Shown in pieces: positions 1 through 64,000 of a DNA stretch of 64,000 bases. Origin of the DNA: Podarcis vaucheri (lineage: Eukaryota); NCBI GenBank assembly GCA_965113315.1, contig OZ220371.1; one strand, 5' to 3'. The notes below the pieces were generated by a model. It did not search any database, was not told where the DNA came from, and was given only the letters and a program-made list of their open reading frames with translations. A program made the position numbers and the translations under genes. Each line of letters starts with the position of its first letter. Positions within the stretch are counted from its first letter, which is position 1.

Positions 1-268
1 ATGCCCATGAAAATGCAGAAACAACTTATGGTCTGTAACAAGCTCAGGCAGAACGCTCATCATCAGTTCGTTTAACTTTACATACCGTATTAAAGATTCA
101 ATATTGTAGGTTAAATCTGCACTTTAGTCACTAGGTGGCAATACAGACAGCAGCAGAGAGAGTTAAAATATTTCCAAAACTCATTCTCGGATCTCATCAT
201 TAGTACATGATGCATAGAAAGTCCGGGGAAGGGGAGGGAATGTAGGTTGATGAACCAGAAAACATATA

Positions 269-495
269 CAGTGGTACCTCGGGTTAAGTACTTAATTTGT
301 TCCGGAGGTCCGTTCTTAACCTGAAACTGTTCTTAACCTGAAGCATCACTTTAGCTAATGGGGCCTCCTGCTGCCCCTACGCCGCCAGAGCACAATTTCT
401 GTTCTCATCCTGAAGCAAAGTTCATAACCCAAGGTACTATTTCTGGGTTAGCGGAGTCTGTAACCTGAAGCACATGACCAAGCGTATTACCACTG
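269..495. mobile_element. Tc1/mariner(pogo)-type MITE, family A (TIR CAGTGGTACCTC)
   Basis: TA-flanked, TIR, homologous to copies at 1279, 12470 and 34937. Confidence 0.8.
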
Positions 496-1278
496 TAATA
501 GACATAGATCTTCAAAGGAGCCTTTGCAGCCTGCAATTTACAAAACTGCTAGAGGCTGTGCTCACATTGCTTACCAACACCACAAAATCCCTCCCTGGCC
601 AACCCCCTCCCTTTACACCTCCCCCAATCTATGGAGGTTGCCAGGATTTTTGTTAGGGGCAGGCAGGACTTTGGGGGGGGGGGACTTTGGTCAGAACCAA
701 CGTGATTGGTCAGTTAGTTAAGTATTTCTATTGTTTTACTTGATCTAGGGGGGCAACTGCCCCCCCCCGGCTACCCATGCCCCAATTCCTTCTCCTTACA
801 GATCACCCAAACCCTGACCTACCCTTCACAGATGCCAAAGCCATGCCCAGATAATTCAAAGCACAATAACACCTGCAGCAGCAGCTGGTCGTTCCAGTAG
901 GATTGCCAAGCAAAAACCAGTACACCCTGAAAGTTGTTGAGGTTTTAGGAAGACCTCAACATTGTTGAGCTTCTTTTTAGGAAACCACCGAAATTGTTGT
1001 TGAGCTTTTCTTTACAAAAACGATAAAAACACAATTTTTTGATTGACTTGCCTAAGATCCAAGTTAAAGCACCACCTTCTGGAAATGCTCCCCCCACCCC
1101 ATTGTTTGTAAGCCAGGCTCCTTGGAGTACAGGAAATACATTACCAGAGAATTTATTGGCATATAACTCTCATTTTGCTTTGTATTTACGTACTTAAGCC
1201 CAGATTGTGGCCTTATAAATATATATGGAATTTATTCCTTGTTGGCCAAGTTGTTGATATTTGTCATGTTTTAATTTA

Positions 1279-1494
1279 CAGTGGTACCTCGGGTTAAGAA
1301 CTTAATTTGTTCCGGAGGTCCGTTCTGCCCCTGAAGCTATTCTTAACCTGAAGCACCACTTTAAGCTAATGGGGCCTCCTGCTGCCGGAGCATGATTTCT
1401 GTTCTCATCCTGAAGCAAAGTTCTTAACCCGAGGTACTATTTCTGGGTTAGCGGAGTCTGTAACCTGAAGTGTCTGTAACCCGAGGTACCACTG
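1279..1494. mobile_element. Tc1/mariner-type MITE, family A
   Basis: TA|CAGTGGTACCTCGGGTTA ... TAACCCGAGGTACCACTG|TA. Confidence 0.85.
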
Positions 1495-2067
1495 TACTGA
1501 CATGGTCTACATTTTGTACATTTGTATTTCCTATGTTCTGTAATTTGATGCTTTTAATGTTAGCTGTTAGGTCGCTTTGGGTACATTTCATTGTGGAAAA
1601 GCGGCATTAAAGTAAACTCAATCAATTAAGAGTTGGCGGCTACAGCAGTAGCCTTTCTCCTGCAGCCAGCAGAGCCACAGGAAGGCTTGCAAAGGCCACT
1701 CTGCACTGATAGGGCCTCCCCTTTTCTACCCCACCTGCTTCTGTTTGCCCCTTCCCCTCCCCTTACAGCCCTGCCCATAACAGGTGGGGCAGACCAGGGC
1801 TCTGCTGCCTTCCCTCAGCCTCCAGCACTGCTGTGGCCTTAGTGACAGGGTAGGTGAGAGAGTGTCAACAGAGTAGGATAGTCCTGGCCGTTCCTCTGCA
1901 GCTCGCCTGGGCTGCTTGCTTGCCTCCCTGCCTGCTGTTCTGCAAGTCATGTTGCACTTTGCACGGCCACCAGCTTTTGCCCTGCTGAGTATGTTATCTT
2001 GATATTGGGGTTTTAGTGTGAAATTGTGGCCTTACTTGTTGCAGGCCTCTGTGAGTGATGCATACTA

Positions 2068-2446
2068 GGGATGTGGGTGACGCTGTGGTCTAAGCCTCTT
2101 GGGCTTGCCGATCAGAAGGTCGGCGGTTTGAATCCCTGCGATGGGGTGAGCTCCTGTTGCTCTGTCCCAGCTTCTGCCAACCTAGCAGTTGGAAAGCACA
2201 CCAGTGCAAGTAGATAAATAGGTACCACTGCGGCGGGAAGGTAAGCAGTGTTTCCATGCGCTCTGGTTTCCATCACGGTGTTCCGTTGCGCCAGAAGTGG
2301 TTTAATCATGTTAACCACATGACCAAGAAAGCTGTCTGTAGACAAACATCAGCTCCCTCAGCCTGAAAAGTGTGATGAATGTTGCACCCCATAGTTGCCT
2401 TTGACTGGACTTAACCGTCCAGGAGTCCTTTGCCTTGCCTTACCTT
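2068..2446 (+). mobile_element. Sauria SINE
   Basis: tRNA-derived head (GGCGCTGTGG..GGTTCGAATCC type), core AGTAGATAAATAGGTACC, ACCTTT-type tail; six homologous copies in window. Confidence 0.85.
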
Positions 2447-2931
2447 AGTAGAGATATGCTCTGAGTGTGCCCCAAATAACATGGCAAATTGGAGTGATTC
2501 TGGCAGGTTTTCATGTGCCCAAATGGAATTAACAAGGCTTCTCAAGGTCCCTCTGTGGCCTTGTTTCCCCTCAAAGAAGTTAGATGTGCAGCCTTCCCCC
2601 TGCCCCCACTTCGCCTTTTCTTTTCTTAGAAATGAAACCAGACTGATTGGGGAAACGCCCAGAACTCCAGAGGGGGTGGAGAGGTAGAAGGGATCGACAG
2701 ACGTTTAATTATTTCCCCAGTGCACTGCAATCACAGTGTTTGCGGGGAAAGATGTTGAAGTAAATAAACAGTTGTTCTTCAGTTGGGTTGTCATTCTTGT
2801 ACACAATCCATTTGGCTATGAAAAGCAAGCAGCTAGAATTGACTACTGGGATAGCTTGCTTCCTTCCCAATCATTCTTCCTCCTACCAAACAATTAAAAA
2901 TCATTTCTTTCTCTTTCTCTTCTTCACAAAG

Positions 2932-2952
2932 GGCACTGTCAGAAAGGACTGA
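2932..2952 (+). CDS. CPZ: probable CPZ coding exon 2 fragment, truncated by gap and in opposite orientation to exon 1
   Basis: Long polypyrimidine tract + AAG acceptor, then phase-1 GG CAC TGT CAG AAA GGA CTG A = (G)HCQKGL, comparable to recalled chicken CPZ GQCQTAQK. Confidence 0.45.
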   Translation, partial: GTVRKD

Positions 2953-3187
2953 NNNNNNNNNNNNNNNNNNNNNNNNNNNNNNNNNNNNNNNNNNNNNNNN
3001 NNNNNNNNNNNNNNNNNNNNNNNNNNNNNNNNNNNNNNNNNNNNNNNNNNNNNNNNNNNNNNNNNNNNNNNNNNNNNNNNNNNNNNNNNNNNNNNNNNNN
3101 NNNNNNNNNNNNNNNNNNNNNNNNNNNNNNNNNNNNNNNNNNNNNNNNNNNNNNNNNNNNNNNNNNNNNNNNNNNNNNNNNNNNNNN
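2953..3187. other. assembly gap
   Basis: Run of N. Confidence 1.
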
Positions 3188-4157
3188 AAGTCCCTGGACC
3201 TTTTGTATGAACTTTGTTGAGCTTCTTACCCAGGACTGCCACATTCATATCCCCAGTTTTCAAACTGATTTTGCCCATAACAAACTGAGGGAGAGAACTT
3301 GATTGCCAGTTTAGGGTGGGAAAACAAAAGTGTGAGCTTGTAGGAGAACTGCTGTGTCTATTCCCCCCCCCCCCTGAAATCTGGCAGTCTTCATCCCCTC
3401 AGAAGAGGGGGCCTTGTCTTCAGTTTTAAATTGTCTTTGGTTTGCATCTAATTCAGAAAAAAGTTGAGACTTTGGGCAGTACCCAACTAAGCAGCTATGC
3501 TAGTGCAACAACATTTAGCTGCACAATGTATTGTGCCAAATTTGGTCCAGGGGTTCCCCCAACCTTCTGGAGCAGATTTGTTTTGTGGGGGGAGTGCAGG
3601 GAGTGGGGAAGTTACATTGCACAGCTAAACGTTATTGCACAAGCATAACTGTTCACTTGGATACAGCCCTAAAGATTCCCTAAGCAAAAAAAACCCCTGA
3701 ATGGATCTGCCTGATCAAACAGGTTTAAACCACTCCTTTGACTGCAAATTTCATCCACTTATGTGAAATGGGGGAATTAATAGCAAGTTTTATATCTCCC
3801 ATTATAGTCAATGGGCGTGAAACAGCTTCAAATTTAACATATCAGAGTTGGACCCAAATACTGAATCAAAATGATACAGCACAGATTCAAAACGGGTGGA
3901 GCTGTTTCAAAGCACAGCAGATACAAGGCAGATATTGTGGCCACTGCACACATTAAAAAAACGGGATGTACATTCCAATGCGGCATAGTTAAATAAATAG
4001 TTTCTCCAGCTTTGTATTTCTGGAATTTACCCTGTAAGGAATGATGGATGGGTGACAAGTAGACCAACAGAATTTATCTCTGCACATGGAAGGAAACTTT
4101 CTCTAAAACTTAACCATAGGTTAAACTTAACCAATCTAACTTTCCAATATGACTTGT

Positions 4158-4495
4158 AAAAGGTAAAGGGACCCCTGACTGTTAGGTCCAGTCGCCGATG
4201 ACTCTGGGGTTGCGGCACTTTATTGGTCGAGGGAGCTGGCGTACAGCTTCCAAGTCATGTGGCCAGCATGACTAAGCTGCTTCTGGTGAACCAGAGCAGC
4301 GCACGGAAACACCGTTTACCTTCCCACCGGAGCGGTACCTATTTATCTACTTGCACTTGACGTGCTTTCGAACTGCTAGGTTGGCAGGAGCAGGGACTGA
4401 GCAACGGGAGCTCACCCCTTCACGGGGATTCAAACCACTGACCTTCTGATCCCGAGCCCGAGGCTCAGTGGTTTAGACCACAGCACCACCTGCAT
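4158..4495 (-). mobile_element. Sauria SINE
   Basis: Reverse complement of the same family. Confidence 0.85.
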
Positions 4496-5477
4496 GGCTC
4501 AGATTGCTAAAGAGATTGCAGGATATGGGGTACATACCTCCACCTTTGGTGGGAGTGCCCCCTGGTTCAATCATTTAGGTTGGCAGTTTTCAAAGAAATT
4601 GAATTTATTCAGTTTGCCCCACAGCTTTCCCTTTTGCCTTTGTTTGAAGGTAGTAATAATGACATGAAATCCAACAAACTTTAAATTCTGCAAGCCTTTC
4701 TATCGTCCAAAAATAGAAAAGGTTATCTGGCCTCTGTGTTTCCTCATGACTGAATAATGTTTGGAACTTTGCTTTGCTAGAAAAGATAACTTGGCATTTA
4801 GGGCTATTAATGGCATTGCAAAACTGGTCTCTTTTCATTCTGCATGGGAGGAATTCATCTTTTATGCAAATACCTATCAGTTGCATCAAATGTTACCTGC
4901 TGCTTCCCTGGACATATGGAGCATGTGGTCCTTAAAAAAGCACTGACATTATTATTATTAGTATTATTACCATTACTACTATTATTATTTGCAACTTTCA
5001 TGTACCCTTTACATATGCACTATTGACCTGAATCCAATATCCTGTGTTTTTGATCCAGAGTTCTCTTTTGTTTCGTTTTTTATAAGCTTGCTTATACAAA
5101 AATCCAATAAAAATATTAAAAAATAAAATAACATAGAAATGATGAATGGACATAATGCACAATGGTAAGTCCTACAGCTGGATAGAAAGGAAAAATAAAC
5201 AAAGAAAAGGAGGCAGGTTTTCGAACTTCCTCTCCTTTTCCCCTGATGGGGCCTCACCATGCCTGGCAACATGACTGGAGCCTGTGTCTGCCACTGAGCT
5301 GACCCAGCGCTTAGAAGTAGAGATGGGGCTATTCTAACTGCTCCTGCAAGCTACAACTGGGGCCTTGGCTACCACAAGTTAGTTGTGGAGAGCTCTGGCC
5401 ATGGCTGCCACCCTCCTCTTCTCTCTGGCAGCCCCAGATGACCCACATGTAATGGGGAGAAGCAGGGCTGGCCAGGG

Positions 5478-5971
5478 CAGGGGTCTGCAACCCGCGGCTC
5501 TGGAGCCGCATGTGGCTCTTTTACACCTTTGCCGTGGCTCCAGGGTGGATACTAGCGAGGGGAGGAGGCGCATTGTGCGCCCCGACACTCCCCACTGTGG
5601 CGGGCGCTGTACGTACTGGCTGTGACGTCGCATGGGGGCGGTGCATGCGTTAGTCACGCACCGTCCCGACGTCACCTGCCCGCCTGCTACATTGTAAGGG
5701 GCATGTACGCTGGTCACTGCATTGAAAGGGGGCATGTACGCTGGTCACTGTTTTGAAGGGGCGTGAAGAACACACGCACAAAAAAAGATAACTTGTTAAT
5801 TTAACGTTTATTTCTATGAGGAGGAGTAATTCTGAGGGGTCAAACAAAGAAATAATAAAAAAGTGAGAAAAAAGTTATTTTTATAATGACGAGTTTTGCA
5901 GCTCCCAGGTTTTTTTTCCTTCGGAAACGGGTCCAAGTGGCTCTTTTTGTCTTAAAGGTTGCAGACCCCTG
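5478..5971. mobile_element. hAT-type non-autonomous element
   Basis: 15-bp TIR CAGGGGTCTGCAACC; 8-bp TSD GGCCAGGG/GGCTAGGG. Confidence 0.85.
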
Positions 5972-6486
5972 GGCTAGGGCCATCTTGCCCCTAGACATTT
6001 TGTTTGGGATGCCCTGCCTCCTCCTTTTCCTCCACTGCAAGCATGCCATAGCAGCACCACTGTCTCCCCCACAGCTGTGCTATGCCACCACCACCAGCAG
6101 CAGCAGTGGCAGGCCATACCTGTGCCAGAGGAGGCAGTGGTGGGGTGCACTCACAGCAGAAGAAGAGGCAGCAGCACACTCCTCAGACCCACATCTGCTG
6201 TCTGAAGAGGCCACCTCACGTTGCCTCATGGGTGGGTGGGCAAGCTCTGTGTAGATTGTTCCGGGGCCTTAAAATAGCAACTCAATTTACAGAGATATAT
6301 GGAAACAGCTACGGATAAACTGGGGGTGCTATGGATATGTGTGTAGCTCTTTTGTCTTAAGGGATGGAGGTACCACCAAAATTTAAATTCCAGTTTTTAA
6401 TTTTGAAATTTGCACCCATATATACATTAGCATGTATGTTTTATGCAAATTTGTTTCTTCTTTTTGGTGATGTTTATCCTCACTGT

Positions 6487-6853
6487 GAGACGTGGGTGGC
6501 GCTGTGGTCTAAACCACAGAGCCTAGGGCTTGCCGATCGGAAGGTCGGCAGTTCGAATCACCGTGACGGGGTGAGCTCCCATCGCTCAGTCCCAGCTCCT
6601 GCCAACCCAGCAGTTCAAAAGTATGTCGAAGTGCAAGTAGATAAATAGGTACCGCTCCGGCGGGAAGGTAAACGGCGTTTCTGCGCGCTGCTCTGGTTCA
6701 CCAGAAGCAGCTTAGTCATGCTGGCCACCTGACCCAGAAAAACTGTCTGTGGACAAACGTCACCTCTCTCGGCCAATAAAGCGAGATGAGTGCCGCAACC
6801 CCAGAGTCATTTGCGACTGGACTTAACTGTCAGGGTCCTTTACCTTTACCTTT
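6487..6853 (+). mobile_element. Sauria SINE
   Basis: Full length, tail TTTACCTTTACCTTTA. Confidence 0.87.
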
Positions 6854-8689
6854 ATCCTCCTTGCGGCAGTGCATAAGTGGCCACTCTAGGTCATTGGCTG
6901 GCTGGCTGGATGAATGAGAGAGAGAAAATCCATCTAGACAAATGCCCTTGCTTAGTAGGACCTCTAGATCTGTCAGTGCAGATGCCATTTGCTTGGGCTT
7001 GCTCCACTGCTGTGGAGTTGCACTCCTCTTGAAGAATCAGGTGTGCAGCTAGGTAGTGTTCCTGGACCCAGGTCTACTCCTGAATGAATGCTCAGGGAGC
7101 TGCTGTGGCAAGGACTGCCTTTGCCCAGCTGAGACTGGCACACCAGCTTCAGCAATTTGTAAAGAAGGCAGATTTGACCATGGTCACACATAACTGAGTC
7201 ATATCAAAGAGTCCTATAATGCTCTTCATTTGGAGCTACCTTTGAAGAGTGTCCAGAAACTTCAGCTGGTTGCAAAATGCTGCAGTCAGACTTTTGACTG
7301 ATTCCAGATACTAGGAACATGTGACTTCTTTGCTAGATCTTCATGACCTGCTAGCCAGGTTGTAGGCCCACTTCAAAGTGCTGGTGACTAGGATACTGGA
7401 AGGACCATCTCCTACCTTAGGAACCTGCCCATTCCCCAGCGTCACCAGGATAGGCCCTGTTTCATGTCAAGCTGACCTTGCAGAAACAAGGCTGGCCTGA
7501 GACATTTTGGCGCCTGAGGTGAACCACAAGGGAAGAAGGGGTGAGTGAAGATTTACATCAGGAACATGGGGGAGGAGTAAAGATCTACATCGGGAACAGG
7601 ATGGGGGGTTAAATCAACCTTATCCAACAGTTGTGGGAATCAAAGGCCATGGGGGGTAGGGCTGGGCAGAGAAGAGGCCTGCTCTGAATCCTGCTGGATG
7701 GACGCAGAGCCCAGGAGAACCCAGCAGGCAGCCCCCCATCATTTTCTCCCTAGGGGTAGGAGACCAGCAGCACCTCCTATTTCCCCAAGAGGCTGCTGTA
7801 GAGGCAGCATTGGGGGGGGGCTGCCGAGGAGGGAGGTAGATCTGACCTCCAATGAATGTGCTGTAGCCATTGCTACCACTGTGACGGCAGCAGTGGGCGA
7901 TGCATTCCTTGGACGTCTGATCTTTTGCCCCTGTGGGTCCTGCTGCCTGAGGCAGTCACCTCACCTTGCCTTATGGATGGACCAGCCCGGCCCTAGTGGC
8001 CACTGTGAGCCGGAGCACCTTTTTCCAGGTTAGACTGCCATGACAACTACAGCCCTACCCGGATATGGTAGGCATAGAGCTGCCTTTGAAAACAGTGAAG
8101 AAACTCCACTTAGTTTATATGATGGCTAAAAGACTGTTAACTGAGCACATCATATTGTTTTGCCATCTTCACCAGCTCCCAGTCAATTTTTGGCTCCAAG
8201 TCAAGGTGCTGGTTTACAGAGCTTGATGTTTGATAAGACGTCCATCCTTGCACCAAGGTCCTCTCCTGACTCTTGCTAGGAAGCCAACCCTCCCCACTGG
8301 CTCAGATTGCCCAAGGAGGCCAGTTCAGGGTTGGAGCAGGTTCCTTGGCTCTGAAAGACCCATGGGATGCCACGCAAATATGCCACGAGGGACCCTGCTG
8401 CCTGCGCTGCTGGCCCAAGCCTACCAGCATTAAATGTCAAGGCTGGGATCAGTTCCCTGGCTGCGTTCTAGGGGCAGGTTGTGGAACTGGGTACAATGAA
8501 GGAAACCAGTTCCCTCCCCCAAAACTTTTTGAGCTGCCACAAATGCTTCCGAATATTTATAATAATAAACAGAAAGAATGGAGATGAGTATCATACAGGA
8601 GGAAAAAGAATGATCTTACAGAGTTTGCCAGCCTGGTTCTGAAAACCTGGTTCTTGAAGGCAGCGAGTAGGAGAAGAGAAGATGAGCAG

Positions 8690-9790
8690 AGCCGCCGCCC
8701 CCCTTTTAGCCCCCTCTTTCTGCTTCCTCCAGCCAGGAGCTGAAGTCCCCTTATGGCTTCCCAGGGCCCGATGGAGCGCGCAGCAGACGGAGGCACCGGG
8801 GAATGAAACTTACTGGTTTTAAGGAGCCCTTTGCTCCTTATCTCTTTCAGACTTGAAGGGGTCCACGTTCAAAGTTAAATGCACAGGAGACCAAAAGCGC
8901 GCGCGCACAATCACAGGCGAGGGACCGTCCCCTTTGAATAGTGAGTCTGGCCAAGACTCTGTTCCTGGAAAGAGGAAATCTCACGTCTCTCCGCATCCTC
9001 CGAGGCTTCAGCCGCTGCAGGGACGGGGCGATCCTGCTATGCTCTGCAGGATACCAGCCCTTGAGCCGGCGCTTCAATGGCAAACGCCCCCCCCCCCGCG
9101 CCCAGCTCCCCCTCTCCCGAAGCGCCGCTTTGTGGCTGATCGCCTTACCTTGAGCCCCCTGGCCGGGCTGGCAGGCGGGGGCGGCGGGGTACAGGGTGCC
9201 CACGAGGGCGCCCACGAGCAGAGGGAGCCACATGCCGGGGGGGGGGCCTTCGCGCGTGGCCGACGCCGTGATGTGGCAGCACCGGCCAGCGGCTCCTCCA
9301 CGTCGATGGAGCCACACGCGCGCGCTGCTCTCTGGCCAGCCGCGAAGGGACCGAGCGCGCTACAAGTGCGCGCCCGCGTATTATGGGATATACGGCGCGG
9401 GGATCGGGTTACAGCGGCTGGTATTCCTGGGTGGAAAAACAGATTTATAGGAGCCTCGGGCTGGGAAGGGGAATGGGGAGGAAGCGGGGGGTGGGGGGCT
9501 CCTTTCTCCGCCAGGCGCGCGCATCCTGCCAGATCTGGCCGCTCCTCCTCCTCCCTGAGCGAGCAAGACCCCAGCAGCACGTTTGCTGCAGCAGCTGCTA
9601 GTGCACCGATGCTTCAAAGCCAGCCCTTGCCGCACCCCCGCCAGGATCAAGGCATCTTTCGGCCAGCCACCCCCAACTCTTCGCTCAGCGCTCAAGTCAT
9701 GGAAAGGTAGAAGGCAAGGCGGCAAGAGCGCACCTGTTCGGAGATCCAGCCAAGCCAACCTGGAACAGAAGCTCTGTTCCGGCGACCTTG
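8690..9790 (-). promoter_or_regulatory. CpG island / CPZ promoter with TATA-like CTATAAAT (minus strand, 9443-9450)
   Basis: High GC and CpG density; TATA-like motif about 210 bp upstream of the candidate CPZ ATG. Confidence 0.6.
9149..9233 (-). CDS. CPZ: carboxypeptidase Z, coding exon 1 (signal peptide)
   Basis: MWLPLLVGALVGTLYPAAPACQPGQGAQ(G) followed by strong donor AG|GTAAGG inside a CpG island. Resembles recalled chicken CPZ N-terminus (..EPAPRCETGQETLG); CPZ is the syntenic neighbour downstream of TRMT44 on the same strand. Confidence 0.75.
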
Positions 9791-10338
9791 TTTAAGGATA
9801 CCAGCCCCAAACTAGAGGGCTTCATTGCTATTTAGCAGGGAGGGGTCCTGGAATGTAGAAGGGAACAAAGGTGCTTTTCCCTCTCCTGGAATATCCTCAA
9901 ATGGCATGGCTTTATTGGGGAGTGGGGTACATTGGTGCACATTTCTCTCATGCCCATTCTAAGTTTTGACACATTCAGTTTCTGCAGCATCCAACTGTTC
10001 TGCGTGGATAGGCGGTCCAGGCGACAGACCATTGAGCCTCAGGAGCTCTTTAGGGGAAATGGCACAGGCAGGCTTGCCCCTTTTTCTCTCTTAAAAGCTC
10101 TAGCCTCCAACCAGCCTCTTTCCTTTCTCCACACAAGAAGTCAGTCACAGAGCTGTGGGGGAGCTGCTTTTCTGGGACCAGATGATCTCCATGAGTCACA
10201 GGAAGTTAAATATTGCCCCATCTCAGCATTCTTTGCTCATGCCCCTTCCTGGGAAGTTAGAACTGCCAAAAGGGAAACTGGTCAAGTTCTGAATGTGATC
10301 TTTTCAGGAAGAGTAATGCCAAACAGAGCAGGCTAGAG

Positions 10339-10473
10339 CAGGCATAGGCAAACTCGGCCCTCCAGATGTTTTGGAACTACAACTCCCATCATCCCTGACC
10401 ACTGGTCCTGTTAGCTAGGGATGATGGGAGTTGTGTCCCAAAAAATCTGGAGGGCCGAGTTTGCCTATGTCTG
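10339..10473. mobile_element. palindromic hAT-type MITE (~135 bp)
   Basis: TIR CAGGCATAGGCAAACT, TSD GGCTAGAG/GGCTAAAG. Confidence 0.8.
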
Positions 10474-11509
10474 GGCTAAAGTCTATCCCCCCAAGACAAA
10501 GTAGAGTTACCTGAATGAAGCTTCAGTTTATCAGCATTTGTTTGTTGTAGAAACACACCCTACTTTTACCTTTAATGTTAGGGACTTCAAGGTTCTGTAA
10601 CATGGCTCCCCACAAGCAGCGTAATACAACAGACACAAACAGTAAAAGTTTTATTTATTTGTGAAGGAAGTAGACTAAGATTCAGGTCTCCAAAGTGCTG
10701 AAACCCTATTAGTGTGAGGTTTAGAACTGTCAAAGTATAGTTCTGACCCCAAGCCCCCTTCCCCATTTTGTCAGTTTATTAAAAAGGTTCCCCACCCCCA
10801 GCTACTTTAATGTGCAAACCCACAGCGGGTAGGTGTGTCATGGGTGAATGTGGTCCTCTGCCCAACACAGGTTAGTTCACCTTGTTTAAATGGAAATCAG
10901 GGCAGGTTAACAAAGGGGCGCTTATGTCCAAAAGGAAATTACAGGACATAGCTCAGGAAAGCTCAGATCTGTGCCTCCCTCGCACTGACACATCTTCAGA
11001 GCTTATATATCAAAACTCTTCTCCCCTCCCTCTTTCACAGAAACAAAAATGATTCATTCTGTGTTCTTTTCATTACACCAAACATGTAAAAAGAGTATGT
11101 GCCTCGATGTGTTTGAGACAGCGCAAAAGCAACTGGCATCGCAAAGTCATACAGTGACATTTGCCCATCAGATATGTAATTTCAGAGGCAGATTTGGCTC
11201 AAGGTTGTTCTGAGATACGATTGAAACAAAATGAACACTATAAACTATAACCTCTGAGTTATTCAGAGAATTCAGAAGACTATCAAGGTTGAAATTCAAC
11301 AGACCAATGGACTTTCGTATTGTTAGGAAAGCACATCGACCATCCAACTATGGATCCTGCCAAGAAGAGATTTAAAAAACCTTTATTCTCTTACCACAGA
11401 GGGGATTCTCAGAGAAGAGCAGGCATAAAGTGGAACAAAACATAAATGTCACCACTGTACAATCAATGTGCATAAAATTCCATCAGAAATCCATCCAAGT
11501 AGCATAAGC

Positions 11510-11754
11510 TTAACTCCCAAATCCTTTATCGTTTGTCGCTTTTTTCAGAGATGGCTTCAACTCCTCACTACCGTGAGCATAACAACAGAGTTCCGAAGAC
11601 AACGGACAGCCCTGAGGATGGTGGATGTGAAACCAACACAGGCGTGTTTTAAGTGCTTTAGAAGGAAGTCTTTGCTTAAGCTGCTTGCCAGGCTTGTTTT
11701 TCCTTGGTGGTTTCCATTCTCGCCAATCACGAATATGAACTTTCCCATTTAGAA
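11510..11754 (-). CDS. TRMT44: TRMT44 coding exon 11 (C3H1 zinc finger, stop)
   Basis: (V)LNGKVHIRDWR...KTRLCWFHIHHPQGCPLSSELCCYAHG...GFGS*. Confidence 0.94.
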
Positions 11755-14700
11755 CTGAAATTAAAGGGTGGGAAAGGAAAGGAGAGAGAAACACACAGAC
11801 CAGAATATTAACAAAGGGTTACAAGAATTAGTGCCAGAATAAGAACCACAAGAAATTTGGGTGGGTAAATTTAAACACGACAAATATGCATGTGAGATTT
11901 GCTAGTCTCTGAGGTGCCACAACCCTTAGCTTAGCTGGGGGAGAAGCAAAACGGGCATCATTTGGCTTGGCAATACACGTGAATGAGGCTGGCGTGTAAA
12001 ATCTAAATATATATTTGGATGGAAAAAACTACATTACATCTGCAAGCATATGAATGGCAATATAGAAGAACTCAAATGGGTTACAGGTACCAACATTCTG
12101 CTAATAAAAGATCGGGGGAAAGAATAAAAAAAAAATAATTCAAAGAATTTGTGCCTTCAACATGAACTCAATTTCTGTAATACATCTCAAGCTGAATTCA
12201 AATGCTCAGCTTTTGTTTTGTTTTTTTAAAGGAGCTGGGGGAAACTTCCCTTGTGCATGATCATACTTAACATAAACTGCTCGGTGGTACAGAATGTTTT
12301 GCATGCCAAAAGGCCACAAGTTCAATTCCTTTTATCTCCAGGCAGGGCTGGAAAATATGCCTGTTTGAAATCCTGGAGAGTCTATCCTTGTGTCCCTGTG
12401 GTGCTTGCAGTGCTCTTAATTCACCATTACTCAGTTTCAGCCCACACATAAGAAAGTATAAGCTATATACAGTGGTACCTCGGGTTAAGTACTTACCGTA
12501 TTTTTCGCCCTATAGGGCGCACTTTTCCCCCTCCAAAAATGAAGGGGAAATGTGTGTGTGTCCTATGGGGTGAATACAGGCTTTCACTGAAGCTTGGAGA
12601 GCGAGAGGGGTCGGTGCGCACCGACCCCTCTCTCTCCAGGCTTCAGGAAGCTATCCGTAAGCCTGGGGAGCCCGTGGGAGTTCCCGCAGGGCTCCCTAGG
12701 CTGCGGATAGCAGCCTGCTTGTCTGGAGCGCGGGGCACACTGAAGCAGAGGGCCCTGCGCTTCAGGAAGCTATCCGCAGCCTGCTTGTCCGGAGCGCGGG
12801 GCACACTGAAGCAGACAGATATCCGCAGCCTAGGGAGCCCTGCGGGAGTTCCCGCGGCTGGGGGGATTTCCCCCCCTTTATTTCCCCTCCCAAAAAAACC
12901 TAGGTGCGTCCTATGGGCCGGTGCGTCCTATAGGGCGAAAAATACGGTAATTCATTCCGGAGGTCCATTCTTAACATGAAACTGTTCTTAACCTGAAGCA
13001 CCACTTTAGCTAATGGGGCCTCCTGCTGCTGCCGCGCCGCCGGAGCATGTTTTCTGTTCTCATCCTGAAGCAAAGTTCTTAACCTGAAGCACTATTTCTG
13101 GGTTAGCAGAGTCTGTAACCTGAAGCATATGTAACCTGAAGCATCTGTAACCCAAGATACCACTGTAAAGGGAATGTTCCAGTGAGCTGGTAATTCTGTT
13201 ATTCCACATTATGAGGAAGGAGGCAGGGGGAAATCCTGGAACACTCTGCCTTTCCAATCAGAAAACAGAACAAAACTGGGAGTTGCTATCTCTCAGGATG
13301 AGTGACAGACAGGCCCCTCTAATCTATCGAGGAATTATTGTAAATAGAATACTCTCCTGCATTATCAGGAAATGTTAATTGCTACTAAAAAGACTTTACT
13401 TTTCTAAACATTGTTTTTTTAAAATAAAAGAGAGAGAAAAAGAGAATACAATGCATCCTAAAATATTTTTACTATATATTTTCTAGCTGATTTGTGAGAT
13501 GCCTTGGAGGGGAAGTAAACCAATACTTAATGAAGTACAGTACTACAATTAAAAAAGGCAAATTTGATATTAATTACATACTGATGCATCAAATTAGAAA
13601 AATATTTTCTGCTAGGCATCAGCACTGAAAAAGCATATTATCTCCACAAAGAACACCCATCCTGTACCATAAAGAGTTATCTTCTCAAGTTGTATCTTGA
13701 CTAAATTACTGCAGCCTGCCTGGATCTGTTGAGCTAAGTTTCCAAGGTAGATTTACTTCATTCCTGTCATGATCCACAATCCTCTCCCATGAGCTTGTGA
13801 AGGTATAATTATCAACAACAAAGTGTTGGTGTTGACCTTTAAAGCCCAAAACAGCCTCCGCCCAGTATACCTGAAGGAGCGTCTCCACCCCCATCGTTCT
13901 GCCCGGACACTGAGGTCCAGCACCGAGGGCCTTCTGGCAGTTCCCTCACTGCGAAAAGGGAAGTTACAGGAACCTGGCAGAGTGCCTTCTCGGTGGTGGC
14001 ACCTGCCCTGTGGAACACCCTCACATCAGATGTCAAGGAAATAAACACCTGACTTTTAGAAGACATCTGAAGGCAGCCCTGTTTAGGGACGTTTTTAATG
14101 TTTGATGTTTTATCGTGTTTTTAATATTCTGTTGAGAGCCGCCCAGAGCGGCAGGGGAAACGCAGCCAGATGGGCAAGGTTTAAATAATAAAATTATTAT
14201 TAAGCCATGGCTAGAGAGGAGCAGATATGATGTGGAACCAAGACCAAGTTTACAGCTTCAGGACTCCTAGGAAGCCTACACGCCTGTTCAGCGGCATAGC
14301 TAGCCACTTGGGCACCAGGGACGAGGCGCCCACATGCCAGAATCCCGGTGCCCGAGCCCCGTTCCACTCTGGTGCCCTGCAGTCCCGCATTGCTTTTTTG
14401 AGCAGCGTGGAGCCTACAGGCCCCCGAGCCACCGCGTCACTCCCAGAAGAGACGCATGGCTCGGGGGCAGCAAGTGCCCCCCCATGGTGTGGCACCCAGT
14501 GCCCCCCGCCCCCCAGCTACGCCTCTGCTCTTGTTTGAATCCAATACCCAACATGCTTGTGACAGCGGCGAAGCAGTCCTTAGACTAAGATCGTTCATCT
14601 TCCACATACTTAAACCAACATATAAGAGACTACCAGTCACTGAACAAATCTTGTCCTTACCTTCAAACACTTGATGATTGTTTCTAAGTAAGGTCTGGAG

Positions 14701-17700
14701 GCCTCCATACTCATTCTTCAGCCTTTTTAAAGTGTCTTTGTCCAAATGTTCTGCAATTTCACTCAGGGGGAGACTCTCTGCAGAAAACAATATATTTATG
14801 TAAAGTAATTGCTAACCCTCAGCAATATTTTCAGTTCTGAGCTTCTGAGAACAGCAGGCCACGACGCTTAAGAGTGCTATGGAAAATACCCTTCTCTATG
14901 TAGGCAAATAAAACAAATTACACCCTGTGCCTCCAGTCGGCATGCTTCATTTTGCTGCAAGAGGCACTAAAGGAAGATGCTCTCACTGGCCATGTGTGCA
15001 CCAGCATATTTAGCTACTACTTTTAAGCAGTAAGTTGCTCTTTTAAGAGGTCAGTTGTTCCTCAGACACAAGGTTTGTGCACTCAGAATTGGAAGTTGTC
15101 CATCCATTAACTAAGTTATCATCCTGTATAAGACAAGAGCTCTGACCAACACAGAGCAATGTAGCTACTATTGCCATTTGAAGGAATCTACTTTCTGTAA
15201 TTTTCATACGTGCATATTATAATTTTGATGGTTACAGAACTTCCAAATTCATGTGCCTAAGCTGCTACGATGTATATCAACATTAAACAATCCCCTTCTT
15301 TCTATACAACTGTCTGTGGACCACTGTGCTTATTGTGCAAGTGATGACAGGATGCTAAGCTTTGTCCAAAAAAAAGGGTATTCAAAACTCCCTCTGCAGT
15401 ATAATAACACTGTCTGTGGCCTAATCTTGCATGCTGACTACAGAAAGTGGTATATGGAGAAAAGAGATATAGCTGGTGGTGAAGCATCAAATCTATCCCT
15501 GTGAATGCATCCTGTCTAAGGTTTCAATGAAAATGCTTCACTTCAAGATGGAATGTGTGTTGCATTGGTAAAGTTGATGTGCACAGCGAGAACATGTTGC
15601 CCAGTTATATAATGGCAATACAGTGATGGCGGTTAAGAGGTTTTACTATTTTGTCACCTGGAAGTGTTACCCAGGACAACTTTTGAAAGTGGTAAAGAAT
15701 CTTCTGAGTACCACCTAAAGCCTTCAAAGAGTTGCTGTGACCATTTTGCTAAGCATTTCCCAGATAAATTCACTCCCAGCCATGATGACCTGGACACTAT
15801 GGTTATGATAAGAGTCACAGGTAGACAGGACCAACGTTATATCTAGCAGTTTTCTTGAAGCCCTGCCACCTGTTTGCTGGATCCCTGCCCACCTTGTCTG
15901 GTTGAATCAGCAAAATCAAGAGTGGAAGTCTGGACTTTGGTTTTGGGGCTTTAAGATGGTAGTTGTGAAGCCACTCCTTTAAAAAGGCTAAATTCAGATC
16001 TTGTGCCATTGGTCATTCTTCAGCAAGGTATTGGTGTGGGTTTTGACTTTGTAACACCATAAACTTTTCATGCTGCTGATTATTTTGATCACCTTGAAGC
16101 CCACGTCTGAAAGAGAAATGGCCTTGACTGCTGCGGTGGATGACTTATGTCATAGAATGGATGCAAGGAGAGGGCAAAGAAAAGAAGAGTTAGTTCTTCT
16201 AGACACTTTGGAGACTTTCAAGACCATCAGTCATGGTATCCTTCTGGATTGTCTATTATTGTTGGGCTTAGAGGGCTTACAGTGGTTCTGGTCATTTCTG
16301 GATGGGTGCTGCCAGATGGTAATAGTGCTGAGGGAATCTTGCTCTGCCTTGTGACCTTTGGATTACAAGGTAATGGAGGACTTCCCTGAAATTTGTTCTA
16401 CAGGGTATTATGTATGCAAGTATTATGAGAAACACGTCAAGAACAAAGAGGTAAAACTAACAAATTGTTTTGCTATTAATCTACCATTAGAATCATAGAA
16501 TCATAGAATCATTAAACTTACCAGGTGACCAGTTTGGCATTATAGGAAACCTACAACCATCAACTGAATGCAGGTGAGCTGGCAGAGGCATTAGCAGCCA
16601 GCAGCTATTCTGTTTAGCTTATTGCAGTCTCTGAAGCAGAGCCTGGAGTGCTGTCTCATGGTGTATGTAGGACCAAGAGACATGGATGGTGAAGGAGCTG
16701 CTGAAGTCATGGGCAACACCTGTGCCATGTTTGTCTTCCTGCCTAGGAATGTGCAAAGGTACACCTGCAGGAAGTGCAAGTTGGCTGCCTTGCTGGAAGA
16801 GAAGGTACAGCAACTTGAGGCCCAACTATTCACATGAGGAATTTCTCACTAGACCAGAGTGGAACAGAGATGTAGGCGGGGTGCCCCTAGGGGAGGAAGA
16901 TCACTCAATGGGGGAGTCAACCCTCTGGAGGAGGATGACACACAGAAGCAGAACTGTCAGGAGCCATGCAAAATTGATTCCATGCCCTTACCTCGGTCAC
17001 TGATTCTGGGCCAGAGGAGCAAGAACAGCAGTTGCAGACCACCGAAGGTACAGGCTGTGGAAGGCACTGTGCACAGAACAATTCTTGCCACACCCCAGAG
17101 GAGGAAGAGACGTGGGGTTTTGATAAGTGACTCACTACTGAGAGGGACAGAGGCAGCAGTGTGAGGAGGATGTCCTGGGAGGTGTGCTGTCTTCCAGGTG
17201 CAAAGATTCACAATGTGACAGAAAAGTTGCCAAGTTTTATAAAGCCTTCTGACTGCAACGCCTTCCTTCTGATTCACGTGGGTACAAGTGCCAGACAAGT
17301 GCCAGACAGAGCCTTTGACACATGGCAAGGGACTATGAAACTCTGGGTAGGAAGCTGAAGGGCCTTGGGGCACAGGTGGTTTTTGAAGATCATGGCCCAG
17401 GGAGAGAGAGGAAAATATTGGAAATAAAACCACTGGCTAATGTTATTCTAGACTACATCAACAGAAGAGTAGAGTCCCGATCAAGGGAAGCAATGGTACT
17501 ATTTTCTTCTGCCTTGGTCAGACCACAACTGAAGTACTGTGTCCAGTTCTGGGCGCCACAATTTAAGAAGAATATTGGCAAGCTGGAACCTGTGCATAGG
17601 AGGGGAACCAAGAGGAACAAGGGTCTGGAAAGCAAGACTGATGAAGAATGGTTGAGGGAGTTGGGTATGTTTAGCCTGGAAAAAAGGAGACTGAGAGGAG

Positions 17701-20700
17701 TTATGACAGCCTACTTCAAATATCTCAAGGGCTGTCACGTGGAAGATGGAACAAGCTTATTTTCTCCTGCTTTGAAGCCTAGGACCCAACCAATGGATTC
17801 AAGTTACAAGAAAAATGGTTCTGAATAACATGCAGAAGAGCTTTCTGACAGTAAGAGCTGCTCAACTCGGGAAATTGGCCTCCCTTGGGAACTTGTGGAC
17901 TTCCTTGGAGGTTTTTAAGCAGAGGTTGGATGGTCATCTGTCACGGATACTTTAGTTGAGATTCTTGCACGGCAGGGAGTGGACTAGATGGCCCTCGACG
18001 TCCCTTTCAACTCTACAGTTCTCTGATTCTATAAATGTGGCAAAGCAGCAATAGTCAACATAAAAAGGCTTTTGGGTAGAACAGACAGAAACTTAATGAG
18101 AAACTCATGTCTCCTAGCTGTCATGAACATAATAAAGGATGTCGTGGTAAATTTACAACATCTCTTAACAATTTACACAATAAATCTGAAAAGGGAGAAT
18201 CTACAAGTATTGGTGTACTTGGGAGGTTATGGTCTTCTATAGGAGACAAGGGAACAAGCAAGAGGATTCTCTGGCCAAGGGGTAAAGCTGAGCAGATGGG
18301 AAACAGACATAAGGGCAAATGAGAAACACATTTCCATTTGGAACATGGTAACATTTGTTTTCAACTGAAATAAATGGGGCCTATTGGATTAATTTCTCTA
18401 TTGATTTTAAAAAGAATGCACCCTCAACTCTGTTGTTTACTCATACTGAATTACAACCCAGTGTTCAGAATGCGAAGGGGGAGCTGCTTACTCAGGAGAA
18501 GAAGGGAGACCCAGAGATGCCATCTTCCTCCTTTTTTGTTGATACTTGATCCGCCAGCCCTCAGGGCTGCTGTCTGGCTCTTGCTACACTTCCCCTTTTG
18601 AAGCTGAGGACTGAAGGGATGAAGGGATGTTGCTAAAGAGAGGAGAAACGGAGACCTACCATCCTTTCCCAAGGTACCATCACTGCAGGGAAAGTGGTGA
18701 TCTCACTGCTGGTAACCATGTTGGTGTTTATAAAGCAAAGAAAGCAGGAGAATACACATCAAACTTCTTGGGGATATCACTCGTAACACTTCTCACTGCT
18801 TTCTTGGCATCTGTGTTCTCTAGTTGTTGAGGAGAGCAATGGTGCCTCCAAGACAAACTGATGGCCGCTTGTGTGAAGAACAGCAGGGGATCTGGCCAAG
18901 TGACAGACTGTGGTTTCTGCAACCAAGCAGCCCTTTTACCTCTCTTCTGCTGGAAGCCGAGAGAAAAGAATAGTAACCCTTTAGTTCAGCACCAGTTGCT
19001 TTCCTGCTCTGAGGGAGAAAGGGCAAGACTGAGTGTGGGGAGCCAAGAACTTCAGGGCTGCGGTGCAATAAAATGATCGTCTGAGTCCCTATAAATGTGC
19101 CTTTCTCTCAGAAAAGCAAAAGCTCAGTATAATTCAAACGATGTGATATGAATGATGCTGGAGCCCTGCTGCTCCTAACCAAGCAGGGCTGCTCCTGAAG
19201 CTGATGGACACCCCTCCCTGGTGATCTTGCTAGAGGATCCAGCCTGCCAAGCAAGGAGTGGTACCTGCCAGGACTAAAGGCTTCTTTATCTTGGAACCAC
19301 TAGGTAACTATAGTTAAAGATGCATCCTAAATCAATAGTGTGAACAGACCATTGAATCTGAACTGGACTAACAGAAAATTAGGTCAGGTGTAAGAGGGGA
19401 GGTCAGAGCACAGGAGCACAAGGCTTGTCCACACAGCATCAAACCATTATTTTTTGGTTCCATCTCAACCAACTGAGGCGAGGTCTCCAAAAACTTTCTC
19501 TCTGCTGTATGCTCACATTTATTCAGTACAAAAACAAGAAGTTGAAAACAGACAAAACAAAGCCTTGGACGGAGCACTATTTATTGCTGAGCTTCCCAGG
19601 GATGAATCCTAAAATCTGTTTATGATACTTGGCTAAGTCCTAGAATATAAGAGGAAGAACTGCTTATGAGCATGTGACTAATGCATTTCACACACTGCTA
19701 AGAATTACAACTTATCCACCCACATACATTTAAAATCAAGAATCCAGGCTCACCACCAGACATATTACTCAGGCACGGCCCCCAGCCCCTCCTTCTGGAA
19801 ATGAAGCATGACCCCATCTCCTCTACTAGAATTATACACATTTATCATCTACAACACAGGGATGCGGGTGGCGCTGTGGGTTAAACCACAGAGCCTAGGG
19901 CTTGCCGATCAGAAGGTCGGCGGTGAGTTCCCGTTGCTCAGTCCCTGCTCCTGCCAACCTAGCAGTTCAAAAGCACGTCAAAGTGCAAGTAGATAAATAG
20001 GTACCGCTCTGGCGGGAAGGTAAACAGCGTTTCCGTGCACTGCTCTGGTTTTAGTGTTCCGTTGTGCCAGAAGCGGCTTAGTCATGCTGGCCACATGACC
20101 CAGAAGCTGCCTGATGAAAAACGCCGGCTCCCTCAGCCAATAAAGCGAGATGAGTGCCGCAACCCCAGAGTCGGCCACGACTGGACCTAATGGTCAGGGG
20201 TCCCTTTATCTTATCATCTACAAAAATCCACTCTTTGTTTCTCCCCTATCTCCAAGAAATACCCTCTCCCCAAAACATTAGCAATTCTACCATTATTTGG
20301 GTGCCCCCAAGGAGCGCTATGGCCCAAGAGAAGCCTAGAAATCTCTTGCTAATAAAGGGCTGTATCTAAAGAATAATTTCTTTCCAGGCATGCTGTCTGT
20401 GTCAAGCCTTTACTGTGCCGTTATAATACAATATATTTTTATGACTTGCTGGATGTCAGCTTTTTCCATTCCAGAAACTCCATAATATTTAAGAGTTGCT
20501 GGAAAACAATGGGTGCCTGCCATTTACAGTTCTGTATGATGATGAATTCAGCGTGATTACCCAGAATGCTTTTTAACATCCTTCAGATGAGGTTTGTGAA
20601 TTCAAATATAATAGACAATTTCAATTTATAGGAAACTTCCATTTTAAAATAATATATGAAGCAAAAATCTCACCTCCTCGATTCCACGCGTTGGACATTT

Positions 20701-23700
20701 CAAGCGGACTCCCTTTGGTCTCCTTTAACAGTAATTTTGCTACCTTCAAAACCACTTTGTCTACCAAATCCTGGGGGAGAGTAGTACAGTTTCTCACTTG
20801 TTCTTTTCCCCTGGGCAGAAATCCAGATATTAGGACTTTCCCCACATCTGTCTTTTGGGATACTTTTGTATCTGCTGCTGGGCAGATGGTGACATCGCTT
20901 GCAGCTGGGAGGCTGTCATGTTGATGAACTCCATCTATTTGACGATCTGGTGCTACCATGATGCTTGACTGGCGCCGACTGATATACTGTGCTCGCTGTT
21001 CATCAAGTACAGCACCCTGCGTTGCTAGATATGTTCTAGACGTCCCGATGAGGCATACCTAAGAGCAGCAGAATTAATGCTATTTAGACACAAAACACAA
21101 AATTATATGCCCTGAACAAAGAGACCCTCCCACTCAAGCAGCTTGCCTCAATTTTATTGTATTATAGGGCCATAAGGCAACACTCTCCTCCAAACAACAA
21201 CCAATGTATTATCCTCCCACATTAAATCTGGATCAGACAATGTTCAGCACATCAGATATGACTGCAAAGCAGAGAGCATGATCCTCTTGTTTAAAGTGAC
21301 TATAGCTTCGAGGACGGGGAAAACTCAGCAGAGTCACCAGCCAAACTGGGCTAGAAGTTGCTTCACCCCCACTCCCACAATCCCAGAATAAGGAACTATG
21401 CAATCAGAACTTCACCACTAAACACTCCTCGGGATACAGTGGTGCCCCGCAAGACAAACGCCTCGCGAGACGAAAAACTCGCAAGACGAAAGCTTTTTTC
21501 GTTTTCGAGTTGCTTTGCAAGATGAATTTCCCTATGGGCTTGCTTCGCAAAACGAAGCTTGCCCCCACACCCCGGACCTCTTTTGAAGCAAGGGGCGGCG
21601 GGGAGAAGATTGCTTCTCCCCGTTGCCAGCCCCGCAATCTCCGGGGACAGAGGGGAAGGCGCGTGCTCGCCTTCCCCTCTGTCCCCGGACCCCTTTTGAA
21701 CCAAGGGGCGGCAACGGGGAGAAGCGATTCTCCCCGCTGCCCCTTCCCTTGCTTTAAAACAGGTCCGGGGACAGAGGGGAAGGCCCGCAGCGCTTCCCCT
21801 GTCCCCGGACGGTCTCCATAGGAACGCATTGATTGATTTTCAATGCATTCCTATGGGAAACCGTGCTTCGCAAGACGAAAAACTCGCAAGAAGAAAAAAC
21901 TTGCGGAACGAATTAATTTCGTCTTGCGAGGCACCACTGTACTAGCCCAACCTGCCTTAATATTCGGTCTTTGGTTGTGGAAGACTCAGAGGAGAAAAGG
22001 ACCACCAAGAGAGAACAGCCACCCTCCTAACCTTAAAAGTCTACCATGTAATAACTTGATCGTTTTAAGTTGCATTTCTGATGTGCCTACAGTGTGATGC
22101 ATTGTTCAGTGGGGAATTAGATGACATGAAAGCCCCATCTGTTATGTCTGCTTTGCAATAGTTGATTTGAGCTTACAAGGTTCAAAACAACATACTGTGC
22201 TATGGGCTGGCATTTTGATGCCAACTTCATGTGGATGCACTATAAAACGTTTATAGATAAGCAACAGCTATCTCACTAAGAAAACTTGTCTACAGACAGG
22301 TGTTTATGGTGGGACTGGTGCTCCTCACACATGCAAGTGTTATGCAGGGTCCACATGATTGATTCTTATTAATAATTACTGCATTTATATCCTGCCCTAC
22401 ATCTCAAAGGAGTGCAGGGCAGCAAACAAGAAGTGATTAAAAACACACCAACTTAATAACATACTTTAAATGTCCAATTAGTCTGGATAATTTCAGTGTC
22501 CTGTATTTAACTCAAGTCCATCTTGAAACCAGTGAGATTCTGTGCCCTCAACTGTTCTGTATGAGACAGTTGTTAAAATGTATTGCACTGATAGGACTGC
22601 TACAGCTCTACAATCTAGGTTTATTAAGATGCTGCCAGTTTTTAGCTCTCTGACCATGCAGCAGCCTTCCTTAACCAAACACTTTCCTGCCTTACTTTCA
22701 AGGGAAATTCAACCCATCAGGATTATTAGACATTGACTGGGAGAAGTGCAAATACGGGGGGGGGGGGGAGCAAGAGCTTTCCATTGCTACTTTCAAGACC
22801 ACCGATTCAGCCAGGCTACAGCAAGATATTCTTCTAAAACCCAAGGCTATATGAAGCAATTAAAATGGATTAAGAAAAATGAATGTTGTTACGGAAGGGG
22901 GGGGGCATGTCTTCTTCACTACAATATATTTGCTCAATTTCTCTAGGACTCCATCACCCCTCCCCTGTCCTCCATAATCTCTCAAGTAATCCTGTCAAAA
23001 TCACTCTGCCAAACCTTTCCTCTGGGCAATGCCAGGTGACAGACTATGTGTACATGGACCATTGTCTTCTCAGGATGTGCTTATCTGCGCATATCTCCAG
23101 CTCTGCATATTCCCCCTCCCTCCTCCATCCGGCTCTCTGCATATTCACCCCTCCCTCCTCCATATGTTAATCTGTGTAACCCAACCTCTTCTTAATGTAT
23201 TCATGATGTAACTGGGATGTATTTTGCACTGTATTCTGGGATATGGAGGGAAATTTCAAAAGTTCATGTCACCCCTTTCTCTGGGTTCAATCTCGCCTTG
23301 AACCTGTTGCGCAATAAACTTGGATCTTCTGCAGTTTGCTCCTGCGTCCGGCTGAGCTCATTTTCTTCCGCAGGGACCCACGGACTTAGTCCGATGAGCT
23401 GGGTGGCAGAGTAACCCCACACCCAGATTTTAGCCGTAACAATGTGGAAGTTACCCTTTTCGTTGAAGGAATTCTAAGGCAATCTTCTTCCACACGAAAG
23501 CCACATACAAATCCCACTTCCATAACAAAATCAAGATACTCTCTATACTGGGTCTTCTTACTTTGCCTTCGGTTGTACTTTCCATAGAAATCAAAGAAGC
23601 AGCAAGGCAACAGAAAATAGCGGCAAGAATAGGAAGACCTGCAATAAGGGAAATGTGATGAAGCTATTGAAATTACATCTGCAAATACTTATGCAAAATC

Positions 23701-26700
23701 TACAAGCTGTTGCACCTCCTGGATTTGACAGAAGTGTCACAGTTTAGGGTTTATGAAGATCAGACTGATCTCCCATTTCCCCTTTCACTCTGCCATGCAG
23801 TCTAAGGTCAGAGCAGGCTTCCTCAAAGCCTCAGCCCTCCAGATGTTTTGAGACTACAATTCCCATCATCCNNNNNNNNNNNNNNNNNNNNNNNNNNNNN
23901 NNNNNNNNNNNNNNNNNNNNNNNNNNNNNNNNNNNNNNNNNNNNNNNNNNNNNNNNNNNNNNNNNNNNNNNNNNNNNNNNNNNNNNNNNNNNNNNNNNNN
24001 NNNNNNNNTCTGGCTGGGTTTCCCCAGCCACTCTGGGCGGCTTCCAACAAAGATGAAAAATACGCTAAAATGTCACATATTAAAAACTTCCCTGAACAGG
24101 GCTGCCTTCAGATGTCTTCTGAATGTCAGGTAGTTGTTTATCTCCTTGACATCTGATGGGAGGGCGTTCCATAGGGCGGGCGCCACCACCGAGAAGGCCC
24201 TCTGCCTGGTTCCCTGCTAGCTAGGGATCATGGGAGTTGCAGGCCAAAAACATCTGGAGGGCCGAGGTTGAGGAAGCCTGGGTCAGAGCATTTTCCTGGC
24301 AAGCTGGACTATAGAAGAGCCAAGCCTGCCTTGACTTCCTGGAATCTGGTTTCCAGCTAAAAGGACACCAGATTCCCGAAAGCTTTTTATTCTATTCCAT
24401 CTCAAGCTCCAATTTCCCTTGCATTTTAGACTGCTAATGGGATCGTTTAAATATTTTTTCTTGACTCATTTTCTAGAATCAGTAAGATATAGATATTCTT
24501 TTAAGTAGAATGTTGTATTCTTTCATGGCCCACAGCCAATACAGAAATAAAACTGAATTGAGTTGATATACCTCATCTAAATGGACTGCTGCCCCCTGGT
24601 GGCTGTTCACACTACTATTCGTCACCAAAAATTCTGCTCCCCATCACCACCAACCTCTACCTATTATTCTTCCATTTTCAAATGCTTTTAGTTCATCTAA
24701 ATATTGCATTTTACACTGGTTTAACCTGCCCTGGGAACTTATGGTGAAGAGGAAGTAAGAATTTAAATTTTTAAAATTTTATATCCTGTCTTTTTCTCCG
24801 GCAGGGACTCAAGGCAGCTTACAGATAAAACAGAAATAGCTAAAAACATCATTTAAAACAATTAAACATTAATAGAACATAGAGAGATTATTACCACAAA
24901 CAGCCCACCCACTGGCAGTTCCACATCAATCCCTTAGCAACTGCTTCAGTTTGCTTCTCTGCCCTTCCAAGTCTGTCCCCCTCCCACCAATAGCCACATT
25001 CTCGTGGCGTTTGGTGTACAGCAAATGTGGAGGAACCTTTCAGGCATTCAAGGCCCTTGAAGCAAACTCAAACCTCTGTTGCTCTTTTCTCTGGATTATG
25101 TTCTAAATCAGGCTTCCTCAACCTAGGCCCTCCAGATGTTTTTGGCCTACAACTCCCATGATCCCTAGCTAGCAGGACCAGTGGTCAGGGATGATGGGAA
25201 TTGTAGTCTCAAAACATCTGGAGGGCCAAGCTTGAGGAAGCCTGTTCTAAAGAAACCCAACTTTCCTAGGCTTCAGAGGAGTTCATTTCTGCAAGTTTTG
25301 CGTTTACTGCAGCTTTTTCACTGGCTTCATTACTTCAGCTCAGATCCTCTCCTCAAAAACCATATTTTGTGGTGTGTGTTGCTGTTTTTGACATAGCTGA
25401 TTTTTATACTATCCTTATTCTGTTTTTATTTGTTCCATGTACCATGGCAGAAAGGCGATTAGTAGATATATCATTCCATACTGGTTCTTCATCCTAAGAT
25501 AAGAGTGTCCACTTTGTTTTTAAAAGCACTGAGGTTTGGTACCTGGCTGCAATTACAGGTATCCATGGTGTCAGCTCATCAGAATGATTTCCAATCAGCC
25601 AGTCAACATCTGGATACAGATTGTCTGGACTAACTGTATTTTCCTAAAAGGAAGCAAAACAATGTCTTTTACACAGCATGTCACACAAAGTAAACAAAAC
25701 TGGTAGAAGTGTTTTACTACTGAAATCCATTATCGTTCACATCAGATTTACAGTTTGATTACATTTCCAAAATAGCTTGAGTTAGTGATGTTGTGAGAAT
25801 GGTTCACCATTTGATTTACTCATCTCTTTGGGCTTCCCATGGGCTTCTCAGAGGCCATGGTGAGAACACAATACTGGACTGGGTAGAAGCCTCTGTTCTG
25901 ACCCAGGAGATCTCCTTGCAGTCTTACGTTTCTTATATGTTTCAAAGCCTACATTTATACTACTCTTATTTTCACATTTTAAAAAACAATTCAAATGTAC
26001 TTAAGCTTATTCTTTTAAAACAAGAGGGAAGTTGAAAACTGAAGGTTATTTTACCTTCTGAGAAATTCTAACAGAAGTTTTGGTAGTAAACCTTTAAGAC
26101 TCAAAATCTCTTTTCATATCATCCATTCCTACTAAATAGAAAATCTGGATTTCTTCCTGATCACTTCGGCAAAGGGTCTTCACTTCAGTGCCACCTCACA
26201 CCTGAGGCAAAAAGATTGTTTAATACACCCCCTTTCTCTGTATCCATTGCAGCTTATACTATGAGCAAGATGCTTTTATGCAATGGGTCATAGCGGATTC
26301 CGAAGGCTATTAAAAATGAAATAAAATGCAACCTTTCCCCTAAACCATTTTAATATGTTACGTATTCTCTCATAATGTATAGGTCAATTACTGTGTGGTG
26401 TTCTCTCTCACATTGATGGGGAAGGTTGAGACAGTGAGAGAAAGAATCAACAATCCAAATTAAAGTGAATGCAGGATTAATTTGTTTTTACTTCTTCATT
26501 GTACAAATTTTCTACCTCACTCTTCTTTAAAAAGAAACTAGGAGAGCTTACAACATAAAACACTGCAACAACAAAATCTCAGTTACAAATGATACAGGTA
26601 ATACAAAGAGTCCTTATGACGTATATTAACATCAGGTCTGCTAATCCGCTTATCAGCTGATCCGATCAACAGATAAGCCGCTAAAAGCTGCTAATAGCCC

Positions 26701-29700
26701 TAATCCGCTAATCCGTCAATGGGCTTGCTTTGCAAGACGAAAAAACCGCTAGACGAAGAGAATCACAGAACGGATTCTTTTCGTCTTGCAAGGCACCACT
26801 GTATCCAGTGTTAACAACAAAATCAATTGGGGGGTTGGAGAAGAGAAGCTGATATAATGTTTTCTCTGCACAATCTTGTGCACAAATACAGACTTACAAA
26901 ATGGGCTGGGCTACATTTTGATATGCTTTGCATAAAATTGTGGGTCTTTTGCCCTTCTGCTGCAATCCTATATCCATTTTCCTGGAATAAACCTCACTGA
27001 ACTCAATGAAACATTACTTCCTTGTAATCACGCACAGGACTGTACTGTAAGTGAGCTTGTTTGCAAAAGGCAGTTCTGAGTTAGATGCAGTTTATAAAGA
27101 TTCCATCCAGAAAGCCCATGTTTCAACCATACCTCCAAGTGTGTCTGTGGGCCGTACATGTCCCATATTTTTCTTCTTCTGACATCAATCCCTTTGCCTG
27201 GATGCTGAAAGATTCCATGTGTGAATTATCAGTTAAACTGTACCTTACTTTTTAGATACTCCTTCCAAAAACGATACAAACAGTGAACAGAATGCCACCA
27301 TACATCCTGAAATCAGCATAAATTCTACTAGTGTTTGCTCAATTTATACCCCGTTCTTCCTCCTAAAGGAGTCCAGGGCAGCACATGGAGCACAAATTGG
27401 AAGGAAAGTAGGGGACTCTCACAGGACCGATGCCTGATTGTAAAACCATATTTTTACCTTACCCCTCATCCCAATGTATTGCCTGATTCTACTTCATCAG
27501 CACTAAGACAAGTTTTTACAGTGGTGCCCCGCAAGACGAATGCCTCGCAATACAAAAAACTCGCTAGACGAAAGTTTTTTCCGTTCGCGATTTGCCTCGC
27601 AAGACGAATTTCCCCTATGGGCTTGCTTCGCAAGATGAAAACGTCTCGCGACTTTTTTTCTTTGACTAAAAACAAAGACATGTTTTGTTTATAAAGTTAA
27701 TTTATTTTCCCTTAAATTTTTGAACTGCTCTTTACAGTATGTGTGACTTTAAAGAGCAGTTAATAAACTGTTGTTGTACCAAATTTGGCTTTGTTTGGAC
27801 TTTTTTTGACCATAGGAACGCATTAATTGATTTTCAATGCATTCCTATGGGATTTCGTGCTTCGCAAGACGAAAAATTCGCTAGACGACAAAAATTGCGG
27901 AACGAATTAATTTCGTCTTGCGGGGCACCACTGTATACAGTATTTATGTGAGTCCTACAACAAAATGTTGCAGTTCATTGTCTCCTGTTAACAGAAATGC
28001 CCCTATTAAAGTCCCTTCGAGAATACTATGCACTGTTAGAGGCTGAAGCAGTGATTATACGTATCTGGGAGCTGGTTTTCTGCCAAAAGGTTTCCAAAAG
28101 CTTAAAATAAATCATAACACATAAATAGACACATACATTTAAAAATAAACAGATCCACGTCCCCTATGGCCTCAGCCAGCAGCCAAAGGCCCATTCAGAG
28201 GCTGCAAACCTTCAATCCCAAATAGAATACCATCTGAGCCACAACCATCGACCAGGCAAGAAGCAGCTGTAGAGAACCTGCTTTTCCCCACTGTCAGGGA
28301 ACTGCCATCCGAGGGACAGGTGGTGGAAGGGCTCACGGAGGCTGGGAGAGACTCAGCAGCTGAAGCAGGAACCAGCAGGGGGAGAGGTGGGTCTCTGGTG
28401 GAAGGGCTCACGGAGGCTGGGAGAGACTCAGCAGCTGAAGCAGGAACCAGCAGGGGGAGAGGTGGGTCTCAGAGGGAAAGCGAGCAAGAGGGAGGGCTCA
28501 GGGACACGTCCAGCGAGAACAGTGGGGAGGTTTCTGAACCTCCCATAGGGAGACCCACTCCTCGCCGGAAACTGTCACGCTGCGAGTCCAGAAGACGTGT
28601 TTCCGTTAAGGAGCTTTTATGCTGGAAGCGATTCCGAAAGCAACCACTGTCGGAATCTGCAAGTGACTAGAGCAGACATGTCTGAGGGGCTCCGTCACAG
28701 ACAGAGGTTTGTGGACTTGAACAAACTCTGAGGGACTACGATTTTACGCACAAGCAGCTCATCATCCCATCACACCCACCTTACCAGGAAAACCGTTCTG
28801 CTCCAACTGACCATTGTCCTGAGATTGCAGAAGTGAGAGAAAATATACTCTGAGCAGGCAGGCATAGCACTGAGGGATATAGCAACCCAGTGGTAATTCA
28901 GCTTATATAGCAGACACCTTCTGTTTCAACCTTTAAATGCCTGCTGAAAACTTGTCTATGCTGCTGGGTTGTTGCAGACACTGAAGCAAAATCTTTCTAT
29001 AATAGTTAGTTGTAGCCTTGAGTTTTAAATTTTTGTGTGCTTTTATTGTATTATAAAAAAATATTGAAGTTATTCACAATAATGAGGTAGCAGTATATAA
29101 ATGCTTTATAAAGAAATAAAATAAGTTGACAACTTCAAATTATTTACCCCCTCGTTGTTTAAAATGTGAACCAGGAGACCATTTCCACAGCCAAGATCCA
29201 CAAAAGACTGTTTCTTGGACAATCCTCTCTCAGCTCTCTCATCTTCCCAAAGGATCTAAGAAAAAGACAAAACCCGATTTTTAAAAAACCACTGGTGGCA
29301 AAACCAGCATTAATGAAAACTATAAAAAGGTTTGTTTACAGAAATCAAGATGATTTTCTAATGGTGTTTGCAACAGGGGTACGTGGCTACATTCTATTTT
29401 GACAAGAAGGATAAAGAAATGTCCATCTACATTCTTTAAGAAATGTAAGTCTCTGATTAGAGACTTCATTAACCCCCACATAAGTGGGGAGTTGCCTGTA
29501 CTAAGAATAGCTCTTAAAGGAAAAGAACACAGCTCAGTGCACAAAAAAAGAAGAAAATGCATAAACACACAAGACAAATGCTTAGTTCTTACTGCTTTGT
29601 CTTCTTGTGTGTCAATGCATTTTCTTCTTTTTGTGCACTGAGTTTTGTACTTTTCCTTTTCATACATATAACATACACATGATAAATAAAATATTTTAAA

Positions 29701-32700
29701 ACCCAAAGCCATCATCTCTCATTATCAGTCATCCCTTGGAAATGCATTTCCAAGCTGAGACCATTATTTCTGTCTCTATTTCAGACTTTTATATCAGCTG
29801 TGCATTTTAAAGTCAAATTCACATTTCCATTTGTTAAAATTCCATCTTGTCTTTTACAAGCACTATGTGAAATCTGTTTCTTTTTTCAAAAAAAAGATAA
29901 ATCTCCATTTTTAGAGATATTTTGTACACCACGCACCAGCAGGTATGAAGCTATAGCAACATCTTCATATACAAATTTTTCTGGATCTGTTACTTCAGGC
30001 CATACCTGCAGGTAAACGAGAAAAAATGACAATTCATTTAACTGTGAATATTCAGAATTGTACACACACATACAAAAAACCCACACATATCTACACATAG
30101 TAGATAGTAGTATCCCTCTCTGGCGATCACTTGTAGCCGAGAAAGATTGTCTTCCATGAATATGGTCTTAACGGTGTGTCCCTAAGTGACTGTGGAGGCC
30201 AATTCTGGATCCACAGATCCTTCCACAGTGGGGACATAGGTTTCTGGGCAGGGAATATACACACATACACAGCCCACAGAAAACTCAACAGAATGGTGGG
30301 CCTTTCTAGAAAGAGCCCCATTTTTGTAGATTCCACTGTAGGTCCACAGAGCCAGTTGTACGAATAAGAAGACGGGAATTGAGCAATGGCAGTTTGCCTC
30401 TTTGGCAAGGTTGGAGCATTTTGAGGGAGGGATGTTTTGGAGGCAAGCTGTTTTGAAAATCCCTAAAGGCAAGGCTTTTTGCTCATCACTGTGCCATATT
30501 ACAAATACTAACATTCCCCACCATACAAATATCTAGATATGGAGTGAAAGATTCCAATGAAGTTTCTTTAGCATGGATTCAGATTTGAAATACGAACACT
30601 GTCACATACATTTTAATAAAAAATTGAATAGCAAAAAGCTTATCTGGTCGTTCTGCTCTTTACCTTTACAATGTCTTTGTACTTTTCCTTTAGATCTTGA
30701 TAAATTTTGCTGTATCTAGCAACAGAAATGAGAGAGAGTGTGTTCTTAAATTCACGTTTTGTGGTCTCTGTGGACCATTTAGCAAGTTTTGGCAGCAGTT
30801 CACTTCCAAGCCATGATGTTTTAGGGCACAGAATTCCATCTGAAATGTAGTTTTCTGGAGGTGATGTAAACATTGAAATAGACCTTCAACGTTAAAAAAA
30901 GAAAAAAGGAAATCAGAGCTGCTCAATAATAAAGTGCTTGAAATCATCTGTGGCTCAGTGTGCGTCTGACTATGAATGATCAGGTATCAAAAACAGGAAG
31001 CTGCCTTTGAGGAATGGCTCTTGCATGTTTATGGTATGGGTGCATGAATTTAACTCTGTCAGCTAAACCTTTCTTTCCAGGAAAGGAGGAAATAAATAAG
31101 AGAAAGGATAATAGGCTTTGAGATGACTTGAGGGCCTAGCACACTACCTCATTAGCCTACCTTACTCAATGTTGTATGTGCTCATTCCTATCAGAAGACA
31201 AGGTAGAAAAATGACAGACAAGCCAAGCTGGACTTATGCCACCTATTTTTCTTAGTTTATATACGAATATATATACCCTGCTCTTGCACTGCAGACACAA
31301 TGCTTTTAGAAACACCCACAAAATCCATTAAACAAATCAATACAATCATAAAACCTTGAAGATCAAAGGCAAGAAAAGTAGATAAACCTCAAAACCTACA
31401 GAGGACTGGTCTCTTAAAAACTACTCGGTCTGACAAGGCCAAAACACCTGCTGGAAAAATGTTTGACCACAAGTCTGGAAGAAGGGAGGTCAACCAAATT
31501 TCCTGGAAAAGGGAATTCCAGTTTGGGAACAGCCATAGAGAATACGATCTGTGGCATCCCAAGCAATCATGCCTTTACTTTCCTGGGAATGTGAAGAACA
31601 GCCTTCCCTTTAGACCCTGAAGGGTCAGACTCATATTGGAAAGAAATGGTCCTTTAGGTACCATGGGCCCAAGCCACTTAGGGATTTAAAAGGTGGCCAG
31701 AGGTTATGTTTCCATGGACTTCCCCATGCAAAACACATTGCAACAAAACCAATCTGGCCGTAACAAAGGTCTATGTCATCATGGCTGGGTCCAACCTTCC
31801 TAATTTCTATTAAATGCAATTTTAAGTTTTAGGCTGGATATTTTTTAAAAGAGAGAAGCTTGGCATAACTGAACCACATTAATGAAACAAATTCAATAAA
31901 CTTTGAAGAAATATTTTTTCCCAAGTTAGCTGTCTGGGTAATAGAGATTCAGAGGTCTATAAGGAAAACAATGGGGGGGGGAGGAAATATCACCTTGCCC
32001 CCCAGTGATAAAACTGATAAATTAGGACGATAAAGAATTTCGTATTAGTGAAATCCTTTTTAAGACAACGGTTTACACTCTCAAAGAATGTGTTGCAGGA
32101 AGAGTTTTAGGTAATACAATCAATAGCATTATAGAACGATATATGCGTCCAACTTAAGTGCAATTGATTTGCGCATGAGTCTGGAAATAGATTCAAACCA
32201 GGAAATGGCAAGAGAGGTGGAGCGTTCTTGTGGCTCCCCAGGAGCCCAAAGAGGACTTCAGGGATGGTGGAAGCTCCAGACACTGGAGGCACAGTGGGGC
32301 TTTGTTTAGGTCTAGCAGCTGACGCAGGTGGTAGCGCAGCAGCTGCCGCCACTTTCCATATGTCCTCCAGCCGGCAGAGCTTCAACTCTAGTTGAAAGTT
32401 GATTGGAGAGAGAGTGGGGGTGGGGGGCGGGAATGGCATTTAGAGGCTTTTTAGAGGGTGCTTCCCATTTTCACTTATTCATGTGGGGGCCCAGAACATA
32501 ACCCTCATGTAAGTGTGGGACGCCTGTAGTTCTGTGTATTCTGTAGAGATATACAACACTTAGATCTGTGTGATGCAGCCTCTGACTCCTGTTATGTACA
32601 TGCTTCAGACTCCTTCATGTGAAATAAACTGACCCATGTTTAGAATTCTCACACCAAATGATATAACCAAGATGTGATAGAAACATTGGTCCCATCTGTG

Positions 32701-35201
32701 CAAAACTCAAGTTTTTTTTGCCATCCATGGAGATAAAAACGAAGCCTCGGATTCAGGATCACAAGTTATTAATCATGGAGAAACAGATGCTAGTATTTAT
32801 GGTACCGCAGAGCTGCAACTTACACAATTTACCTATGCCATTGCAGCTTTGAATGAGTGGCAGAAAAATTAATAAATGGGGAGTAGGGAAAAGTGCCAGA
32901 AGCAATGTTAGGAATTCCCCAGGTGCCAGGCACATTTTGCAACTGCCAAGGGTCCAATTATGACCATGTGGAGATCTCTGGATGCCAGACTGACAACTGA
33001 TGTCTCCTTCTGGTTGGCCCCACCAGCTTTCTTAAGCAGGTAAGGGGAGATTATTTACTGCATTTCTCTCCCACCTTTTTCCTCCAAGGAGTACACAGTT
33101 CACCCTCCTCAGTTAATCCCTACGAAAACCCTGTGAGGTAAGTTAAGAGGCTGTGCCTGGCCCAAGGTCACCCTGTGAGCTTTATGACTGACTGGGGATT
33201 TGAACCCCAATATCCATGGTCCTAGTCCGACACTAACCACACCACCACACTGGCTTCCTAGAGGACTTCTGCTATGGGGCTTCTCTATAAATTACCAGTA
33301 AGTAGGTAAACCACTTTGAGATTATTTTCTCAAAGTGGTATAGAAATGAAAATGTTAATCATAACAACAATAAATTTCATTTTTTAAAAAATACGTTCCG
33401 TTATGGCAACCATAACTTGGGTTTTAAGGTACCATTTGGTGATTAGCTGAGTTTCTATCACGGGTCGGAATGAGCCATCTCGAGATCTCAAAAGGCCTCA
33501 TTAGATCTTGCATGACCTCCCCGGAGCTGGGCAAGCAAGACAGATTACTTAAAAAGCTTTTCCTGTGCCAGATTTTCCTGCCCGAAAAGGGCTTTTAAGC
33601 CCACCACCTTGCTTACTGGATCTCATGGGAGGCTCCCACAGCCTTCCAGAGGCCTCAAACCTTTTCAGAACCTAGTAATGCAGTCACGCAGGGGTGGTTC
33701 CAGGGGTCTTCTGGACTTTGCAAAGTTTTGCCTTTGCAGGCAAACCCTTGGAATGCAACTCCTATGCAAGTTGTGGGCTTACTATATTACTGTTTTGCAT
33801 ACTAGCATTTAAGGGTGTTTATTTTCCACAAGTAATATGCTGTGCTCTGCCCTTAATACCATGACAGCAGGAGACAATTTTGGTATAAATAAATTTTATT
33901 GTAGCACCGTGCAGAAGTTTGGAGCACTCTTTTTCTAGGATGAGTATTCATGATTTTGCTTGCCTTAATTTGGGCCTCCATACTTTTGAGGCGGCAGTCC
34001 TATGTGTACAACTGGGAAACACTCCATATATCAGGGTAAGTCTGAGTAAACATACAGAGATAGGACTGCTTTTTAAATTTCATATATAGGCTAAATAGTA
34101 AAAATTATATACAGGTGGCAATTATTTTCTATGCGCTTAAGTGATGCGTGACTGCTGACACATACGCTGTTTTCAGCCCCAGAAGAGGATAGACCTGCAG
34201 TTGAACCCACACATAAATGGGGAGTTGCCTGTATGCCACCTCAATTATAAATGCTTTTTATGCTACCAAAGTAGTGAAATAGGTTTAGGTGTGTCAGGAA
34301 GCAGTCAACTGCTTATATTTCAATGTGTAAGTTGGGTGTGCATGATTTTTATTTAATGGTTTCATAAATTTCCAAAAATGTTATACTCTAGCCACCACAC
34401 ACACCGTAATAATTCCACATGACAAATACATTCCAAAGAGTGAAAAATCTTCTCAGCACCCACCATTCATTGTCTTGTGTATGCAGAAGTCGAACTTGAT
34501 AAATATTGCTCTTCATGATCTTGTATTTCCCATCATGGGTTTGTACCAATGGCAAAAAAGTTACGGTCCCATTAAATATATCTGTAAATATTTCACAACA
34601 GTAGGTTTTATTTACCTTTGGGAAACAGAGTAGTGTTTAAGACTTACGTAGCATACATCATATTGCTGCAAACTTTACAATAACATTGTAAGTAGGCCAG
34701 CATTATATTGCATCATATTGCAGCATTATATTGCATCATATTGCTGCAACCTTTACAACAACATTGTAAGCAGGCCAACACCCTATTGTGGATGGCTGTG
34801 GAGGCTCTTGCCATTTGATGCTCAAGCCCTTTCCTAGCAAGGCCCAATGCTTAATTTCCCACCTGCGCTGAACATAGAAATACACAGTGCTGCTAGTTAG
34901 CGGAGCCACACTGACACAAGGAAGCCATTGCCTATACAGTGGTAACTCTGGTTACATACTTAATTCGTTCCAGAGGTGCACTCTTAACCTGAAGCACCAC
35001 TTTAGCTAATGGGGCCTCCCGCTGCCACCGCCATGCAATTTCTGTTCTCATCCTGAAGCAAAGTTCTTAATCTGAGGTACTATTTCTGGGTTAGCGGAGT
35101 CTGTAACCTGAAGCGTATGTAACCTGAGGTACCACTGTAGTAATAAGGTGTCTCTGCCCACCAAGATCAAGCACATAGCTGATTTTTGAATTTACTGACT
35201 T

Positions 35202-35237
<36 letters not shown>

Positions 35238-36429
35238 TGATATATATATATCCAATACTTTTCATTTTGGATGTTCTGAATGTTTTCTCTTTGCTTTGGG
35301 CCAGTTTGGACAAAGCTAGGGCTCACCCAAACTTCCGCTTGCCACATTGCTTCCACCCGCCCCAAGAAACCCGCTTTTTACAGCTGAATCAGAGCAAACG
35401 TGAACTGGATTTTCCGCAGATGGACGACTGCTCCCAATTCAGCAGCAAAGAGCAAGTTTTCCTGGGGGAAGTGGTGGGCCAAACGGGAAACTGCTCAGAC
35501 CTGTGTTTTCTAGGCATGGGCCAAGTGGAACTGTGGACAAGCCCTTAGCGTTCTCCGTTTGCTCCGCACAGAGTGGCTCCTGTATACCTGAAGGAGCGTC
35601 TCCACCCCCATCGTTCTGCCCGGACACTGAGGTCCAGCTCCAAAGAGGGCCTTCTGGCAGTTCCCTCGCTGCGAGAAGTGATGTTACAGGGAACCAGGCA
35701 GAGGACCTTCTCGGTGGTGGCGCCCGCCCTGTGGAACACCCTCTCAGCAGATGTCAAGGCAATAAACAACTATTTTACTTTTAAAAAACAGCTGAAGTTT
35801 AGGGAAGTTTTTAATGTCTGATGCTGTATTGTTTTTAACACTCGATTGGAAGCTGCCCAGATGGGCGGGGTGTAAATTATTATTATTATTAGCCTTCCAC
35901 GGCGGAAAACCTGACTGCCTTCTATTGTCACTCTGCCCTACATTTCGCGGCGGGGCATACAAGCAAAGCCCCTCAACCCGCCCAAGGTCCGAGCTCGCTC
36001 TGGGGAGCCGCAGCCGACGCGAGGCAGGGCCGAAGCGGCCGCCCCGATCCCCCCCCCTCCTCCTCCTTCCGCCCCGAAGTCACCTTTGACGACCATCTCC
36101 CTGGCGGGCGCGGGAGAGCAAGCCTTGGGCACGAGCGTCCGGAGCACCACCTCCAGCTCCTCCTCGGCGGGGCCGGCGAGGCCCAGGGCTTCGAAGTCCT
36201 CGCGGCAGCAGCGGCAGAAGGCCTCGCACGCGGCCTCCAGCGCCCGCCTGCCGGGGCTCCCCTCCCCGCCTGCCCCGGGCCGAGCGGCCCGCCAAGCCCC
36301 GTCCTGCCGAGCGCCGCACAGCCGCTTGTTGGCCACCTGGGGCTTCTCCAGCCACACGCCCACCGCCGCCCAGAAGCCCCCCGGGAGCAGCGCCGAGCCC
36401 CGCAGGGAGGCCTCCGCCAGCAGCTCCAT
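11510..36429 (-). CDS. TRMT44: tRNA (uracil-O(2)-)-methyltransferase TRMT44, whole coding span (11 coding exons, ~654 aa)
   Basis: Spliced translation matches recalled vertebrate TRMT44 motifs: GFWAAVGVWLEKPQVANKRL, VWPEVTDPEKFVYEDVAIASYLL, SAM motif SFVDLGCGNGLL, DWLIGNHSDELTPWIP, LRIPSTKR, C-terminal CCCH finger. All introns are GT-AG with consistent phases; exon sum 1965 nt. Confidence 0.96.
12470..13165. mobile_element. Tc1/mariner-type MITE family A, interrupted by a nested MITE
   Basis: Host sequence resumes after the insertion with a duplicated TA. Confidence 0.85.
12496..12947. mobile_element. Tc1/mariner-type MITE family B (TIR CCGTATTTTTCGCCCTATAGG), nested
   Basis: 21-bp perfect TIR, TA TSD, internal direct repeats. 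Confidence 0.9.
13822..14201 (+). mobile_element. L2-clade LINE 3' end
   Basis: VLTFKA...YLKERL...RTLRSS; AT-rich (TAT)n tail; homologues at 35580, 53135 and 24009. Confidence 0.75.
14289..14527. mobile_element. hAT-type element (older)
   Basis: Imperfect TIR CAGCGGCATAGCT / AGCTACGCCTCTG, degenerate 8-bp TSD. Confidence 0.55.
14661..14777 (-). CDS. TRMT44: TRMT44 coding exon 10
   Basis: (E)SLPLSEIAEHLDKDTLKRLKNEYGGLQTLLRNNHQVFE. Confidence 0.94.
15500..16380 (+). mobile_element. degraded L2-type LINE RT-region fragment
   Basis: LVLLDTLETFKTISHGILLDCL...LQWFWSFL resembles the L2 RT motif LLDLSAAFDTIDHGILL. Confidence 0.55.
16590..18031 (+). mobile_element. CR1 LINE remnant: ORF1 (Cys finger/coiled coil + esterase) joined to the ORF2 3' end
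   Basis: TCAMF...TCRKCKLAALLEEKVQQLE, SDSLLRGTE, VCCLPGAKI, LLIHVGT; then [29 protein letters not shown]; CR1 3' UTR. Confidence 0.85.
19859..20210 (+). mobile_element. Sauria SINE
   Basis: Same family, small deletion in the B-box region. Confidence 0.85.
20674..21058 (-). CDS. TRMT44: TRMT44 coding exon 9
   Basis: VCLIGTSRTY...GFLPRGKEQVRNCTTLP...WNRG; 385 nt open, donor GTGAG. Confidence 0.92.
21437..21939. mobile_element. Tc1/mariner-type MITE family C (TIR CAGTGGTGCC.CGCAAGAC)
   Basis: TA TSD, TIRs, repeated CAAGACGAA motifs, GC-rich interior. Confidence 0.85.
23455..23638 (-). CDS. TRMT44: TRMT44 coding exon 8
   Basis: SSYSCRYFLLPCCFFDFYGKYNRRQSKKTQYREYLDF...LRIPSTKR. Confidence 0.95.
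23814..24280. mobile_element. hAT-type MITE split by an L2 3' end and the assembly gap
   Basis: Perfect TSD GGTCAGAG on both sides; L2 fragment at 24009-24216 (minus). Confidence 0.8.
23872..24008. other. assembly gap
   Basis: Run of N. Confidence 1.
24586..24604 (-). promoter_or_regulatory. CTCF consensus-like site
   Basis: Minus strand GCCACCAGGGGGCAGCAG matches the CTCF core; motif only, occupancy unknown. Confidence 0.45.
25109..25244. mobile_element. palindromic hAT-type MITE (TIR CAGGCTTCCTCAA)
   Basis: TSD TTCTAAAT/TTCTAAAG. Confidence 0.8.
25543..25643 (-). CDS. TRMT44: TRMT44 coding exon 7
   Basis: ENTVSPDNLYPDVDWLIGNHSDELTPWIPVIAA(R). Confidence 0.95.
27133..27204 (-). CDS. TRMT44: TRMT44 coding exon 6
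   Basis: HPGKGIDVRRRKIWDMYGPQTHLE. Confidence 0.95.
27519..27933. mobile_element. Tc1/mariner-type MITE family C
   Basis: TA TSD, perfect TIR CAGTGGTGCCCCGCAAGACGAA, AT-rich interior. Confidence 0.85.
28159..28774 (+). mobile_element. LTR-like remnant with a perfect 75-bp tandem duplication (28321-28395, 28396-28470)
   Basis: GC/purine-rich block in an AT-rich intron, ends ...CATCACA; the duplication is seen directly, the boundaries are uncertain. Confidence 0.45.
29148..29255 (-). CDS. TRMT44: TRMT44 coding exon 5 (SAM-binding motif)
   Basis: ILWEDERAERGLSKKQSFVDLGCGNGLLVHILNNEG. Confidence 0.95.
29520..29654. repeat. imperfect inverted repeat (~60-bp arms)
   Basis: CTCAGTGCACAAAAA..GAAGAAAATGCAT pairs with ATGCATTTTCTTCTTTTTGTGCACTGAG. 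Confidence 0.75.
29937..30005 (-). CDS. TRMT44: TRMT44 coding exon 4
   Basis: VWPEVTDPEKFVYEDVAIASYLL, 69 nt. Confidence 0.95.
30105..30256 (-). mobile_element. RTE-clade LINE 3' end
   Basis: Minus strand encodes CPHCGRICGSRIGLHSHLGTHR*, an RTE-type C-terminal zinc finger, followed by a short tail. Confidence 0.7.
30664..30883 (-). CDS. TRMT44: TRMT44 coding exon 3
   Basis: SISMFTSPPENYISDGILCPKTSWLGSELLPKLAKWS...KEKYKDIVK; AG/GT boundaries in phase. Confidence 0.93.
34464..34581 (-). CDS. TRMT44: TRMT44 coding exon 2
   Basis: (D)IFNGTVTFLPLVQTHDGKYKIMKSNIYQVRLLHTQDNE(W); acceptor TTTACAG, donor GTGGGT. Confidence 0.9.
34937..35137. mobile_element. Tc1/mariner-type MITE, family A
   Basis: TA-flanked, homologous to other family A copies. 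Confidence 0.8.
35202..35251. repeat. compound (TC)n(TG)n(TA)n microsatellite
   Basis: Seen directly. Confidence 0.9.
35580..35890 (+). mobile_element. L2-clade LINE 3' end
   Basis: RTFSVVAPALWNTL; (TAT)n tail. Confidence 0.75.
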
Positions 36430-37680
36430 GGCGGGCGGCGCGGGTTGACGACGTCACATCCGGGCGAGGAGCTGTCCCCGCCCCGCTCTTCCGCTCCATC
36501 TCACCCAGAGAGCTATGAAAAAGGTCAAGAGCGGCGCGCTTCCCTTGCTCGTGGGGATATTCCGGGAGGAGTCGCTTGCAAGAACAACAACGAGAGATAA
36601 GAAACCTCTTCCCCTTTGGCACCATTTGGAGGAAGCAACATAGAATCCTGGGGGAGTTGGGAGGGACCTCCAGAGGTCATCTAGCCCAACCCCCGGGCAA
36701 TGCAGGAATCTGAACCAACGCATCCACGGCAGGTGGCCATCCAACAAACAGGGGGCAAGGCAGGATTTCCATGTCACTTCACGGCGGCTGCAAAGCTCTC
36801 ACCGCCGAAGAAAAGGCAGCCGCAGGTGCGGAAGTCAGCGCGATTCTCCGCGCCGCAAGCCGCCCTGGGGTCTTGGGCTGAGAGGCGGCGTCTCGTAAGT
36901 TCAGACACGGATTGAGACCCGTCAGAGGCGACGGAGAGCCCAGGCGCGCTGCAGGAAGCCCGTTCAGTCCGGGGCTGGCTTGGATGCGCGCCCCGGGGCT
37001 CCGCGGGAGGCGGCGCTGAGCGCTTCTGCGCGCGTCCTATCAGAGGGCGGGGCGTGTTTCTTTGCGCGCGCTCGGGGCGGGGCGCGGAGCGAAGTCTGTC
37101 GCCGTCGGGGAAGGTGCGCAGCGCGGCGACCTCGCGTTTTCCGTGACCGTGGAGAGACGGTGGGTGCGGGTGCCTCAAGTCCCGGGGGAGTCGGCGGGGG
37201 CCTCCCACCTCTTTCCCCTTCGCGCAGAAAAGGGCTGCTTGGCGGCGCCTCCCCCCCCCCCCAGCCTCCCGCTCACTTGCGCGCAGTGGCGTAGCGTGGG
37301 AGGTGCAGGGGGGCCGGGCGCACCGGGCGCAACATCTGGGGTTTAGGGTTAGGGGGCGCAAATCCACGGGTCAGGGGGCGCAAATTACTTGCCTTGCCCC
37401 GGGTGCTGACAACCCACGCTACGCCACTGCTTGCGCGACTCGCCGCAAGATCCCCTCGGGGACCTTTGCCGCGAGTGGGAAGGGGCGCAAACGCGTCGCT
37501 GGAAAAGGAGCCCCGGCTGGCTGCTGCGTGCGCCGGGGCTCCGCGGGGGCTGGAGGGCCGCCTTGCGCGCCTTGGCTGGGGAAGCGCCCTTGCCCGGAGT
37601 GGGAGCTGCTTGCCCAACGAACCTGTCCGATTGCGCAGTCCGTGGAAGTTGGACTCGGGCGCTGCCTTGCATAAGTAGCG
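35940..37680. promoter_or_regulatory. CpG island, bidirectional TRMT44/ACOX3 promoter
   Basis: Very CpG-rich. CRE/ATF-like GACGTCAC and ETS-like CATCCGG/CTTCCG lie just 5' of the TRMT44 ATG; GC boxes GGGCGGGG at ~37045-37085. Candidate non-coding ACOX3 first-exon donors at 37160 (GTGGGT) and 36895 (GTAAGT). Confidence 0.8.
36084..36429 (-). CDS. TRMT44: TRMT44 coding exon 1
   Basis: MELLAEASL...AREMVVK, donor AAG|GTGAC; lies in CpG island; ends phase 1. Confidence 0.9.
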
Positions 37681-37882
37681 ATTACCTGCTTATGAAAGCA
37701 ATGGCACGAGAGGCAGTGAACGTGTCAACAGGCCCATAAACCAGCTGCTCCTTCTTGTATCTAAGCACCCCTTGTAGCTTTCTTTGTGCAGGGTCAAAGT
37801 TTATTTACATTGACCAAAGACAGTTCCCGTATCCAGTCAGAGAGAGAAAAGGGAACGTTTTTAGCAGCAGCAACCTCTCTTT

Positions 37883-38223
37883 TAAAGGTAAAGGGACCCC
37901 TGACCATTAGGTCCAGTCGTGGCCGACTCTGGGGTTGTGGCGCTCATCTCGCTTTACTGGCCGAGGGAGCCAGCGTACAGCTTCTGGGTCATGTGGCCAG
38001 CAGGACTAAGTCGCTTCTGGCGAACCAGAGCAGCTCACGGAAACACAGTTTACCTTCCCACCGGAGTGGTACCTATTTATCTACTTGCACTTTGACGTGT
38101 TTTCGTATTGCTAGGTTGGCAGGAGAAGGGACCGAACAACGGGCGCTCACCCTGTCGTGCGGATTCGAACTGCCGACCTTCTAATCAGCAAGTCCTAGGC
38201 TTTGTGGTTTAACCCACAGCACC
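37883..38223 (-). mobile_element. Sauria SINE
   Basis: Reverse complement copy. Confidence 0.85.
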
Positions 38224-38367
38224 AGGAGCTGTTAATGTACACTGAGAGGATGGCCTACACTGGCTCTGTTATCCTCCACAAGTAACTTTTGAAGGATTTC
38301 TTCTTTTTTGAAAAGGCATTTGCTTTGAATGATTTTTGGGTTTGCTTACAGAACATTGCATGTTAAG

Positions 38368-38526
38368 ATGGCATCTGTCAGTGATCGGGAAAAGGTCAGC
38401 TCTTGGAACACTTTGGTGCTCCCAGACCTACCCAGCGGACCGCTGGATGCCTACCGGAAGAAAGCATCCTTCAGCTGGAAAGAGATGGCACTCTTCGTAG
38501 AGGAAGAAGATCTCCTCCGTTTTAAA
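38368..38526 (+). CDS. ACOX3: ACOX3 coding exon 1 (ATG; acceptor upstream ends at 38351)
   Basis: MASVSDREK...EEEDLLRFK|GTAAGG. Confidence 0.92.
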
Positions 38527-41500
38527 GTAAGGCTTAGAATAATATTTCTTTAAAAGCGATGTTGCAAATTAAACACAATCTGTCATAACCCCCCTTAAAG
38601 TATCCAATATGTACCATTAAATTCTGGTTCCTGGGGGGTTAGGGTTAAGGGATTCACATGGCCAGGGACCTTTTCTTGGGTCAAGAGAGCCATGATCCTT
38701 GATAAACAGGGATTTGAGGTGTTTTTGTTTTTGTCAGTGTAAATGGCCGTCCAGTAAGTTACTTTACATTTTGATAGGACTGTGCATGATGTTCATGCTT
38801 AAAGGGTTTTCCATCTAGGACTGGGTAAAAACAATATTCTCAAAAATATTGGAAGCCTTTTGAGGAGGGGATAGATTTCTTCTGTATTGTGTTTTTGATC
38901 TGGAGGAAAACCTCACAATTATATTGGTATAAAATTGAAATTATGCACTTCTTTATCAGATCCAAACTTCTACTGCTTTTAGTGCAGTACATGAAATGCA
39001 ATATCTATAATAATGATTCAAAGAGCTTTTAATCAGTGAGGCAACATTTGGATGTGAACTTATGTAATATTGCTTTTAAGATGGTTGACATTTATTAAGT
39101 TTTAAACGGCTTCCTGATTGTCCTTGTACATTTCTTATGGCATAGGGAAATGACTAAATGTGTTAATATATAAAATATGAATACTTCAGTTCAATGATAA
39201 ATTCAAATCTGACGTTCAACTATTCTGATGTGTTTCTTCCATGAAGAGCAGAATATTCTCGGCTCTTGAAAATGACCCTCTCTTTGCTCGTCACACTGGA
39301 GAAGAATTACCTCTTGAGAAATACCGTGAACTAACCTTCCTCCGCTGTAGGAAACTCTTTGAATATGATTTTCTACGGCTAGAAGACATAATTGAGAAAC
39401 CATTAAAAGTTGTAGCGGTGATTACTTGCCTGGGGATGTATGACTGGTCTCTAGGAGCCAAATATTTGCTAAATTCCCAGGTATGTACAATGCAGGTGTA
39501 AGCTCTTTTATAGATTTCCTTAAAGACTCAAGCCTACTAGCAAAGCATTCCATTTTTATTTTGGATAAATATTTTTGGAGATTTCATCTGAGCTGCTCTA
39601 TGTACGCTTTTGATTTAGAGGCTACAGTGGCTTGACACTTTTTTCACGTGGTAATTGTAGTGAAAACTTCATTGCTTGAACATACACCCTCCACAATAGT
39701 CTATTGATATTTGTTTTTAATTTCTTTTTGCTTTTAAATTGCTTTTCACTTATTATTATTTCACTTATTATTACAGTCATACCTCTAGTTGCGTTCGCTT
39801 CATGTTGTGGATTTTGGGATTGCGAACGTGGCAAACCTGGAAGTGTATACACAGCGTTCTGTGCGCTTCACACATGCGCAGAAGCACCCTATTGCACTCT
39901 GCACTTGCGCAGAAGCGCTGCTCTAGTTGCGGACTTTTTGGGGTGCGAATGGCACCCTGAAATGGATCGTGTCCGCAACTAGAAGTACCACTGTATCATT
40001 ATTAGTAGTATTGAATTTATATACCGCCCTATACCCGGAGGTCTCAGGGTGGTTTTAGAATGTTATTCTTGTTGGAAAACTAGCCCCCTCGGGAGAGGCT
40101 GGCCTCTCTCCCCGCTCCCGGAGCTTGTTTACCGGTGATCTTCCTCTGGCTGGCATCCCAGACAGACCAGGGAGATCTTGATAGGCGACATCTCCCAGTG
40201 GGGAAGATGCACACCCCCTTCTCCCTTCTCCCCTTTCACAGGGGAAAGAAGAATAGTCAGAAAGTCCTTTTACATCTTGTTTATTTCTGACTGTACAACT
40301 CTACAGAAAACATTCCCGATCAGTTCAAACTTCTCCAAGTAAGTGACTCAGACTTCCTTTACAAACGCAACAGGAAGGTCTCATATTACACACGGAACAA
40401 AGCCTTGTGTATCCCGTGAACTGCCTGGAAGATTCTTTCCCAGGACTAGCCACATCATGGGATGTAAACAAGCTGCCAGTTTGCAGCTGCAATGTACTCA
40501 TATTGTAACATCCTCCCCCATATGAATCAACGTTAGCTGCGAACAAAGCTTCATCCAGAGAAGAAAACAAACAGTTGTTATACACGTAACAATCCCCTGT
40601 TGTTTCAGTTCCACCTTTGGAACTACCTGCCACTGGTTTCACCAGTGTAACTCTCTGGTTGTCTGTTTTCCAAGGAATGAGTGCTTCTGCATTACCTTGG
40701 GTAGGGAAAGTTGTGTTGCGCTCAGTAACTCCCAGTTGTGTCTTTGTCTCTGACTTAGACACACCTTTAACTTGTCTAGAGTTGTCAACAATAGTAACAC
40801 ATGCAACAGCAGAGTTAGCAAACTCTTGAGAATACCTTTTTGGTGGTACGCCCTTTGTGATTCTCTCAGACCTGCGTATGAGGTGCTGATCCTGTTTGCT
40901 GACTGGTTTATCCTCAGGACCTTTTGGAGAACCACGCCCAACAGTAAATAGTGGTTCAGTTCACTTCTAGTTCAGCCTTAACCTGTGTAGGTGCTACGAT
41001 ATGAGAACAACGCAGCTGCAAACTGGCAGCTTGGTGAAAACATCACATGATGTGGCTAGCTGTGGGAAAGAATCTTCCCGGAAGTTCACAGGCTTCACAA
41101 AGCTTTGTTCAGTGTGTAATATGAGACCTTCCTGTTGCGTATGTAAAGGAAGTCTGTGTCACTTGCTCGATGGAGACTGAGCAGATCGGTCATGTTTTTG
41201 TACAGCTATAAAGTCAGAAATAAACTGTAGAGATGTAGACTTTCTGACTATCTCCTTTCTCTTGCTGGCATGCAAGGAGGGAGGGGGTGTGCACCTTCCG
41301 AGCTGGAAGATGTCACCTATCAAGATCTACCCTGGACTTGCGGGGATGCCAGCCAGGGAGATTGCCGGTAAACAAGTTCCCGGGAGCCTGGGAGAGTTGC
41401 CAGCCTCTCCCGAGGGGGCTAGTTTTCCAACAGTAGGTCTAGACATTGTGTGAGAACTCCTCTCAATGACTGTGTCAACAGAACTCTCTGAGCTTTCTGT

Positions 41501-44500
41501 GTCACTCTCAGTACCAGAATAATCAGAATTATCATCTGAACTGTTATCAGTAGGAAATGTGTGAAAAAACCTCTCTCTCCTGTCCAGGAGTGTTCTCTAG
41601 AAACTTTGTGAGAATCACCTCACCAGATTCAGACAAAATTACTCTGTAGAGACCCTTTTCATAACCCACAAAAATGCCTTTGGCATTCTTAACCCCCTGT
41701 GGAGTTTCAGTACGGACGTGAGATCCAAAAACCTTAAAATGTGTTACAAAAGGTTTCCTATGGAAGAGCTCCTCAAAAGGAGAACTTTCCATACCTTTTG
41801 AAACCTTTCTTACCCAAGTGTAACAGAAAGAAGATAAAGATTCAGACCAAAACTCATGTGGCAAATGTGAACTCAGCAATTGTGCCTTCATGCCATTTTG
41901 CAACTTTTTGTTTACCTTTACAGAAATACTCTTGTTCCATGAAGTTTCAGAAACAGCAACCTTATGCTCTATCCCTTGCTTCTTAAGGAAATCCTGAAAA
42001 TCCTGTAAAAGGAAAATTGGCTTTTCATCTGTGAAAAGATAATCAATATTAGCATTATGAACATTTTTAACCTTGTCACAAAACTCCTGAAACCTTGCTA
42101 AGGCTTCTTTTGGTGATTTCAATACATATACCCATACATATTGAGAATAATGATCAACACATACAAGATAGTATTTTGCATTGCCTCTAGATGGTGCTAG
42201 AGGACCAATTACATCAGCATACACTCGCTGAAAAACACTGGTTATCTTTGCAGCCTTCTTATCCTTGGATACACCTGCAAGAGAAAACATTTTAGTATCA
42301 CATTCAGTGCACATTCTGTAATCTGACTTATCAAAAATCAATAGATACAGTCCATCTTTCTCTCTGGCAGAAAGAAACAGCTCTCCGTCTTTAAAGATTT
42401 TGCAACTCTCCTTATCATAGGACAACACCAGTCCTTTCTTTGTCATCTGAGAAACACTCAGCAGATTGAACTTTAAATCAGGAACATAATACACATTGTT
42501 TATAGTCAAGTTCAGGCTTTCCAGATAAACAGCTCCAAACCCGGTCGCTTCAATCTCTTGACCATTGGCTTGTTTCACAGTGAAGCTTTGCTTCTCAAAC
42601 GTAGAAAACAATTCCCTGCGTGATGCTAGGTGCTGGGTGCAGCCCGTGTCCAGAATAAACGCATTTTCAACTAATGAAGAGGCTCCCGGCGATATTAAAG
42701 CCTTTGCTGGTCTTGCCTTTGACTTGGCATGACCTTTGCTTGAAGCCTCAGGCTTTGCAGAGCTCCCTTTAGCTCCTTTTTGCTGACGTGGCCTTTTACA
42801 GTTCTTCTGAATATGCCCTGGCTGGCCACAATTGTAACAACGAACAACATTCAGAGCTACAGCTTGCTCCTCAGTGGCAACCACAGTGGGGGTGCTTGAA
42901 CTCCGAACTTCACTCCCCCTGTCAGCAACAGCTATTGCAGCAAGGCGGTCTCTCTCATTAAGAACCACAGAACAAATTCTCTCCACCGTGAGATCCCGGG
43001 CAGGTAGAGAACCCAATTGACTTGCAACTGTTTTGTACGTACAGTTCAAACTGTTAATTATCATGAAGCAAAATATTTCTTCCTGAAGAGGGAAATTGCG
43101 TTGCGCCATCTGCTGGCGTAAGAATTTCATCTCTGTCAAATGCACTTGGACATCACCATCAGGTGCTAGTCGCATGTTTGTGAGCTTTTCAAAGCACAGC
43201 AGCGCTGTGCCTGCGGCATCCTTTTGATGGATTTGCTGTAGCGTTTCCCAAATCTCGTGTGCAAATTGCAAATCTGCTATATGCACAAGCTGATCATCAG
43301 AGACACACAAAATAATAGCCGACCTGGCTTTCACATTCTGAGAATTCCGAGCTACTGTGGGTGCAGCTGGAACGGGATTTTTAATCACTCCAAATACTCT
43401 CTGACTCTGAAGCAGGGCTTTCATTTTCACAGACCATGAGGAATAATTGTCATTAGTTAGGGGAGGTGGATAAGGTAAACCTGCCCCTTTCTTGGCATCC
43501 ATCTTGATTCCAAGTTACAGCTTTCAGCTACGTGCTGAAAAATCCAAAAGTCTATGAGCTGTTTACAAGCTGCAAGCACCTGGCAGCTAGCTCAGCTTGG
43601 AAAGTCTCTTCCAACAGCCTGCGAGACAGCAAGCTAACGCTGAAAAATCCAACAGCTTTTTTTTTTCCAGCTTCTGAGCTTTTTACTGCTCTGGCTTGCT
43701 TCACTCTTTCCTTTGAAGCTAATGAGCCCATAAATCAGCCCGTAAAGTACTCACGACTTGTTGGCAGGCAGTGGCAGTTTTATCAGCTCCCCTGGAATGC
43801 TTGGTATGTGGCCTTCTCTCCGCTCTGTTTTAATCCGAAAACAGGAGCCTCTCTGAGCGAACCGGAGAACTTTCAATCCGCGTTCACCATCAGCCATAAA
43901 TCAGCAACTGTCAGGGGTCCGTGGAACGTCGCTTATCAGCAAAAAACGCCTCCACCGGTGCTCCAGCCGTCCTTAGCCGTTACTTCGTAGCCACCATCCG
44001 CGTGCTACCACTTGTTGCACAACCAGTGTCCATCGGTTCTGCTACCACTTGTTGTAAAACTAGCCCCCTCGGGAGAGGCTGGCCTCTCTCCCCGCTCCCG
44101 GAGCTTGTTTACCGGTGATCTTCCTCTGGCTGGCATCCCAGACAAACCAGGGAGATCTTGATAGGCCACATCTCCCAGTGGGGAAGATGCACACCCCCTT
44201 CTCCCTTCTCCCCTTTCACAGGGGAAAGAAGAATAGTCAGAAAGTCCTTTTACATCTTGTTTATTTCTGACTGTACAACTCTACAGAAAACATGCCCGAT
44301 CAGTTCAAACTTCTCCAAGTAAGTGACTCAGACTTCCTTTACAAACGCAACAGGAAGGTCTCATATTACACACGGAACAAAGCCTTGTGTATCCCGTGAA
44401 CTGCCTGGAAGATTCTTTCCCAGGACTAGCCACATCATGGGATGTAAACAAGCTGCCAGTTTGCAGCTGCGATGTACTCATATTGTAACAATTCTTTGGT

Positions 44501-47500
44501 TTTACGGTATATTTTTATATGGTTGTAAACCATTGTGATATGTTTTTATGATACAGTGGTATATAAACATTTTTATAAATAAATAAATTTATAAAACTGG
44601 TATCAGAATTATAAACCATTATCTCATCATGTCATCTAATCATCTGACTGTGAGAAATGATTAAACTACTGTTTCTCTACTTTTATTTAAACCATTTCCC
44701 TGTGTTGATACAGAGCTAGGTCAGATTCTGATTGAAGCTAACAGAATTGCACTGTCTCCTTTGGGTTTAAGCTAAGCTGGTTTTTGTCATACAGGGAGCA
44801 AAGCAGACAGTCTACAAAACCTCCTAGTCGCTTACAGCAGTGATCTGAGCTGGCCAAGAAACCTTTAGGGTTAAGAAGGACCTAATGGTGTAAAGAGTAT
44901 GTAGCATCTTCCTAAAGTTCTCCCTTTTGGACAGACACGGATGGTGCCACACAGGCAGAATTCCCACCTGACATTCCACCTGACAAACCCTTTTAAACAA
45001 GTAGTATCATTATTCTGACACCAGTGGGCAGCAACACAAAAGTCCTGATGAATAGGAAGAACAAACTCTCCCCAGCTTCCCATTAGGAGGAGGAGGCAGG
45101 ATGGGAAGACCTGAAACATGGTATGTCTCCTGGTATGTCCCACAGAGGACCTTATGGTCTTCAAACAAAAACATATTGGAGGTCCGGGGCCACAGGGAGG
45201 TTACGCTGGCCTCAACCAGAGCCAGGGCTTTTTGGCTGTGGCCCTGATCTGGTGGAACACTGTCACAAGAGACTAGGGCCCTGCGGGACTTGACATCTTT
45301 CCGCAGGGCCTGCAAGACAGAGCTGTTCCACCAGGCCTTACCCTCCTTTGGTAATCCTCACAGAACTCTAGCCCAATGGTTGCCCTTAATTTGATTTGAA
45401 CTGATTTTATAATGATTTAATTTTGGAATGCTGTATTATTTTACTGTTGTTAGCCGCTCTGAGCCTGGCTTTGGCTGGGGAGGACGGGATATAAATACAA
45501 TATTATTATTATTATTATTATTATCATTATCATTTTCGTCATCATCATTATGGCAGTGGAAGGATTTACCTCTATATCCTCACTAGATCTTTACCAGAGC
45601 CTTTGCGTGTCAAAGGTTGAAAACGAACACATTCCATGTTTTATTTTATTGTGATTGTCAAACTTACTCAACAGTTCAATTCAGCCTCATCACCCTTTTG
45701 GGATCAACGGATGTGTCCTGGGGACATATTTTATTGGCTCCTGCCCTTCTTTTCATGTTGGGTGTATGATCACATGCATCCTGGGTGTGGCCAACACATC
45801 CTTTTGGGATGGAGTGGTTCTGGTCATCTTGAAAGAGACAGTGATACGGCCACTCCTTGAAAAAATCACCCTCGGCCCATTGCCTCGTGACGACTACTGC
45901 CCAGTTACAAATACCCCTTTTTTGGAAAATTGATTGAGAGGGTTGTGGGATGGTGGCAAGTGCTCTAGGATGAAACCTGTTCTCTTCACCGGCCTTGAGA
46001 AGATATTGTACTATTGCTTAATAATAATCCAGAGATCAAGGAATCATTCATTTTTATTTTCATTATTTCACTTTGCAGCTGAAACCAGGAGGAAAATTAT
46101 TTTCTTGTAATGAAGTTGTGTTTCCTGATGCAGAATAGCGTAAAATATCACAGAATAGCATTTTCTCCTAGGAAGGGAGCAACTTAACACTTGACTTGTG
46201 GTTTGAGCTGTGAGCAGTGATGCTTTTCTATCTCAAATCTTTATTGAACATGTCATTTTGACCCCTTCCTCTACTTTAACAAAAATATTTTTACTATTTA
46301 TCATTTACATCAGCTAATTGTCTTTAATGTTTACAGGTGTTCAAAAGTGCAATTGAGAGTTCTGGCTCAAAAAGACATGAAGAATTTATTAAAGATAATG
46401 AAAATATGAAGGTACTCTTTAAACTACCTAAATCAATCTTTGCTTTAAAATACCAGTATATATACTGCCACTAATTTTGAGTTAATGGTGTTTCTAAAAA
46501 CAAGATTATTAGCTACGTATACTAATGAAGCAATACCTGCAAATCTCTTGTAAAATAGTATCTCCTATGGAGTTACTTCATTTTGATTTACTAGTGCTTC
46601 TCTGTTTCTGTCGGAAAACCATAATTAAAGTTTCTTACAGTGGAAGGGATGAATTATCTGGATCAGTTTGCTTATTCATCATTTATGAAACTACTGCAGG
46701 ATCTTCACTAATATCTAATACAAATTTATAAGGCAGTAGTTCAAGAAGTGCCTTGCAGCATCAAATCAGCAGAGTGCAGTCCTTCAGCACAAAGCCACAA
46801 ACATACCTGTCCAAAAGATGCTCACCTTGCTTCAGTTAAGGGTGATGCAGGTAGAAGCAGGATTCCACATTCGTATCCTAAGCTGTATACGTCAATTCTG
46901 TGTGCATGACCCCTATTCCCACAACCAAACAGTTTTCAAAAGGTGTGAACTTAGCCAAGGGATGAAGAGCCTGTTGCCATGTAGATGTTGTTGAACTCCA
47001 GTTCCCATTAGCACCAGCCAGTGCAACCAGCAGCCAGGGATTATGGGAGTTGTAGTCTGGCAACATATACAGGGCCACAGAATCCCCACCCTGGCATAAA
47101 AAAAATGTTCAGAAAGGGAAGTACTGCTTCTCTGAACAGTGGGATTGGAGAAAGCTGATCCTCCTTCTAAAGGACTCTATGCACACTCCTTTGGATAAAG
47201 CAAAGAGTTTTATTTTAACTTCTTAAGGAAACTTTTTCATTTTGTGTTTTTTCACTGTTAATACATTGACTAAGCTTTGGATCAGGCATAGGCAAACTTG
47301 GCCCTCCAGATGTTTTGGGACTACAATTCCCATCACCCCTGACCACTGGTCCTGTTAGCTAGGGATGATGGGAGTTGTAGTCCCACAACATCTGGAGAGC
47401 TGAGTTTGCCTATGCCTGCTTTGGATTTTGCTTGTTGCTGTGGTGACCTGGTGTTAACATTTACCTTTTGACTTGATCCTAAACGTTTACACCTGTGAAT

Positions 47501-50500
47501 TGTGATATAAACACTGAGCTCAGATAGGTGGGAGGAGAGGGAAAGGAGGAACTGCCCTGAGATTTGCAGATGAAGGGCGGTATCCAAATTTAATAAATGG
47601 CTAAAAAATGATAAATATAGTGCATTTCAGGGCTCACTTTAGAGCTGCTGCAGCCTCACAATAGCCATGCGTGGCCACCTGTCCCTAACCCAACATCATA
47701 TGGTGCCAGGTGTGGGACAAGCACAGCCGTGGCTTCAAAGGAAAAATCAGGAGGCAGATGACAATCCAGATAATTCATTTGTGTTACGATGCTGCCCTGC
47801 TGCCCACTTCTTCCAGGCAGGACCAGTTCCAATCAGGAACTTTTGACAGTAGCTGTAATCCTTGCCGAAAGAAGGATGCTGGCATTGCACTGGGTGCCAA
47901 ATTTAAACAGCCTCCTAATGCAAGCCGTGCAGCTTCCAGAAGGGATCAAAACTTCAGCTGAGAGCTCCTGAGTGGAACTGATCACGCCTGGCATGCATTT
48001 CCAGGTGCCACCTGACAGGAGCTTGAAAGATGGGCACACAGTTCAAGAAGGACACTGACAAACTGGAACGTGTCCAGAGGAGGGCAACCAAAATGGTCAA
48101 AGGCCTGGAAATGATGCCTTATGAGGAACGGCTAAGGGAGCTGGGCATGTTTAGCCTGGAGAAGAGGAGGTTAAGGGGTGATATGATAGCCATGTTCAAA
48201 TATATAAAAGGATGTCACATAGAGGAGGGAGAAAGGTTGTTTTCTGCTGCTCCAGAGAAGCGGACACGGAGCAATGGATCCAAACGACAAGAAAGAAGAT
48301 TCCACCTAAAGATTAGGAAGAACTTCCTGACAGTAAGAGCTGTTCGACAGTGGAATTTGCTGCCAAGGAGTGTGGTGGAGTCTCCTACTTTGGAGGTCTT
48401 TAAGCAGAGGCTTGACAACCATATGTCAGGAGTGCTCTGATGGTGTTTCCTGCTTGGCAGGGGGTTGGACTCGATGGCCCTTGTGGTCTCTTCCAACTCT
48501 ATGATTCTATGATTCTACACCCCACACCTGTCAAATGCAGCCTCCAGAGGGTTGGCACCTCCTTGTCCTAGCCTGCCAGAGGAGATGCCCTTTCCCAAAG
48601 GGCAGCCGCTGGTCAGTGGGTGACCTCTACCCGGCTGCAGGGCAGTGTGCCCACTCTGAATCATTTAAGGACTAGACTTTGAAGCTCACAGATGAACATC
48701 TTTAAGTTTGTAAGCTGGAGCTCCAGGGCAGCTCTTTCACAACAGAGATCCCCCATTGCCCTAATGTTTACGCCACCCTGGTTTGAATCATACAAGTTCT
48801 TACTCAGTTTGTGTCTTTTGTCTCCAGAACTTTGGATGTTTTGCTCTGACTGAATTAAGCCATGGCAGCAATACCAAGAACATGCGGACTACAGCTAGAT
48901 ATGACCCGACTACTCAAGTTAGTAGCAGTGCCCTGTAAAGTTCTCTAATATTCTTCACTTAATTTTTTATTAAAATAGGACATTGTACTTCTGAACCCAG
49001 GTACTCTAATCTTTTCTATACAGTGGACCTGCAACTCACATGTAACCTATTTATATGATCACAAACGTAGGCTCAGGTCCAATGAATGAATGAATGAGGC
49101 ACAGGAGAATTCCAACCTGGAAAGAGCTTTTTTTAGTCCTTTGCCTTGATGGCTAGGCTCTGAGAAGATGGTACAAGGGCCCTGAGATGCTTCCGGAGCC
49201 CTTGTGCAGTAAGCAGGGCGGAGGGCAAAGCCTGATCCAGACAGGCCACTGTATTGGGACCTGTCATGGGAAGAGCCCTACCCAACAGCCTCACATTTCT
49301 GCTGGTAAATAGTTTGGAAAAGAGCTCCATGACTGTGGTGCAGTGGTAAAAAGAAAAATGCCTCTGTGGCTTTGTTTGAAGCCTTTCTCCTAAAATGTAT
49401 GTATTGTTTACGCCTGTGAAACTATTTTCCATTGCGTTTCTGTCCTGCTCACTGAGGCTGCAGTCCTGTGGCCATTTAGTTCAGAGAAAGCCCTGCTGAA
49501 CGCCAAGTAGACAGGGGTTGTGCTGCGACAGCACAGAACAGAGGTTGTCAATAGATTCATCCAACTTCATATTTCAGAGAAGATATACAGTGTGTTTAGA
49601 ATTTTCTCCCCATCCCCCTCTTATCAACTATGTAGGAATTCATTATTCACTCACCGGATTTTGAAGCAGCAAAGTTCTGGGTTGGCAACATGGGGAAGAA
49701 TGCAACTCATGCAGTTGTCTACGCACAGCTATATACTCCGGATGGCCAGTGCCATGGATTGCATTCCTTTGTCGTACAGGTGAGAATGAATTCATCTAAA
49801 TCTAGAATATTGGAATAAGCCAAGAGCTTTTTCATTATCCTGGATCATTGGTGGCATTTGCCTATTACTATTTCCTAGTTGTAAACACTTTTTGTGGAAC
49901 GGTCACTTGCTAGCCTGGAAATTGCATAAGATCACTCTGGAGTCACTAAAGGGGGGGGGGCGCCTCTTCAGGCAAATATCTTTCTACTGGGTATGAAAGG
50001 CTTGCAAGTGCCCTTGCCCTGCTTTGGCCAAGCAGAAAGTAATGTACAACCCAGTGCAATATCTGCATTGCTCCCTCAGTATGCGTTTGGACAGTAAGTT
50101 CAGAGACAGTGCAGCTGTAGATGAGCACAGCTCTGGGCTGCTGAGTCCTGTGTTACTTTAGACCCATGAAGATGGGGAGCATCATATGCCCTTGTAGCAG
50201 ATACAAAAATATTTCTCTGAAGGGCACCTGACAGTGCAATCATACAATGAGCCGTGTACTGAAAGACATTGTGAGCCCCATAGAAGCGCCTGTGGGAAAT
50301 GTGAAGTTTGTTGTGTATTGGGTTTTAGATCATAGCTATATAATCCAACCAGTTGCATGCATTGAAACAGATGTGCACACTTTTCTAATTAATTGTATAG
50401 AGTTCTGAACCGGAACAAAAAGGTGGTTCAATGACTTCTTGTAAATGTTTTAATGGAGGCATTTCTTACAGATCCGAGATCCGAAAACACTTCTTCCCAT

Positions 50501-53500
50501 GCCAGGGGTGTTGGTTGGTGATATAGGTAGAAAACTTGGGCAGAATGGATTAGATAATGGGTAAGTTTGAACCAAAATACTCTGAACTTCAAAGTAATGT
50601 TGCAAAAGTTACAAGTCACTTCTGCAGACCTCGAGAACAGAAATCCTAGCATGTGCATCGCACAGTGAAAGGACCTTCAGGTTGATCTGTCCCAGTCTGA
50701 GATGGTTCAAGCACATTGCCACATCATTGTGCGCCATTACATGAAAGAGTGGAGAGAAGCTTTGGAATCTCACAGTCATCTCTGCTCCCTCTCAAGGAAT
50801 GATTGCAAAACCCAAACATTTTTTCAAAGTCAACTAAAAGATAGTCTAAAGAGCAGAAATATTCCAAATTGGAGAGTGATACAATTAATTCAGGATGCAG
50901 GTGGTGCTGTGGGTTAAACCGCAGAGCCTAGGGCTGGCCAATCAGAAGGTCAGCGGTTCGAATCCCCACAACAGGGTGAGCTCCCGTTGCTTGGTCCCTG
51001 CGCCTGCCAACCTAGCAGTTCAAAAGCACGTCAAGTGCAAGTAGATAAATAGGTACTGCTCCAGCGGGAAGGTAAACGGCGTTTCTGTGCACCGCTCTGG
51101 TTCACCAGAAGTGGCTTAGTCATGCTGGCCACATGACCCGGAATGCACAGCCTATTATTGACAAACATTTAACATGTGTTCTAGAAAACCCTCATTTTAT
51201 AGGTTGGAAGCACTGACTTGAAGAGTCTGGTCCCAAGGATGACCGGCAAAGCTTCAAAACAAATGCAAACCAGATTGTGTGAGGAAGTAAACCAAGACAC
51301 CGACTGGATTATTTGTGGAATTTACATTCTAGAAAATACGTGTTGCTCACTGTCACTTCCTTGCGTTACACTCACATGTGTATGCACACACACACACACA
51401 CTCATCACCTGCCAAGAGACAGTTGGATTGTGCTGCACATAGTTTTCCTGATTGCTTCCTTTAAAATGACGCAACTAGTAAGTTGTAGTAGTGGGTACAG
51501 CTGTTAATGGGGAACAGTCCCCTCCTGCAATGTTTCCATATTTCCCCCTGAGCCTTCACATCCCCAGGGAGGCCTATAACCAGAACTTGAAATGTAAGAA
51601 TGATAGAGTTAAGTCACATGGAGCCAACCCGGTGCCTCCAGATGTTGAACTCCCATAGCCCCAGCCACATGACCAGTGGTCAAGGATGACGGAACTCGTA
51701 GTGCAACAGGACCTGTTGCCTGCAACTGAAAATGCTCCATGCAGCGTGATCTTCCTAGGAGTCCCCCTGCAGCTGTTATTCTGAAAGGAGAAGCAAACAC
51801 ACTAAATGCATTCATGCATTTAACATCATGTCTGCTCTTGGTTCTGTGAAACTAATAACTGTCTCTGTATTCAGCATTTGATTTATACAGCTCATTGGAC
51901 GTGCAGGTGTTCTCTCTTAATTCATTCTTTTTGGACTGGCAGCTTTGCAATGTTCCACAATGTCAGGATACCCAAAAGGAACTTGCTGAACCGAACCGGA
52001 GATGTCACAGCTGAGGGAGCGTATGCAAGTGCCTTCAAGGTATGAATTGTGCTTAACTAAGTTCCGTGTGCTTAATGCAAAACTTACGTAATTGCACTTG
52101 ACTAAGGATTCCTTTTATTGCTTAATCTGTTTAGTTCTTCCTCACATGCTCTCCAGAGTTTATCGCAGTATAATTAAGAACATAAACACAATATTATACT
52201 TTGAATGTTAACACTTGGTGTACTTGGGGAGAATTTTCTGGGTACAAAATGTTCAAACAAATCCTTAAAGCCTTTCCGCTTATCCTATCTTATTTCTCCA
52301 GGATCGCAAGCAGCGCTTAGGAGTTTCTCTTGGTGCTTTGTCCAATGGAAGAGTTATGATTATATCCATGTCTGTGGTCAATTTGAAGCTCGCCATATCA
52401 ATAGCAATTCGCTTCTCAGCTACCCGGCGCCAATTTGGACCAACAGATGATGAAGAAATACCTGTTCTTGAATACCAAATGCAGGTGAAAATCTAGAGTG
52501 CTCCTTAAAAGCCTGAAGTGCCAGATTTTGCACCCAGTGAGACCCCTAATTAAGCATAAGTCTTAGACATAGGCCAGTGGGTCCTCCTTTGAAACATACT
52601 CAGAGTCGCAAAGTGATTTCATGCTCTTTATTCAGCTCATAGTGGTGAGGAGGAATGAATGAAAGTCCCCTCACAGTATCTGCTTTATGTACATTATTTA
52701 CACAATGGGCTGCACATGATTGGCTAATTCCGGAATTCTACTGTAAGCCAATCAGGTTGTGGATTCACTTCTATCTGGAGCAGGATTGGGTGGTTCCTGC
52801 CAACCAATCATACTGCTGCATTGTTCTAGGACCAATCAGACTGCTGCATTCTGAATCCTATTGTTCTAGGACCAATCAGACTGCTGCAGTTTGGATCCTA
52901 TTCAACTCAGTACATAACATCCTTTAACATATAACACCTTAAAAACAAACACCCTTCATGAACAAGGATAACTGTTTTGTTGGAACTGGATGGTGGCTCC
53001 TTGTTAAATGAGGAGGGATGCTTTCGTTTTGCTATTTGGAGTTTTAAAAATCCTGGCTCAGAAAAATCCAAAGTAGTGCTTGCGGAGGAGGGCTGCAGGG
53101 GCAGAATAAAGCAGGATTGTAATTTTTTTTACATGCCACCGATTTGACTGGGTTGTGCCATCCGCTCTGGGTGGCTTCCAGCAAATTATAAAACCACAGC
53201 AAAACACCACACATTAAAAACTTCCCGATACAGGGCTACCTTCAGATGTCTTCTAAAAGTCAGATAATTGTTTATTTCCTTTGACATGTGTGGGAGGGTG
53301 TTCCACCGGGCAGGTGCCACTACCAAGAAGGCCCTTTGCCTGGCTCCCTGTAACCTCACTTCTTGCAATGAGGGAACCACCAGAAGGCCCTCAGAGTGAT
53401 CGATCACTGAAAGAAGGTTAAGAAAATTACCACTTTTACAAAGGGGACAAAAATGTCTCCTCTGTGTGTTTTTAAAGTGTTTTAAAAGGATGTGTATCTC

Positions 53501-56500
53501 TCAGTTTTTCCTCATGCAAATTTCATTTTTCTTCCAGCAATGGCGCTTGCTGCCGTATTTAGCAGCCACCTATGTCTTAGACCATTTCTCCAAAATGCTG
53601 TTCATAAACTCCATGGAATTCCACATAGGCCTCCTCATGAAGGACAAAAGTCCACAGCAGGTAAGGTTTTGTCAGTAATTCTTCGTTATAAGCCATTGCG
53701 CGGGAAATGAGTTGGTCCATTATTGGACTGGCAGGATTCAAGCATCCCGCTGTCTGAAGAGTGTACCTATTCTGCTCACCAGAGGGTTCTAAATGCTTCG
53801 CAGCCCAGAACATGGCAACTTGCACCCCAATTTCATGATAGGAAAACAGTAACTGTATTGCCAGCTGTGGGAAAATGCACAGCACTGTTACCTTTCTGAA
53901 TATGAGTAAAACACTCAGTTCTGTATGCACAACAAATTTCACAAATATAGCCTATTGTTTCTTCAGTGCCTTGTTTTTACATATATAAAGGTTTTTTTTT
54001 TATTAATGCGAAATCAAAAATACAGTTAATGAAGTACATAATCAAAGTTACACAACATAGGAGCAGTACAAAGGTTGTATTTTCCAAATAAATAGTGAGA
54101 AGATAATGCAGTAAAGAACACATCATGAAAGCCAAATTTTATTATTCGTTTGGGGAAGAGCATCTTGTCATATCTGAATTACATTTTAATTAACTGTGAA
54201 ACAGGTTGTTTATTTTTGTTTATCTTTAAACATTTTAAATTGTTCGTAATGATACATTTAATATTCTTGTAAACTGCCTAGAGGTTTTACTGTATTACAA
54301 TCAAGCGGTATCTAGATTTTGTTAAATAAAAGAAATAGTTGAAACATGTTAGTCTTGGTTTACCTCAGCTGAATCTCCTCCTCTTTTACATTCCTTCTGT
54401 TTTTCCCTCATGCATCTTTCATTTATTCTTTAAAACACATCACTTGTAAGCATGAAGGAGGGGCACTGTTGTTGCTAGGGTTATAATTTCTTTTAACTGC
54501 ATCTATAAATTTAATAGTACAGTAATTTTACAGTTGAGCCCTTTGGGGGGGGGGAGGTGTTGCATGTTCTAAACTGGAACGTGTCCAGAGGAGGGCAACC
54601 AAAATGGTCAAAGGCCTGGAAACGATGCCTTATGAGGAACAGCTAAGGGAGCTGGGCATGTTTAGCCTGGAGAAGAGGAGGTTAAGGGGTGATATGATAG
54701 CCATGTTCAAATATATAAAAGGATGTCACATAGAGGAGGGAGAAAGGTTGTTTTCTGCTGCTCCAGAACTTCCTGACAGTAAGAGCTGTTCGACAGTGGA
54801 ATTTGCTGCCAAGGAGTGTGGTGGAGTCTCCTACTTTGGAGGTCTTTAAGCAGAGGCTTGACAACCATATGTCAGGAGTGCTCTGATGGTGTTTCCTGCT
54901 TGTCAGGGGGTTGGACTCGATGACCCTTGTGGTCTCTTCCAACTCTAGGATTCTATGATTCTATGAAATGCACAGGCACTGAGGTGTATTCTCTAAAGAG
55001 CAGGAAATTGCTAGTATGTTTGTTGGTAATCCTGCTTGTGCAGTTCCCACAGTTGTTGGCAGTGCTTTTTTTTCTAAAATAATGTTTAGGGGTACTCTCA
55101 TTTTCCTACTCATATTGAAATACTGCCCCTCATTGAGGCCAAACTTAGATTCACAAAATGTTGAAGGGTATGTGTACCCCCAGTCCCCCCCCCCCCGAAA
55201 AAAGCACTGGTTGTTGGTAACGCAGAAGCCTGCGCAAAGAGGCTTAGAGTTGAGCATTTACGTCAGGGGTTGGCAACCTAAGGCCCATGGACCACAAGCA
55301 GCCCACAGGGGTTGTTTAACTGGCCCACGAGCCGAACCGAGCCGCTCGCTTGGCGAGTTCCCGCGTGCTGCGCTAAACCAGCATGGGGCGGGGAGTTTCT
55401 TTCACATTGCTGGAAATTATGTCTGCGCATGCGCAGACGCTGGAAATCACGTCTGTGCAGATGCTGAAAATCGCGGGTGCGCACCCACACGATCCAGCCC
55501 ACAGAGGGATCTCCGCTGGAGTGAACCAGCCCAGGTGAGGTAAACCTTGCCAACCCCTGATTTACGTCCTTGGCCTCTGCCATAGCTGCTCTGCTCTGTG
55601 CTGAAGTTGATGGTTCCTCAGGTCTAGGAGGACCCAGAAGGTTAATGGAGCATGTTGGCTATTGTGTTCTATATTCATTGTTCGTTCTGGTTCTACAAGG
55701 CGGAACTCGGGCGTGAAATCCATGCTTTATCTACTTCGGGGAAACCGCTGGCCTCCTGGCTGACTCAACAAGGAACTCAGGAATGCAGAGAAGCTTGTGG
55801 AGGACATGGCTATCTGGCCAGTAAGTGAACTTGACAGATAATTGTTTCCCATAATTGTCAGTAAGTGGTTTTATAAAATTTAAATCACAAGCACAGCTCA
55901 CTGATACATGTTAACTGTTCTTTCCAAAAGTGAATCGACTGGGTGATATCCGTAACGACAACGACCCAAATTGCACCTATGAAGGAGACAATAATGTTCT
56001 GCTACAGCAAACTAGCAACTACTTATTGGGCTGGATGAATGCCAAACTCCAAGGTTAGTATGTAGAACTTGGATGTTGCACTGACTCAGAAGCCCACCAA
56101 GTGGGTACGGGGTAAAACTGCCAGCAGATGCAGTTGTGTGTTTGCCAAGTTGAACTACTGCATTCCTATCAGTGTTTCTGTTGAAATGGTGGTCAGCACT
56201 CAAGCACCCTGTTTTTAACTATTCTTAGTACTGTTTTGGGTCACAATGACCTTACTTGAACTCTTAATTTGAGTTCATTGGACTCCGTAGATGCAAATGT
56301 TAGTGTCTTTGACAGTTTTAATGTTAGAGATGAGAGAAACCTCCCAATCAGAAACTGAAATATTGCCAAAAAAGCAGTGTAAGCAGAAATCCAGAAGTCC
56401 ACAGTTGGGTGATACCTTTTTTAGAACAGACCCAAAAGTTATAAGCTAGGCTTTGTTTTCTCAAAGAGTGTGTGTAACCTGCTATCAAGTAGCACCTGCT

Positions 56501-59500
56501 ATGGGCTTAACTCAGCCTGTGGTCTCTGTTTGAACAAGCTTGGTTTTTCCTCCTCTCACTGTTTTGCATAACAGCTTGCCATATTTTTGTGACCCTTTTG
56601 CTTGATTTTGATAAAGGCAATACCCAGCTGTGGGCTTTGCGGTCTTGATGTATTTTAGATGTTTCTCATGGAATCTGGTTCAAGATCTAGCTTGGACCAC
56701 ATCCTTGTTCCTTCTGGCAGGTTTCGGACTTTCACTGAGGGTGACCTGTAACTTTGCTGCCTCACAACTAAGCATGCATCTCAGAATAGGCACATCCTGT
56801 AGAAAGCATGATTTTTAACACACAATGGTGTGGGTACTTAATTAGCACCCATAATATTCTGTGGTTTGGGAACCTGGATCAACTCTTCTTGAACTCATCC
56901 CAAGCAGAATAAAAACAAGGTACTCAGTGTGAAACAGTAGTCTGTGCTCCCTGGTCTCCTCAAACAACAGAACAGCAGTCTAATTGTCATGTGAGAATAC
57001 CAGGGAGGGCTGACTACTGTTTCACGCTGAGTACCTTGTTTTTATTCTGCTTAGGGTGAGTTCAAGAAGAGTTGACTCAAGTTCCTAAACCAATTAACTT
57101 AAAACGTAATTTGAATGTGATGCAATTAGGCTAAGGAGTGCACAGTTGTGCATCATGTGCAAAGTACAGCTTAATAGAGGTTGTTTTTAAGGCTTCCAAC
57201 TTAGAAATAAAAGGGCCGTGTCTCAGAAGCATAGATGTGTTAAAGAGTTTGCTTGGTTGAAGTTGGAGAAATGGGGGAAATAGCTTAATCAGATTAGCCA
57301 TGCTGAATGCACCGATGAGCAGATTTTTGACTTGTATTGACTTTCAAAGCCATTAGTGCATAGACATTAACACACTTTGACTTGGTATTTAGTTTTCGTA
57401 TCATTGGCATTTCAGACAAAGGTCCTATTGCTTCACCATTGGGATCGGTAGATTTTTTGGAAGACTGTGATCATATTCTCTGCCAGAAGTTCACAGTGTC
57501 AAATGTTCAAGACTGCATGGATTCTTCTGGTAACTGTTCAAATTCTTGTCATGTGCTTATAATTTTGAGTGTGGCCCCTTTCCCCTACAAACCATTGACT
57601 ATTCTTCCTTTCAGGGCTTGCGGTTAAGTCCTTGTCCATTCTCTCTTCCCTTTAATTCACACACCAGCCCCCTGGGGTTGTTATGGCAAGTACCAGTTTA
57701 GAGGGTGGGTTGCTAGAGGAGGAAGGTTGTCCCATCCTGGAGATAGTAGAATGGGAGGGAATCGCTTGACAAAATAAATTTTAAGTTCTTTTGTAGAGAT
57801 TGACTGAGATTTTGATGACTGGAGCTTTATGCCATATGTTACAGTGGAAACGAAAACTCTGTGAGGAGAGAATGGGCTTGAGGCATGGGAGCGTGTAAAT
57901 CAGCAGGGAAACTGGGACCTGTGGGCGGATGATGCCTGGGAAAGACGTTCAGTACAGACGATGTTGTTAGTGATGAACATGAGAGTAGAGAGGAGGATGC
58001 TTTGGAGATGAAGGAGAATACAGTCTTACATAGGAAAAATGGGGCTTTGAAGTGTGCATGAATTAGTTCACTAGCCTTAAATAGAAGTATCAAAAAAAAA
58101 AAACCCTCTATCCTCTATTAGTTGGTATAATGCGAAATTATTTCTTCTGTCTTTATATGAACAGCAAATTGTTGGGGTGGAGCAGAGGAAGGACAGCTAA
58201 GTTTCAGCAGCAAAATATTTAATTTTGTGGATGCTTTTCAACCTTATTTCTGCAAAACGCAGACTGTGCATTACAGAAACTCAGATTCTGATGCAAACTA
58301 TCAGCATTATTTGCAGTCTGCTTTATAAGGATTTATTATTATCTTGAATGAAAACATTAAACCTTTGACATTTCTTTTTTCAGTACTTCTGAGAGGATAC
58401 AAGTGGCTGGTTTGTTACTTGCTCCAAGAGAGTTTCCAGAAGCTGAGAAACCAAGAAAAATGTGGTTGCAGTGAATTTGAGGCAAGGAACAACAGTCAGG
58501 TAAACACATTGTATGATTTTATGTTGCGGAGCAATTTCATGCACGGGGCTATTTTAATGGACGTTGCCCTTTACCACTGCCTCTCCCCTACACATACGCA
58601 CTATACATTGCACACTTCCTTTCACAAAAATATGAAAAGTAAAGCACCTAGGACCTCAAACTCAGCTGGAGCTAAAGTTCATGCTTTGTTGTGCAGCAAC
58701 TAAGTTAAAAAGAATAAACCCTGCCGTCAGGCTTACAGCCAAATAACCTCCTGCATGCATTTTTTACTTTAAAAGAAATAACTCGTGAGATTAACACCAA
58801 GTGGTGGAAAATGTGATCTAGACATCAGGAGATTTCTTGTGTAATGAGCCACAAACTTCTTTATCCCAAATGCTGGGCTGAAACCTTATGGAATGTGTCC
58901 AGAGCACCCCAAGTCCTGGATTAAGTTTTGTGTCCAGGCAGTAACAGTTCATTCCCTCTCTATGACAACAATAATAATTCAGATCCATGCCCACTATGCT
59001 GTTGCCTTTCCTAAGAGCTCATCCAAACTTGAGGCAGAAAGATTCCAGTGAATATGGGAACAGGGATGGATTTAGGGCTTTGCAAGCGATGCTCATGCAC
59101 TGGGTGCTGCGCCAAGGGGGCACCATCTCAGAGCCCAGTAAGTGAGGGACTGGGCTTTGGGAAGGAGGCACAGGGCTCTGAGAAGGTCCTAGGGTCCTCC
59201 TGCCTTTTTCCCAAAGACTAGTTAGCACTTCCCAGCTTTGGGAAGGAGATGGGAGGGCTCTAGGACCCTGCCAGAGCCCTGTGCCTCCTTTCCCAAACCC
59301 AGTACCTCACTTAGCCATCTTTGGGAAGGCAGTGCAAGGGCTGGAGAGGGGGCACCAAATTTTGGCCTCACACATCATGCTATAGTACTCAAGTCTGCCA
59401 CTGGTGGGAAACGAGTATGACTAAAGCCTTTGGAAGAGAGTCAAAGGTAGAGAAGGGGTGCTGAGGACGGTTACAAGTGAGTGTGGATCGGGGTATCATT

Positions 59501-62500
59501 GCTCCATCAGGAAGATAACAGAGAAGGGGCAGAACATGAGAAAATAATGGGAGAAGGAGCAGAAAAAATCGGCAAAGTCAGTCCAGTGTTTGGACTTCCT
59601 CCAGAGATGCCCAGCAGCTCCAGCACATGAATGGGCATGTCAAATAGTGGGGGTAAGTCAGGAACGGATACTAGCGAAAAAAGGGGAAAGTGGGTCATGG
59701 TGGCAGACCAATCCAAATTAAGGGTTCATGAAGCTAGAGGTTGGAAATGGACGTTTCTAAAGAGCTGGAGGGACCAATATTATCACTTAGTTATGATGGT
59801 TCATCCTAGTTTAATATTTGCCAAGGTACCTACAGTGTAATAAATACAGCAGAGAGTCCCACGGTGCTGTTACTCATTAAGGATACCAAAGGGCTTCCTT
59901 GTTTGCTGTAACAGACTGACACCATGTGATGTACAGTACCCCTGGAGGCAGGATCTTATGGCCTTCCCAGAGACAGTGGCCTCGTTCTCAGGCCCAACCA
60001 CTGAAAGGAAGCTCCGGGGGAGGAACAAGAGAATAGCAGATAACGGATTAGTGATGAAAGTTGCAAGACATGATGCCCAACCTTGCCTCATATTACAGAA
60101 TTGTCACGATCCGTCTTGCATACCTGTCCCCCTGAAATCGCATGAGAGATGTTCAGCTGGGATGCAGTCATGTTGAGTTCTATATATGCCACCAGCATTC
60201 CTTCACACAGTTGCTTCAGAGTACAATCTGCATCACTTTTATGCAGCACAGATTGCCCTGAAGGATACAGAGAGGATAGTAAGAATGGCCCTTTCAACTT
60301 CTTTTTGGGTGCCTTTTACTTAACTATTGCTATTGAACAGTTAGTAATCTTTGCCTGGATTTGTAGCTGTGGTTGAATTTTTCTTTCTTTTTTCAAGGTG
60401 TACTATTGTCGTTCTTTAGCTATAGCATTTATTGAGCACACTGTTTTGCAAAGATATCATGACTACGTTCACAGTTCCAACACACCAGCTAGCCTCCAGC
60501 CGGTACTGAAGAATATATGTTCGCTGTATGGATTATGGTCTTTAAATAAGCACATGTCAGTGCTCTACCAAGGTGAGATCAACATTTTGCCTACATGGTA
60601 AAATTTAGAATCTGCAAACACTTCAAGGCTCTTACAAATTTACTACTGCATTTAAGTAAGTAAGTAAGTTGAGCCACCCAGTGTAGTTTCTGCACCAAGG
60701 AAGCAGTAAATGCGTTATACAGTCTTACAGCTCTGATCTTTTAGCCCCAGTTCTCTTCTACTGCACAGCTTGGGGGAGCTGTGTTTTAAGATACAATACT
60801 GAATTTCCTAAACCTTTTCTTCTGACATCCAGCCTCTTACAAAACTTGCCTTAAGCTGTGGAGTGCAATCTTCTTAAAGGCAAAACTAGCAAGGTAACTA
60901 AAGGCCCCATCTGCACTGCACATCTGAAGCAGTACCATACCACTTTAAACAGCCATGGCTTCCCTCAAAGCATCCTGGGAATTGTAGTTTAAGTGTCTGA
61001 GAGTTATTAGGGAAACCCCATTCCCATCACACAGCTACAGTTCCCAGAGTTCTCTGGGAAGAGGGATTGATTGTTAAACCATTCTGAGAATTGTAGCTCT
61101 GTGAGGAGAATAGGAACTTGAAGGTAGAAAACAAAGTTTTTGCCTTATCTCTGTCTGTTCCTCCCAGGACTGTCGCTGACCACGGCCAGCTCAGCTTTGG
61201 CACTCGGCAGTATTCTTCACTTTCCAGAGAGCCACAATTAGGCACTTGGACACCAGATTCCAAGTCCTCTTCCCATTCAGCCATGAAGGGGAAACCTGCT
61301 CACTTTTAGATAACATTCTTCATACCCCACAGATCTAGCAGATTTTTTGATCCAATATGAGTCCTTTAACTTCATTGTCATCATAAATATCTTTCAGGTG
61401 GCTACATTTCAGGTGCAAATGCTGGCAGATTTGTGCAAGATGCAATTCTAGAACTGTGTTCAAAGGTATGTTCCCTTTTGGTTTAAATATTATGCTGAGT
61501 AACTGTAGACTAAGAGTCCAGGGGCAGCAGGGACCCCAGACTCTGAGCTTCCTTTAAACAAGAAGTGCAAGGCTCTAGCCTTTAGATTGAAAGCTATGAA
61601 GTAAAATGCGTGGGTATCATTCAGAGCAATTGGTTTGCAAGGTATATGAGCCTACTCTTGCCTTTCATTGTTGTTAACTTATGAGTGAAGTCAGAGCTGT
61701 GATTGATGAGCACGACAGAGAAATTTGGAGGCACACAGGCCCAAGTGAAGACCCCAAAATGCTTCAAAATGACCTGGAACATCCTTCTTAGTGTTTTTTT
61801 AAGGAAACCCCCAAAATAGTTGAGCTTTTTTCACACTTGATTCCTGCATTGCACGGGGTTGGACGCGATGACCCATGAGGTTCTATGATAGTGAAAATCG
61901 GAGAACATTATGGAGCTTTCCATATTAGAAATCTGAAACTGTTGGCTGTTAGTGGCTTGCCAAAATAGTTATGCTACAGCTCTGCTTGTTGTAGAAACCT
62001 AATCAGAATACCCAGTTTCTATAACTTTTTTTCCTGCACAGCTGAAGCAAGAGGCTGTGGCTTTGGTAGATGTGATTGCTCCTCCGGACTTCATTCTCAA
62101 CTCGCCAATTGGCAGGGCTGATGGAGAGGTAAACAAGTCTTTTTGCAAACCTCTGACTGTTTACTGTGCCTCTTTTTGAACTTTGTGTTTTCAATATTTG
62201 TACTTTGTTGTGTCACAGTTAGAAACTGTGTGTGTTTGGGAGTGGCTGAGAGGGAAGACCCACAGTCTAGCAGCATGAATATACCATATTTTTCGCTCTA
62301 TAAGACGCACCAGACCACAAGACGCACCTAGTTTTTGGAGAAGGAAAACAAGAAAAAAAATATTCTGAATCTCAGAAGCCAGAACAGCAAGAGGGATCGC
62401 TGTGCAATGAAAGCAGCGATCCCTCTTGCTGTTCTGGCTTCTGGGATAGCTGCGCAAGCCTTCATTCGCTCCATAAGACGCACACATATTTCCCCTTACT

Positions 62501-63132
62501 TTTTAGGAGGGAAAAAGTGAGTCTTATAGAGCAAAAAATACGGTCTGTTGCATTCTTCTGATGCTGGAAGTAAATCCACCTCAAACCGCACATTCCAGCC
62601 TTTCTGATCCTTGAGTTTGAGGCACCTCTGCTTGGGGAAGGTAACCGTTTTAGAAGACGGATTTAGAAGACGATTCCGCCAGGCCAAAGTAAATGAAGTA
62701 ACTTAACAAACTGAAGAACTTTGACTGTTAGCACAGGCTACCGAGGAAACCATATGATGTGCTCACCAGCTCTTTGATAATAAACCTGACTGCATTGTTC
62801 AGACTCTGCAGCTCAATTCAATTTAGCCATAATGTTCTTTTGAAATGATTTATCTGTTTATTTACTCTAAACATTGGCCTTCTCCTGATGCCTTGATACC
62901 CACAAGTGGGCCCTAGCACAAGCTGTGGTGGCGTCACCATTCCCTCTTTTTTTATCTAGCTTTTGGGGATTTTAAGGAGAGAGGCAGAAATATGAACGGA
63001 AAATAATATAGTGCAACTGACTTTCGGGGTTGGTGTGTTGTGCGACAAGCACACAGAATACAATGAGATTGAGTGTTTGGGGGGAAGGCTCGGTTAATTT
63101 CATTGTACACTGGTTGTACATCGACAATAAAG

Positions 63133-63169
<37 letters not shown>

Positions 63170-63587
63170 GTTAAGAAACCCCGAGAAAAAGAGTGAGGGA
63201 AGGCAGAGCTCGTTTCCTTTTATTTGCTGCATAGAAAGGAGGATTTTAGCAGGAATTGTAGCCTCTGCTGAATGGCACCTGCAAGAATTCTCTGTTGTGT
63301 TGAGTCACCCTAGAAAAGAGATATGGGCAAATGTAAAGATACAGGGAAACTATTAAATGAAGGTCTCATTGTGCCTCCTTGAGATCAAGGTGACACCACT
63401 GCAAAGACTGAACATTTTGGAAATGAATGCTGTTGCTGAAACCATTTCTGTTTTTCTCCCCCTCCAGCTGTATAAAAACCTGTGGAGCGCCGTTCTTCAA
63501 GGCCATAAGGTGTTGGAAAGGCCATCCTGGTGGTCAGAATTTTGTACTAATAAACCTGTTGTAGGTAGGCTAAGATCAAGAATGTAA
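38368..63587 (+). CDS. ACOX3: peroxisomal acyl-CoA oxidase 3 (pristanoyl-CoA oxidase), whole coding span (17 coding exons, ~705 aa)
   Basis: Motifs [84 protein letters not shown]; all GT-AG introns in phase; exon sum 2118 nt. Confidence 0.97.
39247..39480 (+). CDS. ACOX3: ACOX3 coding exon 2
   Basis: [14 protein letters not shown]...[16 protein letters not shown]. Confidence 0.93.
39774..39993. mobile_element. Tc1/mariner-type MITE
   Basis: TA|CAGTCATACCTCTAGTTGCG ... CGCAACTAGAAGTACCACTG|TA. Confidence 0.7.
40070..40510 (-). repeat. 3' LTR of copia element
   Basis: 441 bp, TG..CA, preceded on the minus strand by the PPT. Confidence 0.95.
40992..41432 (+). mobile_element. nested solo LTR of a related copia subfamily, inverted relative to the host element
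   Basis: 441 bp, TG...CA, diverged reverse complement of the host LTR, flanked by 5-bp TSD GTAGG (40987-40991, 41433-41437). Confidence 0.9.
41547..43502 (-). CDS. copia Gag-protease-integrase-like polyprotein (651 aa, no RT)
   Basis: Copia gag ([17 protein letters not shown]...), zinc knuckle [14 protein letters not shown], protease [27 protein letters not shown], integrase core [11 protein letters not shown] / LVCVDHYS / FTDE, HFKVFGS, GIFVGY. Confidence 0.92.
   Translation of the reverse strand: MDAKKGAGLPYPPPLTNDNYSSWSVKMKALLQSQRVFGVIKNPVPAAPTVARNSQNVKARSAIILCVSDDQLVHIADLQFAHEIWETLQQIHQKDAAGTALLCFEKLTNMRLAPDGDVQVHLTEMKFLRQQMAQRNFPLQEEIFCFMIINSLNCTYKTVASQLGSLPARDLTVERICSVVLNERDRLAAIAVADRGSEVRSSSTPTVVATEEQAVALNVVRCYNCGQPGHIQKNCKRPRQQKGAKGSSAKPEASSKGHAKSKARPAKALISPGASSLVENAFILDTGCTQHLASRRELFSTFEKQSFTVKQANGQEIEATGFGAVYLESLNLTINNVYYVPDLKFNLLSVSQMTKKGLVLSYDKESCKIFKDGELFLSAREKDGLYLLIFDKSDYRMCTECDTKMFSLAGVSKDKKAAKITSVFQRVYADVIGPLAPSRGNAKYYLVCVDHYSQYVWVYVLKSPKEALARFQEFCDKVKNVHNANIDYLFTDEKPIFLLQDFQDFLKKQGIEHKVAVSETSWNKSISVKVNKKLQNGMKAQLLSSHLPHEFWSESLSSFCYTWVRKVSKGMESSPFEELFHRKPFVTHFKVFGSHVRTETPQGVKNAKGIFVGYEKGLYRVILSESGEVILTKFLENTPGQEREVFSHISY
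44050..44490 (-). repeat. 5' LTR of copia element
   Basis: 441 bp, followed on the minus strand by the PBS. Confidence 0.95.
45120..45550 (+). mobile_element. L2-clade LINE 3' end (different subfamily) with (TAT)n tail
   Basis: [14 protein letters not shown]-like segment, [10 protein letters not shown], microsatellite tail. Confidence 0.6.
46337..46411 (+). CDS. ACOX3: ACOX3 coding exon 3
   Basis: [25 protein letters not shown], 75 nt. Confidence 0.9.
47283..47418. mobile_element. palindromic hAT-type MITE (~135 bp)
   Basis: Perfect 8-bp TSD CTTTGGAT. Confidence 0.88.
48030..48517 (+). mobile_element. CR1 LINE 3' end (5'-truncated)
   Basis: [16 protein letters not shown]...[16 protein letters not shown]; (ATTCTATG)n tail. 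Confidence 0.92.
48828..48917 (+). CDS. ACOX3: ACOX3 coding exon 4
   Basis: [30 protein letters not shown]. Confidence 0.95.
49636..49779 (+). CDS. ACOX3: ACOX3 coding exon 5
   Basis: [48 protein letters not shown]. Confidence 0.95.
50472..50560 (+). CDS. ACOX3: ACOX3 coding exon 6
   Basis: [29 protein letters not shown](G). Confidence 0.95.
50893..51142 (+). mobile_element. Sauria SINE, 3' part missing
   Basis: Head and core present; stops at CACATGACCCGGAA. Confidence 0.8.
51943..52039 (+). CDS. ACOX3: ACOX3 coding exon 7
   Basis: [32 protein letters not shown]. Confidence 0.95.
52302..52484 (+). CDS. ACOX3: ACOX3 coding exon 8
   Basis: [18 protein letters not shown]...[27 protein letters not shown]. 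Confidence 0.95.
52590..52919 (-). mobile_element. solo LTR (330 bp)
   Basis: TG...CA ends, perfect 5-bp TSD TCCTT, repeated CCAATCA boxes, AATAAA on the minus strand at 52627-52632. Confidence 0.8.
53135..53397 (-). mobile_element. L2-clade LINE 3' end
   Basis: [15 protein letters not shown]...FRRHLK on the minus strand. Confidence 0.7.
53538..53660 (+). CDS. ACOX3: ACOX3 coding exon 9
   Basis: [19 protein letters not shown]...DKSPQQ. Confidence 0.95.
54571..54965 (+). mobile_element. CR1 LINE 3' end with small internal deletion
   Basis: Near-identical to the 48030 copy but lacks ~60 bp after GCTCCAGA. Confidence 0.9.
55060..55209. mobile_element. hAT-type MITE
   Basis: TIR CAGTGCTTTTTT, perfect TSD GTTGTTGG. 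Confidence 0.85.
55264..55559. mobile_element. hAT-type non-autonomous element
   Basis: TIR CAGGGGTTGGCAA, perfect TSD ATTTACGT. Confidence 0.88.
55700..55820 (+). CDS. ACOX3: ACOX3 coding exon 10
   Basis: [40 protein letters not shown]. Confidence 0.95.
55931..56053 (+). CDS. ACOX3: ACOX3 coding exon 11 (TYEGDN catalytic motif)
   Basis: (M)[40 protein letters not shown]. Confidence 0.95.
56862..57093. repeat. long inverted repeat (~80-bp arms, ~70-bp spacer)
   Basis: AACTCTTCTTGAACTCA...GAAACAGTAGTC pairs with GACTACTGTTTC...GAGTTCAAGAAGAGTT. Confidence 0.85.
57416..57529 (+). CDS. ACOX3: ACOX3 coding exon 12
   Basis: (D)[25 protein letters not shown]...CMDSS. Confidence 0.93.
58384..58499 (+). 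CDS. ACOX3: ACOX3 coding exon 13
   Basis: (V)[20 protein letters not shown]...FEARNNSQ. Confidence 0.95.
59139..59312. repeat. imperfect inverted repeat (~75-bp arms)
   Basis: TAAGTGAGGGACTGGG...GGAGGCACAGGGCTCTG pairs with CAGAGCCCTGTGCCTCC...CCCAGTACCTCACTTA. Confidence 0.75.
60398..60572 (+). CDS. ACOX3: ACOX3 coding exon 14
   Basis: [20 protein letters not shown]...[16 protein letters not shown]. Confidence 0.95.
61398..61465 (+). CDS. ACOX3: ACOX3 coding exon 15
   Basis: (G)[22 protein letters not shown]. Confidence 0.93.
62042..62128 (+). CDS. ACOX3: ACOX3 coding exon 16
   Basis: [29 protein letters not shown]. Confidence 0.95.
62284..62543. mobile_element. Tc1/mariner-type MITE related to family B
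   Basis: CCATATTTTTCGCTCTATAAGAC ... GTCTTATAGAGCAAAAAATACGG; internal hairpin ~62375-62445. Confidence 0.75.
63134..63169. repeat. (TAT)n microsatellite
   Basis: About 12 perfect units. Confidence 0.9.
63468..63587 (+). CDS. ACOX3: ACOX3 coding exon 17 (stop; PTS1-like SRM)
   Basis: [25 protein letters not shown]...LRSRM*. Confidence 0.95.
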
Positions 63588-63622
63588 ATGGAATGATATA
63601 TTGGAGAGGCCCAGCAAGGGCG

Positions 63623-64000
63623 TGTGTCCGGACTGGTCGTTGTCCTCTTCAGATCACCACACAAACACTTCTTGTTCTTTTATAACTTTTTATTGCATAT
63701 TAACAAAACAATCTTATAAACAGTTCTTAACTATTCTTCCTCAGAGTCACTTCTTTCAGATACCTTCTGAGCTCTGCTTCTCCGTGACCAGCCACTCTCA
63801 AAATGGCGAAGGCGCCCTTCCCTTCGCTTCCTGCTCTTTTTCCTACCCTCCTGGCTAGAGCTGGCTTGGATCTCCCCTTCTCCCAATCTGAGCTAGAACT
63901 GAACCCTGGCCTTTCCTGGGAACAGCCGGTCCCTTCCTCTTGTTCCTCTTGCTCCCTTCTATTAGATTCACTGCTCCCCTTCCCCCCTTGGGGAATGCTT
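63623..64000 (-). mobile_element. probable LTR in reverse orientation in the ACOX3 3' UTR (runs off the window)
   Basis: Abrupt TG-initiated pyrimidine-rich block ~35 bp after the stop, TTTATT (AATAAA on minus); no far end visible. Confidence 0.4.

Follow-up and report, generated by a model that had tools for sequence, protein, structure and literature searches.

An inverted solo LTR inside a copia-type element of an acyl-CoA-oxidase intron is probably a one-time insertion by a sister lineage

Why does a copia-type element with two closely matching long terminal repeats (LTRs) contain, near its 3′ end, a third and inverted LTR that is much less like either of them? The initial annotation offered two answers, namely that a sister subfamily inserted very recently and collapsed to a solo LTR, or that the three-LTR structure is propagated as a unit that carries its own antisense or double-stranded-RNA silencing cassette. 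From the window (the whole 64 kb stretch of DNA that was analysed, which contains no N bases), from related copies in the same genome and from contigs of related organisms, we conclude that the inner LTR very probably came from a one-time insertion by a sister lineage and was then reduced to a solo LTR, making this a single old locus and an ordinary case of nesting.

The nested LTR, its host element and the surrounding gene

The host element lies on the minus strand and comprises the following features.

40065–40069, plus strand: outer target-site duplication (TSD) ATTCT, with its other copy at 44491–44495
40070–40510, minus strand: host 3′ LTR, the left arm of the nearest inverted pair
40511–40986, minus strand: host 3′ internal tail with a polypurine tract at its end; in relatives, an open gag–protease–integrase frame continuing into the 3′ LTR
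41547–43499, minus strand: host gag–protease–integrase frame of 650 amino acids, without reverse transcriptase (RT) and without RNase H
44032–44049, minus strand: primer-binding-site (PBS)-like stretch past the 5′ LTR
44050–44490, minus strand: host 5′ LTR, placed by sequence comparison

The two host LTRs are 441 bp each and identical at 436 of 441 positions (98.9%). The PBS-like stretch presumably resembles the 3′ end of initiator-Met tRNA, and a 24-base LTR-end/PBS-like motif is repeated 37 bases further in at 88% likeness (44003–44063), giving a tandem second PBS-like site. Pfam matches of the copia order were obtained for PF14223, PF00098, PF22936, PF25597 and, below the cut-off, PF00665, with no match to RT or RNase H in any frame of the window. 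In addition, comparison with the RT-bearing copies L092, L107 and L108 shows that the host integrase lacks both the HH zinc motif and the third catalytic acidic residue.

The host shares this coding content with its family. All four long frames of relatives that were compared with Pfam (L061:2925–5138, L068:2406–5723, L072:873–3533 and L078:807–3590) encode gag and/or protease, an integrase core below the cut-off and an SH3-like domain, and none of the four has a match to RT or RNase H. The HH motif and the third acidic residue are also absent from L061 and L078, the two copies in which the D2..E stretch was read, L068 and L072 being left out. In the relatives, the frame passes through the tail into the 3′ LTR and stops about 60 codons in, with a Cys-rich motif; its counterpart in the host 3′ LTR lies at 40325–40510. 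Among 55 family LTRs, a sample drawn by likeness to the inner and host LTRs and favouring their neighbours, 29 are solo LTRs with matching TSDs. This Cys-rich frame end (CxxC..CCxC, the first ~60 LTR codons) is open in 49 of the 55 and in 24 of the 29 solos, and neither of the other two frames over the U3 part is open in any of the 55. Within the U3 frame part, 19 of 31 insertions and deletions have a length divisible by three, versus 17 of 128 in the sequence beyond it. The pN/pS over all pairs of the 49 open LTRs is 0.83, which does not indicate strong selection on the protein, and only the keeping of the frame is supported by these comparisons.

Hundreds of LTR candidates of the family (649) and many intact autonomous copia frames are present in the genome. 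No autonomous partner was found: none of the 30 RT-bearing loci examined, taken from 150 matches among 2373 candidates, has DNA similarity to the 55 LTRs. Because the family is without RT, RNase H and the integrase catalytic residues, and none of these 30 loci shares its LTRs, it is likely to be non-autonomous and to depend on a separate helper. We note that one contig of 41.3 Mb (C41; e.g. copies L061–L079) holds 35 of the 40 listed tail matches, often nested and in a near-identical burst, with the solos on other contigs; such a pile-up would fit a non-recombining sex chromosome.

Between the tail and the long frame of the host lies the inner LTR, with the following features.

40987–40991, plus strand: left GTAGG of the inner TSD, where relatives with an uninterrupted site have one 5-mer of the GTAGG/GAAGG type
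40992–41432, plus strand: inner solo LTR, sense to the host gene and opposite in orientation to the host element, assigned to a sister lineage
40992–41177, plus strand: first 62 codons of the inner LTR, all open, forming the family's Cys-rich frame end within U3 and without a Pfam match
41207–41212, plus strand: TATAAA, private to the inner LTR, where the family state is TGTAAA/TGTACA
41219–41224, plus strand: AATAAA, the poly(A)-type hexamer common across the family, in sense orientation to the host gene and ahead of the two others in the intron
41433–41437, plus strand: right copy of the inner TSD GTAGG, placed by sequence comparison

The inner LTR has the 441 bp length of the host LTRs, termini of the TG..CA type (TGCTA..CAACA) and homology to LTRs that flank copia-type coding sequence. 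Chance similarity is excluded by a 441-bp match with an E value of ~1e-115, together with a perfect 5-bp TSD. Full length, TG..CA ends and a 5-bp TSD that is single in empty sites together identify it as a solo LTR. It is reverse-complementary to both host LTRs, with 81.8% identity when gaps are counted and ~87% when they are not. The gap to the 3′ LTR is 481 bases, and the 5′ LTR, ~2.6 kb away, forms an inverted pair with it as well. In these respects the initial annotation had described the locus correctly: the inverted relative of equal length with its TSD (both copies exact), the loop of ~480 bases and the ~99% identity of the host LTRs all hold, and the likeness of the inner LTR was rightly seen, with the figure of roughly three-quarters set too low. 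It had also proposed that removing the inner LTR restores the host frame, and with the LTR and one of its TSD copies removed, the flanking frames are indeed in register (..HTMSRP-T / QVKAELEVN*, the two sides translated separately); as the host frame itself has breaks to either side, the open part of the restored frame is limited to 54 codons ahead of the insert and 9 behind it. The inner LTR begins with TGC in the window where the family has TGT (position 40994), and the contigs of three related runs (X1, X2 and X4) read T, so this start seems particular to the lineage of the window.

What the initial annotation missed is that the whole element sits antisense within an intron of an acyl-CoA-oxidase gene.

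39247–39480, plus strand: acyl-CoA-oxidase coding exon upstream of the element, open for 78 codons and with AG..GT ends
39481–46337, plus strand: intron containing the whole element, the next exon, likewise open and with AG..GT ends, starting at 46338

Neither Pfam nor PDB had a match for the upstream exon by itself, and the gene was identified from the downstream exons, where PF01756 scores over the cut-off on the plus strand at 60398–60580 and 62033–62134, with a weak PF02770 match within 48765–48935. We take the gene to be ACOX3. A GC-rich stretch (36400–37700) is accompanied by a minus-strand first exon (35938–36429) without a Pfam match, which we assume to be TRMT44-like and which stands head to head with the acyl-CoA-oxidase gene, the element being ~3 kb from the likely shared promoter of the pair. 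Because the host element is antisense in the intron, the inner LTR is sense to the gene.

Origin and age of the inner LTR

The junction search that the initial annotation had suggested was run with 24-mers. Each junction has one match in the 1.6-Gb genome at up to three mismatches, with none for the reversed controls, a uniqueness that applies to one haploid assembly, and other individuals may carry further copies. Only the window itself bridges a junction among the best 40 of 324 matches on the right and the best 40 of 54 on the left. When the insertion site was read in 20 fetched relatives, 18 were uninterrupted with a single GAAGG/GTAGG-type 5-mer and two were unreadable, and an LTR end was found at the site in none of the 20. 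In none of these searches did an inner junction recur at a further locus with another outer TSD. For this assembly, the unique junctions, the lack of any other bridging match and the lack of an LTR end at the site in the relatives refute the idea that the three LTRs have spread together as a silencing cassette. Nesting at other sites is common and was seen in two of the 20 relatives. One carries a same-family solo LTR nested at a different position, in the same orientation as its host and with the TSD CCCTC (L074:3569–4009), and the other an inverted same-family insertion with arms of ~990 bp that are 82% alike (L077:2004–2984 and 5009–5994).

The near-identity of the host LTRs beside a divergent inner LTR presents no paradox, because the first figure records time since insertion and the second the distance between lineages. 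The closest genomic relative of the inner LTR is 88% identical among the best 40 of 649 candidates; for the host, the corresponding figures are only 91% (LTR) and 93% (tail). Among the 29 solos, identity to the nearest neighbour has a median of 91% (range 84–96), and the inner LTR, at 87, is the third lowest, with a terminal branch of 0.10 versus a median of 0.04. An LTR tree, one of the checks put forward with the initial annotation, separates it from the host clade and places it in a group with support 89/99. Its sequence is a mosaic, positions 1–95 being 95–96% like one clade and positions 190–270 being 91.5% like another, and this mosaicism would explain the long branch. With 11 CpG (host LTRs 9, median 10) and a U3 frame that remains open, the inner LTR shows no extra decay. 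Under a rough null, 10% neutral decay leaves the U3 frame open ~12% of the time; since the frame is mostly open, most of the distance between copies would have arisen in replicating lineages. The host pair ranks among the youngest of the LTR pairs compared, those of other elements being 89 to 98.7% identical. A plant survey found that 25% of nested elements appear older than the elements that harbour them (PMC7251063), and same-family nesting with a preference for 3′ regions is described in another (PMC6911290).

Contigs from related organisms point to an insertion that is not of the very recent past. Between 23 and 52% of the words of the stretch are contained in 19 DNA or unlabelled runs from 12 organisms, and contigs from 7 of 21 runs were compared with the window. 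A 199-base contig of X1, at a depth of ~10, spans the left junction by 150 + 50 letters with four differences and one gap, a contig of X2 spans the outer junction of the host 5′ LTR, and pieces of X2 and X10, with a depth like that of single-copy sequence, cross each of the inner junctions. Five contigs in all span an inner junction; the four from X2 and X10 have a short side of 27–30 letters, under our 31-letter rule, which the contig of X1 alone passes. For X3, X4, X17 and X19, no junction piece was found among the pieces listed. The listed near-identical pieces differ from the window at 5 of 684 letters in X2 (0.7%) and 11 of 549 in X10 (2.0%), figures that come from pieces filtered at 94% likeness and may be low. 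The host LTR pair differs by 1.1% (95% interval 0.4–2.6), which overlaps these differences. On these sequence comparisons, both insertions would have occurred close in time, shortly before the organisms split, and the locus would have stayed single. The sister-subfamily insertion that had been proposed, with its collapse to a solo LTR, is supported, and only its very recent date falls, as the junctions are carried by contigs of other organisms.

No empty orthologous site was established in other organisms. A 446-base skip in X2 and X4, seen at 90% likeness, is absent for X2 at 94% and was read as coming from paralogs, and a joint in X10 carries paralog-like letters and was likewise read as a paralog. 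X19 yields inner-LTR-like pieces at 98%, where the best own-genome paralog reaches 90%, and has zero cover in the bins 40960–40989 and 41440–41589; a gap in cover proves nothing.

In sum, the sequence of events that best accounts for the locus begins with the host element, which sits antisense in the acyl-CoA-oxidase intron. A second element of the same family would then have integrated in the opposite orientation into the 3′ internal region of the host, as the TSD and the empty sites suggest, and would have lost its middle by LTR–LTR recombination, leaving the solo LTR that is the usual state of the family. Taking the contigs as orthologous, this insertion probably predates the divergence of the window's organism from three or more relatives, which differ from it by ~1–2% here. 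The 18% difference from the host LTRs would mostly reflect the distance between replicating, recombining lineages, and little of it decay after insertion. As a side effect, the pre-mRNA is predicted to form a long imperfect duplex, of the kind that ADAR would edit and splicing would discard. The structure is most likely neutral, and RNA effects at the level of the locus are unlikely.

The sense LTR and the predicted hairpin

The foremost alternative to a neutral solo LTR keeps its one-off origin and adds an effect in cis, by which the sense LTR offers the gene an alternative promoter or a poly(A) site inside the intron and yields truncated or 5′-shortened acyl-CoA-oxidase transcripts in some tissue. 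We consider this improbable. Its AATAAA, present in 51 of the 55 family LTRs, is the first of three sense AATAAA hexamers in the 6.9-kb intron, and antisense is the usual orientation of intronic LTRs, the sense orientation being disfavoured by selection attributed to splice and poly(A) signals (PMC1794541). The TATAAA is private to the inner LTR, and none of the differences listed for four runs falls on its letters; the same hexamer, however, occurs six times on the same strand of the intron. A single-depth contig of X19 has the AATAAA changed, with its orthology unsure, and persistence across organisms suggests little harm. The survival of a sense LTR with AATAAA in several organisms fits tolerance and also fits use.

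The initial annotation had the inner LTR keeping TATAAA and AATAAA where the host LTRs have TGTACA. Both hexamers are present and the host state is as described, but the first is not kept: at the TATA position, the 55 LTRs have TATAAA once, TGTAAA 16 times and TGTACA 15 times, with other variants in the rest, and the nearest relatives of the inner LTR carry TGTAAA. The TATAAA is likely to be a private one-letter gain from TGTAAA, not a retained box. A conserved TATA box was rejected on the same count (1 of 55), and with it the family-wide conservation expected of an active LTR promoter. The antisense promoter that had been proposed rests on this private TATAAA, and a transcript begun in the inner LTR would lead away from the 3′ LTR and so be unable to form the hairpin with the 481-base loop. 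Nor does antisense RNA across gag-pol need an inner promoter, because the gene's pre-mRNA would supply it. The only RNAs that span both arms are the pre-mRNA of the host gene and the element's own RNA.

On the gene strand, the region 40070–41432 has a predicted folding energy of −769 kcal/mol, versus −419.5 ± 7.6 for eight shuffles, with 378 arm-to-arm pairs and stacks of 34, 29, 22 and 20. The pre-mRNA is thus predicted to fold into a long imperfect hairpin at this locus. Of the inverted pairs in the window, that of the 3′ LTR and the inner LTR is the longest and the most closely spaced. Further inverted pairs lie at 4159–4490/6495–6847, 2076–2268/4289–4490 and 24206–24291/25098–25181, and at 47283–47418; among the inverted repeats of the window is a hairpin of 58 bp, closed by a 20-base loop, in the acyl-CoA-oxidase gene.

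A second alternative to the neutral solo LTR gives this hairpin a function, as in Mu killer of maize: read-through from the host gene would yield a hairpin RNA with the 3′ LTR and the inner LTR as its arms, and small RNAs diced from it would act in trans to silence the family. A long inverted repeat within a host transcription unit is what the geometry and the fold indicate, transcription being taken from the intron position, and the energy, the number of pairs and the rank of the pair in the window all agree with such a use. We nevertheless hold it to be highly unlikely, the arms being 18% mismatched and intronic, the family copies being 5–25% away from them and three other inverted transposable-element pairs with arms no more than ~2 kb apart lying in the same 64 kb. 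Long intronic duplexes in vertebrates are mostly edited rather than diced. Editing is what PMC526178 describes for inverted repeats in introns, and the precedent of Tirant (PMC13226689) concerns exonic insertions in 3′ untranslated regions. The precedent in favour is Mu killer (PMC3440606). We give just as little credence to the fuller form of this idea, in which a chance inverted self-insertion made the intron of a housekeeping gene into a natural vertebrate Mu killer, the family was silenced by small RNAs of a 440-bp hairpin and the locus was kept across organisms for that reason.

Scarcely credible is the idea that a source element, which together with any siblings would be lost or outside the assembly, acquired the three-LTR structure and passed it on whole to this locus, for although the host LTR pair is among the youngest and the inner LTR has no sibling above 88% (best 40 of 649), the junctions are unique, their contigs have single-copy-like depth, the host too is without a close sibling and the inner LTR is without excess decay.

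Comparison with known systems

With the one-time insertion as the preferred reading, a single nested solo LTR is ordinary and serves as a marker shared among related organisms. The locus illustrates that distance between LTR lineages must not be taken for age. It would gain importance if small RNAs against the family came from the hairpin, or if the acyl-CoA-oxidase transcript were shortened by the sense LTR. The family, which has hundreds of LTR copies, lacks RT and RNase H and combines a defective integrase with an open U3 frame, may merit more attention than the locus. In a search of titles and the starts of abstracts, with most subscription journals outside it, no description was found of an inverted nested solo LTR making small RNAs; nor, in a search of the same depth with Repbase also outside it, of an RT-less copia lineage in lizards.

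The nesting itself resembles autoinsertion in plants (PMC6911290, PMC7251063), in that an insertion of the same family lies in the 3′ internal region with a 5-bp TSD and the nested part is more diverged than the host pair. Those surveys of plants deal with full-length nested elements, whereas here a vertebrate solo LTR is compared between lineages and not with a second LTR of its own.

For the predicted pre-mRNA hairpin, the nearest known behaviour would be that of ADAR-edited intronic inverted Alus, in which two opposite copies of one family lie close together in an intron, pairing is predicted in the pre-mRNA and editing depends on distance and homology (PMC526178). The arms here differ from Alus in being 441-bp LTRs with a second partner 2.6 kb downstream, and their pairing is a prediction. 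Mu killer (PMC3440606) is alike in that transposon sequence is inverted and read-through from a host gene would give a hairpin. There, an inverted duplication of one element forms a hairpin of ~4 kb with demonstrated silencing, whereas the arms here are 82% alike and intronic and the hairpin is predicted.

The host family has its closest counterpart in coding content elsewhere, and to it we turn last. The TR-GAG elements of plants are non-autonomous LTR retrotransposons that keep part of the coding region. Like them, the host family has LTRs, PBS-like and polypurine-tract signals and gag, and lacks RT and RNase H. Unlike TR-GAG, it also keeps a protease, a catalytically defective integrase-like region and a frame that extends ~60 codons into U3.
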